Assembly (NCBI GenBank): GCA_010015805.1
Contig: ML978121.1
Location: 434,001 to 498,000 of the forward strand
DNA from: Rhizodiscina lignyota
Taxonomy: Eukaryota
Length of the DNA stretch: 64,000 nucleotides
Direction of reading: 5' to 3'
The notes below the pieces were generated by a model. That model saw only the letters and a list, made by a program, of their open reading frames with translations, searched no databases and had not been told where the DNA came from. Positions 1 through 64,000 of the stretch are shown here, piece by piece; positions within the stretch are counted from its first letter, which is position 1; each line of letters starts with the position of its first letter. Position numbers and translations under genes: made by a program.

Positions 1-1020
1 GTTGCGCTCCTGGCATTACGATAGGTACTGCAGCTTTTTGTGGGTAAATGAGCTTCCCCGAAGAGGCATGGGTTGACACTTGACCTTCCGAATCGCGGAA
101 AGTCACTTGGGACGCGTTCCTGGCGAAAGGATCACACAATCCAAGGCATGCAGGTTGCAGATTGCATATAGGTATTCATATCGAGGTGATGGTAAAGCCT
201 GTTCCTGTCAGCGCTATTCCCGCTTCTCCGCGAATTCGAATAGTACTACCACCGGATCCAGGATACCCAGGAAGCGTAGTATTAGAGTAAAGGTTTATCT
301 TGCAGTTTTCCACGCCTTGAAATGCTAACATAGTTCCTCAATTTTCCAATTGGAACCGTAATCTCACTATGATCGATCTTTGTGAGACAGGGCGCGCAGG
401 AGCGGTGGAACCATTGGAAAGAGTCATCTGGTCATCGACTACGCGTTAGTCGGGCTGTTTCTTTGAAATTCGCATTAGCAACGCTCAAAGCAGGCCCTTC
501 CCATGCCAGTGAACGATGCTGTTCGGATACACCGAGATTGGACAATCAAACTGAAGTTGAGAGTCGCGTCGTTCAAATTCAGCCGCGTCGCACAGCCCGG
601 GGAGAAGCAACGAAAACTGATATTGCTAAAGCGCTCTACTCTAACGGGGCCAGGGGATCATGATTTGCATTTATATATCACTTATCTTACAACTAACTTG
701 GAAAGTACTTGCCCTCAAGTAATATAGTACCAGACTTCAATCCATCGTCTTCTCGAAACTCAGACGCGATATCGGCATTACCATTGCGAGGACTCGCCGA
801 TCGCTGCGCCGTGGCGCGCTCGCGGGGATTCATGCCCTCTAACCACCTGCCTAAACGATCCGCGTGATAGGAAGACATGCGTACAGATCAATGACCGCAC
901 GAAATCGAATTCACTTATCCCCGATTGATAGAATGATATCAGTCTTCCTGGCTTGCCGGTCTACAAATCCACCGCGGTGCTCTTTCTGAGCTTTTGCCAG
1001 AGGCAACACTTCCCGTCACG

Positions 1021-3116
1021 ATGGAGAAGAGTCAAGAATTCACGCTCAATGAGCACCACCGTGTCTCTTACAGATCGCGTGTCGCCTCTTGGAATCTCCG
1101 CATCTATATTGAGGTTCTTTTACTTCTTTTTGCGGCTTATACCTTATTCCCTTTCCGCATTTTGAATCCGCAAGCCGTCTCGGACGAGCGATCAGAAGTT
1201 CCGAAAGACGCCAACTACGTGTGGCAGAAGGTATACATCAACCTCTTACATCGTTGATAATAGTGAAATTTATTGATTTCTAGGTTTCTCCCTCAAAACA
1301 AATCAAATTTCAGCAATGTTTCGGAATCTATCAGTGTGCCCGTTTGGAAGTGCCACTAGACTGGAGCAACAAGAGCGATCCACGAACGGCGGCCGTTGCT
1401 GTCATAAAGCGTCCAGCTAAAGTTCCTGTGACTGATCCTCGCTATGGAGGGCCGATTCTGATTAATCCTGGCGGACCTGGTGGCTCTGGTGTCAGTCTTG
1501 CATTGAAACAATCCGAGCATCTCCAAAATATTGTTGACTCTCCCCACGCACCTTGCTCCACTGCGTCGAACAATTCCGATCTGTATTTCGATATAATCGG
1601 ATTCGATCCTCGCGGCGTGAACAACACCACTCCGGCATTCACGTGCTTTCCGGATGACGCGAGCCAGCAGAATTTTGTCATTGCCGCCCAGGCTGCGGGG
1701 ATCATTACAGATGATGCCGCTTTCAGGACGACTTACAATCGTGTTATGAGTGTGTCAGGAACTTGCTCAAAGGTGATGGCTGAACGTGGAAGGTTCATGT
1801 CGACTCCATTTGTTGTTGAAGACATGATGGAAATCACCGAACGATTAGCGGAATGGAGAGAGAATAAAGCCAAATCATTGCTCAAAAAGGCTAACCAGCG
1901 TAAGAGCGCGGGAATCTTACATCGAACCAAATGGCGGAAGGGAGAAGAGCCGGTTCAGTATATTGGCTTTTCATATGGAACGGTTTTGGGATCCACACTC
2001 GCGTCGATGCATCCCAGACGTATGAAGCGCGTCGTAATCGACGGAGTGGTTGATGTGGACGACTACTACGCTGGCACGTGGCTGAGCAATCTTCAAGACA
2101 CGGATAAAATAATGACACGCTTCTTCGAGCTATGTCACGAGGCCGGTCCTCACAAATGTGCCATCTACTCCGCGACTGGCCCGCCAGGATCCCGAGCCAT
2201 ACTTGAGCAAGTTCTTGCATCTTTAAAATGGTCACCACTTGCGGTCATGGCACATGGCGGGTATGCACCGGACCTGATCACTTTTTCGGACTTGATGGAC
2301 TATATCCGGGAGGCTGTGTACAAGCCGCACGACTTTTTCAAGCCACTTGCTCAAGCAATCTTCGACGTCTCCGTTGGTAACGGATCGATCCTCGCAGAAC
2401 ACAAGCAGAGTGGCAGAAAGACGTTCTGCCCCACGTCGGAATGTAGAAATGACGGACCCTGGTCGGACGCATGCCACACCCCTGGTGCTGGTGACTTCAA
2501 GGGCGAAGTTAGTGCTGCTATCCACTGTACAGATGCTCCAGATTTTACAGGTAAAGGTGAAGAGTTCCACAAGGAGAAGTGGGAGACTCTTAGGAGACAG
2601 AGTTCAGCGCTTGGTAACTGGTGGGCGGAGATTACCATGTACTGCTCGAACTGGTGGATTAGATCGACTTGGCGCTTCGAGGGTGAAGACAAACAGAAAG
2701 TCGGGGGAAATACATCACACCCGATACTACTTGTGAGCAATACGTATGACCCTGTGACGCCGCTGAGAAAGTAAGTTCTATGCAAAAGCGAAATGTATTC
2801 CCATCTGATGCTAATTCTTTGTAGTGCTCATAAAATCTCCGGTCGATTCAATGGGTCGACTGTCCTGGAACAGCATACGGACGGTCACTGCGCAATTCCA
2901 GACGCATCGCTCTGCATTGCCAAGCACGTTCGTGAGTATTTCCAAACGGGAAAGCTACCGGAACCGGGCACAGTGTGCAAGCATGATTTCGGCCATTTTG
3001 ATGATCGCGAAGAACCGAATACCATGGCCTTGAATGCCGAGGACGCGGCACTACTTTGGACAACGTACCGCCTGAGATCGGTCCCTCGCGAGCGTGCCTA
3101 TACGCTCGGTATCTAG
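1021..3116 (+). CDS. TAP-like alpha/beta-hydrolase peptidase (S33-like) with N-terminal membrane anchor; 3 exons (1021-1230, 1284-2770, 2825-3116)
   Basis: Motifs NPGGPGGSG, GFDPRGV, nucleophile elbow GFSYG, YDPVTP and DGHC. GT-AG introns 1231-1283 and 2771-2824 join the ORF pieces in frame. Confidence 0.9.
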
Positions 3117-4204
3117 TCAGTGCAATCAAAGGGAATCTCCTGGGGGTTGGAGCCATGGGCGGTACAGGCAGGCAAAGCATAAACTGAGCAGACTGCCGCT
3201 GTTCACAAGTTCGGATGGCTGAGATGGAGTGGGGGCGCTCTACTCGCGCCTGTGGACGTTTCCCGTTATCACATTTGGAAAAGTCATGACTGAGTGTATT
3301 CATGAGAAATTGATCCATGTTCATCGATTCACATATCCGCGTATCCGCATGCCGTCGTGACTTCGTCATCCCGCCTCTCTTACTCACTCCAAAGCAAACC
3401 AACGCATCTTAAAAGAGTGTACAGGGAAGGTCAAAGTAAGGATCGATCGAATGTAAATCGAAAGGGCTAGCTATGGCATAGCCACGAGTAATGTCGTCGT
3501 TGAAGCTTTAGACGGGGCAGCTCTACGGTCTCATCAGTTTCAGCATCAGTTGAAGAGTTGCAGTCCACTTACACTGCCACAGGCCGAGCACGTCTTGGTC
3601 TCTCCCGGAATCGACGCGCCGCACTTTGGACAGTCGTTGCCGTGCATTTTGTCTGGTTTCTAGCTGCGAACTTGAGTATTGCTTTGAACGAGGCTGCTTT
3701 CGAGAGTTTTGGGTCGTCAGGCTGATGGAAGGCTGAGTTGGAGGAGGTTGGAGGAAGCTGTTGAGCAGAAGGCGGAGCTCCCTCCTCCTTGATAAGCGTC
3801 CACGCGGACAGTGCACGTGGGAGTTCCGGTCAAGTTTACGCGCCAATCGCAAACAAGGCTGGATGTTATTAACCTACAGATATGGCGATATCCGGTTTTC
3901 TATGTGTCTAATGGAAATAGAGTCAAATGATGAATCTTCTCCAAGTCCGCTGCCCGTCGACCGCAAGGTTTGAAGCCGGTAAAGTCGACGTGCACAATCC
4001 TTCAAGACAGCCGGAAATATCGCGCAAAGTACAAACAACGTTACGTATAGCTTTCCTCAACCTTTATTGCCTAGATGAAACTAGGCAACTGCAAATTCTT
4101 CGTACACTACGCATTCCGCTTTGGTAGTCTATGTGATTGGGACAGTATATATTTTCTCATTTGGACTCAGTACAGCCTGATCTATGTTCTCAATGTACGA
4201 CTTG

Positions 4205-6028
4205 TCAAGTGCAGTCCTCCTGCTTGATAAGTTTCGCAGCGACTTCAGCGACTGCGTATGTCGGAGCCTGCAAATGGCAAGTCGGCGGCGCTGGAATCGC
4301 ACTTGAATCGACCACGCGGATGCCTTCTAATCCTTTCAACCGGAACGATGAGTCAAGCGCCTTTCCCAATGACACGGTACCCCCAGGATGATGAAATGAG
4401 AATGCGCTCTGCTGCATTGCACGTTTGATTCCAGCATCGGTACTCACGTTACTGCCTGGATATAGCTCGCTGACCCGAACAGGAGCAATAGCATCGCCTC
4501 TGAATTTCGAGAGTAACCGTTTGTAAGCCCATAATTGAATGGCAAAGTCGGCTGACGAACCCCAATAGTTGGAGAAGATGAGCGGATCAGTACGATAGTT
4601 TGTAGAATTAAGGCGCACGTGGCCACGGGCTTCAGGTTGGACGAGAGCGACGAAGCCGGAGGCTGGATTCTTATTTGTTGGGTTAGGTACGAGCGGCGCT
4701 ACTGTGTACTGATAGAGGATATGCGGGCGGTCTTTTGGCAAACTGCGGTGAAAGGTTGCGTTTAATTCCCTGAGCACGTCGTCTGGGACGCGTTCGGCCG
4801 CGAAGGACGACGTTCCAGGTGTTGCAAGAGGACCACGTCCAAACTTGTGATATTCATCTTCGGCTGACGCAAATAGGGTGGCATTGCCCAGCGACACCGA
4901 AGTGAATACGTGCTCCGGGACTTCGACCATCACGACTGCGCTGTAGTGGTCCCACAGGTTTGATCCGACTTCGGGGCTATCTTTTATCACAGGAATACCC
5001 AAGTTATCCAGATGGCTTTTCGGACCGACACCGGATAGCATGAGCAGCTTGGGTGTGTTTATTGCACCTGCGCTGACGATGATCTCTTTCCCACTCACGA
5101 TATGTGTGGAGTTGTTGCTCTCATTAACCACTTCGACGGATACAGCTCTCTTTCCTTTGAAGTGGATCTTCTTGACCCATGAGCCGTGCTGAAGCTTCAC
5201 GTTCGGTCTACCGGCGGTCAGCCATCCGTATGCCGGCAGGGCATACTCCCTCGTTCCATTCGAAAGACGAATAGTATGAGGCCCGCCCAACATGGTACCA
5301 ATACCCGTGCCGTCGGTAAGGTCAGCCGACTCCACTGGATATTCTTTGTCGGCTAAGAAAGCGTCCACAAAATATGGCTCAAATCCAGATAAGTCACTTC
5401 CACGCTCGTACGTGACATCGAGGGTTCCGCCGCTGAAAGACGATGCATTGATGACCTGAGAGTAGTTATGTGGCCGTGGTATCTTCAGATTAGTGTTCGT
5501 TCGCAACACGTTGATGATACTGTTCCAGCGTAGTTCTGTGATTCCGGATAATTCGGCCCATTCGTCGTAGACAGATGCAGCTCCTCTGCAATATCCCATA
5601 TAATTGATCGCGGATCCACCTCCAAAGCAATGCTAGGCAATATGTATCAGCGTGTTAATCAACGTGTGAAATGGGAAGTTTCTTACTCCCTGTGCCAGAG
5701 CTGGCGCCACACCTCCAAGTGTAGCTTGCGGAGTTGATGTGAAGTTCCACGCGAACTGTGAAGCCCCAAGTCCACCGCCGAAGAACGGAGTGTCAATATT
5801 CACATCTCCAGTAGGGTCTGGGCCTGCTTCGAAGAGGCGTACTGTTGTTTTCGGGTTCTCCGAAAGCCGCGCTGCAAGAACAAGGCCAGCAACGCCACCT
5901 CCAACAATTACATAGTCATATTGCTCGCCATGGCTTATGTATTGAGGACTATCAGGAGGAACATGACGACGTGCATTGACACCCGTAGTGATGAGCGAAG
6001 CGAGCAGAAACGATGGAAGTATGAACAT
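4205..6028 (-). CDS. Secreted GMC (AA3-type) oxidoreductase; 2 exons, intron 5633-5686
   Basis: Hydrophobic signal peptide, FAD motif YDYVIVGGGVAG, GGGSAIN restored by splicing, LMLSGVGP, and C-terminal HHPGGT and LRVVDSS-like motifs. Confidence 0.92.
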
Positions 6029-7019
6029 CGTCAAATAAGAAAGAGTTCAAAGACGTCGAATGGCTTTCCACAACTCTCGAATAAATAATAGAAAATCAAG
6101 CATCGACGTTCTCATATACTTAACCCTACGAACGCTATCGGTGAAAAGCATGTCAGCGGAAGCATTCACGGACCAGTCTCCAACATGAGAGTAGGTAGAC
6201 TTTGAAGGGCAAGAGGGATTTGGCCATTGTCATGATTAACGAACTGGCGAATTATAGAAGCCTAGTTTACAGGTTAGAGTTGCCAGCGATGATAGAATTC
6301 CGTAAATGGAAAGTTTCTCGGCCGGATGACATCTCCAAATACTGTAAGTACTCTTAAGGTGAAGTTTTAATTAAGAACATCGCCACACATAACCTTAGGC
6401 CATAACAAGTAGCATTTTAAAATAAAAGGCATAAGCTAAATAGAATGGCTAGAAACTTCTCGTATGGCTGAGTTCTTGTATTCCCTTATTCACAAATATG
6501 ATTACGCTACGACTGGTCCCCTAAAGCCCTGATACTCCTTAGCCCACTCACGCTTTGATACGAGTCTGAGTATCCCTGTGGAGGCTATAGTAATCACTGT
6601 TCAGAGGATGGAGCGAGTCTAAGAATCCCTATCGAAGCTCAATCGCAAACATATACGACAAAGTCTTTAAGGGCGAGGCTGCAATCTCTTCCGATCGTGA
6701 ACAAAATGCCAGCCAGGTCAAATACGGCAAGACCGAATCGATGGAATCAACATCAAAACAACACCTGCAATACAGACTACACTTATATGCATGACCTAAG
6801 CTTGCACCTGCCGACCGCCTCGGCGCAAGGCCATGCAACCACCTCACAGGGGCAAGCCCTCCAAAGTGAATCAGTCATCCTACGCTCTCCGTTGTGGCTT
6901 CAACCTCCTCAGTAAGCCAGGAGACAGCTGATCCATGGAACACTCGGAACGAAGAATGTGACATGGCGGACTATACGTAGTCCTTATTAGATTATTTCTT
7001 CGAAGATAAGCATAGCAAA

Positions 7020-8856
7020 CTAGTCGATCTCTAACCACCAGTCTTCATAGCCATTATTCCGTAGTCTGCAGCGAACTTCTTTCAATTCCGCTTCTGAAAC
7101 TGTGGTTAGGGTTTTATTCTCTTCCTCTGGGAATGCTTCGCTAATTCCAACTCTACGGGAGCTTTCTGTCCACTCTGGAATCGTTGCTGGCCGAATTTGT
7201 TGGATTCGGGTGACCTTGTGACTCCATATATTGATCATGCAAAGGGAAGCTATGATGGATAGAATGAGTGCCGTAGGCAAAAGTAGTAGAAAGGACTTCG
7301 CTGTGTTCAATTTCGGAGTGCTGAAGTTCGAATGGACGATGACTCGGCCCTTATTCTTCTGCTTTGACATTGCAATAGCAACAGCTCCTGAAGTCACATT
7401 GACGAAGTTTTTGAGTGCTGACTGAGACCAGGAGTTTATACCCCAGCCATGGCCACCTGGGACATAAACCGTAGCGTAGGTTTGAGGCAGAATCGTGGAA
7501 TCCAGTCGGTTCTCTGACAGCCCTACTCCAAACATAGGACGTGCATCGTAGATCTTTACACCAAATGTAGTAACTGCACCACCCATCCACGTGGAAATGC
7601 TCGCTGGATAACCAACCGTTGCATTTGCTGATAGTTTGGTGACTTTTGGCCCACCGGAACCGTAAGTGTATCTGGCTTGCAATAGCTCCGTCATCACATC
7701 GCACTGAAGAGAGGTGATGTTGGAATCCGTGATGTTGAAATCCGAGAAATTGGCAACTTCTCCGCCTTCAATATAGCCATTGGTGGCCGTGAACATGAGA
7801 GTTGTGATGCTAGCCATCGGGGACACTAAGTAAGTAGAGTCAATCCAGCACGAAAGTCGCGGATCAGTCCGTATCAAGACTGATGTATTGCTATGCTCCG
7901 CGGCGACTTCAAGAATGCCTTGCTGGGATTGCGATATCGTGAGGGGTCGGGCGGAACAGATGATGCTCTTTTGTGCCTTCAATGCCGAGACGGTGAAGCC
8001 TTCAAGGCTTGATAGGTTGTACCGGTCAACAATAAACTCCCTCATATCTGGCAGCGGTTCGTTGTCTAGGGCTTTGGCCCAGGCAGTGTAAAATGCAAAA
8101 CCATTGATGGCTGGGTCGGCGAGTGGGTAATTTTGATTGGAAGGTGGGATACCGATACCAATTCCACCGCCTTCTTGATAGGCACTCTGGTAAGTCTTGG
8201 TGGCATTCTGTAACGAATAGACTTGACCAATGATGATGCGATCCACTTGACTTAGTACGGCGACAACGGCCAAAGACAAAAGAACCACAACGGCAAAGTG
8301 ATCCTTAACATGAAACAGTGCCTTGAGGAGTGATAGCAAAGAGCCGCGTGTTCCTTGTAAATACGTATCGATTACGGCCAAGGTGTAGGATTTGCGACTC
8401 AGGAGCGGCCACAAGGTAGGTTCCGCCAAGGCGGTCGCAACGAAGAAGAGGCAGGCAAGACCAAGTCCATGGACCAAACTGATGATACCTTGTATCATAG
8501 GGAGAGTAGACTGAGGGTCTTTATATCCGGGCGAAGAAACAACCTTGCAGTCCATGGCCCATGAAGGACATGAAAGAGTCTGCAAGCTGAGCCAATATGT
8601 GAAGCCAAAGCTCGCCAGAATCAAAGAAAGGCCACCGATGAGGGCGACAAAGACTGTTGGGTTTCCAACGACAAATCTCCATATCCCATGCGACTGGGCG
8701 CTGGGTGACTATGTATTTGTTAGCTGCGCTGCGCCGATGGGATAATACATTAAGGGATTGGACTATAGGTAGAGTAAGTACCTGTTGGGTCAACATGAAC
8801 TCGGAAGGCTCTGATCGATCCTGCGGCCGATTTGTTTGCTCTGTTGATGGTGGCAT
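7020..8856 (-). CDS. Uncharacterised fungal membrane protein (N-terminal TM helices, glycosylated luminal domain, C-terminal TM)
   Basis: 534-aa open frame extended by a 5' exon (MPPSTEQ...) through an intron at ~8709-8781 (GTACTT...GCTAAC...TAG). Hydrophobic stretches and many N-x-S/T sites. Confidence 0.7.
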
Positions 8857-9389
8857 ACTGGCCAATTAAGAGCAGATGCAGTCCGCAGCAGTAACTCAGT
8901 CGTTAAGCTGAAGACCTCCTCGAGATGGCCGGTAGGAGCTGTATAGGCTGGACGGGGCTAAAGTATTAATAAGATTGGGTGGTGGTCGCCGTCAGGCAGG
9001 GGTGGCTGCACGCTACTGGGCTGTGAGGCACCGCAGCTCCTCCCATCGAGAGGCGCAGTAAACTAGCTGGAGGGGAAGGCCTCGTCTTTACTAACATCCT
9101 GCAGACAGGCCCATTCTGATAAGAACCGTTCATTCTGCGAAAGATAGATAAAGCTCTGGGACACAAGAACCACTCTTCGCAATCAGGCGTTGACAGTTCA
9201 TGGTACTATCTCTCGAGTCGCATGTTCTACCTAACTAGGGTAACTTAATTGGAAAGCAAGGCTGGGGGATAAAGTAGGGGTAATAGTATGGCATTTCGCG
9301 AGGTGAGTGCGAGCATCCCTGCTGCTGACTCCGAGTTGCCGAGCCTGCTTTAATGTCAAGAACATCTCTTACATATCATACTAGTATTA

Positions 9390-9950
9390 GGAAATTATCT
9401 TCAGTTTTATTAGAGTCGGCCGTATATCGTTCCATTCCAGGATATCTCGCTCATCAGTTTCAGGGAGCTACCGAGCTTTAGCAAGAGTTCGAAGAGCTTC
9501 TTCGTCTCGGCCCTGTTGAGACGGCCATCGAGGAGAGTCAGGCGGCAAGAACACTCCAGAGACCATTATGATTGCTGGATTCATTTGGAGCAAAAAAACA
9601 AGCCGCAATGCCCACTGACTGGGAATGTGACGTGTGCAATATGTGATGTAAAAGGCGATAGTGATACCAGTAACGATGCAAAGTTCCCGGAGAACTAACA
9701 AGGTACCGCGGATCTCGAGAGGTGCAATTTCAGAGATGTACAGAGGAGCGACCATTGCGAGCCTGTCCCTAAAGGTTACTCGGAGACCCAGGGACTGAGG
9801 AAATGTACGATTTAAACTCACATTCCAATTCCTACGCCACCCACGAAGCAGGCCACCGTCAGCATCGCGAATGAGACCGATCCAGTCTGCAAGGCAGCAC
9901 CAATCAGGAAAATGATGCCTGTCGTGAAAATACTCCATTCTCGAGATCTG
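9390..9950 (-). pseudogene. Truncated MFS sugar-porter pseudogene
   Basis: GIIFLIGAALQTGS...GGVGIG, PLYISEIAPLEIRGTL and PDSPRW motifs. In-frame TAG at 9468-9470 with homology continuing (LPETDERD.LEW), an apparent frameshift near 9940, and no C-terminal half. Confidence 0.85.
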
Positions 9951-10240
9951 TAGTAATAGAAGCCTAGAAATTATCATTAGCTGTAGTCTAAGGGTCTCTT
10001 TAGAAGTTCAGCTATCGTGGTCACATTGCCGGCGGCAATATGACCCCGGGGCCGGCGACTTCACTTCTCTAATAGCCGGCCCTCCTCGGATGTTGTTGGA
10101 GTGGAGGCTGCGGAGTTCATAAGATTTTCGGAAGCTTTTGAAGGCTGGACAAACATGATTTGCCGTGTTGCCAGGTTGAATTTCTCTTCGCCAATAGCCT
10201 CGACGCCTTGGATAATCTCAACGCTCTCAACCACGAACCC

Positions 10241-11362
10241 ATGATGGCCACTAACTCGAACAAAACGATCCAGGCATTGCGCCTGTACGGCAGTAAGGAC
10301 CTTCGTCTTGACTGCATTCAAGCACAACCCTGTGGGGCAGACGAGATACGCGTGGCAATCGCCTATTGCGGAATATGTGGTACAGACCTCCACGAGTACA
10401 ACTATCCTGTCCTTTGTCCGAAGCCAGGTGAAGTGCACCCACTGACTGGAACTTCCCTGCCCGTAACCCTCGGCCACGAAATGTCAGGTACCATCACTGA
10501 ATTGGGCGGCGATGTCGAAGATCTTGCAGTGGGCGATGCGGTCACAGTCAACCCTGCCATTGTCGAAAGACACGTTGGTCTCCCACCATGCGAGGATTGC
10601 AGCGCTGGATTCCCAAATATTTGTCGTTCCCTTTCAAACTATGGCTTGGGAGGCTCCTGCGGCGGCTTTGCAGACGAAGTCGTCGTGAAATGGTACTCTG
10701 CACTAAAGCTTCCGCCAACAGTCTCCTTAAAGGTCGGAGCTTTGGTCGAGCCCTTAGCGGTCGCATGGCATTCGGCCAGAACAGCCAACTTTCAAGAAGG
10801 TCAGGATGCTCTAATTCTTGGTGCAGGACCCATTGGACTTGCGATCCTGCAAGTTCTGAAGGTCTTCGGGGCACGGCACGTCATCGTTAGTGATGTCCTA
10901 GATGTCCGAAAGAAACATGCGGCGGCATTTGGTGCCACGAAAGTGGTCGACCCGTTGCAAGATTCTGTAAAGGTAGTCGAAACGGTGCGCCAGGTGTGTG
11001 GCGACCGAGGAGTGGATGTTGCCTTCGACGCTTCCGGTCTCCAGACCACACTTGATACGGCGATTGCATGCGTTAAGCCCCGTGGGACCATTTTCAATGT
11101 GGCTATCCATGAAAAAGGACTTGTCGTCAACCCGACGCAACTGAGTCTCCAGGAAAAGGTGTTTCGAGGCGGGAATAGCTACACGAATGAGGATTTTGCA
11201 TCCGTCATTGCCGCCATCTCGGACGGTCGACTGGAAGCCGAGAGTATGGTGACCGCAGTAGTTCCCCTTGAAAATGTTGTGGAGAAGGGATTTATAGAGC
11301 TGCTGCACAAGAAGAGCAATCATGTTAAGATCTTAGTTCAGCCAATCCGACAAGTGAGTTAG
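10241..11362 (+). CDS. Zn-dependent medium-chain dehydrogenase (butanediol/polyol dehydrogenase-like)
   Basis: CGICGTD, GHE, structural-Zn cysteines (CEDC...C), LVEPLAVAWH, Rossmann GAGPIG. Intronless; first AUG at 10241. Confidence 0.92.
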   Translation: MMATNSNKTIQALRLYGSKDLRLDCIQAQPCGADEIRVAIAYCGICGTDLHEYNYPVLCPKPGEVHPLTGTSLPVTLGHEMSGTITELGGDVEDLAVGDAVTVNPAIVERHVGLPPCEDCSAGFPNICRSLSNYGLGGSCGGFADEVVVKWYSALKLPPTVSLKVGALVEPLAVAWHSARTANFQEGQDALILGAGPIGLAILQVLKVFGARHVIVSDVLDVRKKHAAAFGATKVVDPLQDSVKVVETVRQVCGDRGVDVAFDASGLQTTLDTAIACVKPRGTIFNVAIHEKGLVVNPTQLSLQEKVFRGGNSYTNEDFASVIAAISDGRLEAESMVTAVVPLENVVEKGFIELLHKKSNHVKILVQPIRQVS

Positions 11363-11779
11363 AGTATCTTGCTAATAAGCGGGCTTCTGTCCACTCGATG
11401 GTACAATACCCTGTGTGATATTTAATCAACGCATCGTTTTCGCATGATATAAGTCAACGAGTCCGCAAGGTGGCGAATAGGTGATGGAACTAGTTTCACC
11501 GGGCACTGCAAGCTGACGTAGAAGTGTTAAGAGGATTCTTCCAGAGCAACTAGAGTACGTGAGAATCTGGAGGCCTACTAGAGTCAGCGTCTTGCCACTA
11601 TCTAGAAATGACAACATATTTTCCACGACCAGATGCTCAAATTATATTAAGAAGAAACTCAATGGGTTAAGAGCAGAACCATGAGTATTCTGCCCTGCCC
11701 GGACTACTCACCCTGAGTGTCACGTGGTGGCCAGGCTTCTCCGCATTGCACTATTCCCAACGGCGTAAGGGTACTTCAG

Positions 11780-12350
11780 GTCATCGGGCCGCGGCTACTT
11801 AGGAACTCAGGTCTGCATAAAGCCAGCCCCTTTTCTGTTTCCTATCGCCACATGGCACTTTCGAAGCTGGTGATCCTGCGGTAGTCCATATACACTACGT
11901 CCGGCGAGATTAGCATCACGATGTCTCCTCGATTGCTCGCTGGGACAGCTTGTCAGCACTGCCACGATCGCCTCACTGGTTCCCAGAAGCAAACTGATCA
12001 GCATGCCTCACGAGATCTTTACCGGATTGTTTGTGGCAGAAGCTGTCACATATGCAAGAGCTCGGGATCCAGATTCGGCCACAGCTGAGTTAGCCCTTGC
12101 GCAAATCCAAAGCTGTCAGTTGCTCTTTCATGAAGTCCGCGAGTTTTTGCGATCCGGCTACTCGGGTAATGGAATTATTCGACGGCCTGTTGAAGAAGAA
12201 GACTCCCGAAACCATAGGACAACAGGCGCCGCTGCAAGAATTGGACGACGTAATGGATTTCGAATGTTGGACGATTGGGGCATAATATTTTTGGGAGAGT
12301 ATAATGCATTTCCACAGATGTTCCCAGAGATGATCGACGGAGGTGATTGA
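11780..12350 (+). pseudogene. Possible degenerate fungal transcription-factor remnant
   Basis: Broken '...E L / G L H K' motif near 11800 resembling the fungal_trans xxLGLH signature, plus a 115-aa helical ORF (12003-12350). Frames are interrupted. Confidence 0.25.
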
Positions 12351-12675
12351 GAATCTATAAACTGGCCGCTACCCATCGACTTCCTTGGGGCCACTGAACG
12401 CTGCTGCCACAGCCAAATAATCAAAACTGACGTCTAATAGCTCAATGACGTTACCCCAAAGGTCTGCCATATAAAGGCACTTTAGACCAGACCGCAAAGA
12501 GTCCACTATAGTGCCAATTCGGCAGCCACCAGTCTGTACCAGAGATGCGCTTGACGTGTCGGGATCAGGATCGGTGACACAGATATGAAAGAACCTGGAC
12601 CTGTTGAAAGCTGGTGGAAGCTCTCTTCCACGCTCTCCGGGTATATGCCGAAGCTTGCTGCGTCTGGCTCTTCAC

Positions 12676-13028
12676 CAGGGTGTCCAATAATCCTCTGGGA
12701 TTATGGATTATCATAATCTTAATAATCAAGATTATCATAATCTGATTATAATCCGATTATAATCCTAGTACCTAAGCCTAGGGGGGTAGCATCTAAACCT
12801 AGAGGGGCTTAGGTCCCGAAAGCTAGGTGCTCTAGGGGTGTGCACAGATTATTATTTTTAAAATTTAGAGTATAGTAATTAAAAGTTACAGCTACCTAGC
12901 TTTAGGTACCTAACCCTTCTAGGGCTAGGTACATCCAGATTATAAGAGGATTATATAATCTCATAATTAGGATTATCATAATCTAACCTAATCCATAATC
13001 GTTCATAATCTGATTATTGGACACCCTG
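12676..13028. mobile_element. hAT-type MITE (353 bp), fold-back, RIP-like TpA-rich interior
   Basis: Perfect 17-bp TIR CAGGGTGTCCAATAATC at both ends. 8-bp TSD CTCTTCAC at 12668-12675 and 13029-13036. Subterminal GATTAT/ATAATC arrays. Confidence 0.93.
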
Positions 13029-13196
13029 CTCTTCACTGCGTTTGATATGCTGAAGGGCTTCAATGCGCTTGGGACCCAACATCTTCGTATGCCAATCTGT
13101 GACTTCGACAGTGTTGCACACTGAGACAACTACGTGGTTGATCACATGATTATGGTGCTACAGCGGTTAGCACAAATTAGAATTCCAGCGGCCCGG

Positions 13197-13927
13197 TGTT
13201 AGGTATATTCTTAACTATATATACAATTTCGAATTAACAACTGTCGGACGAATAGGTAGTATGGCTAGCCGCACCCTGACTTGAGCTAAGCTACCTCCTT
13301 ACACACCTCTAGTCAACCGGCTGGGGCTGTGGGGTTTATGGGAACTAGGCCCAACTTCCGTTCGCCCCCGTTCGAATCTCGGTTGGGCCTATTCTTTTTG
13401 GCTTTTTTGTTTTACTTTTTTCTCTCTTTCTATTTAATTTTCAGGTATCCGTTAGGTCTATTATTATTTCACATTTTCCTTCCCTTTTTGTATAATACGT
13501 GGTGTTGAGGGACGGACAGCGGTTTCTATGGCCTAAACTGCTTGCGACATATTGTGTTGAACACAATAGTGCGTCGGTCACTCCTGAGGCCGATCCCAAG
13601 TCTCGTGCTTAGTGCGGCGCCGAGATTCTGAGGGCTAAATTCTTATGTATTTAATCGGCTCGAGAGCCTAGAGGGCTGTTGTCAGAGAATTCTGAGTGCT
13701 AAGCCCTTTCAAACGTTTTATATCTCTTGTTATACAGGTTTTAATTGCGATATAGCTTTAATTACTTTAGAATTCGCTATTTCTAACTGTTATTATATTA
13801 GTTTCAGGCGCTATTTACACTAAGGGTTTAGATTTCACATGTTTTATCACTGTATATATCGATCCGAGCTGCGCTCGAATTCTAGTAGTAAGATCGCCTT
13901 CAATTAATGCAATTTCGAATTAACAAC
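13197..13927. repeat. Composite AT-rich repeat relic (retroelement-like) bounded by an 18-bp direct repeat
   Basis: CAATTTCGAATTAACAAC at 13224-13241 and 13910-13927; TGTTA...TAACA LTR-like ends; internal hairpins and a T-tract; no ORF. Confidence 0.5.
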
Positions 13928-14459
13928 ACGTTTTCAATCTACATTTCATAACAGATCAAATCTTTGACAGCTGTCGTCCCTCGTTAATTCGAATTCACCT
14001 CGTTTCACAACGAAATTCACGAATCCTTACTATTTCGATAGCTCGCGCCTGATTTTCGTCTAACTTAGAGTGGTGCGGGAACATCCAGACAAAGTGAGAG
14101 CATGTTAGTCTTATAGCGCGGCAGTAGAATCATTGACCTGCCTTTAAGAGCATCTCATGAATTATCCCTGTAAAAGGTAGCCGGCATGAGTGCCTCTATG
14201 GCCGCTTATATGTAGTCTACGCTACCCGATGGATTGTGCTAACCGTGTTCGGAGCACCCGAAATACATCACTGGAGGCGGGAGCAATTTCCGTTCGCTAA
14301 TCCCGCCGGTGAACAGTGTTTATCAACGAAATTTCTAGCTAAACATGTAAAGCCTGTTGGAAAGTCTCAACATTTGCATCTTTCCATATTGGCACACAAA
14401 AGAATTAAAACATCATTTCCTCAGATTTTCTCTTCCCACAAAGGTGCATCGTGCGGGAC

Positions 14460-15760
14460 ATGTCAATGCCATATGTTTGCCGATGGGGCATCCTGGCGAC
14501 TGGAGGTATCGCCGAGTCGTTTGCGAAAGACCTGCTCGTCGATCCATCGACCCGGAGCGTGACAAAGATTCGCCATACCATTACCGCAGCTGCCAGTTCT
14601 TCTGGAGCATCCAGGGCGCGGAAATTTTTAGAGGATCTTGGAGTCGCAGATTCTGCAAGCTCATATGGATCTTATGAAGAACTGGCCCAAGACCCGAACG
14701 TAGACATCATCTACGTCGCTACGCCCCATTCTCATCATTTTCAAAATGTGATGCTTTGCTTAGAAGCGGGCCGAAATGTCTTGTGCGAAAAGGCGTTTAC
14801 TGTCAATGCAGCGCAGACCAGGGTTCTAATTGACAAGGCTCGTGAGAAAGTAGGTGCTCCTGCCTTTGGCATAGACGGTCTTGTTCACATAAAGGTAGAA
14901 TCTCTTTCTCATGGAGGCGGTGTGGACGCGTTACTTCCCGCTATCTGAATATTTGACAGACACTATTCTTAATGGAACAATAGGATCCGTACAGCGGTAA
15001 TGTCGTCGATCATTCCAAGATTGTGAGTTCAAGCTGACCTTTATGCAGTGTTATCGCAGACCTGTCGGTACCAACTGACCCAGATGTAGCGAATTCCGAA
15101 AGTTTAAGCCGGATCGAAGACCCTAAGACTGCTGGAGGGGCACTTCTCGAACTTGGCGTATATCCCATTAACTGGTGCTTTCAAGCGATTTACAACGTCA
15201 TTCCAGCAGATATCAGATCGCCTCCAAGCGTGAAGGCCGTAATTAAAAAGTACCCTTCCGGTGTTGACGAGACGACAAGTATGATACTTGTTTTCCCGCG
15301 CCCAAGCGAATATGGCGGCGACGCTCATGCTTTTGCCACGTGCTCGATAACTCCAGGATCACGCTGGAGGGAGACAAGAGCGCCTCAGCCTTCGGTACGG
15401 ATTCTCGGGACTAAGGGGGAGCTGGAGTTGTATCACCCCTCATTCCGACCTGCGCGTACTAGGCTAATGACTGAAAATGGTGATATCGTCGAGAAAACTT
15501 GGCCACATCCAGGTCCAGGGAAAGGAAGCAATTGGTACAACTGGTACCGCGATGAACGGCTAGCTGAAGGTGAAGCAAGAGGGATGGCCTGGCAGGCAGA
15601 CGAAGCTGCGACAGCCCTCTCCACCGATCAGAAGGAGAGCAGTAAACAGAGCCTCGAGGAAAGTTTGGTCATCATGCAGGTCATGGACGAGGTCCGTAGG
15701 CAGGGAGACCTTGTGTACTCCGAGGAACTGGAATCGACAGCATATCCCTTACAATTGTAG
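14460..15760 (+). CDS. Gfo/Idh/MocA-family oxidoreductase (dimeric dihydrodiol / D-xylose dehydrogenase-like); 3 exons
   Basis: WGILATGGIA, YVATPHSHH, LCEKAFT, MEAVWTRYFP and GGALLELGVY. Introns 14850-14898 and 14996-15048 restore one frame. Confidence 0.92.
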
Positions 15761-16810
15761 TTTCATTACGCAATGTTTCTAAAGAAGAGTCTTTAGAGGT
15801 AGCGAGGCGCGGAGGCGGTAGCAGGACGCCTACCGATCTACAGGTTATAGTTATCAAGGCCAATACGATTACGTCGCGACGAAAGCAACAACACTACGAT
15901 GTCTAAAGGTGGAAAAGCAGAAGTTTACTATCGCTTGATTCAGATATTCGTCAGAAGAATTGATATCGTCAAAACGGCAAAGGAACACGAGCTTCGACTG
16001 AAATGCGTGCACCAATATTCTACCACACTATTAAATCTTCTCCTATTATACATAATGCTTAAAATATATGATTAGACTTACTAGAGCGTAAGGAGAGATA
16101 GTCGGCTATTTATATATTCCTACATCCTTACTCTTGACTCAGGCTGCGCAGGTAATAACCGCTTAAGTCACATCGAAGACCACTGTCTTATTCAACTGAC
16201 TCGTTCAACAAGAGATTCACTTTATGGAGCGCTCGCTTCCAGATTAACGGTGTTAGTTTCATCGAATGAATGGCTCTATAAGCAATGTAATTAAACAACA
16301 GCTACCAGTACGAAAACTGAACTTTTGAACACTTGCTTCTGAGGGAGATTAACCCAATGATCGTCTTCGCCAAGAATCATGTTCCGCTCCTATACCACAC
16401 ATCATTATATCATCGTTCCAGTCTTCTCTCGAATCCTCGATGTTATGCGAATCCCAAGGCCCACGCCCGTTGGAATCTCCCTAGATATCGACGGCCCAAC
16501 GGGGTCGAGTGTGATAACGCCACTACCATGGCAATATCCAGAACACTCGTTCTAAGCTAGCAGTGTCTCCTGGTCTGAGTGACACATGGGTGATGGTAGC
16601 GGACGCTGAAGCCGAAGTTCCAGAAGCCTCTCCGCCGGCCCATGAAGCGTAGTCCTTGCGGTTTGGCTGGTGTGATCATGCTAGGGTTTATGGTTGCGTC
16701 AACAATCAGGTCTCGGAGTTGGGATTATTTGGGAGTTGGATTCAGCGTCAATGCCTTCAGTTTCGCTAGAGATGGAATGAGAAGTAATATCGTGAACATG
16801 GTGTTTGGCT

Positions 16811-18379
16811 TCAGAACGTCACTTCTCCGATCACTAGTTCCTTGTCAGTCTGTATGCTGAACCACAAAGATTCCTGGTACGCTTACCCATTCGACTCTTT
16901 ATCCATTGCCAGCCGAAGAACAGGTTCCCTTGGTTGTTAAATGTGAAAGCGTCGATTGGAACTGCGAATAGACTCGTCATGAAGGAAAGGGGCGTCTGTT
17001 ATAAACCCCAAGTGAGTTTCCATGAACCGCAAATTTGAGTATAATAGTAGTAGGATGACTTACGAAAACAATTGTAACCACCGTGAAGAGCATGATGAAG
17101 TTGTTGAGACTTCTTGCATATTGAGCTTCGCTGAGAGATCCTTGCGATTCTTTCAATTCCACGAGATATTGAAGCTAGCTAAATATTAGGAAGCTAGAGA
17201 CACTTCTCGCTCTTTCGAACTGCAAAGTAGACTTACGCCGTCTTGGATTCTGCCCGCATCCCCATCCATCTTGTTGATCCGCTCAATGAGACTATGAAGC
17301 CCACAGTCTTGTTTGAACCCGTCCCTGTGGTCCTTAGGGGTTCTCTGAGCCCTTTCCCGGCACTCGTCGTCTAGTCCTGGCCAAAACATCTGGGAAAATT
17401 GATCCACGACTTCAGCCTGAGTTTCGAGGAAGCGACGGAGCAAATTGAGCTCGTTTCTAATATCTTTGATCTCGTAAAGAGCTGAAATCTCCGCATCGAT
17501 AGAGTTGTGATCTACTCTGTGATTGTCTAAGTCATCATCGAGTGTTGTTTCCGACGAGATCATCCTCTCTGCCAAGGCCATTATTCGTTTCTTCTGATGT
17601 TTCTCCCTGACAGAGTTGACAAATCGATTGAGGCATCTAGCCTCATGGTTTTCTTGCAGCAAGGAAATAAGTGACTGTATTTGCCGAGGATGATATTCCT
17701 CGCCCCACTTAGAGGCGGAACTTACCAACTCAGCAATACGGCAGTGGAATATATCTAGAATATGTTTACCCAGCCCTGCATATCTATGCTCATCGAGGAA
17801 TGTGACACACTCGTACACTATATGCTCTATTAGTTCTTTAGGTTGGCTGAAAGAGCTAATTCCACTCTGCCGTATTGTCTGTAGGAGCGAGTCCTCTCGC
17901 CCCCAGTGCCATCGTTCAGGGAAAGCGGTAATAATCGTTCCTTCAGTCAAATTAGTACCAGTGAGGCATGGGTTTACGTGATGTTGAAAGCCTACTGGTG
18001 TCTATTTTCCATAACCAGAGCTGCTGAATCTGATTCGGAGCCACAACAGCTGCGTTCAGCAAGGATGCTTGAGGAGATATTATATTGGGCTTTATCGTCG
18101 ACCCTGGTGGCATCGGAGAGGTTAACGGCAGAGTTGCTTGCTGAAGAAGTGGCGGTGGTTGAGATAGTTTGTTCGACTGCCTAAGAACAACAGTATTGCT
18201 CTCTCCAATCTCTAGAGAAGTCATGGTCTGTACAAGGGCAGGTTGTTGACCTTGAGAAATTCATCTCCAGCCCTTGGGTATTCATATAGCTTGGTGTTCG
18301 TGATGGTATGCACGTAGTACCACTTCTGGCTTGGCTGGTCGTACTCCAGCCTCCATCCGACCGGTGCTGGTACTGCCAT
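16811..18379 (-). CDS. WW-domain + CorA-like (Mg-transporter-type C-terminus) multi-exon gene, possibly frameshifted or degenerate
   Basis: QLWLWKID|RTIITAFPERW, EIKDIRNELNLL and IMLFTVVTIVF..PLSFMTSLFA are typical of fungal CorA-like domain proteins. A WW-like 52-aa ORF lies at 18221-18379. The 3' end is uncertain because TM2 looks cut short. Confidence 0.6.
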
Positions 18380-18479
18380 CGTATAAATCTGAAGAGAATT
18401 TGTGAAAAGGTTGTCTGACTTAGAAAATAACGTAGCAAGGTTGCACCAGAGAGGAGGAGAATCAAGATACGCAATGTAG

Positions 18480-19642
18480 ACTTAAGGCTTCAAGTCAACT
18501 GCAGCTCAAGCTTTTCGGCCATTCTCGTGGCATGGATTGGGGCTAAGGCTACAAGAAGGGAGACAATTAATCAGAGAGATGGCCGTTTACCAATCATGGA
18601 GAAAGGGTGTGGTCGACGGCGAGTCCCAATCAGAGTGTAGCGTCGTTCGGATATTCTACGACGTGGTAAGCTCCGGATACAGGGGCCATCTTCAGAAATT
18701 ACCCAGTCATCGTCAGACGCGTTGGCACTGCCTCGATGCTTTCGAAATGTTCCGGGGCCTGTTTGCTCCTTGAGCAACCGCGTCGACAGGATAAGCGGAT
18801 TGGGCGAATCCTGTATTTCGTGGTGTGATCAGCCTTGCAAAGCGTTTTTGTGGCTTGCTGAAAACGAGAAGTAAGAAGGAAAGGAAAGTTAGCCGGCTCA
18901 CTCGAAAGCAGTAATAATGAGAAGATAGCCGTAAGTACTATACTAGATGGGCAACCTCGAGTCCTCTAGACTCCAGGCAATTCGTAGCTTAAGTCCGTCT
19001 TAATAGCTGGAGACAGAGAGGCGCTTTTATGAGCACTGTTCCCTTGCAGAACTCATCGAAGAGCTCAGTCGGCTGCGTGAGGCTTCGATTGTGTCGACAG
19101 CAATCGCGCACAGCTTGTGTCTTTTTGGATGCGGATACTGATTCGCTGTTTAAAGGGCGCCCTGCGCCTACTGCCAGTTGCAGAATCGGTGTCCGGCGCA
19201 TGGCTTTCGCACGGCTTCGACTTTTTGAACCCCCGGGGACCGTACTAACCGCTATACTTTACAAGACTTATTGCAAGATCTCGCTGATAATACACCTATG
19301 ACTGTTTTTTATTGTCAGAACATTACGCTGCGCTACACTTTGCTACCCCAGAGTCTCGGCGCTACAGATCCTCTACTCATCGACGCCAACCCTCTTCTGT
19401 TCACGACAGCGAAATACGAAGCCATTCGAGGAAAGACGTTACAGAGGTCAATTTTCATCTTATACTCGTTACAAATGAAGAAATATACTTATAGCTCTCT
19501 TGATCAAGGCATCAATAGCTTTCGAGTGGGCGTGGACTGAGGTGTTCGAAAATTTGGAAGTCGAGCTGTTGATATGAGCCGCTGGCGCAGAGCCGCCATC
19601 ATATGAGAGTTGAACTGTGAACTTCTGAAGGAACAAACGCAT
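18480..19642 (-). pseudogene. Degenerate coding-like remnant
   Basis: Short protein-like frames with intron-like signals but multiple stops; no family recognised. Confidence 0.25.
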
Positions 19643-20390
19643 CGTGAGGCTTCGAAGCTAAGTATGAAAAGAAGAAGAATGTGCTAAGTACTATAGCTTC
19701 CTAGCCTGTTGACACCTCTCTGATGCGGAGCGAGAACGATACAGCGACGAAAATTTATGGCCTGCCCGTTTTGACACACGTGAGCGTAGATACCAATTGA
19801 GAAGTCTGCGGTGCTGTCATGTAAAACTCAGGAAGACCATCGAGCCACAAATTTTATAACTTACGTGAAATTCGTTGGGGAAAAAATAGTGCGGATTCTC
19901 CCAAGAAGGTGCAAAACTTTCTGATGTTCAGTTGGATTCCGAGGTGGGTGCTTCATACGAAGTGTGGTTGAGGAAGTCGAATTTAGACCTTCTGTTGTGT
20001 ATATTACAAAAGGAGATGTGTCGAAGGTGGTCCGCAGCTGCCAGAAGAGTACTAAGGAATACCTATCCCGTCGCATTCCTCGGCGGGCGTCCGGCAAAGT
20101 TTGGTGAAAGCCATTTTCTTCATCACTATCATTGAGAATAACACAGGATTCAAATTTTACAAATCCCATGATTGCATCATTCCTAAGAGCAGAAAATTTG
20201 GTTTACTCCATATAAACGACTCGTTCGGCCAGAAAAAGATCTGTGACCGACGCATCCCTCGGAATAGTTACGTCGACATGCTCTCAAACACTCGAACACA
20301 ACTATTGCTTCAACATTGGATTTAAAGCTCCAAACACTCAATTACATCCACTAGTATCCTTCCCCTGTCATAATCCCGACCATTATCGCA

Positions 20391-21539
20391 ATGGAACGTG
20401 ATATATCTCCACCTCCCACAAAACGCCGCCGGATCTCAAACGGTTCTGATGTGAAAGTGGCAAAGAGCAAGAGCAAGGAAACCGATCAACCAAACCCAGA
20501 CACATCGCAATCTCTCCGAATTTTCACCTGGAACATCAACGGAATCATACCCTTCCTCCAAACCCCAATCACAAAGTTTTTCTCCCCGTCTACATCATCC
20601 ACCACCACCGCCTCCAAAGCCCCAGCGTCTCTCCGCACATTCCTCCACAGACATCATTTCCCCCAACTCCTCTTCCTGCAAGAAGTCAAAATCCCCGCCT
20701 CAGACCTCAAGACCCAGCGCGCCGTCACTGCCGCCGTCGACGACCGCTTGGACGCCGACGACGAGGAGCATGGACCAGAGTACGTCGTGCACTTCACGCT
20801 TCCCAGGGACAAATTCAACGCCAAGGGCTTCGGCGGGAGAGTGTACGGCGTCGCGAGCATCATCCGAAAAGACTTCTACGATCAGCATGTCACTAGCGTG
20901 CGGGACGTCGAATGGGATCTGGAAGGACGCGTGAGCGTCGTCGAGTTGAAGGGCAAGCTGGCGATCTGGAACATCTACGCCGTTAATGGGACGGATGCGC
21001 CGTACCGCGATCCGCAGACTGGACAGGCGAAGGGTACTCGACATGATCGGAAACTCGCGTTCCACAGACTGCTCGTTGACGAATGCAAGAAGATGGAAGG
21101 GGATGGCTGGACGCACGTGCTAGCAGGAGACTTCAACGTCGCGCCGGCGCGGATCGATGGGCATCCGAATCTGCGGACGTGGCCGGCGCAGCATGTCGTC
21201 AACCGCGCGGACTTCAATTCGAGGTTTCTTGATGGGAGGAATGGAGTAGGGTTGCGGGCAGTAGATGTGTGGAGGGCGTTGAAGAAGGATGAGAGAAAGT
21301 ATACGTATTACCCAAGAGGACGGGAATGGGGAAGTAGCTGTGATCGGGTGGATCTAATATTGGCATCGCGGAAATTATGGGAGGATGGAGATGTGCTTGA
21401 TGCCGGGATCCTGGACAGTCCGCAAGAAAGAGGGCCGAGTGATCATGTGCCATTGTGGGTCAGAGTGCGGTACGAGTGCGAGAAAGAAATTCAGGATCGT
21501 GATAGGGAAGAGAATGAAGGGAAGCGAACAGAGAGCTAA
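20391..21539 (+). CDS. Exonuclease III / AP-endonuclease family (EEP, DNase I-like) nuclease
   Basis: TWNING, LQEVK, NIYAVNG, LAGDFN, DRVDLIL and SDHVP motifs; N-terminal NLS-like PTKRRR. Confidence 0.92.
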   Translation: MERDISPPPTKRRRISNGSDVKVAKSKSKETDQPNPDTSQSLRIFTWNINGIIPFLQTPITKFFSPSTSSTTTASKAPASLRTFLHRHHFPQLLFLQEVKIPASDLKTQRAVTAAVDDRLDADDEEHGPEYVVHFTLPRDKFNAKGFGGRVYGVASIIRKDFYDQHVTSVRDVEWDLEGRVSVVELKGKLAIWNIYAVNGTDAPYRDPQTGQAKGTRHDRKLAFHRLLVDECKKMEGDGWTHVLAGDFNVAPARIDGHPNLRTWPAQHVVNRADFNSRFLDGRNGVGLRAVDVWRALKKDERKYTYYPRGREWGSSCDRVDLILASRKLWEDGDVLDAGILDSPQERGPSDHVPLWVRVRYECEKEIQDRDREENEGKRTES

Positions 21540-22008
21540 TCCCACCTTACGGAACGACCGTGGTTTGAATTCACAGCGGTGACACGCACACCAGGCCAGG
21601 ACGAAGGCGGGGCATTGGTTAAGAGACACCTCGACTCCATTGACTATACAAAGTACAGCGCTCCTCGCAAAACCATCATAGCAGGCTTGAGGACTGGGCC
21701 GTTGCCGGACTTCACCCCCAACCGCATGAGGCAGCGAAAGAGGAGGCGTAAGCTATGTATAAGAAAGGGATTATCCAAAAGAGATCTTGACCCAAGTTTT
21801 GGAAATAACCCAATCACCACCATTATGAAACGACAAGAGGGGAAATGTATGCACAATTTGATCTTCTTCTTCCTCTACAAGTTGATTATTTGCTGAACGC
21901 TGAAGGCAGATGTTCGTGACGCGTGAGTATCGACGCTAACAAGGTATGTCAGTAAACTGTGTAGTTGAAGCAACTGATGGAGACCGCTTACCATACTAGA
22001 AGCATCGC

Positions 22009-22767
22009 CTAAAGCCTAGAACCGTGAACAACTTTGTAGTCAACAGCCAGCTCCTGGCCATTATCATTGATGACCAACACTCTAACACTGCCACGGCCAT
22101 TGTCGAAGCTCTCGGTGAGCCTAGCGAGCAAGTCGCTCTGGTCAATGATTGGCAGAGCCTGCTTGACATCGCCAGTCTCGGTCATGGCGACAACGTAGCC
22201 ATCATCACGGATATCCAAAACGCGGTACTGCTTGAAGACGGGGCCAAGCATGTTCTGGACAATGACACTGGGGGCCGGGTTGCTGATGAAAGAGCTCTCC
22301 TCATGCAGCTGCTTGGTGAAGAGGTCGACACCCAGGTAGCGGTGCTGGCCAGTCTGGCTGGAGGTGGTGATGCGGATGACCTGGCAAGGACGGCCCTGCA
22401 AGATGAGCAGGTCACCGATGCGGATGTGGTGGCAGGGGATGGTGATCGTGTTAGGAGGAGCCATCTTGCGAGATTGAGAGACGCTCACAGAAGACTGGAA
22501 GCGAGAAGGAGTAGGTTCGAAGCGGGAAGGGGAAGGCTCGTAGCGGGAAGGAGAGGGCTCGAAGCGAGAAGGAGCTGGGGCAGCGGATGGAACTTGGATT
22601 TCCTTCTCACGGATGACTACGTCCTCACGCTCGATGCGCTCTGGGCGTTCGTGATGGTCGTGGTGGTGGTGGCGAGGTCCGTGGATGGGGTGGAGGATAT
22701 GTTCGGCGGCCCTGTGCAGACCGTGGCGGAAAGAATGATAATGTCCGTCTTCGTCGTAATATCCCAT
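22009..22767 (-). CDS. hexA: Woronin body major protein HexA/HEX-1 (AUG-initiated form starting MGYYDEDG; second in-frame AUG at 22462-22464)
   Basis: TITIPCHHIRIGDLLILQGRPCQVIRI...YLGVDLFTKQLHEESS eIF5A-like core; C-terminal PTS1 SRL. Confidence 0.97.
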   Translation of the reverse strand: MGYYDEDGHYHSFRHGLHRAAEHILHPIHGPRHHHHDHHERPERIEREDVVIREKEIQVPSAAPAPSRFEPSPSRYEPSPSRFEPTPSRFQSSVSVSQSRKMAPPNTITIPCHHIRIGDLLILQGRPCQVIRITTSSQTGQHRYLGVDLFTKQLHEESSFISNPAPSVIVQNMLGPVFKQYRVLDIRDDGYVVAMTETGDVKQALPIIDQSDLLARLTESFDNGRGSVRVLVINDNGQELAVDYKVVHGSRL

Positions 22768-23939
22768 ATCACGCTTGTGCTTGCGCCTAGGTTCTTCAAC
22801 CGTGGTCCGAGTTTCTTCTACTCGGATGTCCCGCGAACCGTTGGTGCGTGGAGCGGTATCTTGACGGAAGTCGACGGTGGTTTTACCGTAACCTCTGCCG
22901 CCTTCGAACTCGGCAGCGAAGGTGGAACCGGTGCGGCGGCGGAAGTCGCGCTCGGTGGTGTCGATGGCAGATCCGGCGAACTGGGATCCGGCCTGAGTTC
23001 CGGCGTACTGAGTAGCCGGGGTGTGGACGGTGTCGAAGTTGCGGTCGTAGGTCTGCTCGCGTTCAACTGTAGACCTCTGCTCGCGACCGTAAGACTTGTC
23101 AGGAACGTCGATCTGAGCGTCGACGTAACGGGAGAAGGGTGCTTGGTAGCTACATAGACAATTGCACGTCAGTGACGCGTTCAAAGCGTGAAGACAAGAA
23201 AAAAAATTCTCGTGGAAGAACACGTCAGGACGGGAAGGAAGGGAGGTAAGCTGTTTTGGCGTTGTTGCCGCGCCAACGCAGACGCCACCCGTGCGCTAGC
23301 GTGTGACTGATCTGCGGCTCAGCAGAAAAGGGGGGAATTGATGTCTCAGCGGCCGGCTCGCTTCCGGCACGGTGCAATTGGGCGAAACTGAAGGGATGAC
23401 TTACCTCTTTTGCCGGGGTACCTCCTGTGGCTCTACGATCTCGACGCGAGGACGGTGTTCACGCTCGCGTCGTTCTTCGCGAGGACGATAGTCGCGTTCG
23501 CGTTCGTAGATGCGTGTTTCTTCCTCGACGCGGGTGGCTGGGCGACGTTCACGGTAGCGGTCCTCTTCGTAGACTTGGACGTCTTCTTCTTCGTGGCGGC
23601 GGTCTCGACGGCTTGGAAGACTTGCGGAAACCGACGTATATTTTGTCTCCTCAAGCCCTTCCCGTCCGACGCGTGAAGTCTGACCTTCTACCTTGACTTG
23701 GGTTGTCTCCTCCTCTTCGACCGATCTCCAGGTCGAGGGGAATGGGCTTGGCGGAATGGGCAGACGGGCGTCTGGAAGGGGGATGGTCAGCCTTTACGTG
23801 TCGCGAAATCGAGTAGCCGGTGTATCCGTAAACACTGAGCGTGCTCTCAGCGGACAGCTCTCGCAATGGCGAAGTGTCGCGTCGAGAGCTCGCAAAACAA
23901 ACTCAGCACGCGAATAGGGGTCGACTTACCAAAGTCCAG
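22009..23939 (-). CDS. hexA: Predicted long HexA isoform (about 505 aa) from CUG at 23937-23939; exons 23939-23930, 23771-23405, 23149-22009
   Basis: Canonical GTAAGT donors at 23929 and 23404 and acceptors at 23772 and 23150 give a stop-free frame LDFDARLPIP...SYQAPF...MGYY. There is an in-frame TAA at 23985-23987 and no AUG upstream. Confidence 0.6.
22498..22572 (-). repeat. Coding tandem repeat, 21-nt unit x ~3.6 (PSRFEPS-type) in hexA
   Basis: Units start at 22498, 22519, 22540 and 22561 and encode PSRFEPSPSRYEPSPSRFEPTPSRF. Confidence 0.85.
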
Positions 23940-25548
23940 GTTGACTGGAGTCGCGGCGTCCTTTCTTGAATGCCTTTCGAACCGTTACAGGAACAATTCG
24001 AAAGGAAGACAAGAAAGAACTTCTTGCTCCTTTGGTGAGAAAGGGGACAAGAGGAACTTGGGTTTCTTAAAGCGTGGCAGTGGCCAGCTTTTGAAGCGTG
24101 ATGTGCAGAAGCTCGGTGAAGCTCGATGCAACGTGAAGGATTGCAATTGGAAGTGAGTTGAAAGAGGGCAGGTGAGAGGTGAGAAATCAAGCAAGCGGGG
24201 GACGGATTGTGGAGCCTTTTGGCGCTGGCAGGAAACGAGGCTGGGGGGTGAAGGAGAGACAAAACATGGGCACTCAGCAGCTCCCTTAAGTTTGTTTACG
24301 CGAGCCGCGCCGCCCTCATCGGGCCTAGCGCCGAGCTGCCCCGGTCGGCTTCACGTGTGCATGAGCGCCGACTGCTGCCACGGAAACGCGCTCGCACGTC
24401 TTCCCTGCGCTCTCGAGTTCATGTGGCATTCAGCATCTCTTTGCAATGTGATTTCATTTCTTTGCCGTGTAATCTCCCGCTCAGAGCTCCCGCTTGCGTT
24501 TTCAGAACGTATCGGTGCGTCGACGATGCTGTTTGCCAACGCTCCACCACCGCCCTCCACGCCTCGCCGACGCGGACATCCCAGTGGCTCGCACGTTCCC
24601 GTTGGTCGTGGTCCAATATGACTGGACGTCTTTCCAATGCCGCCTGCAGTCGTGCCCCATCGCCGCGCAGGTGGATGGGCCTTCCTCAGCTGAAGTGTCA
24701 GCGAGCTTTGGCACTGTTCTGCGGAGCTCTACCAGCCTCTTCGTCGCTGGTGCAGCTGCAATTGGAGAGGCAGGGATGCGAGCTTCTGCACGCCATGCAC
24801 CAGCTGCAGATTCGTGCAGATTCGTCCAGGGAAGCTCCCCCAGCCTGACGACTTTGCAGGCTGCGAAGAGGCCGCGCAAGACTCTGTACAACGCGTTTTG
24901 AAATGCTGTAAGAATCAATTCTGGAATGGTCTCGAGCTTATTTCTCTGGGCACGGCTTTTGCGTTCGTGCTTCATGGAGTTGTGGCTGGGGCCGCCTTTA
25001 TGCACGCCGCAGCTACCACTTTTGCAAGAGCACGTTCTGTGCAAGATCGTCCTCGACGAACATTATGGTTGTCCAGCCTCTCACAGAAAGATGGCAGTCT
25101 TGGTGATCTAACTCCTGGTTTTCTTGTGGAGCCTTCCTCTCGGCCCAAACGCATCGCTGCCCTACGGTTTGAGCAAATGAGCAGCCTCCATATACTAGTG
25201 AAGTCGTGCAACAAATTTCCAACCATATTCACGAGAGAGATCACTTCTTAAACGTGGCTACGTAAAGAGTCGATGGCCTTGACAAGCCATCTCAGTTTTT
25301 TGAATGTCTCTTTGTATCAGCGAAGCTACGTAGGACTGGATATCTCAATGCTAAGTTCTACTAACAGTTCCACAGTGCTCATGACTGTGACATAAATTTT
25401 TAGGTGCTCATGCTCTTCGTCGTCCATGCTACGTCACGGTCATAGTCCATTCACGCGTTCCATAACTCCTCAAACTCCTTCCAGTCTGCGAAGACGACGA
25501 CCATAGGCATCACAGGCTTGTATAGAGTATCACAGCCAGCTGTCCCCC

Positions 25549-26613
25549 TCATGATCCATTTGCAATCTTTCCTGTGTCCACGCCTGATGCCACGGCTCCT
25601 CCATTCGTCTCATTCTTCAAGCCTATCCCCTGTTCATTGCTCAACGCAATTATCTCCTTCAACATCGCCTCCCTGACATCCGCCATCAAAGTATCAACGT
25701 CAGCGCCCGTAAGGCCTTTCGTCTCAAATGGCTTGAGCACTTTTATCGGTATTCTGCCGGCGCGGAAGATCTTGCGCTTGAAGTTGAGGATGTTGGAGTA
25801 GTTCGCAACGACGGCGGGAACGATCGGGACTTGGGCTTGGATCGCAAGGTGGAATGCTCCCTTCTTGAAGGGGAGCAGCTTTGGTTCGATGGCGTACGAT
25901 CGGGTGCCTTCGGGGAAGATGTACACGCTCTGCCGCGACCGGTGCATTTCTTTGACCGCCGAATCGAAAACTGCTATTGAGCCCGAGCGGTTCTTACGAT
26001 CGATGAAGACCGTCTTCGACAGCGCCACTATGTAGTCTGTTAGCCATTCCACCCTCCAAATGCGTATCTTTCGTCTCAACTTACTAAACTGTCCAAGAAA
26101 AGGTACCCACTTGAGGCTCTTCTTCGCCGTGACGCTGCAATACTGCGGCCACACCGTCGCCAGCATCAGCACATCCAGCTCCGTCTGGTGATTGCCCATG
26201 AACACCGCCGGCCGAATCTTCAACCACTCCCCGCCCTCTTTACCCTCCTTCCCGCCCGCTCCTTTCCCGCCAAATGCCCATCCTTGCCCCTCGTTGACGA
26301 TGTCAAACCATACGCCTGTTACCAGCCACATTGCGTACTTGAAGCTGCGAGCGGTCGTCCACTGAGCCAAGCCACCGTAGCCAACCAGGCGCAGACATAT
26401 TGATGCGACGACGCCGTAGCTTGCGCAGAGGCAGAGTGCGCCGATGGAGGCGAGGATGCGCGCCCAGAAGCAGAACGCTTGGTGAGGCTGTTGCAGCGCT
26501 GCGGATGTGGGTGCGCCATTAGGAGGAGCTGTGAAATGCGCGGCAGCGAAGAGAGCTGTTGTTACGCCGACATAGAAGAGCAGGATGTATGCGAGGATCG
26601 AAAGGAGGGACAT
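25549..26613 (-). CDS. SLC1: 1-acyl-sn-glycerol-3-phosphate acyltransferase; intron 26028-26084
   Basis: NHQTELD (HxxxxD), VFIDR, FPEGTRS and PFKKGAF. A 57-nt GT-AG intron restores LGQFMALS. Confidence 0.93.
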   Translation of the reverse strand: MSLLSILAYILLFYVGVTTALFAAAHFTAPPNGAPTSAALQQPHQAFCFWARILASIGALCLCASYGVVASICLRLVGYGGLAQWTTARSFKYAMWLVTGVWFDIVNEGQGWAFGGKGAGGKEGKEGGEWLKIRPAVFMGNHQTELDVLMLATVWPQYCSVTAKKSLKWVPFLGQFSKLRRKIRIWRVEWLTDYIVALSKTVFIDRKNRSGSIAVFDSAVKEMHRSRQSVYIFPEGTRSYAIEPKLLPFKKGAFHLAIQAQVPIVPAVVANYSNILNFKRKIFRAGRIPIKVLKPFETKGLTGADVDTLMADVREAMLKEIIALSNEQGIGLKNETNGGAVASGVDTGKIANGS

Positions 26614-27209
26614 TGCGCGCCAATTGGAGTTGGAGATGGACTTCGGATTAGCCAGTCAGATAGAGATTTAAAGGAGAGATTGGACATAGGGTCTATGAGG
26701 AAGAGGCCATGAGTCCAGGATGTCTCATGGGGTTTGGCAGTTGAGATGTTGAACAGACCGACTATTTTTTGCTGGGATACAGGGTTGAAAGACGCACACT
26801 GGCATGTGAGCGGATCCGGAGGCTTGGCAATGACGATGGTAAATTGGAGATGGGACAGAGTGATTTCTAGCAACGTGAGATTCCTAGGGCCCCGCAATGC
26901 TTTATATGTATGGGGTGGCACAGGGTTAAATTCTGCTCAATAATGTATTACCAGCCCAAGTGACCGGATCGCTCATCACACGCCAGTCCGCGTGACTACT
27001 CTTATGGTACAATTCCATCACCTCTCATCGACGAACCCAACCTTTTAAAACGCCGTGCAAATGCAGCCCAAAGCGCCACTCAATGCTCGCTAACTTGGTA
27101 TAATGCAGTCCAAAATCATGCTGCGACGCCGCATCATGCAAAATGCTGGAGCATGCTGTAGGGAAGTCTCGCTTTGGGGTGTACGACAGTACAGAGCAAA
27201 GCACATATC

Positions 27210-29820
27210 TTACATGATGTCCTCATCATCGTAGTCATCATCGTCTTCGTCCAAAACTTCCATCTGCTCTTTGACGTATGGTGCAGCCTAGTAGTCCTCG
27301 TTAGCAGCGACTCCATTGAAGCTTCGAAAGACGTGCCTTTGGATCAAGATTCATGGCAATCGTGAAATGCCTAATCGCGTTCGTCTTATCCCTAACGATC
27401 TTGTAAACCCGGCCCAGCATGAAATGCACATTCGCAGAGTCTGGTGCAAGATCTTTGAGGACCTCTAGCTCTGCCAATGCATCCTTCGGTCTCCGAAGGT
27501 TCATGAGACAACGAGCTTTCTTCTCTCTGGCGTGACGCGCATAAGCCGACTTTGGGTCCAGATCGCATGCATGAGCATATTGGACAAGAGCCGCTTGGGG
27601 CTTCCTCATCTTTTCAAGAACCTTTGAAGTACATCAGTACCGAGTCTAGCAACGAGTACATGGCGTGAACTTACCGTGCCAATACAGCCGATCAGAACTG
27701 GATTAGTCGGATTGATTTGATATGCTGATCTATAGTGCTTCTCCGCAACGTCATACTTTCCAAGCTTTTCGTAGACCTGACCAAGGCCATACCATCCGTT
27801 GTAATGTCTGTGGTCTGCCGAAATGGCGCATCGGTAGGCATACAAGGCCTTGTCGAACTCTTCGTTCTCCACATGCTCGTGTCCTTGGAGAGTGAAAGCG
27901 TAAGCAAAGCCCGGATCCAGCTGCGTGGCGCGCTTGAAGCATTTCACTGCCTGGTCATGATCGCGTGAAAGTGAAAAAGAGTTGCCAATCGCACACCATG
28001 ATTGTGGCGACAACCGATCCTGATCGATCAGCTCATGGGAAAGGTATGCGAGATCCATCTCCTTGCGAAGGTGCCAAAGCACCGTCGAGTACACTTCCAT
28101 GTCCTCCATTAGAGCTGGCGCTATCTTTCTGATCCGCGCAAAGACCTCTTCAGCCTCCGCATACTGTTGTCTCTCATAATATGCTTTGCCAATGTGTGAA
28201 AGAACCCATGGCGTCTCTCGTTGTTGAGGCGATACAGACGCAAAGGCTTGCAATGCAGCTTGACACTGATATCTACTCAACTGGTAGTAGCCATTGCCAA
28301 GTTTTGCAAACAGATCCAGGATCCATTGCAATCCTTCGTGTTCTGTACCAGCATCAACATGTGGTTGTATCGTCTTCTTCGGAAGCGTAGATGTGACACT
28401 TGCGATGCTTGGTGCTCGCGACAGTTCTCTCTTTTCCGGCTCCATGTTCTGGATGTGATTGCGATTCCCGCTAACTACTCGACCAACTTGAGTTGATCTG
28501 CCCTTCGTTCCGGTGGCTTTGGCCTTTTTGAGCTCACGCTTATCCGTGGACTCTGCAGCTTTCGCAACATTCGTCGTCGATTTGCTGCTCGATGGTCTGA
28601 TTTGACTGAACAATCGGGCACTTCTTCGCTGCGGTGCAGCTGCCGGGTCTGGATTTGACGATACGGATGCCGGGATATGCCCAGATACCGTTCGTTTGTG
28701 ATTGTTTGATGCTGTTGTAGGGCGTGTAATGTCGCTCTCAAAGCTTCCATTCACATCCTTAACTCTTCCACGCCCTGTGGTCGTTAACTTCATTTTTGGA
28801 GCGTCAGAATCAGGTAGTAGCGCTTGTAGCGTCCGTGTTTTACGCATCGGCGCTTGTGGAGGATCGTTCCCAGAATAACCAATGCTATTATCTCCCATGA
28901 TGATGTCCTCGTCGTTGGCGAAGCTATTCGCGGTTGGCGTATCCCAATCAGACAGAGGCGCGTTTCCGTTTGCCGAAGGGAGCATCCCATTTAAACGTGA
29001 CAGTAATCCTGAGCCTCCGTGATTTAGACCCGGATCACCCGCCGTCCTCACAGGATTGAAGGGGTCATTTCCCGGAGTCGAGACCGATAACTGAGAAGTC
29101 GCTGGTTGTTGCGAATCATTCTGATCTTCACTGATCGTTAATGCTGAGAGACATGACTGCATCTCAGGCGTCATCCTGAAGATGTTTGAGCTTCGTAGGG
29201 GGACACCTTTTCCAGTTAGAAATATGTTCGGTGGTCATCCAGGAATGGCCATACCTGAAGCACAAAGATCCTCAAAGGCATCCCACATGAAAGGATTAGC
29301 CTTAAGCGCCGCTGCAGAGAAATCCGCAGCCTTCTTCAGATCTCCATGGGCCTTCCAAAGCTTACCCAGCAGTGCGTATACTGCCGCTGCGTCAGGTACA
29401 TGTCGTCGTGATGTGTCGCTGTGCTTGTCTGGATCGCAAATCAGTCTACGATGCACACTTCCATTAACGACCATTTAACCCACTCCAATGGTTCCTCATC
29501 GCCCACTGCCCTCTTGATCTCTCCAGGGCCATGATGCCGTCTGAATATTGCTCCAAAGCAAGGCAGGCTTGCGCAAATACGTATGAACAACCCAGGTGTG
29601 ACCCACGCACAGCTCTGTCTCGGCTGTATTCGTATGCCGCCTTCATCCTCCCCAACCGGAGGTGGCACAGCGCAAGAAGGTGAATCGAGTCGCCATTCCG
29701 AGGGTCCAAGGCGTGCAACCGCCCTGCTACGAATAGCGCATTTTGTGTAAGGTCGTTATCGAGGTGATAGAAGATTATTTGCCGCAGCTGGGGCGCTACA
29801 GCCGGGTTCGAAGGAGACAT
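27210..29820 (-). CDS. bimA: APC/C TPR subunit Cdc27/BimA/Nuc2; multi-exon
   Basis: N-terminal QLRQIIFYHLDN..NALF.AGRL, NPFMWDAF, and C-terminal TPRs (YSTVLWHL, PQSWCAIGNSFSL, YAFTLQGHEH, RHYNGWYGLG). Confidence 0.93.
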
Positions 29821-30500
29821 GGTGGTGCCGATCTGCGGAGTCTTGTGTTGAGGAAGGCGTTACGCTGCCAACAGCAAACTAGATCGACTAGAAAGAAAAC
29901 AAGAGCCGGTCGAAGAAGCGATCCCAGATCATGGAGTTGGTATTGTTCTCAATCATTGACGCGGAATTACGCTTCTGACGGACGCAACTCGACAAAGCTA
30001 ACTGCGAACCGTGAGAGCAAAGCGCCGACAGAATGACTGAGTGCCCACAGTTGGCGTCAGAGAGAACACTGAAGACACAACATGGACCAAGATGTTGCGT
30101 GAGAAGTGTCAAGGCGTTGGTTGCGCCATTGTTTAAGCAGCGTCGCGCCGGTGATGGAGATGTTGTGATGGCGGCGACTGGGCGAACCGCTCGAGAGCAA
30201 GGATGTGCTCGGAACAGAGTAACCCCGGCCCGCCCCGCCATGCGATTTTCCTCGCTGGGCGGCTGTCGTGTCGTCACATTGAATGCCAGCCATTGTTTTC
30301 AGGGTTTCACCATGCAGGTTGATGGGATCGCAAAGAGCTCCGTGACATTGCTCCAGCCGAGAACGTGAAAGGGTCGATTTTCAGAGAGAATTCCATACAC
30401 CGCAGTAATACTCGTGTTTTGCCCGTACGAAGCAGTACATACTTTCGATATCATTAGCACGCGACCATTTGAGGCGTTCCTGTGATCAATCACACCAATC

Positions 30501-31140
30501 ATGGCCAAGGTAAGTCAAATGTATGCATTTCATATTTAAAGGGAAAATACTGAGATAGACCTAGAAAGCAGCAAAGACGTTAGCGGCGCGAAATACCCAA
30601 CGTCTAAACATCACTCTGGTCGCAAGTCTCGTCATCCATGGATCGTTCTGGCTACTTCGTCTGCTCGTCTTCCGCAAATCTTTTACCCGTGCGACACTTG
30701 TACGATATGTAGTCCTGTCAGCACCTTCCCTAATCATCCAGTTTTGGTTCGAGCGTATTGCTCGCCCAAGCTATGGCCCTTCCGGTGAAGTCCGCCGCAG
30801 TGGCGAGGATCTGGAGGCCAAGGGGCTGACCGAATGGATGTGGGACGTGTTGTACTGGACGTACGGTTGTATTTTTTTAGTATCATTACTTGGGGACTGG
30901 GCGTGGTGGTTATGGGTAAGTCGCAATCCGACTCGTTTCGTTGTAAGGAATCTAACGGCATAGGCTATCATTCCTCTGTATTCAGCGTATCTAGCATACA
31001 CGACTTTCACTGGCGCAAGGCAAAGTATGGCTGGTCTTGCTGGATCAGGTGGGGGGGATGATGGTGCTTCGGCAAGCCAGGGGAGCAAGAGACAGCAGAA
31101 GATGGAGAAGAGGGGAGGGCAGAAGGTCCAATATCGATAG
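30501..31140 (+). CDS. SND2: SRP-independent targeting protein 2 / TMEM208 (DUF788); exons 30501-30509, 30565-30915, 30964-31140 (absent from the ORF track)
   Basis: Spliced translation MAKKAAKTLAARN...SGEDLEAKGLTEWMWDVLYWT...WWLWAIIPLYSAY...SKRQQKMEKRGGQKVQYR. Confidence 0.92.
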
Positions 31141-31617
31141 ATTTCGTGGCATATATCCTTCCTGCTGAATGGGACCCGTTGAATGGCTTCGAGCTCCCGG
31201 TATACCAAGATGCACAAGCCATCTAGTTATGGTTGTACTGTGGGAAGACCTCTACTTCTCACGCGACGTATTCACCGCTGCGCCAGTAGACAACATCAAA
31301 TTGTGCCATGCGTCCAAAACCCATCATCCATGGCATTCGACATAAGTGTCCTCCGGGGTGATAAAACCGTTGGCCATCTGGTAAGATATAACGCTTACGA
31401 GCGGGCAGCTCTTGCTCTTCAAGCTAGGTGGGAGTATATCTGACAGCTTGGTTCTAGGTTTTCTGGAGTTCATGCGATAATGGCGAAAACATTGTATGAT
31501 TGTATGATTGATTGGTTATGAGGCTGCATATCACGGCTGCCTACTGGTCCGAAAGCTGTTCCTGGCCTTTCTGCACCTCTGAACCCATGTTAAGAGCTTT
31601 ACTACTCTATGTTACGA

Positions 31618-32550
31618 TCAGCAGTCGTCTGCATCATGCCATCGTCTAGTCCCACTACCCTCATTGGGGCACGCTGTACTGAAGTTGAACTCCAGAAGAT
31701 CGAATGCGAGGGCCTTCGTCTCTCGAACAATAGCGTTGAGTGCTTGTCCACCAACCAGATGCATCGACTCCCCCAAGGTACTGACAACGATATTTCGAAG
31801 TCCCCGGTCGGAGTCGGGCGTCATCGAATAGACAATCGGAATCGACTCAACGAAGGACGAATGGTGAGAGCATTTCTTGACCACGGCATCGTATTTACGC
31901 TCCGCGGCTTTCTTTAGTCCTGGTATGTCGTAATAGTCGGCAATTGCATACATCAAGGCATGCGTGACTGGACTGGACGCCTCAGGCCCACGTTTTCCCG
32001 GTGGCACATACGTGCGGTTTCCACTAGCACCTTCATCGGTGAGGTAGTCGAAGTGATAGAAGTAGTAGATCATCTGCATGGAAGTGTTAGCACTTCTCCC
32101 CTTCTAAATATCAAGGAGGGGCCTGGAGAGTAAAACAAATAGTCGGCCAGCAGGCAAGCTGCAAAGGAAGGAGGAGATTACAAACATGAGTGATCAGTTT
32201 CGGATCCGCGGCCGGCACATCAATATTGATATCATTCAGGACGATCTCATTCTTGCTACTCTCCTGTATCAACACGTCAATTTATAATGCAATTACAGTT
32301 TAATGTAATTGAATGTTTACACACCTTCCAACCAAATTTGCACGCGTTGGTCAGGAACGTGGACTGAGGGCAGACGACCAGTTTGTGAACCGGAAATTTC
32401 ACGTCACCGCAGATGATAGTCAAGTCTGCGTAGTTGTGTGTTTTGTAGAGCCTAGTGCTGAGAGTTAGTTTAGGACTGATGTTGATTGCAAATTGCTTAC
32501 TTGTCATAGCATTGTAAGAGGGCTTTGCAGGAGCAATCTGTTGCAGCCAT
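31618..32550 (-). CDS. BTB/POZ-domain protein; 4 exons
   Basis: YADLTIICGDVKFPVHKLVVCPQSTF, MIYYFYHFDY, HALMYAIADYYDIPGLK and TPDSDRGLR; splices into one intact frame. Confidence 0.88.
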
Positions 32551-32859
32551 GGTCTCTAAACCGAGTTTCAGAAGAGACCGTAGTGTTTGAAGGAAAGATG
32601 CAGAAGGCAAGGTTGTGGGCGAATATATATAACACGGCAACTGCCGGGGTATGAAAGGCGCGTGAGTCTTCCAGAGTGAATCAGCTCGTTAGGCAAGACG
32701 TTTGGACGTGTGAATATTGGAAGTGTAAAGAGTCTTCAGGAAAGCTTTGCATTGATTCGATCAAAAGAAGTAACCCTGAGTAAACTTGAAAGAGTTGCGG
32801 CACAAGTCCTGAGATGAAAGTGACACCATGCGCCTTTCCCAGGCCGTGTTCTTTCAGAT

Positions 32860-33195
32860 TTATTCCTCCTTCCCCATCTTAACCTCCAACACGTCCTTTC
32901 CTACTCCCGAGTCCTCAATCATCCTCATAGCAGCCTCGATATTATCCTCCGTCAGGATCGTGGTCGCCGGCCACACCTTAGGGTCTCTTCCCACGCTCGA
33001 CCATTTCACCCTGAGCTCCGCAACCTTTTCGCCTCCACTCTTGTACTTCGACATGTACTCCCGGCAGTTGGGAGACTGCGCAGACACGGCGGAGATTATT
33101 TCAGAGAGCTTCGACAGTTTGATCGACTTGTCAATGAGCAGGACCTCGTGGCGACCGGAGCCGTCGATGGTGAAGATGATAGGGAACGTCGGCAT
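32860..33195 (-). CDS. Small hypothetical protein (111 aa)
   Basis: AUG in good context (AAGATG), strong C/G-ending codon bias and globular composition. Confidence 0.75.
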   Translation of the reverse strand: MPTFPIIFTIDGSGRHEVLLIDKSIKLSKLSEIISAVSAQSPNCREYMSKYKSGGEKVAELRVKWSSVGRDPKVWPATTILTEDNIEAAMRMIEDSGVGKDVLEVKMGKEE

Positions 33196-34102
33196 CTTGG
33201 AGATTCTGTATTGCTCTCGAAAACTCTACAACCCAGCCGCGCGGTGATTAGCGTGTATATGTAGGGATGGTAGGATCGTATTTGGAGGTTGAGTGTGGAA
33301 TTCGACAGACAGGAGAGCTTCGCGACTGTTGGAGAGTCCTAGAGGAGATGTGAAATAGCTACAATACGCGATGTCTGCCCACCCTGAATATATACTGACC
33401 TACCTTGAACTCGTCCGCCTGGATTTCTGGCCACGCCTGGTCGTCGGACAGGTAGCTACGTCAGTGTGCATGGAAATCCGGGTTCTTGATCGCCATGATT
33501 GGAGAGTGGATGATAATGTCCAGTCTTTAGCACAAGCCCGCCACTACGGTCGGCTGCAAGATAATAAATGCACTTCAGCTTTTAACGCCGACGGCCCCTT
33601 AGCCCTGGCGCGCCTCGACAGCAGTGAGACGTTCCAACTGCAGCATGGGATGCTTTGGCCTTCGAACGGTGACATCGTTTGTAAAGTTCGACTTGCCGTC
33701 TGGCCAAAAGAATGCAGTGGCGGTTGAGACGCCTTCGGGAAGTCGGTGTTACCCCAAACTAGAAGGCTTGACGACGCACCTTTTCTAATTTCGACATTGC
33801 GTGTCTGGTCTCACCAGAAGGGATAATGATGAAGCCGTGCAAAAGATATATTCTTTGATCGCTTAGAAATCAGGGCTAATGCGAACGGGCTTTGGCACAA
33901 TGTGGACCGACTCCATCGTGCTGGCGTGGGGTTGTGTAAGACTGGCAAATGAGCCTCTATAATCCCTCCGATCTCTCAATGTTTATCTTTCTTCCAACAG
34001 CGGTGAACCGCGGTGACCGTGCTTATTCTGTTTGAAACATCCATCATAATATTCATCTTCTCAAAGCCTCCCACATTGGACATTACAACCTAATTTTCCA
34101 CA

Positions 34103-34916
34103 ATGGCCGCCAAATCAATCGTTATTGTTAGCGGTGCTCATCACGTTCCTGCCCACTACGAACGTGTGGCAACAGCACTCCGGAACGCAGGGTATAGTGT
34201 CCAAGTTCCACCGCTCCCGTCGATGCACGACCCAGCAGGTGTGAAGAACTTCGATCCGGACGTCAAAGCAGTACGAGACGCAGTCGAAGAAGAGCTTGGG
34301 AAGGGCAACGACGTTGTTGTGCATGCCCACTCGTATGGGGGAGCTCCGGCGTCCCAGGCGTTGAAAGGGCTGAGCAAAGCGGATCGCGAGAAGGAGGGCT
34401 TAAAGAATGGAGTCATTAAGCTATGCTACCTCTCTGCTTTCCTGTATGCTGAGGGTACCGGTTTCTCAACCTTCTACCCAGACCTAATTAAGCAAAATTG
34501 GTCTGTATCGGTACGGCTAATAGCTCCCTCGTCACATCGTACTCGAACTGACGTTCCGATAGCCAAGCGGATTCCACACTGAATCGAAGGAAAGCGCCAT
34601 CGGACGATTCTACAACAAACAAACAGAAGCTGAACAGGAAAGGGCCTGTAGTCTTCTGAGGCCAATATCGTTCGCTACATTTGAGTCCCTCGCGACATAC
34701 GCAGCCTGGAAGTACATCCCCACGACTTACATCTTCTGTGAGAATGACCACTCAATGCCAGGAGGGACTTGGGAGAGTATGATCGCGCCGGAAAAGGGTG
34801 TATGTGAACTCGAGGTTGTGCGATGCGACGGTGATCACAGTCCGTTCTTGGACAGGCCTGAGTGGGTGGCAAAGGTTGTGAGGAAGGTTGCGGGGGAAGA
34901 CGGAATAGAACTTTAG
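34103..34916 (+). CDS. Alpha/beta-hydrolase (Abhydrolase_6 / methylesterase-like); intron 34511-34562
   Basis: IVIVSGAHH and HSYGG elbow; second exon gives YAAWKYIPTTYIFCEND...GDHSPFL. Confidence 0.88.
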
Positions 34917-35216
34917 CTATACTAAGAACAAGTTTTATTCTTTAGCATGAGCGAGAGCATCTCTCAAAGCTCGATTCAATATATACTAGAGCGCATTTAT
35001 CTAAAACGCGTAGCGTTAGTGTGTATAATCTATATTAACTAGCGAGGATATATATCCTCGCGGTTCGATATATTGCAGCCAAGACTCCACTTTTTTGTCA
35101 CCCACTTATGTACATATGCTAGCTACTATATTCAGATTCCATAATTTCAATGGACTTAGTTTGCCCTTATTGATTCGACCATACACTTAACAGGTTGATA
35201 TATGAGGTAGCCATTG

Positions 35217-36195
35217 CTAAAACCCCATGTCACCCAGGGGGTTTGTCCGATCCAATCGGGGAGCTTTCCCGGCCAGCTTGAGCTTTGCCTTCAACACATT
35301 GTAACTAAGACTTGCATGCTCAAGACAGAGCATCTCGAACTCGGAGCTGCTAACAAACTCCGGATGAGCAGCGATTGCCCGAACAGCGGCATCTCGAAGG
35401 GCCAGATCGTTGTCAGGAGTTGTGGAGAAGACTATGCTCGTAGCTTCAACGAACTTATCGTGGTTCCAGAACACCTATGCGGCATCCTCGAACTTTGCCG
35501 CAGCCGCCGCTTTGAGCCCAGGAATGCCGTAGAAGTCTCCCAGCGCGTACATCTTCGAGTGTATAGTGACGTCGGTTTCCGGCGTGATCGGAGGAGGCGG
35601 CGGAGGTAACAAGTCGGGCGTTCCAGCTCGCATGGTTGTCGCAAGGGTGCTGTTCGGGACGCAGAAAGTGTATGTCTCTCCATACTTGATATCGATTTCG
35701 CCGTGAGCGCCGCCAGTATGCACTCTGCACATCCGGGTCTTCTTATCCGGTTCGCTCGCAGGCTGTAGAGGGAGATAGTCAAGGCAGTACAAATACGTGA
35801 CCATGTAGTCGACCAGCTGCGGATCGTCCATCTTTACCAAGTCGCTATCGTCGCTGTGGAGGGTGATCTCTCCCGAATGCGCCTCTCCAAAGCCGGTAGC
35901 ACAAGCTTTGCGGAAGAATGATGGCCGCGGGCACACGACAGCCTTATGCACATGGTATATCTTATCCCGGCAGACGATCTTCAGGTCGGAGTATGTCGAG
36001 TTGTTCAGCAGCCTAATTGAACCTGTTAGCATGCTGCAAGTGCTAGTCACACGGCGTCAAACAATATGAATCCGCAGATCCCATTCAAATGGAGTCACGG
36101 AAACAGAAACAGGAAGAGACAGAGCTATCATTTTCGACTTACCCTTTCTGCGCATCCACGACCTGCTGCAAGCGCTCGTCGCTGGATAAAGGCAT
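35217..36195 (-). pseudogene. BTB/POZ-domain gene with one in-frame TAG (35475-35477)
   Basis: YSDLKIVC...VHKAVVCPR, YLYCLDY and HSKMYALGDFYGIPGLK...FEDAA*VFWNHDKF...TTPDNDLALR; homology continues in the same frame. Confidence 0.75.
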
Positions 36196-36605
36196 GATGA
36201 AAGTAAAGGTTGTCGATATCTGTATGATTTTCTGTTGTGGATCGATAGAGGAGGAAAGCGAGAACACAGCTAAGATAGAATGAAGCAAGAAAGGGGAGAC
36301 AGAAGGCAGCAATATTATACGCCTATATGTAGCACCAGCACCTCGTCGACATGATACAGAGTCAGGCAGTGAAGTGAACTTTAGCGCCGAGCAAGCGCTG
36401 CTTTACAGTCACAGAATTACTATCGAACATCCAAGGTCTTTGCATCAGTGATGGTTACCGTACATTCTATTTTGGATATGATATCTCAGTTTTCACTGAT
36501 TTGTTTGCTGTTGCTTTCGCAACGCAAGGATATAGTAGGAGAACCAAGGTACTTAGTTACAGCAGATAGTATGCAGTCTCATTTAACCGAGCGAGCATTG
36601 TTCGC

Positions 36606-39095
<2,490 letters not shown>

Positions 39096-39538
39096 TCACC
39101 AGCAGCAAGCATTGCTGGCCCCCATACAGCAATTTGAATCATCGAGAGCGGCTATTGCACCATGCGTTGGAAAGACTACCTTGTTCGAGACGTGTTTTGC
39201 CCACATCCATCCCTGTGGTCAGGCAATCGCATGATCGGGTAACTGCAAGCTTGGTTATTTAGGGTCTTCTGCATCAAGCGAAGGAATTTACATCTTAGTG
39301 TGGCTCGGAACGTGATCCATAGAAAAAATTGGAGATAAAGTCCTTGAGATTGAAAGCTTCACAGCTTAGATAATTCCATGTCTCTCCATTCTTAACTAAG
39401 CCGACTCTAGCCTACCCAAAGGTGCCGCAAATACATAGCTAAAACAAGATCTGAAACGAAGATATCTCGTGAGCTCGTGAAGTCTCATAGTGCTTATTCT
39501 CATCCGTTCTCTTCCAAATCTCAATCCCAATGCCGTAA

Positions 39539-41163
39539 CTACCTCGTTTGCACCATCTTTCTGCGGTCCAAGTGCAAGTCTTCGTGCGCAATCCCATTCG
39601 GTCTAATGTCCGCCTCCACCTTCCCATCCAACTTCGGCGTCGGCGGCGCACTTTTCGACATAGTGCCCATGATTCTACCAGCAGCATACACACAACCACC
39701 AAATGCGTGTCGCACGAGAGAGTCGCCAGTCAAGCTTCCGATGATGAAGACACCGGGCGCGATCTCAAGATCCTCTTCTGCGCGGCTGCGCAGCGTCTTG
39801 CCAGATATGAGACCAGGAGTTGAGGTGCTTCCTGGTGATCCGACAACTTCGGATTGGAGTGAAGGCGAGAGATAATTCATCTCTGCGCGACGACCGACCA
39901 CGTATTCCAGACCACCGACTGTACGAATGATAGTTGCACCATCAAGCTGTCGGATGGTGACTTGCGCAGTGTCGCCGTCTGGATCCACCTTGACATCGAC
40001 GACCTCGGCGTTCGGTAAGCCCTCATACGCGTTCTCCCAATCTCTTCCTGGGAAGTACGAACTCTTCCGCCTCAGCCCTGGCGCTGGAGCGTGTCCATTG
40101 AGATTTCCTTTCGTAGCGGCAATTGCAGATAACTTCATTTGCCGATACACGCCAGCATATTCTGGATAAGCATGCCGATGGCAGCCTTTCAATGGCGATG
40201 GCCGATTCTCCGGGTCCCAGTGAAAGATATGGATGATCCTGCGCCGTGGCGAGGTGGAGATGATCACATCGGCAGCAGAAAACCCTGAACCGATAACTAG
40301 AAGAGGAGCGCGATCATTGTGGAGAGATGCAACAGGTGCGAGGAACCGAGGAGGAGGAATGACCACAGAGAAAATGCCAGTCGCAAGGACCAAATGTTTG
40401 CATCGAAGCGCATGAGAGCCCACATTGACGATGAAGCCTTTCGCGCCGTCGCGAGAGATGGAAGACACATTCGTTGATGTCCATATTGACGATTCAATGC
40501 CGACGGCTTCTGGATACGCAGCGTAGTAATCGGCTACTTCCGTTCGCGACGGTCGCTGGAAGTCTGCCATTTGCTTGCCGTGTCTCCGAGAGTAATGCTC
40601 TGCAAAGGAGTATCCCGGTAGCGACAGCATTTCAGCATAGCTGAGCGTACCAATTTCCCAGCTGGCCGACACAGGATTGTCAACCCATTGCCCTCCTGTA
40701 TGGGGCGCATTGCCCAATGCTACATGGGATACAGCCCGTCGCGGTTCCAATTTCCATTCTACTAAGGAAGTCGAGTTGACCTCCGTGTCTGCATTGGGTC
40801 GGAGCAGTGTATCGAGCAGCGTATTAATCGGCAAGGCTTGCGTCGAGTATCGCAAGGAGGATTGGAAATGCGCATAAAGATCCGGTGAGAGATCAAATAG
40901 ATCACGCCGTCCGATCAACTTGGAATCAAGCAGCTCGTCCTGATGTCCGCCCTTGTAGTAAGGAATGTGGCCGTGAAGGATATAGGACAAAATCAGCGCG
41001 GAAGGTCCATTTCCTGTGTAACAATGGCTCGGGTTAGCATTGGTCGTTTCTCTTCTTCCCTGTCGGATGCTTCCGAGCTCGCGGAAATGTAACGCGTCGA
41101 GGGAGTGCTCTCAAACTCACCAATGATGCAGGTATCAACCTGCTCAGGTAGCGGCCGGACCAT
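39539..41163 (-). CDS. OSGIN1/2-like FAD-dependent oxidoreductase; exons 41163-41121 and 41013-39539
   Basis: Spliced N-terminus MVRPLPEQVDTCIIGNGPSALILSYILHG, DTLLRP, GGQW, VIGSGFSAAD, YPEY and IGSLTGDSLVR. Confidence 0.85.
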
Positions 41164-41239
41164 GGCAGGCTCAGCATTTGGTGTTCAGTTGTGGGAGCCA
41201 TGATAGTATCCTGGAGGCAGGCCGCGGCGGAGGTAGAGA

Positions 41240-41487
41240 TCATGTAGTCATGTCGATTTGTAAACGTAGGCATTGGACGACGTGGTGGGGCTGCCTTGCC
41301 CCGAATGGTGGCCTCCCGCACGTAACTCAGACGTTACACCAGCTCCAGTGAGAATGGCTGCCGACTTTCGTCCGGTCTGCGGGCCGAGACTCCATCGTGA
41401 TTGTGCTTTGGGCGAGTCGTGGATGCGACCGCGTGAGGAATCGTCGACAAGAGCGCCAATAACGGTGTCGACGCCAAGAAAGTCCAT
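41240..41487 (-). promoter_or_regulatory. uORF-rich 5' leader of the OSGIN-like gene
   Basis: 79-aa uORF 41487-41248, 3-aa uORF 41251-41240, and a third uORF from 41243 overlapping the main AUG out of frame. Confidence 0.5.
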
Positions 41488-43006
41488 CGTGAGTTATTGA
41501 GCAATGGGAAGTAGATAGTGCAGGACTGTTGGGGACGAGCAGCGTTCACCTTGGCCGACGCGGTGATGCATTCTTATAGATCAGGGCGATGCTTCTCGGG
41601 CATAACAAAGCATAATAAATAATCGGACTGCTGCCTTCCCGCCCTATTTTCAAAGCATGCTTGGAGATTGCGGAGCACGACATTGTCAGGAATGAAGTCG
41701 CAAGAGTCGGTGCTAACAAATCCATTTGATCACTATCTCCGCGCAGCGACGAATAGCGTGCCTTCGCCATGACCACTGCCCAAGAGGGGGTGATAGTGAT
41801 GATTTCCAATCCTCGGACGCCGGATATCAGGTACGTACTCCAGGGCCTCGTAAATCTAGGCAGGCGTTGGTGATGGAAGAGAAGCATACCTAAAGTCCGA
41901 CGGGACGGTCTCACGTTGCTGTCTCCCGCTCTCATCCGATATTTAAAACCCACGCCTAGATATAATCGCCGACTACTGCACCTATCAACTTCCCACACTT
42001 GAGAACGTAAACTCAGTCGCTGCCTGAAGCTGATAGCACCAATTCGAGAGTGATTGTCCGGTACTGGCAGAGTCACCGTGTACAATCTGCTCATCTATTC
42101 GCTGTGCTTACCCTAAAGAGGGTAATGAATCACGAGCTCCTCCATCATGTCTCCAGTCGGGGGCTTCGCAGTTGTGGAGCTCTCTTGCTCTTCGAAAGTA
42201 ATCTCGTGATACAGGTCTCTGCCTTGTGGTAAATCGACATGAAGCTGTCTTTCAGTTGCGACGCTGTGAACTTCAGCTCAGCGCGAACGGAATGGATGTT
42301 TTCCTGCTCCAGCTCCATGAGCAACCTGCGAGGCATGGCGAAGGCCGGACGGGACAGGATTTATATGCCGATGAATAGAACCACGGAGTCTGGCACTATC
42401 CAAGAATTGGTGAGACGAGCTAGAAGAGCCTCTGACTGATGCTTCCTGCGCATACAGATCCTCGCAAACGCCGATATGTGACTGCCGACCTCGGTTCGAT
42501 ATGACCCACAGTCCGCAGAACTGTATTAATCACCAACCAAGGGAATTCTGGTTCTCGAATGAATGGCGTTACGTCGTAGCAAGGTTGGATTATCTTGTCA
42601 ACTTCTCTTGATTCGATCGACGGGATAGACTGCCCCTCTATCGGAATTGCTCTAAGTAATCGGAAAGATGCCGCTGCGGCATCGGGAAAGGGAACCTGGG
42701 TCTCGACGTCGTTGCTGATATATCGAGTGCCACGGATTCGTTCAAGACATCAGGTGCTTCAAGATGTCGAAATTGGGAGTTGCTGTAGATGATATTTGGG
42801 GTGAATTGAGCAGTAGATAGGTAGTTGAATTAGAATTCAAGAAACTGTTAACATCGCAACGCTCTCCGCAGGGCGGAGGATGTCACCCCGCTAGTGCTCT
42901 GTTCCTATTTGCTCGCTATTCAAGAGTATCGTAGTCACCTATAGCAACGTCGAATTAGGCATAGGCATACATACAGCTGTACTCCGTACAGACTTCTGCA
43001 CCTCCG

Positions 43007-43013
43007 TTACTAA
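43007..43013. promoter_or_regulatory. Yap1/AP-1 response element TTACTAA upstream of catalase
   Basis: Exact match to TTA(C/G)TAA, ~680 bp upstream of the catalase AUG. Confidence 0.5.
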
Positions 43014-43402
43014 GACCCGCAACCTACCAGACTGCAACGAATGATAGCCAGAAGGCCATAGCCTCTACCATTCACGCCATTCGCTAGCCTGGTCTCCAGG
43101 CCGCGAACAACCGTGAATAATGCGTCAGTCGTGCGAGACAAAGCTTAAAGTGATACTTTGGGTAAGGATATTCGGTATCCGATGGGAAATGGGAAGCCTC
43201 TCAGACATCTATTGAACCCCTCCAATGGCCGCCCAGATAGCGGAGGAACGGAAACAGCGATACTAGCCGAAACGACTTCGATTGTTGGCCATGCAGTGGA
43301 GCGAGTGTGGAGTGAGCATGGACGCTTAGACTCTTGACGTTTAGGAAGCTGATGAACATTGCGGGTCGCCTCATTGGTTGAGAGCGTTCTGGACACTGGA
43401 AT

Positions 43403-43409
43403 TTAGTAA
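43403..43409. promoter_or_regulatory. Yap1/AP-1 response element TTAGTAA upstream of catalase
   Basis: Exact match to TTA(C/G)TAA, ~280 bp upstream of the catalase AUG. Confidence 0.55.
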
Positions 43410-43688
43410 GGGAGAGAGAAAAAATTGCGGGGTAACTTTCAGACGCAGCGTCATCGAAATCGATCATTGAGTGGCAAGGCTTTGCATGGGTCAGGTACAT
43501 GCTCAAACAAGCCGCAAATAAAACCTGCAGATCTCCCGTTTGGTATCACGGTAACTCTTCCCATCAATCTCCCACCCAAGACTGTCCTGCTACTGAGATC
43601 GACTTGAACTCTCATAAAATTCTCAATTGAGCTCTGGCAGCTCTCTTCTCTTCTATAGCTTCACTCTCAAGTTCTATCAAAGTTCAAC

Positions 43689-45392
43689 ATGTCCAACTTC
43701 CAGTCTCAAGCGGCTGATGGCCGCCACAACGGCGATGTCTATCGAGACTACACAGCCGATAAGAACGCTCCTTCGCAGGATACCCTCTACACAACCAGCA
43801 ATGGTGCACCGTACGCTCACCCGTACGAAGCGCAGAGAGTGGGAGAGAATGGGCCATTACTGCTGCAAGACTTCCACCTAATCGACCTGCTCTCTCACTT
43901 CGATCGCGAGAGGATTCCTGAGCGTGTTGTCCATGCAAAAGGCAGTGGCGCTCATGGATACTACAAGACGACCAGCTCTTTGGAGGATCTCACCTGTGCC
44001 GACCTCTTCAAGGAAGGCAAGCAGTGCCCGATCTCCATCCGCTTCTCGACTGTCGGTGGGGAGGCTGGATCCCACGACTGCGCGCGTGACCCTCGTGGCT
44101 TCGCCATCAAGTTCAGGACTGAAGAGGGCAACTGGGATCTGGTCTGCAACAATACCCCCGTCTTCTTCCTGAGAGATCCCGCCAAGTTCCCCCACTTCAT
44201 CCATACGCAGAAGCGTGATCCAGCAACTCACCTCAGTGGTGCTGATGACTCCACCATGTTCTGGGACTATCTCTCCCAGAACCCAGAGTCCATTCACCAG
44301 GTCATGGTGCTCATGGGTGACCGCGGCATTCCCGACGGCTTTCGCTTCATGCACGGCTACAGTGGCCACACCCTGAAGCTCATCAACAAGGAGGGCAAGT
44401 GGGTGTACGCTCAGTTCCACATGAAGTCGAAGCAAGGCACCAAGTTCATCACTCAGGATGACTCTGCCACCAAATCTCCAGACCACTCCCAGAAAGATCT
44501 GTACTACGCCATTGAAAACGGCGACTACCCCGGCTGGGATGTGAACGTCCAGACCATGACTGCTCAGGAGGCAGAGGACCTATGGGCGAAGCAGAAGGTC
44601 AACGTATTTGACCTAACGCACGTGTGGCCCCAGGCTCAGTTCCCTCTCCGCAAAGTCGGCGAGTTCTACCTGAACGAGAACGTGAAGAACTACTTTGCGG
44701 AGGTCGAGCAGATTGCCTTCAGCCCATCCCACTTGGTACCCGGCATCGAACCCTCTGCCGATCCTGTCCTCCAGTCCCGTCTCTTCTCCTACCCAGACAC
44801 CCACCGCCACCGCGTCGGTACCAACTATCAGCAGTTACCGGTCAACGCGCCACGCGTTCCGTATCGCATGGCGAACTTCCAGCGTGACGGCAGCATGGCC
44901 TTCTACAACCAGGGTGCGCGCTCCAACTACCTCTCTTCCATCGAGCCAATCAGGTTCCAGAACAGGGCTGTCGACCTTAACAAGACGCACGGCCATTTCA
45001 TTGGCGAGGCCGTGACATTCCTGTCCGAGATCAGAGCCGAGGACTTCAACGGGCCTCGCGCGCTGTGGGAGAAGGTCTTCGACAACGGCGCCAAGGAACG
45101 TTTCGTCAAGAATGTCGCCGGCCACATGAGCCGCTGCAAGAAGGAGGAACCAATCAAGCGCCAAATTGCCATTTTCCGCGAGGTTTCAGAAGACTTGGCC
45201 AGCAGACTGGAGAAGGCCACTGGCGTCAAGGGATACCCGGGCATCTCTGGTCTGCGCTTTAATGGCAGTCACAATGGTCTTTCGAAGGACTCGAGCCTAC
45301 GCGCTGCTAATGGCATGACTGACACGTCGAGCGAGACGGAGAGCAATGGCGCCCCTAGCCGAGGCCTGCATGCTAAGGTCAATGGACAGTAG
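43689..45392 (+). CDS. Small-subunit monofunctional heme catalase, intronless
   Basis: FDRERIPERVVHAKG distal His, RDPRGFA and proximal RLFSYPDTH. Confidence 0.97.
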   Translation: MSNFQSQAADGRHNGDVYRDYTADKNAPSQDTLYTTSNGAPYAHPYEAQRVGENGPLLLQDFHLIDLLSHFDRERIPERVVHAKGSGAHGYYKTTSSLEDLTCADLFKEGKQCPISIRFSTVGGEAGSHDCARDPRGFAIKFRTEEGNWDLVCNNTPVFFLRDPAKFPHFIHTQKRDPATHLSGADDSTMFWDYLSQNPESIHQVMVLMGDRGIPDGFRFMHGYSGHTLKLINKEGKWVYAQFHMKSKQGTKFITQDDSATKSPDHSQKDLYYAIENGDYPGWDVNVQTMTAQEAEDLWAKQKVNVFDLTHVWPQAQFPLRKVGEFYLNENVKNYFAEVEQIAFSPSHLVPGIEPSADPVLQSRLFSYPDTHRHRVGTNYQQLPVNAPRVPYRMANFQRDGSMAFYNQGARSNYLSSIEPIRFQNRAVDLNKTHGHFIGEAVTFLSEIRAEDFNGPRALWEKVFDNGAKERFVKNVAGHMSRCKKEEPIKRQIAIFREVSEDLASRLEKATGVKGYPGISGLRFNGSHNGLSKDSSLRAANGMTDTSSETESNGAPSRGLHAKVNGQ

Positions 45393-46464
45393 ACGATGTG
45401 ATCCTTGATGGCGTTTGACGGAAGAAAATGATAACCCGTGGAGGAAAGAGATATGCTCCGACGGAGGCAATTTTACTGATGCTTCCAAGCTGCAGCGATT
45501 AGTTTCGAATCATGGTGCAATCTAGGTAGTATGAGCAGAAACATCAGAAGTTCAACTCATTTATGCTCCCCTAGCATTGTATGGTGACATTTGTACTCCT
45601 GAATCTGTGTCTAGCGTCAATAGTAAATGGTACCTACAAGCTCCTGGATGGGAACAGTTTCTCATTCCATTCGAGCCGTGGCGTAGCTACAGTATATGCT
45701 CCGTATGTAAGGGAGAGCACTGTCCCACTCCCGCGGAGAAGAATCAAATAATGACGCGCCTGCCGCCGCGGTCGATGACAGCCCGATTAAGCGATAGCGG
45801 CTCGTCACGTGGTGCAATTTGGCTCTAAAATTGTGCTGCAGGGTTCAACGCGTTAAAGCTCGTCCCTGAGCGTCAAGCCTGCTTTCGTTGTGATGCACAC
45901 GCACGCTGCCTGTCTGCCACCATCAAAAATCATCAACGAAATCATTTACCGTTCGACTCTTATCCGATATCTCTCGTCTTCATCACCAATCATCATGTTT
46001 ATTTCTCGCCCTCTCGTTATCGCCAGACGTCCCTTTTCACCATCTCACAATGGCCCGGCAAGTCGGCTGGGAGGTTGTGGCCACAGTCGTGCTGGCGGCC
46101 GCCGTAATTCTCCGAGAACAGCTGCGGCCGGCCCGCACCCAGTCGAGAGAAGAGATCCAACTCGACTGAATTGACCGAGCTACCTGTTTCCTTCAACCAC
46201 CAACGACCTTTTTCCCAGCTCTCAAACTTTGCCAGAACGAAGACCATGCATCAAGCTTATCGATACTTGCACCGATTCACACACAGCAGGTCACCGGTAA
46301 CACTTTGAAGCTGCCCCTCAGCTTCCTGCACGCGCTCTCCGCACTCAGTCAGGTTCGTCACCACGCTTTTCTCCCCCCAGAGCGAGCACGATGTTGCCAC
46401 GGGCTCATTCCTCCCTTCGACGCTCCTTTTTCGTCAACTGATCTTTTCATCCGTAGAGATAGAA

Positions 46465-48659
46465 ATGTCACCGCGTCGCTCCTCGAGAGCTCGCACGACC
46501 CAGCCACCAGCGTCCAACAATTCCACGGCTTCCATTCCATCATCCACCTCCTCCATGCGTGCTGAGCGAAGCACTCGATCTCACAATAAGCAGTCCTCGC
46601 CGCAAAAGTCCGGCACGCCCCAGTCGGCATTGTCGTCAGAAAGTGGCGATGGCGGCGCTGGGCGCGCTAATAACAGCGAGCCTCCGCAATCCAGGCGCAC
46701 GAGGCGTGGACTGGAAAATACCGAAACTGAGGAAGACGACACTGCGAAATTAGAAGATGAGGAGCTCGACGACGAAATTGCCGAGGAGAATGAGGTCACC
46801 CGATGTGTGTGCGGGCAGCAAGAATACCCAGGCCCACCTGAGCAGCGCCATGGCAAAGGTACCCTGACCGCATTGGACTCGCAGAGCGAAGAAGCTGGTG
46901 GCCTTTTCATCCAATGCGACATCTGTAAGGTGTGGCAGCATGGCGGTTGCGTCGGCATCATGGACGAAGCGACTAGCCCAGACGACTACTTCTGCGAGCA
47001 ATGCAAGCCAGAATTCCACGAAATCTCAACGAGCAAGAACGGGTAAGTATATTTCGTCAGTAATACACCCTGCATTTTTGGCTGCCGGTGCGGACCCGCG
47101 AGCGATCGGAAATCGTGGGCCCATCGGCCGGAATTGACGCGCATCATGAGTCAATTGCAAAACTAACGATGGAAACCACAGGCAGAAATACTCCCTCTAT
47201 ATCCCCATCCACGAGAAAGCTACATCGAAACCCCACCGGAAGTCCTCCACCTCCAAAGAAGCCGACTCGCGAGCCCAGAAGGAGAGGGAGAAAGCTGCGC
47301 GAGCAGATGCCCTAGCGAAGAGACGATCTACAATGAACAGCCGGTCAGCCTACGATGAAGACGAGGTATTACGAGCTGTCCTCGAGCAGAGCAGGAAAGA
47401 GGGTGGCACACTAGGATCAGAAAGCAGCACCAGAAAAGGAAAGCGAGGAAGAGACGACAGCGAAGAGTATGTCGTACACATCTCGCGTGCATATGGGAAT
47501 CGATCACTGACGGAGTACTGTGCATTTAGTATGAAGCAAGATTCAAAACGTCAACGGACGGCTTCCGACCTGTCATCCGCATCTAGATCCCACAGTCAGT
47601 CTCCTGCAGGTGAATCCGACCAGGAGGCAAGGTCAGGGAAGCAAAAGCCGCGAGGTGCAGCGGCACGTAGTCAGCGGGAGAAGGAGTTGCGCGAGAAGGA
47701 GCGCGACCGTGCTGAGGCAGCGAACAAGCGCAAGGGTCGAGCGGATCGGAGACGCGCTGAAGGTTGGTCTGACCAAAATACTGGATAAACTATGCTACTC
47801 TTCAGTACTGATGTATTTTGCGCTAGAGTCCGAGCAACCAAACGATACACAGGATGCTGCCAGACCGCCCACTGCTGCTTCCGACGCCGAACCTTCTGCA
47901 TCACAGCCTCCAGATACTCCTCACCTGGCACCATCTAACGCGAAAGGTCACAAGAAGGGGGCCGGGGGGAAAGGCAAGAGAGGAAAGAATCAGTGGACGA
48001 GAGATAGCACACAGACTCCGCTGGATGCAGACACACCGCAGACAAACGGGGATAGGAAGGGCAGAAGAGACAAAGATGACGCCAGTCCAGGCCGCGCCGG
48101 TCGTAGTGGGGAGAATACAGACGGCGGAAGTGGCCGAGAAGCTGCGGAGGGTGAGAGTGCTCGCCCTGCGACTGGCAGTGGTGTGGCTTCTGGCGAGACA
48201 TCGAAAGGTCATGGACGCGGAAAGCCCCGACAGATGAACCCGCATAAGACCAGCATGAACGAGATGAGGCGGAAAGTGCACGGCATGCTGAACTTTGTCA
48301 GTCAAACGCAAATCGACATGGCGAGCAAGAAGAGCTTCCAGGTTGCAGTGGAAGCAGCGCTCGGCAAGTCCAGCGGCACGCCTGCTTCGAGTTCGACAAA
48401 CGCCAAGACCGCCAGCAGTGCGAACGCAGAGGCAGAGAAGGACAAAGAGAAGGAGAGGAGCAGTGATGGGAAAGATGCGAATGAGCCAGAAAATGGAGGG
48501 GCCAGCGCTGGCAGCAGGAGCGCGGGAAGTGAGAGTTTGAAAGACTTGGTAAAGGGCATTGATGAGTTCAAGGAGCTGCCCACTACGGAGATGATGAATC
48601 TCTTGAGTACCAGGCTGGTGCTTTGGCAGCAGGAATATGGCAAGCTGGGTGAGAAGTAA
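46465..48659 (+). CDS. CTI6: PHD-finger protein, Cti6-like (Rpd3L-associated); multi-exon
   Basis: VTRCVCG...FIQCDICKVWQHGGCVGI...YFCEQC PHD finger, RRSTMNSRSAYDE motif and C-terminal MNEMRRKV..ML.FVSQTQ.DM helix. Confidence 0.8.
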
Positions 48660-49630
48660 CGGTAAAGGGCCGTGTCAGGTTTCGGTGCTTGTTTTGCAGG
48701 AGGCTACACATGTGACCACGTCTGGCCGTGATACGATTTTTTTTCTTGGGTATCGGACGAATTTCGCAGAGCTTCTCCAAGCTGCATGTTTCGTAGTAGT
48801 CTCGCTGATTAGATCGGGTGGTTGATAAGATCCTGAGTGGTCGGGAATTGCAACGAAGCACGTGCTTCACGTTTTTCGGCCTGTTCCATACTCAGAAGGA
48901 AGTCCACGTTTCCTCATGCGTCTCGAGATGCCCATGAAATGGTTTGTTGCCGACAAGAAATATCGGCAGGGAGAGTGTAATATTGGATGTTGAATGCAAT
49001 ATTGGACGTTGATATGTGGAAAAGGGCGAGATGAGCTGAAAGTCCGTGCTCCACAGAATAGGAGAAGAAACGTGGACTGAACGTGGAGGCAAAAGCAGTC
49101 CACCACTGGGATTTCTCAGCAGTCTCTTGAAGCGCTGTACATTAATCAGAATCAGAGTGATGATGTTATCGACAAGCTGCCTTGCCCGATACGGTAGACA
49201 CCTGTAGACGGGCGGCCGGTTGGTGTGTGTTCCGCGCTCTCGGCAAAAGAGCCGCTGGCGAGAGGGTTCTTCACCCCATGCTGAGGTGGCACTGGCTCCT
49301 TGAATTACTAACGTCGAACCACAAGCCTCAACACCAAACATCTTCTGCGAGCCATCTAAACACCACCCTTGACAGCAGCTTGGATCTGCATTGCATCCTC
49401 TTTGAACCTCTAGCAGCTACTGAGCTTCATCACCGAGCAGCTTCATCCGCACTGGTAAACATCTCCCACGCGAAGCGCTTCTCTGCCTGCGAAGAGACTG
49501 AATCGCTGACAGCTCTACCTCTCACTAGCTTCCCTAGAACCTGCAATCCTGCGTCCTTTCCAGCGTACACCTTCTCGAATATCGGACAGCAAGCGAAGCC
49601 GCCTCCGTGGAGGCAGGGCCGTGAATCAAA

Positions 49631-51763
49631 ATGGCAGCAACGGGTGCGTCACATCAAGAAATTTCCGTCTCCTATCAACCCAATCTTCTGCACACGACAC
49701 CCAAAAACCACACTCTGCAACTATGCGCTCTCTTGAGTCGATGATCTTGTTTCTAGGCATAGCTCTGTCGCTATTGGGCTTCTTGCTCCTTGCCATCTTT
49801 GCATTCAAAGACGCACTTGCCAGCTTGGGTGTTGTGCTAATCTCAAATAAAACACACACAGACTACGACTGGCCTCGTTCTCCTTCTGCACACCACCACT
49901 CATCCCCCGACACAACCTCTCCAATGTATCCAGACCGGCTTATCCGTCCCCTACCGAAACGTCGACTTCGCTCTCGCCTGAGCGACGAGGAGGCAAAGTC
50001 GATCGAGTTCCCGCCAGCGCCACCGACCGTCGCGCCTCTTTTCAATCTGCCCTACGTTGAGAAGTCGCCAAATTATACAAATAGGGTGCCGAGGGGCGAT
50101 GGCGATGACCACAAGTGTCAGTGTGGAGCAGATCATGGTGTAGGACACGATGCCGCTTATGTTGAGAATGTAGATGGCGCAAATGATCGTGGGCGGCGAG
50201 CCACTTCGGTGGAGGCCGCTGCTGGCGAGGAGTATCTGCCGTGGGAGCAGTCTGGTGGTTCTTTTGCGAAGCCTCCTCCGCCGGGCTCGACAACTTCCTC
50301 TGCCGATGGCTACGAGTCGTTCGAAAACACGAACAACAAGAAAAAGCGCAAGATCCCGCTCTCTGGAGGCTCCAATCACCATCATGCAAGCCTTTCTGCA
50401 GAGATGGTGAATATGAGCATCTCAAATCCGGCCAACGACTCTTCACTCTTGGAAGATTCAGCGAATGGGGCGGGGCAATACTATAGCGCCGCACCATCTG
50501 CACTGCCAAACACGTCGTCCGGCACCGGCATATCTGGTGCTGGACGTGGCAGATTTGGGAGACCGAAACATTCAATGGAGAGGCGTCCGTTAGGTGCTTC
50601 CACGAACGGTCTGAATGCCTTTGCTAGTAATCACTCTGGCAACGGTGCTGTGAAGGGGAAGCGTGACTGGGCTGCTAGTGGTGGCAAAGGTAAACATTAT
50701 CCCAACCACCACAACAAGAACAACATCTTTCCATCGTTTACTCGAAATAATAACCCTCACTCCAAGCAATACCGAGCTACAATTGCTTACAATTCTTTCG
50801 TTAGATCAAGGCATAATATCTGCTGCAATCGCAAATGCCGCTGAACAAGGCCACAAGCTCCCTCCATTAGAGGGTAGTGAAAACGTCAGTCTACTTCAAC
50901 AGCAGGCGGCAAAGAGCGTTCCACCGCAGTCATCGCAATTCACCTTCAGCATGGATTCGGAATCTGGAAAAGCGTTGTACGGAGCAAGCGGCCATACGGC
51001 ATCAAACGTGTTGCCAGGATCTTCACACGTCCCGCCGGCTGGCTACGGTATGAAGGCCTATCCACCTGGACGTGCTCCTAATACTGTGCCACCTCCTCCG
51101 GGTCAACAGCAGCAATATGCACAACAGCCCTCGAAAGGCAACGCGAACAACGGCGGAGCAGGAGCAGAGCAACGTCCCAAAGGCTCTCGCAAATCTCTCA
51201 CCCGCATTCTCCAGCTGGCGGCTAATCAACGCAAGCTTCAACAAGAGTATACGAATTTCCACCATCCGCCGAGGAGGGAAGACATCTGGATCTGTGAGTT
51301 CTGCGAGTACAAGTCAATCTTCGGCGAAGAGCCCGCAGCTCTTGTCCGCCAGTACGAGGAGAAAGACCGCAGAGAGCGCAAGGCTGCTGCTGAGAGGCGA
51401 CGCTTGCTCGAGAAGGCGAAGATGAAGGGTCGCAAGAATCGCAAGGGTAACAAGGGCAAGAATAAGGGTGGTGGAAGTCACGCGAACAATACTTCCACGA
51501 ACAATGCGAACAGCCAGCAGTATGATCAGGGCGCGGACAGCGTGGTGGGTCAGTTGGATCCGCAGGAGGAAGAGTTCTTTGACGATGAGTTTGACGACGA
51601 GCCGATCGCGCAGGGCCCGCCACCGCCTCCTACCCCAACGACGGAGCCGATCGATCATGGAGCGCTTTCTGCGGGAGGAATGACGGCTGGTGCGGGTGGA
51701 GGAGGAGGAACGACTCACGGTCCGCCGAGAGCGACTCCAGCTTCGAGGACTCGAAAGGCGTAG
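49631..51763 (+). CDS. Conserved fungal protein with Ibd2-like C-terminal CEFCEY motif; exons 49631-49643, 49862-50689, 50805-51763
   Basis: CAAAATGG start spliced to DYDWPRS; YPDRLIRPLPKRRLRSRLS, ENTNNKKKRKIP and IWICEFCEYKSIFGEEP. Confidence 0.75.
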
Positions 51764-54193
51764 TGAGCTCTCTGAGGAACGCGGCGGGATAGGGTGTGCT
51801 GTCCAGCCTCGATGCTTTCTGTTACTGTTGCTTTCTTTTAATTCTTTCCCCAGCTTCCCCATTGCCCCACCCCCACACTGTGCACTCGTTTTCCTGTCCC
51901 CTCGTTCGAAGCATAGTGTGTTTCTGCCTCCCTTTCCTCAACACAACTGCATATTTCCACTGGCGTTATGTCCTCATTTCCCTTTTCCTTTGTCTTTGCT
52001 CATTTCAAGCGATACAACCCCTCTCCATCCGAAGCGAATAGAATCTCGAAAAAAATTCTCCCTCGTACTCCGTACGTGTATGTAAACCTTGTTAGCTGTC
52101 TTGTTGTCTTTCTGTCACCCCCAGTATTGCGAGTGCCTTCGTCGTGGCGATGGTAAAGCGTTACTGCTTGCTTTTGGAATACAAACCGCTGCGCGAGTTG
52201 GCGACGAGCGGATTGGTTTTTGGTGGGTTGGGTTGAGGGATGGTGGTGAGTTGGTAGAAGAATGGAAGATGTCCCTCGTTCAACTGAGTGTTGCATGTCT
52301 TTGTGCGTTGAGAAGTTGCAAAGTGCGTCGTGATTGTCTTCCAACGTTCCTTGATGAACGCCGTTTGTCCAATGAAATTGTATTCAATATTACTGGATGC
52401 TCTACAGCGGATCTGGACCTTTCCAGTTCTGGCTACAAAGGTCGCATTTATTTGGTTCTTCTCTGATGTCATTCTTCAATTCTTTTCCCTCTTCCACTCA
52501 ATAAGCTCTTGCGGTCCGCCATCTTCACTCCATCGACAACCAGCCTCGTCCCTCAAACAACCAACCATTTCCATCGAACAATTGACCTCTTCCTAACAAT
52601 ACCATCAATATGGCGTCGATTACCATAGCCCCCGGTCCAGTTTGCACATTCGGCAGCACCGATTCACTCTCAGCGCAAGCGACAGTCGGATTTTCCGCAG
52701 GAAATCCAAAGGACTTCGGAATTCCCGCACATTCCACGAAGAGCAAGATCACAAAACTGCACACCCATCGTCAAATCCGAACAAGACGGACAAGTGTGCA
52801 GAGATAGGAGGTGGAACCATCGCATGCTTCACCGAATCGGCGGCATCTCATATTTTACGCCCCTTGTGAAAGCAAGCTTCTAGACGTACATGCGACTACG
52901 AATCGACGTCAATCAAATGCTCGGACCTACCCAACAGCGCATTTCCCATAGCCCCGCGACAATTTCGTATGTCTCAAATGCCGCTGCCGTCTTGCCCTTC
53001 GACCTGTTCACGTTCACCGTTGCACGACTGTGGGTGTTTACACGGTCGCGGCGGCCGTGACAACATTTTCGATAACTGCCTGGACCTCGACCTCTGTTAT
53101 CAGAAACTGCTCGTGGAACCCAGCAGTGCCACTTCGGCTTAAGCGAAGAGCTCGTTGAGCAGGAGTTCCCGCAGATCAAGTGGGAACGAGGTAGGCAGAA
53201 GGGGGCGTCGGTCGAGGGTGACAAAAGGCTCTTGCCGCAGGGTGAGTATGTATATATATACACGCGGAGAACGAATATCTTTTTAAACATGTTGCACATC
53301 ATCTACCACGCAGGTAGGATGCCAATTCCTTGTAAAGCCCGCGAAGCGTGGGCGGTTAACCGCCGCCCCGAAGTGGTCACAAAGTTGTGTTCATTGAAGA
53401 AGCGCAATCTCAATAAACACTGGCTAAGGTATGTTGTGCTAAGCCTTCATTAATGCTCTCGCCCGGGCTCAAGAGTCAACCTGGGTTGTACTGCAATTTC
53501 TTTACATCTACGGAGTATTGAGGTTAACAATCTCGAGGGTGCCGAACCAGTTGGCCCCAAGATTAAGACACCGAGCAGCTAGGGTGTATATACTCCGAGC
53601 AATATAGAATTAAACTTTCAGACACAGTTTCGTTGGCCGTGGAGAGCAAGAGCCGCTCGCCCTTGGATGTTACAGCCTACCTGACGACCATGTGTCTCGT
53701 CGCTCTCCGGCCTTACATTTGCAAATGTCTTTAATAGTCTGCTGCAGTAACATATACTCCAAAGAACGTAGAACTAAGCTTCCAGAGATGTTCTCGCTTA
53801 CCGTGCAGTGTAAGAGCTACAAACTCTTACGCGTTTCAGTGTGCCTAGAGAGCACAGTATTTCATGCATCTACCATACTCGAGGTTGTTTCTATCTTAGC
53901 AATTATAGCATGTTATTCAACGGCATATCTATAATGTAGGCATCGCGTTGGTATTCAACCGAAACGCTAAATTTGCTACTGCATAACGTACAAATGGGAC
54001 ATCGGTACGCATTTGACCTTGCTAGAGGTGAGATAGAAAAGTGACGTCCGCTTCCTTCTCAGTAAAACGCCCACCACGCCGCGCTGCCTGGTGTACAGTC
54101 GCATTCTTCCAACCCTCACGAACGCACTTCTGGCTATCTGCACAAGGCCCTGGGGACTCTTATATGAGTCCTGATAGTTAACACCATCCTGCC

Positions 54194-56856
54194 TTAATTA
54201 GCATTCGCGCTCCCAGGTACTCCTCTCGGCTCATCTCCACCTCCAGCCCCTCCTGGGGCTGTTGGTGGTATTCCGAGAGGTAACGGTACATCAGGAATCT
54301 TGATCGGCACGTTCGGTGCAGCTGTTATCTTCTTCTCTGGGAGCTTTTCGCCTCTAACAACCTTCTCCATCTCCTCCTTGTTTAACGATTCGTACTCCAC
54401 CAACGCGTTTGCGAGCATATCAAGCTCTTTCCGCTTCGATGCAAGCAGTTTCATCACGCGGCTCTTTCCTTCGTCCAATATTCTCTTCACCTCTCGGTCA
54501 ATCTCCCCTTTGGTATCCGTGGATAGCATTTCGTAATTCGAATTCAAGTCCACGTCGCCCAATGTCTCGCTCATGCCCATCTGTGTGACCATTGAATACG
54601 CGATCTGAGTGGCCTTTTGGATGTCGCTGCTTGCGCCAGTGGTGACGCTGTCACGACCGTAGACGAGCTCTTCTGCAACTTTGCCGCCCATACAGACGTC
54701 TATGCTTGCCAAAAGCTCCCTCTTTGCGATGCTGACTTTGTCCATTTCAGGCAGTTGGAAGGTGATACCCAGAGCATGACCTCTCGGCATGATCGTTGCC
54801 TTGTACAGTGGATCAGAGTGCTTGGTGAACATGGCAACGAGCGCATGACCACCCTCATGGTACGCGGTCATGACCTTATCTTTCTGCTGAATGATGGCGC
54901 TACGGCGTTCAGCTCCCATCATGACACGATCTTTAGCCCACTCGAAATCCGTCATTGACACTTTAGTGGCTTTGTTCTTTGACGCATGCACCGCAGCTTG
55001 GTTGACGATATTTTCCAGCTCTGCACCGGAGCAGCCAGGCGTCCCGCGGGCAATTACGGCCGTGTCAACGTCGTTACCGATCTGGATCTTCCGCATGTGA
55101 TGATTCAGAATCGAGACGCGGCCACGAACATCGGGAAGTGGGACAACGACATTACGATCGAAGCGACCAGGACGAGTCAACGCTTTGTCGAGAAGTTGAG
55201 GAAAGTTGGTCGCTGCCAGGAAAATGACGCCGGAGTTCTGGTCGAAGCCATCTAAATCGGTGAGCAGTTGGTTCAATGTCTGTTTAACGTAAGCAGCGTC
55301 GCGGGCGTTTCGCTTGCCACCAATGGCGTCCAATTCGTCAATGAAGACGATCGAGGGTGCTTTGGCCTTTGCAGCATTGAAAAGCTCTCGAACACGCTTG
55401 GCACCGACTCCCACGTAGACTTCGTCAAACTCGGATCCCGACATGTAGAAGAATGGCACACCAGCTTCTCCGGCGACGGCTCTAGCCAGGAGGGTCTTGC
55501 CTGTGCCGGGAGGACCAACAAGTAGCACTCCCTTTGGAAGTCGGCCACCGAGTGTAGAGAATTTGTCCGGTGCCTTGAGAAATTCGACCAGTTCCTGAAG
55601 CTCTTCCTTCGCCTCGTCGCATCCATGGACGTCGGAGAATCGAGTGGTCTGCTTTTCTGGTCTTGCCTCTGCATTTTGCGTACCGCCAACCTTCTTCAGC
55701 ATACCACTCGCCTCGATGAGTAGAGTAATGAAGACATAGAAAGACCAGGTGATGAAGGCAAACCACAAGATGAACTTCATCCACTTAAACAAACCCTGGC
55801 CGAGAGACTCCTCGACCACGACGTAAAGCGGACTTTCCTTTATACCAGAACCGCTACGGGCGGTTGCCGTACTTGCGCCCCTCACACGCGCTGCGACAGC
55901 TTGTCCAATTGCATTGCGTTGTTCAGGGCTGAGGGTGCTATTCTGGTTTGCAGCTTCCTGCACTCCAGCACCAGTGACTTGTCCTGTCTCGTGCCCACCT
56001 AGTCGTTCAACTGCTCGAATGTACATCTGCTCGCATGCTGTATTCGACGCAAATCGTCCACTTTCATATCTTTGGGCAACGATATCAGGGCGATTCGCAC
56101 GCAGGCAGGCAGAGTAAAACGCATTCTGAGCAGATGCACTTTGGGGATTGTTGTTTGCGGTTTGCTCGATATGGGCGAGGTAATGCGGCGGCGGGTTCCC
56201 TCCGAACAAAGTGCGACGCTGTTCGATATTCAGACGCACGCGATCAGGAATACGCCCCAGTTTGAGAGGTCCAATGTTATTTATGGTCGAATACAGGCGC
56301 GAACTTTGTCGCGCGAGGAATGGAGATCTTATAATGGGAACGAGCTGTCGCAACTGATTCCGAGGAACTATGAAACGTTAGGACCATATAACAGAAGCTC
56401 AAATGTATTCCATACCTGATGCAAGGAGCCCGACAGTCGAGGGGGCATCTCGGAAGGTAGTGAGACCGAATGCTGGCCTCAACATGGAGGGAGAGACGGC
56501 GGCAAAACAGTCTGGTAGCGGAGGATAGGATTTGGACTAGAACATATCAGTATAACTCCTTAAAAGTATCCATCTCCTTCTCAGCCTGAACATACCTCTT
56601 CGACGGAAGGGTTGGTTTCATCCGGCTGTCGCGCCACCCGAGAGCTTGACCGTGATGTGGAAGGCTGAGACTGTCGAAATACTGCTCGCCAAGGTGAAGC
56701 GAAAGCGGAAGACATAGAAGGGAACAATTCAGAAGAGGCCGAGACTAAATTCTATTTGTGACCAGTCAGCACTTCGCCGCTCGAAAAGTTGCGTGACCGA
56801 AGTCGGGTGGCGGATAATCGACATACCTGAATTCCAAGGGGCGCCTGCAGCGCCAT
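54194..56856 (-). CDS. YME1: Mitochondrial i-AAA protease Yme1 (FtsH family); three small 5' exons plus a large exon
   Basis: Walker [32 protein letters not shown] zincin motif and TTGASSD; 5' exons [23 protein letters not shown]. Confidence 0.95.
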
Positions 56857-57661
56857 GGTTGCTAATGGCCGATTGCTAGGCGCTTCAAGTAGAACAAAAC
56901 ATGGTAAAGGTATGAAGCAAGTGCAGAAAGAGCGGCGGAGGGGAGTCGTAGGAGGCTCGCGATGGCCTCCAGATGTCAACGCCAAGACCGGGATAGACGT
57001 CGGTCGAACGACAACGACTTTCCTACGGGCCGGAGTTTGGCCGGGATCTGATGATCACGAGATGCCGCCAAGACTTTTTGGCGCGCTATCGTCCAGCTTA
57101 CTTTGACATCCGCTTTCCCATCAGCATCGCATTGCAAAGCCCAAAGATGGCATACAATCTGGTTGTCAATCAGAGATGATAAGAACGAGAATTCATTCCT
57201 AGTACATGATGCAACTATAGCACCGTCACTGTGGCAGGTACCCTGAGTCCACGTTTCGCGTAGATTTCGTGCAGTTTTGAGTTTCGTCCGTTTTATGTCC
57301 CATTTCCAATTTAACCAAGTTTTCGATTGATCACTCGCTCTTCCGCAGCAATCTGACCCTTTTGCATTGAATGTTTCCATCGTCTCAGAAGCCTCCTACA
57401 CACTTTGTGGACTTAATGTTGAGTGTCTGTCGAAGCGGCCAGGTTTGAAACCAATATAGCTAACCATAAATGGTAAAGTTCTTTCGGGACGAGCCGACTT
57501 GGCATCTTATCAATGTCCCGCAGTCGACGATTTTCTGCCATTTTAAAACCAGCATCACGACTCAACGATCTCCGCGTCTCTCAGACCTCGCCTCGCCTAT
57601 ATGACTCCTAGTACTCTCAGAAACCTCTCCCCCGAACAATAACCTCACTTCCCGCGCCGGC

Positions 57662-59005
57662 ATGCCTCCATCCATCTGTGCGGTCTGCCACGCCAACCGC
57701 GCAGTAATTCTTCGTCCCAAGAATCATGCAAAGCTTTGCAAGCTTTGTTTCATCCAAACTTTTGAAGATGAAATTCACGACACTATTCTCTCCAATAAAC
57801 TCTTCTCCCACGGAGAAAGAATTGCAATCGGGGCATCTGGAGGGAAAGACAGCACCGTGCTTGCATCGGTCCTGAAGACTCTCAATGAGCGGCACAATTA
57901 TGGAGCGGAGCTTCTGCTGCTCTCTATCGACGAAGGAATTAAAGGATACCGGGATGACAGCCTGGAGACTGTGAAGCGAAATGCGGAACAATACGACATG
58001 CCTTTAACCATAGTCGGCTACGACGAGCTCTATGGCTGGACTATGGATCAAGTGGTGGAACAAGTGGGCAAAAAAGGGAATTGCACGTACTGCGGGGTCT
58101 TTCGGCGTCAAGCATTAGACCGAGGTGCGGCAATGCTGGGTGTAAAGCATGTGGTCACAGGACACAATGCGGATGATGTTGCAGAGACGGTATTGATGAA
58201 CTGTGAGTCCTATATGAAATGGATATCATGATATCGGCGCTGCAGAAGGTTCGAGATATGTCATACGGGAGATTTACTGACGTTTCTAGTGTTGCGCGGG
58301 GACCTCCCAAGACTGTCTCGCGCAACATCAATCATCACCTCCACACCTTCCGCCTCCGACTCCGAATTAACAAACATACGCCGTTCGAAACCCCTAAAGT
58401 ACGCCTATGAAAAAGAGATTGTACTGTACGCGCATCACAAGAAACTCGATTACTTCTCCACCGAGTGTATCTACTCGCCTGAAGCCTTCCGCGGCTCCGC
58501 TCGGGCTCTGATCAAGAACTTGGAGCGGATAAGGCCCAGTGCGATCCTCGACATTGTTCGGAGTGGAGAAGACATGGCGAAATTAGTTCCTGGGGCAACA
58601 AATGACTCCTGCGGAGGAAATTGTGCTACTGGAGGAGCGTTGGCTGTGACAGGAGAAGAAGAAGGTGAAGGTGGTTGTGGAAGTACCGGCGGAAGGACTG
58701 CTGGTGGCGATATGGCGCAGATGGAAAGCCAATTGAGGAACAACGAGGCTGCAGAAGCTGCAGGGTTGGAAATGGAAGTTCCTTCGCGTGCACCTGCTGC
58801 CGAGGGACGCAATGGATCAAGCGAAAACCGGAAACAATTACCTTTTAGGAGGGAGAAGAACGCTCCAAAACAACAGACGATGGGCAAATGCGAACGCTGC
58901 GGTTACCTCTCCAGCCAAGCGATTTGCAAAGCTTGTATGCTTCTGGAAGGATTGAACAAGAGCAGGCCGCGGACATCGATTGTTGGGGTTGACGCAATGC
59001 GTTGA
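57662..59005 (+). CDS. NCS6: Cytoplasmic tRNA 2-thiolation protein 1; intron 58203-58289
   Basis: PP-loop [29 protein letters not shown] and C-terminal [16 protein letters not shown]. Confidence 0.96.
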
Positions 59006-59854
59006 AAGATGTAATCCCAAAATCGGATTGACCGGCAAACTGTTTTGCACTTTAAGCCTGCCAGCTTGTCGAGGCAGCGCTGTCTTCATGGGATTGAATT
59101 GAATTAATGCGCATCTTGGACGAGCGGAAGATTCTGGTTCAAGCACCAAAAGAAGAACTCAAGCGTCAGAGACAGTGGGATCGCGTGAGACTCAACATAC
59201 TGAAGCTTCAATTCTAACCCATTAATGGGAAGACAGGGGGACAAAGTTGAGAGTTTTAGGCAACAGACCTCAGTCAAACAACCACCAGGGTTTGCAACTC
59301 GATGGTACCGTATGCGGCGTTAGCGTGCGGATAATAGATCCTCACCTTTCCCATTCTGTTCCTTCAGCATTCATAAGCGTATAAGGCCACCTCTAATAGC
59401 ATCTCTTTTCCGCGATAACGAGAAGCAAATCTTCTACAAGGCAGCCTAGTAAGTTACTCCCTAACAGCCTCGAACGTACACTTACTAATATATAGAAGCT
59501 TCTTAGAAGTACTGAAGGCGACTGTAATAGAGTGGCCCATAGACTGTTCACTCGCGGGAAACCAGCCCCTTCGTAGCTCGCTGCCACCGCTCCAGCGCTC
59601 TTTCAGTTACTACAACCCCCGGCAGTTCCTTGTCAGGTTATAATCACATTTTTCTTCATTTCAATGAAGATCACCTCTATTTAGGTACCAAGTGCACTTG
59701 TATTCAAACTATCCGACTGTCAATTTAAAACAAGAACCTTAAAACGGGCGATCGAGAAGAGCAATCAAAACGAGCGACTAAAACGAGCGACTGAGATATC
59801 CGATCCATTTCACTTTCGTCCAAATTATTCAAGTTCCATCAAATAATATTTATT

Positions 59855-60403
59855 TTAGAATGGATTTGGGTCACCGGCGCAGTTGCAGAAAGCAAGCTGC
59901 ATTGTGAATCTATGCCATCGGCTATTAGCTCAAGGACAGCCTATCACGTTGTCCGTGTACGACTCACCCGTTGAAGCTGAAGGACCCGCCATCAAAGCTG
60001 CCAAAGCAGTCGTCAATGATATTGTCGAAAGCAGGGCCACACTCGGAGCCCGTTGGAGGGCCGGTGACGAGAACAGAGGATTGAAGTTCCTGTTGCGGTG
60101 GTGGGTTTGCGATGTTGGCTTGGTTCGCACAGAAATTGTTCTTGAGGTCCTCACTATTTACCGGCTTGTTAGTGATATATATCTTTCCACAAAATTGAGT
60201 TGCAGGAAGATATGGGTTGAGGGGAATCGTCATCTTTCTTTCCTATGTCTTTCAAAGTATCGACAAGTAAAACGCCGAGGGCTGAGTACATACAGCTGAG
60301 GAACAGTAGCGCATGATGTGCAGCCACGCTGTCCGAAGCAAGTTGCTGCCATAGCAAGAGGAGCCGAGAGGCTGAGGACAGAGAGAAGAGAAATGAGCTG
60401 CAT
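59855..60403 (-). CDS. Small secreted cysteine-rich protein (~116 aa, 8 Cys); 3 exons
   Basis: Signal peptide MQLISLLSVLSLSAPLAMA. GTATGT and GTGAGT donors with CTAAC/CTAAT branch sites give TCFGQRGCTSC...NFCA...CGPAFDNIIDDCFG..GG...FCNC. Confidence 0.85.
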
Positions 60404-62366
60404 GTTGTGTTTGAATGAGGTGTACCGCTGGGAGTGGATATTGAAGGTGATGCAGATGAAGAGGTGACAGCGCGGCCCTTTATACCTCACCCAGCACTCA
60501 TTTATTCTAGTATTTCCTCAGGCAGGAGTTATCTGACTCTCTTCTCGTCCGTGGCCACCTCCCGATTCTCATCGAATTCAAATTCCAGCCTTGCACAGGA
60601 TCCAAGACACCCGGACTTGCCGGATCGGCATAGCGTGCCTGCGGACTTGAACGAACCAAGTCGATGTCTAAGAGAAAGTGGATACTATTTAGAGTATAAA
60701 GCTGGTATGTGGACTTCGCCTTACGTGAGTCTAGATCAATTACACTCTCCTTGCTCTTTAGAGGTGGAAGTAACGGAGCATTTTCTCACCTTGCAACTTG
60801 TCAAAGCTTAATCAAGGTAAGCTTAGAAAGATATGAAGGGGCAATGCGTCTATATCGACATCAAAATAGCTTGGCGCATAGATGCTCTATCAGCATGTAC
60901 AATTTGTACTAAATTGTGAGCCGGCGTCGGTTGCTGTACTGCCGGGAACTCGTCAACGATCACAGTATCCAGATTCTGGTTGTACAAGAACATGTCTTAG
61001 CACGAAAACCTACAATTAATACACGATAGAATTCAAATTCAGGGGTATTTACGGAGAACACTGTACATTTCGGAGCAAATGGCATTGCCCTAAAAGTCAC
61101 CGCTACTCCTCAGGCAAAATAGACATCTCCCTCTATGGTTTGAATGTCCGAGTGTTGCTCTAACGTAGATCTATTGGTCATATGAAGGGCGTGCAGCGTT
61201 TAGGGCAGTGGCAGTTGTTCCCAAAGGTACGGTCCAAGATCAGGAAAGCTGCCGAAAGGTTGGGGTGCGGTTATCAATCCCCAAATCAGCTTTCGCGCGA
61301 GAGTCGGAGAAATTTAATCTTCCATAGTGCATCCATACCCCGGAACGGCGTTTCGTTCCACGGAAACTGGTGCATAGCCACCTATTATAGTACCGGATCC
61401 CTATTTTAATGCGGAGATTCGGAGTAAGGGTGGCGGACCAATGTTGAGAGAGTACCACCGGTCTGTAAGGCCCAGGTATGGTAGAAATGGGAAATAGTAT
61501 CCATGGAGAACCCTAGGAATTTGTCAAAAAATACGCAAGTGTACTATTCTATATGATTTAGTGAACATAATTATATAAAGGTTCTCTCTGATCCATGTGC
61601 TTGTGCTGATATTTCGGTCCACAGCAACCCAGTATCCCAATGTCGCTCCATCAGGGCGTGACAGAGAGGGGTATGATAGATTCTACAATTGCCCTTCGGC
61701 CCTTCGGAGGCAACGATAACGGAGACTGCCACGATTTGAGCAAGCTGACAAACGAATTCTGGAGCACTGTGGTAGTTCGGCAGGGACAAGGAGGGCTGCG
61801 ATCCTAAGTCCGCATGTAAATGTTAGTGTCATCAAAACTTCTAAGAAGAGTTTGAGCTGAGCACTGTGACCTTGCCACCGTTCAGGTCATCGAGCGCGTG
61901 GACAGCTTCCTCATGGATAGTAACATCAACCACACCGCAAGTACTTATGAGATGACCTGATATTCATCCCAGGAAGTTTGTGGCAGGCCAATGTTGCTTC
62001 AAGAAAGGGAGCTTGTTGACAAGGAGAGCAAAGGGGGGCCATTAGAGTTTGTAAACAGCATGGCGGTGGGCGGAGTAATCGACATTAAGAGCTGAAATCA
62101 CCTAGAGAGGTAAGCAATGAGAGACCAGAAGATTCGGAATTCGCTCACTGGGCCGAATGCTCCGATTGATGGACATTGCACCCTGTGTCATGGTCCTGAA
62201 CGAATCGAAAACATCCAGCTCTTGAATCTGACTCCATATTCTGGGCTCGAAATTGGTGGTATTATAAGATTTCCACCTGATAGGTCCATCTCTTAGCTTA
62301 TCAACACTTACACATGTCGCTTCGAACGCATAAAGGAAACTGGATGAAACTTCCAATGTACTACCC

Positions 62367-63919
62367 CTAATCGTCATCTTCGTCGTCGTCATCGTCTTTC
62401 TTCTTCTCTTTCTGTTCACCTTTTCTTCTCCGCTCCTTCTTTAGGGCCCTCTTCACCTTATCATCAACTTCGTCTTTGCTCTCGTCCCATTCTACATCGT
62501 ACTCTGTCAAGAATGTTAGTCTAGACGGCTCGAGACTAAGAGAAGCAAGTGTCCTTACCTTGAGCTACGGCTTTGATCTCTCTCCTTAGAGCGTTACCTT
62601 CTTCAACCAGCGCCTCCCACCTCGCCAAATCGAAGCCTTTCTGATCGTACAGCTTACTCTGCCTCCGAGAGATTGTAAAGTTCATCGCACTCCTGTACGA
62701 GACTTCCCGGTTGTGGTAAAGGAACCAAACATAACCCCCTATTAACGTCGACAATCCGACCAGGTACGTTACAGGCTCCATAACGTCCCATCCAAGGTCT
62801 GTCTCGAACGTCAATCTGTATACCAGATACCACCAGCCGCAGAGTCCGACGAAGCCACCCATAGCTACTCTTTGCGCGCCCTTTCGTGCGAGCAGGTCGC
62901 ACTCCCGCTTCAAGTCCGCCATCTGAGATATCTGCTCACTCTTTTTCCGTAGCCGCATGCGCAGATAGTACGTCCGGTCATTGAAGCTCGGTACACCAAC
63001 TCGAATATCGGTTGGCGCTCCTTCAATCTCCACCCCGAACTCCTGACCACGAGCCGCATCGCGGATAAAATCGCCTATTTCAGTGGACGAAGACCACCGC
63101 ACAAATTTGCGCTCCCCAGAATCGTCAGAATCGTCAGCTTCGTGGCCCAATCCGCTGTAAGATTCGACACCGCCTTCGCCCGGTCCGCCGCGCATGACCG
63201 CCGCCTCTTCCGATTGTGAGTTCAGCTTTCCTGTCCTGACGTGTTTCCCCTCAATGACTTCTGCATCTGCGTCCTCACGCAGATCGCTATCCTCATTCTG
63301 TTCGTCATTCTCGTCTTCTTCCGCCGTCGTTCGTTTCGGCTCCAGGCTGTCTTGCGTACTGTCTTCTGCGCGGAAGTAGACATGGGGTATACGTTCTTTA
63401 TCGCCATCTTGTATCATGGGTAATTCCGATTGTATGAGACGCTCGAGGTAGGATAGAGGCTGTTGTGGGTGGACGAGGAGGGCAAGAGGCTCGACATTTT
63501 TCCGGTCTTGGTTGTGATCGCGCGTTGTGAGTGGGAGGATGAGCTTCAGCATTCGTGAGGGTGTGGTGAGAAGTTTTCCTATATCTCGTCAGTTATGATG
63601 GGAAAAATAGTCTTACTCGAAGCACAGTACCCCTCGTCATTGCGCCAGCTGATCGTTCTCGAGCGACCGGTGGTGCCTCTGAGCCTGCTCTGTGCCATGG
63701 TGTCCTTATTTGTCTCTCCTTCCCTTCCTCCGCTATCCGTCTGTCATAATCCAACTTTTCCTCCTCCGAAACATCGTGATTAAGCTTCTCGGCAGGAGCT
63801 GCATAGGAGCTGTCGGACGCGTGAGGCTTAGACGAGGTAATAATAGTTCGAAAGATATGACCAGTGGCTGGTTTACTGGTAGATACTCGTGAGATTCCAA
63901 GGAGTATTTGCGACCTCAT
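62367..63919 (-). CDS. MCU: Mitochondrial calcium uniporter; 3 exons
   Basis: Pore motif WDVMEPVTY between two TM helices; HPQQPLSYLERLIQ and WSSSTEIGDFIRDAARG; presequence-like N-terminus. Confidence 0.95.
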
Positions 63920-64000
63920 CGTGCCATGGAGCGAGAGTTTTGACGCGATTTAATAGGCAAAGACAGCAAGAACTGAAAGAAAAGTTCATGAAAGTTCATG

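What the first reader, a model, noticed from the sequence alone, without database searches (positions are those of the whole stretch)
22768..23987. hexA carries a 253-codon AUG-free N-terminal extension: candidate CUG-initiated long Woronin-body isoform
Seen: splicing introns 23929-23772 and 23404-23150 gives a stop-free frame of 759 nt running into the MGYY start. It is closed upstream by an in-frame TAA (23985-23987). I found no AUG in any frame in these exons or in the leader up to 24265 (~1.08 kb of predicted mRNA). An in-frame CUG sits in optimal fungal context (CAAC-CUG-G, 23937-23939). Established: HexA forms the peroxisome-derived septal plug; near-cognate initiation and leaky scanning occur in filamentous fungi; from memory, annotated long HexA models contain a similar NLDFDAR.PIP segment. 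Inference: one mRNA makes a ~505-aa CUG isoform with an R/E-rich disordered arm, plus the 252-aa and ~151-aa AUG isoforms by leaky scanning. This could tune Woronin-body assembly or tethering.
Basis: partly seen in the sequence, partly recalled or inferred. Interest (0 to 1): 0.8.

Follow-up and report, generated by a model that had tools for sequence, protein, structure and literature searches.

The report
CUG-started long Woronin-body protein isoform
The gene for the protein that plugs fungal cell-to-cell pores carries a conserved 253-codon front extension without any AUG, most likely started at an invariant CUG codon, which would explain why this protein's annotated length differs so much among fungi.

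Summary
On the minus strand, two canonical introns join three exons into a frame that is open for 253 codons before the MGYY start. That frame is closed upstream by TAA. It lies in 1,084 nt of predicted mRNA with no ATG in any frame.

I fetched 80 related loci from metagenomes, forming 35 sequence clusters. By protein similarity they include Dothideomycete-, Penicillium- and Helotiales-type genes. The Leu codon of the xLDF(D/E)A(R/K) motif is CTG in 80 of 80, always with A at -3 and G at +4. Other Leu codons in the same genes are CTG only 14% of the time. In several lineages an in-frame stop lies 3-4 codons upstream of the CTG.

In 20 cluster-representative transcripts the extension holds 0 ATG against 57.6 expected. 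Annotated homologues in five classes share the motif but have unrelated or missing starts.

Two further results emerged. A conserved roughly 63-nt hairpin ends 18-20 nt upstream of the CUG. Separately, a Dothideomycete-specific second ATG-free stretch leads to a third start.

Translation itself is not shown, because no RNA or ribosome data exist for this organism. I found no publication describing this.

The parts
23940..24264 (-). ATG-free 5' leader upstream of the CUG. The transcription start was not determined.
   Evidence: No ATG in any frame. Orthologous transcripts have leaders of 82-426 nt. In 9 genomic cluster representatives the nearest upstream ATG is 368-476 nt from the CTG.
23958..24020 (-). 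Conserved extended stem-loop in the leader. It has an 11-bp outer helix, a 4x4 internal loop, a 14-bp inner helix and a 5-nt loop. Its 3' end lies 18 nt before the CUG.
   Evidence: The 111-nt region folds at -41.1 kcal/mol, z -4.47, with 0 of 200 shuffles as stable. The consensus structure on 36 sequences has 15 pairs. 96% of cells are paired, against 33-66% in slid controls. No Rfam match.
23985..23987 (-). In-frame TAA that closes the frame 15 codons upstream of the CUG. It lies within the 3' strand of the window's inner helix, in the stretch that is the loop of the conserved consensus structure.
   Evidence: Its position is not conserved: orthologues have the stop 3 to 54 codons upstream, and one locus shows none within its contig.
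23937..23939 (-). Proposed CUG initiation codon, with context AAC-CUG-G.
   Evidence: CTG in 80 of 80 related loci, all with A at -3 and G at +4. Other Leu codons in the same genes are CTG in 59 of 409 cases.
23930..23939 (-). Coding end of exon A (L/M-D-F plus the first base of D).
23772..23929 (-). Intron 1 (GTAAGT...CAG).
   Evidence: The spliced product matches the contiguous NLDFDARVPIP of orthologous transcripts.
23405..23771 (-). Exon B: conserved N-terminal motif and R/E-rich region of the extension.
   Evidence: No Pfam family.
23150..23404 (-). Intron 2 (GTAAGT...TAG). It holds the only ATG (23155) in 1.5 kb.
22768..23149 (-). Exon C, extension part up to the MGYY codon.
   Evidence: No Pfam family.
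22765..22767 (-). First AUG of the mRNA (MGYYDEDG...), the start of the 252-aa form. Context GAT-ATG-G, with G at -3.
22465..22764 (-). Second ATG-free stretch, between AUG1 and AUG2.
   Evidence: 0 ATG against 1.6 expected in the window. 0 against 13.6 expected in 10 Dothideomycete-type transcripts.
22462..22464 (-). Second in-frame AUG (MAPPNTITIPCHH), the candidate start of a 151-aa core-only form. Context AAG-ATG-G, with A at -3.
22033..22452 (-). Hex1 core: the two eIF5A-like domains.
   Evidence: Pfam PF21485 (E 1.2e-07) and PF01287 (E 5.7e-09), both above their curated cut-offs.
22009..22020 (-). C-terminal SRL (peroxisomal targeting signal type 1) and the stop codon.
   Evidence: Translation. 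SRL as the PTS1 of Hex1 is stated in PMC7762394 (passages).

Best explanation
hexA of this Dothideomycete is a leaky-scanning gene that makes three proteins from one mRNA.

The mRNA has an AUG-free leader with a stable conserved hairpin. About 18 nt after that hairpin, a fraction of scanning ribosomes start at CUG 23939-23937, which has A at -3 and G at +4. By established knowledge of near-cognate initiation this start uses initiator Met-tRNA. The product is a 505-aa form (M/L)DFDARLPIP...

The remaining ribosomes scan on through 759 nt that contain no AUG in any frame. They start at the first AUG (MGYY, G at -3) and make the known 252-aa Hex1. In Dothideomycetes some ribosomes leak again, across a further 300 ATG-free nt, to a second AUG in strong context. 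That start gives a 151-aa core-only form.

All three forms share the self-assembling eIF5A-like core and the C-terminal SRL signal, so all should enter peroxisomes and Woronin bodies.

The 253-aa arm is predicted to be disordered and is rich in R and E. It carries two conserved short motifs: the N-terminal DFDARVPIPFSVFPSSYRSDA and LDxTERxYRxRT. I infer that the arm sits on the surface of the Hex1 assembly as a sub-stoichiometric binding, tethering or size-limiting arm.

Shown here: the sequence anatomy and its conservation. Inferred: that the CUG is used, the ratio of the isoforms, and the function of the arm.
For: 1. Anatomy in the window.

2. The CTG is invariant: 80 of 80 loci in 35 clusters. 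Other Leu codons in 20 cluster-representative transcripts are CTG in 59 of 409 cases. Conserved Leu columns of the Hex1 core use 2-4 different codons.

3. A at -3 and G at +4 are found in all 80, although the preceding residue varies among N, K and I.

4. An in-frame stop lies only 3-4 codons upstream in L051, L060, L061, L062, L064, L065, L066 and L075. It lies 6-7 codons upstream in L034, L044, L045 and L055. D2, F3, A5, V7 and P8 are invariant residues in the 20-sequence protein alignment. The start must therefore lie in a window of a few codons that holds no other near-cognate codon in the lineages with the closest stops.

5. ATG depletion in the 20 cluster representatives: the extension has 0 against 57.6 expected in 15,412 nt, and the leaders have 2 against 21.3 in 4,548 nt. 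The Hex1 part after MGYY has 4-13 ATGs each.

6. 32 loci carry an uninterrupted CTG-to-stop frame with MGYY and a PTS1, on contigs of 1.5-2.6 kb. These lack the intron that the matching genomic loci L007 and L008 have, so they are spliced mRNAs.

7. Median dN/dS is 0.42 for the extension and 0.13 for the core.

8. Of 360 listed annotated homologues, 244 carry the motif (34, 110 and 100 of 120). Their parts upstream of the motif are unrelated to each other, and 30 of the 244 have no Met. Some source-flagged 'partial' models begin at KVANLDF, AVNLDF, IVNLDF or exactly at LDFEAR.

9. Third start: in 10 of 10 Dothideomycete-type transcripts the next ATG after MGYY is an in-frame Met 4-12 residues before the core, after 237-423 ATG-free nt. 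That is 0 ATG against 13.6 expected.
Against: - There is no expression or translation evidence for this organism. The only public run that holds the stretch is DNA.
- dS is saturated (medians 1.2-1.5), so the dN/dS values are rough. Much of the arm is poorly conserved low-complexity sequence.
- Nucleotides around the CTG are conserved in general, and the 35 clusters are related by descent. CTG invariance is therefore not 35 independent observations.
- Passages of PMC7762394 say that antibodies showed two Hex1 isoforms in other species. That paper attributes the 'hypervariable N-terminal extensions' to faulty automatic annotation. From recollection, published Hex1 bands are about 19-25 kDa, and I know of no report of a 50-60 kDa form.
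- Several ORF calls on short orthologous contigs run from non-homologous, possibly intron-2-derived sequence into exon C (P0019, P0025, P0040 and others). Intron-retaining or internally started transcripts may therefore also feed the short forms.
- Metatranscriptome contigs may be incomplete at their 5' ends.
Confidence: 0.78

Rival explanations
1. The extension is translated, but from an AUG supplied by an alternative upstream exon or splice form that the window and the contigs do not show.
For: 241 of the 360 listed homologues are gene models that have a Met upstream of the motif (214 of the 244 with the motif). The transcription start of this gene is unknown. ATGs exist upstream of 24264.
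Against: The Met-bearing N-termini are unrelated to each other. The most common first-8 string occurs at most 3 times in 120, and one model even fuses a protein kinase (P0375). Of the 20 cluster-representative spliced transcripts, 19 have no ATG in a leader of up to 337 nt; the longest ATG-free leader among all 32 transcripts is 426 nt. The one exception has only tiny upstream ORFs. In-frame stops 3-7 codons before the CTG lie in the mature mRNA.
Confidence: 0.03
2. The 'extension' is an untranslated 5' leader. Its open frame and its lack of AUG reflect RNA-level constraints only, such as a long scanning-permissive leader or a localisation element.
For: Nucleotide conservation in and around the leader is strong, and the leader holds a conserved hairpin. 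Synonymous sites in the first 60 nt after the CTG are unusually conserved. AUG depletion alone is also expected of a long leader. No long Hex1 protein has been reported in the papers I could read.
Against: The frame stays open through many indels in 32 transcripts whose types match three classes. The window has 0 in-frame stops in 253 codons against 5.43 expected. Replacements are conservative at the amino-acid level (D/E, R/K, F/Y in the motif). Residue motifs are invariant while their codons vary (Ala uses GCC, GCT, GCA and GCG). dN/dS is below 1.
Confidence: 0.07
3. The long form is made, but it starts at another non-AUG codon: an upstream AAG or AGG, or the downstream AUC/AUU of the PIP motif.
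For: In the window, AGG and AAG codons lie in frame between the TAA and the CTG. The Ile codon of PIP is ATC or ATT in all 20 transcripts.
Against: Where a stop lies 3 codons upstream (L062, L075), only GTC GTC AAC precede the CTG. The residues D2, F3, A5, V7 and P8, upstream of the Ile, are invariant as amino acids. The Ile codon has C at -3 and C at +4. From recollection of the abstract of Wei et al. 2013 (paper not held), CUG is the best and AUC/AUU the worst near-cognate start in Neurospora.
Confidence: 0.05
4. The CUG form exists but is a minor by-product. The short forms come mainly from separate transcripts that start inside intron 2 or retain it, not from leaky scanning.
For: ORF calls on short orthologous contigs read from non-homologous, possibly intron-2-derived sequence into exon C. 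From recollection, multiple transcription starts and alternative splicing were reported for hex1 in Trichoderma and Magnaporthe. Alternative splicing is stated in PMC7762394 (passages).
Against: If short forms did not depend on scanning through the extension, nothing would keep 15,412 nt of extension free of ATG in all frames (0 against 57.6 expected).
Confidence: 0.15

Closest known systems
Near-cognate-initiated N-terminal extensions of CPC1 (cpc-1) in Neurospora crassa and other Pezizomycotina (Ivanov et al. 2017, PMC5487733; abstract and passages read)
   Same: [quoted passage not shown] It occurs in the same fungal subphylum.
   Different: cpc-1 has two AUG upstream ORFs and several candidate near-cognate codons. 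Here the leader is AUG-free, a single CTG is invariant, and a stop lies just upstream in several lineages. That paper's main text does not mention hex-1 or Woronin (0 occurrences). Its supplements could not be opened.
Known Hex1/HexA isoforms from alternative splicing of the intron after MGYYDD (PMC7762394, passages)
   Same: Several Hex1 proteoforms from one gene that differ at the N-terminus and share the core and the PTS1.
   Different: Those forms differ by about 20 residues, arise by splicing and both start at MGYY. Here the difference is 253 residues and arises at initiation. This window has no intron after MGYY.
[quoted passage not shown] 2020; only the title was seen, in the reference list of PMC11842775)
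   Same: A fungal gene that uses a non-AUG start to make an alternative isoform of a peroxisome-related protein.
   Different: Going by its title, in that case the non-AUG start creates the targeting difference. Here every form keeps the same C-terminal PTS1. I did not read the paper.
Structure-assisted initiation at non-AUG codons: the downstream hairpin of Kozak (recalled) and START (PMC11165317; search listing and start of abstract only)
   Same: A stable RNA structure close to a weak start codon.
   Different: Those structures lie downstream of the start. Here no supported structure lies downstream (-5 kcal/mol, 0 covarying pairs). The conserved hairpin lies upstream and ends 17-27 nt before the CUG.
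CUG-initiated long isoforms in animals, such as c-Myc, FGF2 and PTEN-L (recalled; no call)
   Same: A CUG in good context upstream of the main AUG gives a longer proteoform by leaky scanning.
   Different: Different genes and kingdom. None to my knowledge has a 760-nt extension that is AUG-free in all frames together with a third start.

Membership tests
Hex1/HexA, Woronin body major protein | Two eIF5A-like domains (Pfam PF21485 and PF01287) | tested here: met
   E 1.2e-07 and 5.7e-09, both above the curated cut-offs.
Hex1/HexA, Woronin body major protein | C-terminal PTS1 tripeptide (SRL) and conserved MGYYD N-terminus of the short form | tested here: met
   ...VVHGSRL* and MGYYDEDG. These features are named in PMC7762394 (passages).
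Hex1/HexA, Woronin body major protein | Self-assembly into a hexagonal crystal that plugs the septal pore | not testable with these tools
   Only inferred, from 53-61% full-length or 62-90% partial-length identity to annotated homologues in the 120 best hits.
Near-cognate (non-AUG) initiated N-terminally extended proteoform with leaky scanning | In-frame extension under coding constraint, bounded upstream by a stop, with no in-frame AUG | tested here: met
Near-cognate (non-AUG) initiated N-terminally extended proteoform with leaky scanning | Conserved near-cognate codon in favourable context | tested here: met
   CTG with A at -3 and G at +4 in 80 of 80 loci and in the window. Background CTG use is 14.4%.
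Near-cognate (non-AUG) initiated N-terminally extended proteoform with leaky scanning | No AUG in any frame between the near-cognate codon and the main AUG | tested here: met
   0 against 57.6 expected in the 20 cluster representatives. 0 in the window.
Near-cognate (non-AUG) initiated N-terminally extended proteoform with leaky scanning | Direct evidence of initiation and of the protein (initiation profiling, N-terminal peptide, mutants) | not testable with these tools
   No RNA run for this organism. No paper found.
Downstream-structure-assisted non-AUG initiation (Kozak hairpin, START) | Stable conserved structure about 14-20 nt downstream of the start codon | tested here: not met
   The consensus fold of +1 to +84 in 20 transcripts is -5.07 kcal/mol with no pair changed on both sides.
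Described RNA families (Rfam 15) for the leader hairpin | Match to a curated covariance model | tested here: not met
   0 matches at E up to 1 in window 23700-24400.

The most novel reading that the evidence does not exclude
The invariant CUG and the conserved roughly 63-nt hairpin at a near-fixed distance upstream form one cis-element of a kind not yet described. Once the scanning complex has passed it, the hairpin refolds at the mRNA exit channel exactly when the CUG reaches the P site. It then acts as a backstop that raises initiation at the weak codon, or a bound protein tunes this effect. In this way it sets the ratio of long to short Hex1. The long form's disordered arm then caps or tethers the Hex1 crystal. 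If so, isoform stoichiometry written into the leader would control Woronin-body size or anchoring across Pezizomycotina.
Probability: 0.15. Interest if true: 0.85.

Novelty: new member of a known kind. Interest (0 to 1): 0.72.

Why it matters
Hex1 has been studied for 25 years as a protein of about 19-25 kDa (recollection). Meanwhile, databases hold hundreds of 400-600-aa models whose length variation has been called 'intriguing' (PMC7559983) or put down to misannotation (PMC7762394).

A single invariant CUG start would resolve that puzzle. It would give one correct N-terminus for the long form in at least five classes of Pezizomycotina, among them well-studied moulds and pathogens. It would also add a conserved disordered arm with two short motifs to the parts list of the Woronin body.

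The case is unusually clean for studying near-cognate initiation. There is one codon, in some lineages a stop lies three codons upstream, the downstream sequence is AUG-free, and a structured element sits at fixed spacing. The system is directly testable with existing Neurospora or Aspergillus tools.

Tried and rejected
- **RNA evidence for this organism.** No RNA holder is listed. The one run found (X1) is a DNA contig identical to the window with no joints.
- **Own genome.** Not held.
- **Earlier findings of this scan.** None by words, sequence or place.
- **Supplements of PMC5487733.** Closed, so I could not check whether hex-1 is listed there.
- **Papers not held.** Wei et al. 2013 (PMC3611022) and Tey et al. 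2005 (PMC1142413) are not held. From recollection of its abstract, the first reports 'examples of highly conserved near-cognate codons' in Neurospora leaders, so it may bear on priority.
- **Downstream hairpin.** Not supported.
- **Rfam match for the leader.** None.
- **Pfam on the extension.** None, either in the window's two exon pieces or in L010.
- **ESM Atlas on the extension.** No usable hit.
- **HMMER of the extension against 1.84 billion representatives.** 68 hits at E up to 0.001. Of the 12 that I scanned with Pfam, 2 carry the Hex1 domains (one of them fused to a kinase model) and 10 carry no family. I found no sign that the arm occurs in another protein family. The other 56 were not scanned.
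- **Structure prediction of a long orthologue (L013, 20-row alignment).** Mean pLDDT 54.7 and pTM 0.26. The arm scores below 50 almost throughout, so there is no fold to search with.
- **Second copy of the 11-nt TTCTTGTCTTC motif in intron 2 (23200-23190).** It is not found downstream of the CTG in other genomic loci, so it was dropped as probably chance.
- **Scripts.** Three scripts stopped early on a motif that some sequences lack. One search is the complete run.
Full report
**The observation.** The gene lies on the minus strand.
- The Hex1 part runs from the MGYY ATG at 22767-22765 to ...HGSRL and the stop at 22011-22009, with no intron. It carries both eIF5A-like Pfam domains.
- Splicing gives one frame that is open for 253 codons from CTG 23939-23937.
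- That frame is closed 15 codons further upstream by TAA 23987-23985.
- The 1,084 nt from 24264 to the MGYY ATG hold no ATG in any frame.
- Against 2000 dinucleotide shuffles, 3.1% have no ATG, and 0.3% have no in-frame stop in the 253 codons.
- The genomic ATG-free run of 1,112 nt is the longest on either strand of the whole window. The next longest is 467 nt.

**What annotated relatives show.**
- The best 120 relatives of the exon-C-to-stop protein are Dothideomycetes. They come from 1,176 proteins with E up to 0.001 among 3,366 candidates, and the best full-length hit is 61% identical.
- 12 of the 120 models start at MGYY.
- 34 of the 120 contain xLD(F/Y)(D/E)AR followed by VPIPFSVFPSSYRSDA.
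- The sequences in front of that motif are unrelated to each other.
- 9 of the 34 have no Met. 10 of the 120 are flagged 'partial' by their source, several beginning at RHSR(K/R)xAATP(V/A)NLDF.
- Other-frame translations of the window's leader reappear in different frames in three models (KKFFLVFLSN in P0005 and P0097, QEVLSCLPFEL in P0010). The leader is therefore conserved as nucleotides, not as protein.

**The DNA test.**
- An alignment of the N-terminal parts (A1) was used to scan metagenome contigs. 446 stretches matched the pattern, 134 were relatives, and the best 80 were kept.
- 73 of the 80 have the contiguous motif, and the Leu codon is CTG in all 73.
- The remaining 7 are R-to-K variants or have an intron after AR. 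All 7 also have CTG.
- The 80 loci fall into 52 distinct sequences and 35 clusters, at 93% identity over positions -60 to +21.
- Position -3 is A and +4 is G in every one. The preceding codon varies: AAT, AAC, AAA, AAG and ATC.
- As a control, in 20 cluster-representative transcripts the other Leu codons are CTG in 59 of 409 cases (14.4%). Ten conserved Leu columns of the core each use two to four codons.
- In L062 and L075 an in-frame stop lies 3 codons upstream of the CTG. In L051, L060, L061, L064, L065 and L066 it lies 4 codons upstream. In L034, L044, L045 and L055 it lies 6-7 codons upstream.
- D2, F3, A5, V7 and P8 are invariant amino acids in the 20-sequence protein alignment.
- Translation of the conserved peptide must therefore begin within a few codons. 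In the lineages with the closest stops, CTG is the only near-cognate codon in that span.

**AUG depletion and coding constraint.**
- 32 loci carry an uninterrupted frame from the CTG to a stop that includes MGYY and a PTS1.
- They sit on contigs of about 1.5-2.6 kb. The 99%-identical pair of types L001 and L007 differs by one intron (480 against 659 nt matched). These loci are therefore spliced mRNAs.
- In the 20 cluster representatives, the extension holds 0 ATG in 15,412 nt against 57.6 expected from dinucleotide shuffles.
- The leaders hold 2 ATGs against 21.3 expected in 4,548 nt. Both are in L061, where they form tiny upstream ORFs.
- The coding part after MGYY holds 4-13 ATGs per gene.
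- In 9 genomic cluster representatives the nearest ATG upstream of the CTG is 368-476 nt away. Further upstream the density is 13-28 per kb.
- Median pairwise dN/dS (NG86, with saturated dS) is 0.42 for the extension, 0.38 for the MGYY-to-core linker and 0.13 for the core.
- Conservation is concentrated in three places: the first 60 or so residues, the motif LDxTERxYRxRT, and the segment before MGYY.

**Breadth.**
- One divergent transcript type (L060) is 76% identical to a Cadophora protein. It has full-coverage relatives in Helotiales, Sordariales, Xylariales, Hypocreales and lichen-forming Lecanoromycetes. 110 of these 120 carry the motif.
- Another type (L059) is 90% identical to a Penicillium protein. 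It has full-coverage relatives across Aspergillus, Talaromyces and Onygenales. 100 of these 120 carry the motif.
- In both sets the upstream parts again differ from model to model. Source-flagged partial models begin at KVANLDF, AVNLDF, IVNLDF or exactly at LDFEAR (P0179).
- At the protein level the extension is therefore present in five classes.
- The CTG itself is verified at the DNA level only for the 80 loci, whose types match three of those classes.

**A third start.**
- In 10 of 10 Dothideomycete-type representatives, the first ATG after MGYY in any frame is an in-frame Met 4-12 residues before TIPCHH. It follows 237-423 ATG-free nt (0 against 13.6 expected) and is mostly in the context CGCAAG-ATG-G.
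- In those transcripts the MGYY ATG has G at -3 in 7 of the 10; two have A and one T.
- In 10 of 10 Eurotiomycete- or Leotiomycete-type representatives, MGYY has A at -3. The next ATG follows after 13-115 nt and is out of frame in 8.
- The window shows the Dothideomycete pattern: GAT-ATG-G, then 300 ATG-free nt, then AAG-ATG-G at 22464.

**A conserved hairpin.**
- The leader folds into an extended stem-loop at 24020-23958. The 111-nt region has an energy of -41.1 kcal/mol and a z-score of -4.47, and 0 of 200 shuffles fold as well.
- On 36 sequences the consensus structure has 15 pairs.
- 96.0% of 525 cells are paired, against 92.3 +/- 0.6 in shuffles (0 of 500 reach it) and 33-66% when partners are slid.
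- The covariation score is 0.277 against 0.204 (0 of 500 reach it).
- The number of pairs with changes on both sides, 5 against 3.7, is reached by 37 of 500 shuffles, so it is not striking on its own. The tool warns that related sequences can beat shuffles without any structure.
- Loop length differs between lineages (about 18-20 nt against 6-7 nt) while the stems are kept.
- The distance from the helix end to the CTG is 19-20 nt in 27 of 36 rows and ranges from 17 to 27. One row, L055, has no recognisable hairpin.
- There is no Rfam match.
- No supported structure lies downstream of the CUG.

**The arm.**
- The arm has no Pfam family.
- It contains 42 R and 36 E in 253 residues.
- In an AlphaFold model of an orthologue it scores pLDDT below 50 almost throughout, apart from one short helix at the TER motif.
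- I found no evidence that it occurs outside hex1.

**Literature.**
- PMC7559983 (passages) reports that 460 GenBank Hex1 proteins cluster at 470-534 and 405-469 aa and finds this unexplained.
- PMC7762394 (passages) ascribes the extensions to inaccurate annotation.
- No held paper combines 'woronin' with 'near-cognate', or 'woronin' with 'CUG' and 'start codon'. None combines 'Woronin body major protein' with 'ribosome profiling', and none contains the motif peptides.
- The only held paper with Woronin, HexA and non-AUG has 'non-AUG' solely in its reference list.
- The closest described case is cpc-1 (PMC5487733). Its main text does not mention hex-1.
- Wei et al. 2013 and the supplements of PMC5487733 could not be read. 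I therefore cannot exclude an earlier listing.

**Mechanism and limits.**
- The best reading is leaky scanning on one mRNA: CUG gives 505 aa, AUG1 gives 252 aa, and in this class AUG2 gives 151 aa. All forms share the core and the PTS1.
- The sequence anatomy and its conservation are shown. Use of the CUG, the isoform ratio, import and any function of the arm are inferred.
- The role of the hairpin is open. It could be a backstop for the scanning complex, a protein-binding site or a localisation element.
- No RNA, ribosome or protein data exist here for this organism. The published blots known to me show only small forms.

Noticed in passing
window 23958-24020 (-), and the same place in 34 of 35 cluster representatives: A conserved extended stem-loop in the hex1 leader, at near-fixed spacing (19-20 nt in 27 of 36 rows) upstream of the CUG. 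It has no Rfam match.
   Followed up: yes
L001, L010, L013 and 17 other transcripts, positions +1 to +60 after the CTG (alignment A3): Synonymous sites in the first 60 or so coding nt are almost invariant across classes (for example TTCAGTGTCTTCCCGTC). This hints at an RNA-level constraint on top of the protein one. The window's own sequence diverges here (PSPFPSTW in place of FSVFPSSY).
   Followed up: partly
L007/L008 3001-3659; L071/L072; window 23772-23929: Intron 1 is not fixed. It is absent in the L007-type genomes (NLDFDARVPIP is contiguous in genomic contigs), lies after the AR codons in L071 and L072, and lies inside the D codon in the window.
   Followed up: partly
L061 and L065, about 200 nt upstream of the CTG: These are the only leaders with ATGs. 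They form tiny upstream ORFs (ATG TCT GCA followed by a stop) near the 5' end of the contig.
   Followed up: no
P0375 (767 aa): A gene model that fuses a protein-kinase domain to the Hex1 extension and core. It is probably a gene-finder artefact that borrows the neighbour's ATG.
   Followed up: partly
window 23190-23200 and 24005-24015 (-): The 11-nt word TTCTTGTCTTC of the hairpin's 5' arm recurs in intron 2. The second copy is not found at that place in other genomic loci, so it is probably chance.
   Followed up: yes
window 20355-21539 (+): A 394-codon open frame next to hexA on the other strand. From recollection only, its motifs look like an endonuclease/exonuclease/phosphatase-type nuclease. 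No search was run.
   Followed up: no
P0019, P0025, P0034, P0037, P0040, P0087, P0096 and others: ORF calls on short contigs of relatives run from non-homologous, possibly intron-2-derived sequence straight into exon C. This suggests transcripts that retain intron 2 or start inside it. Their DNA could not be fetched.
   Followed up: no
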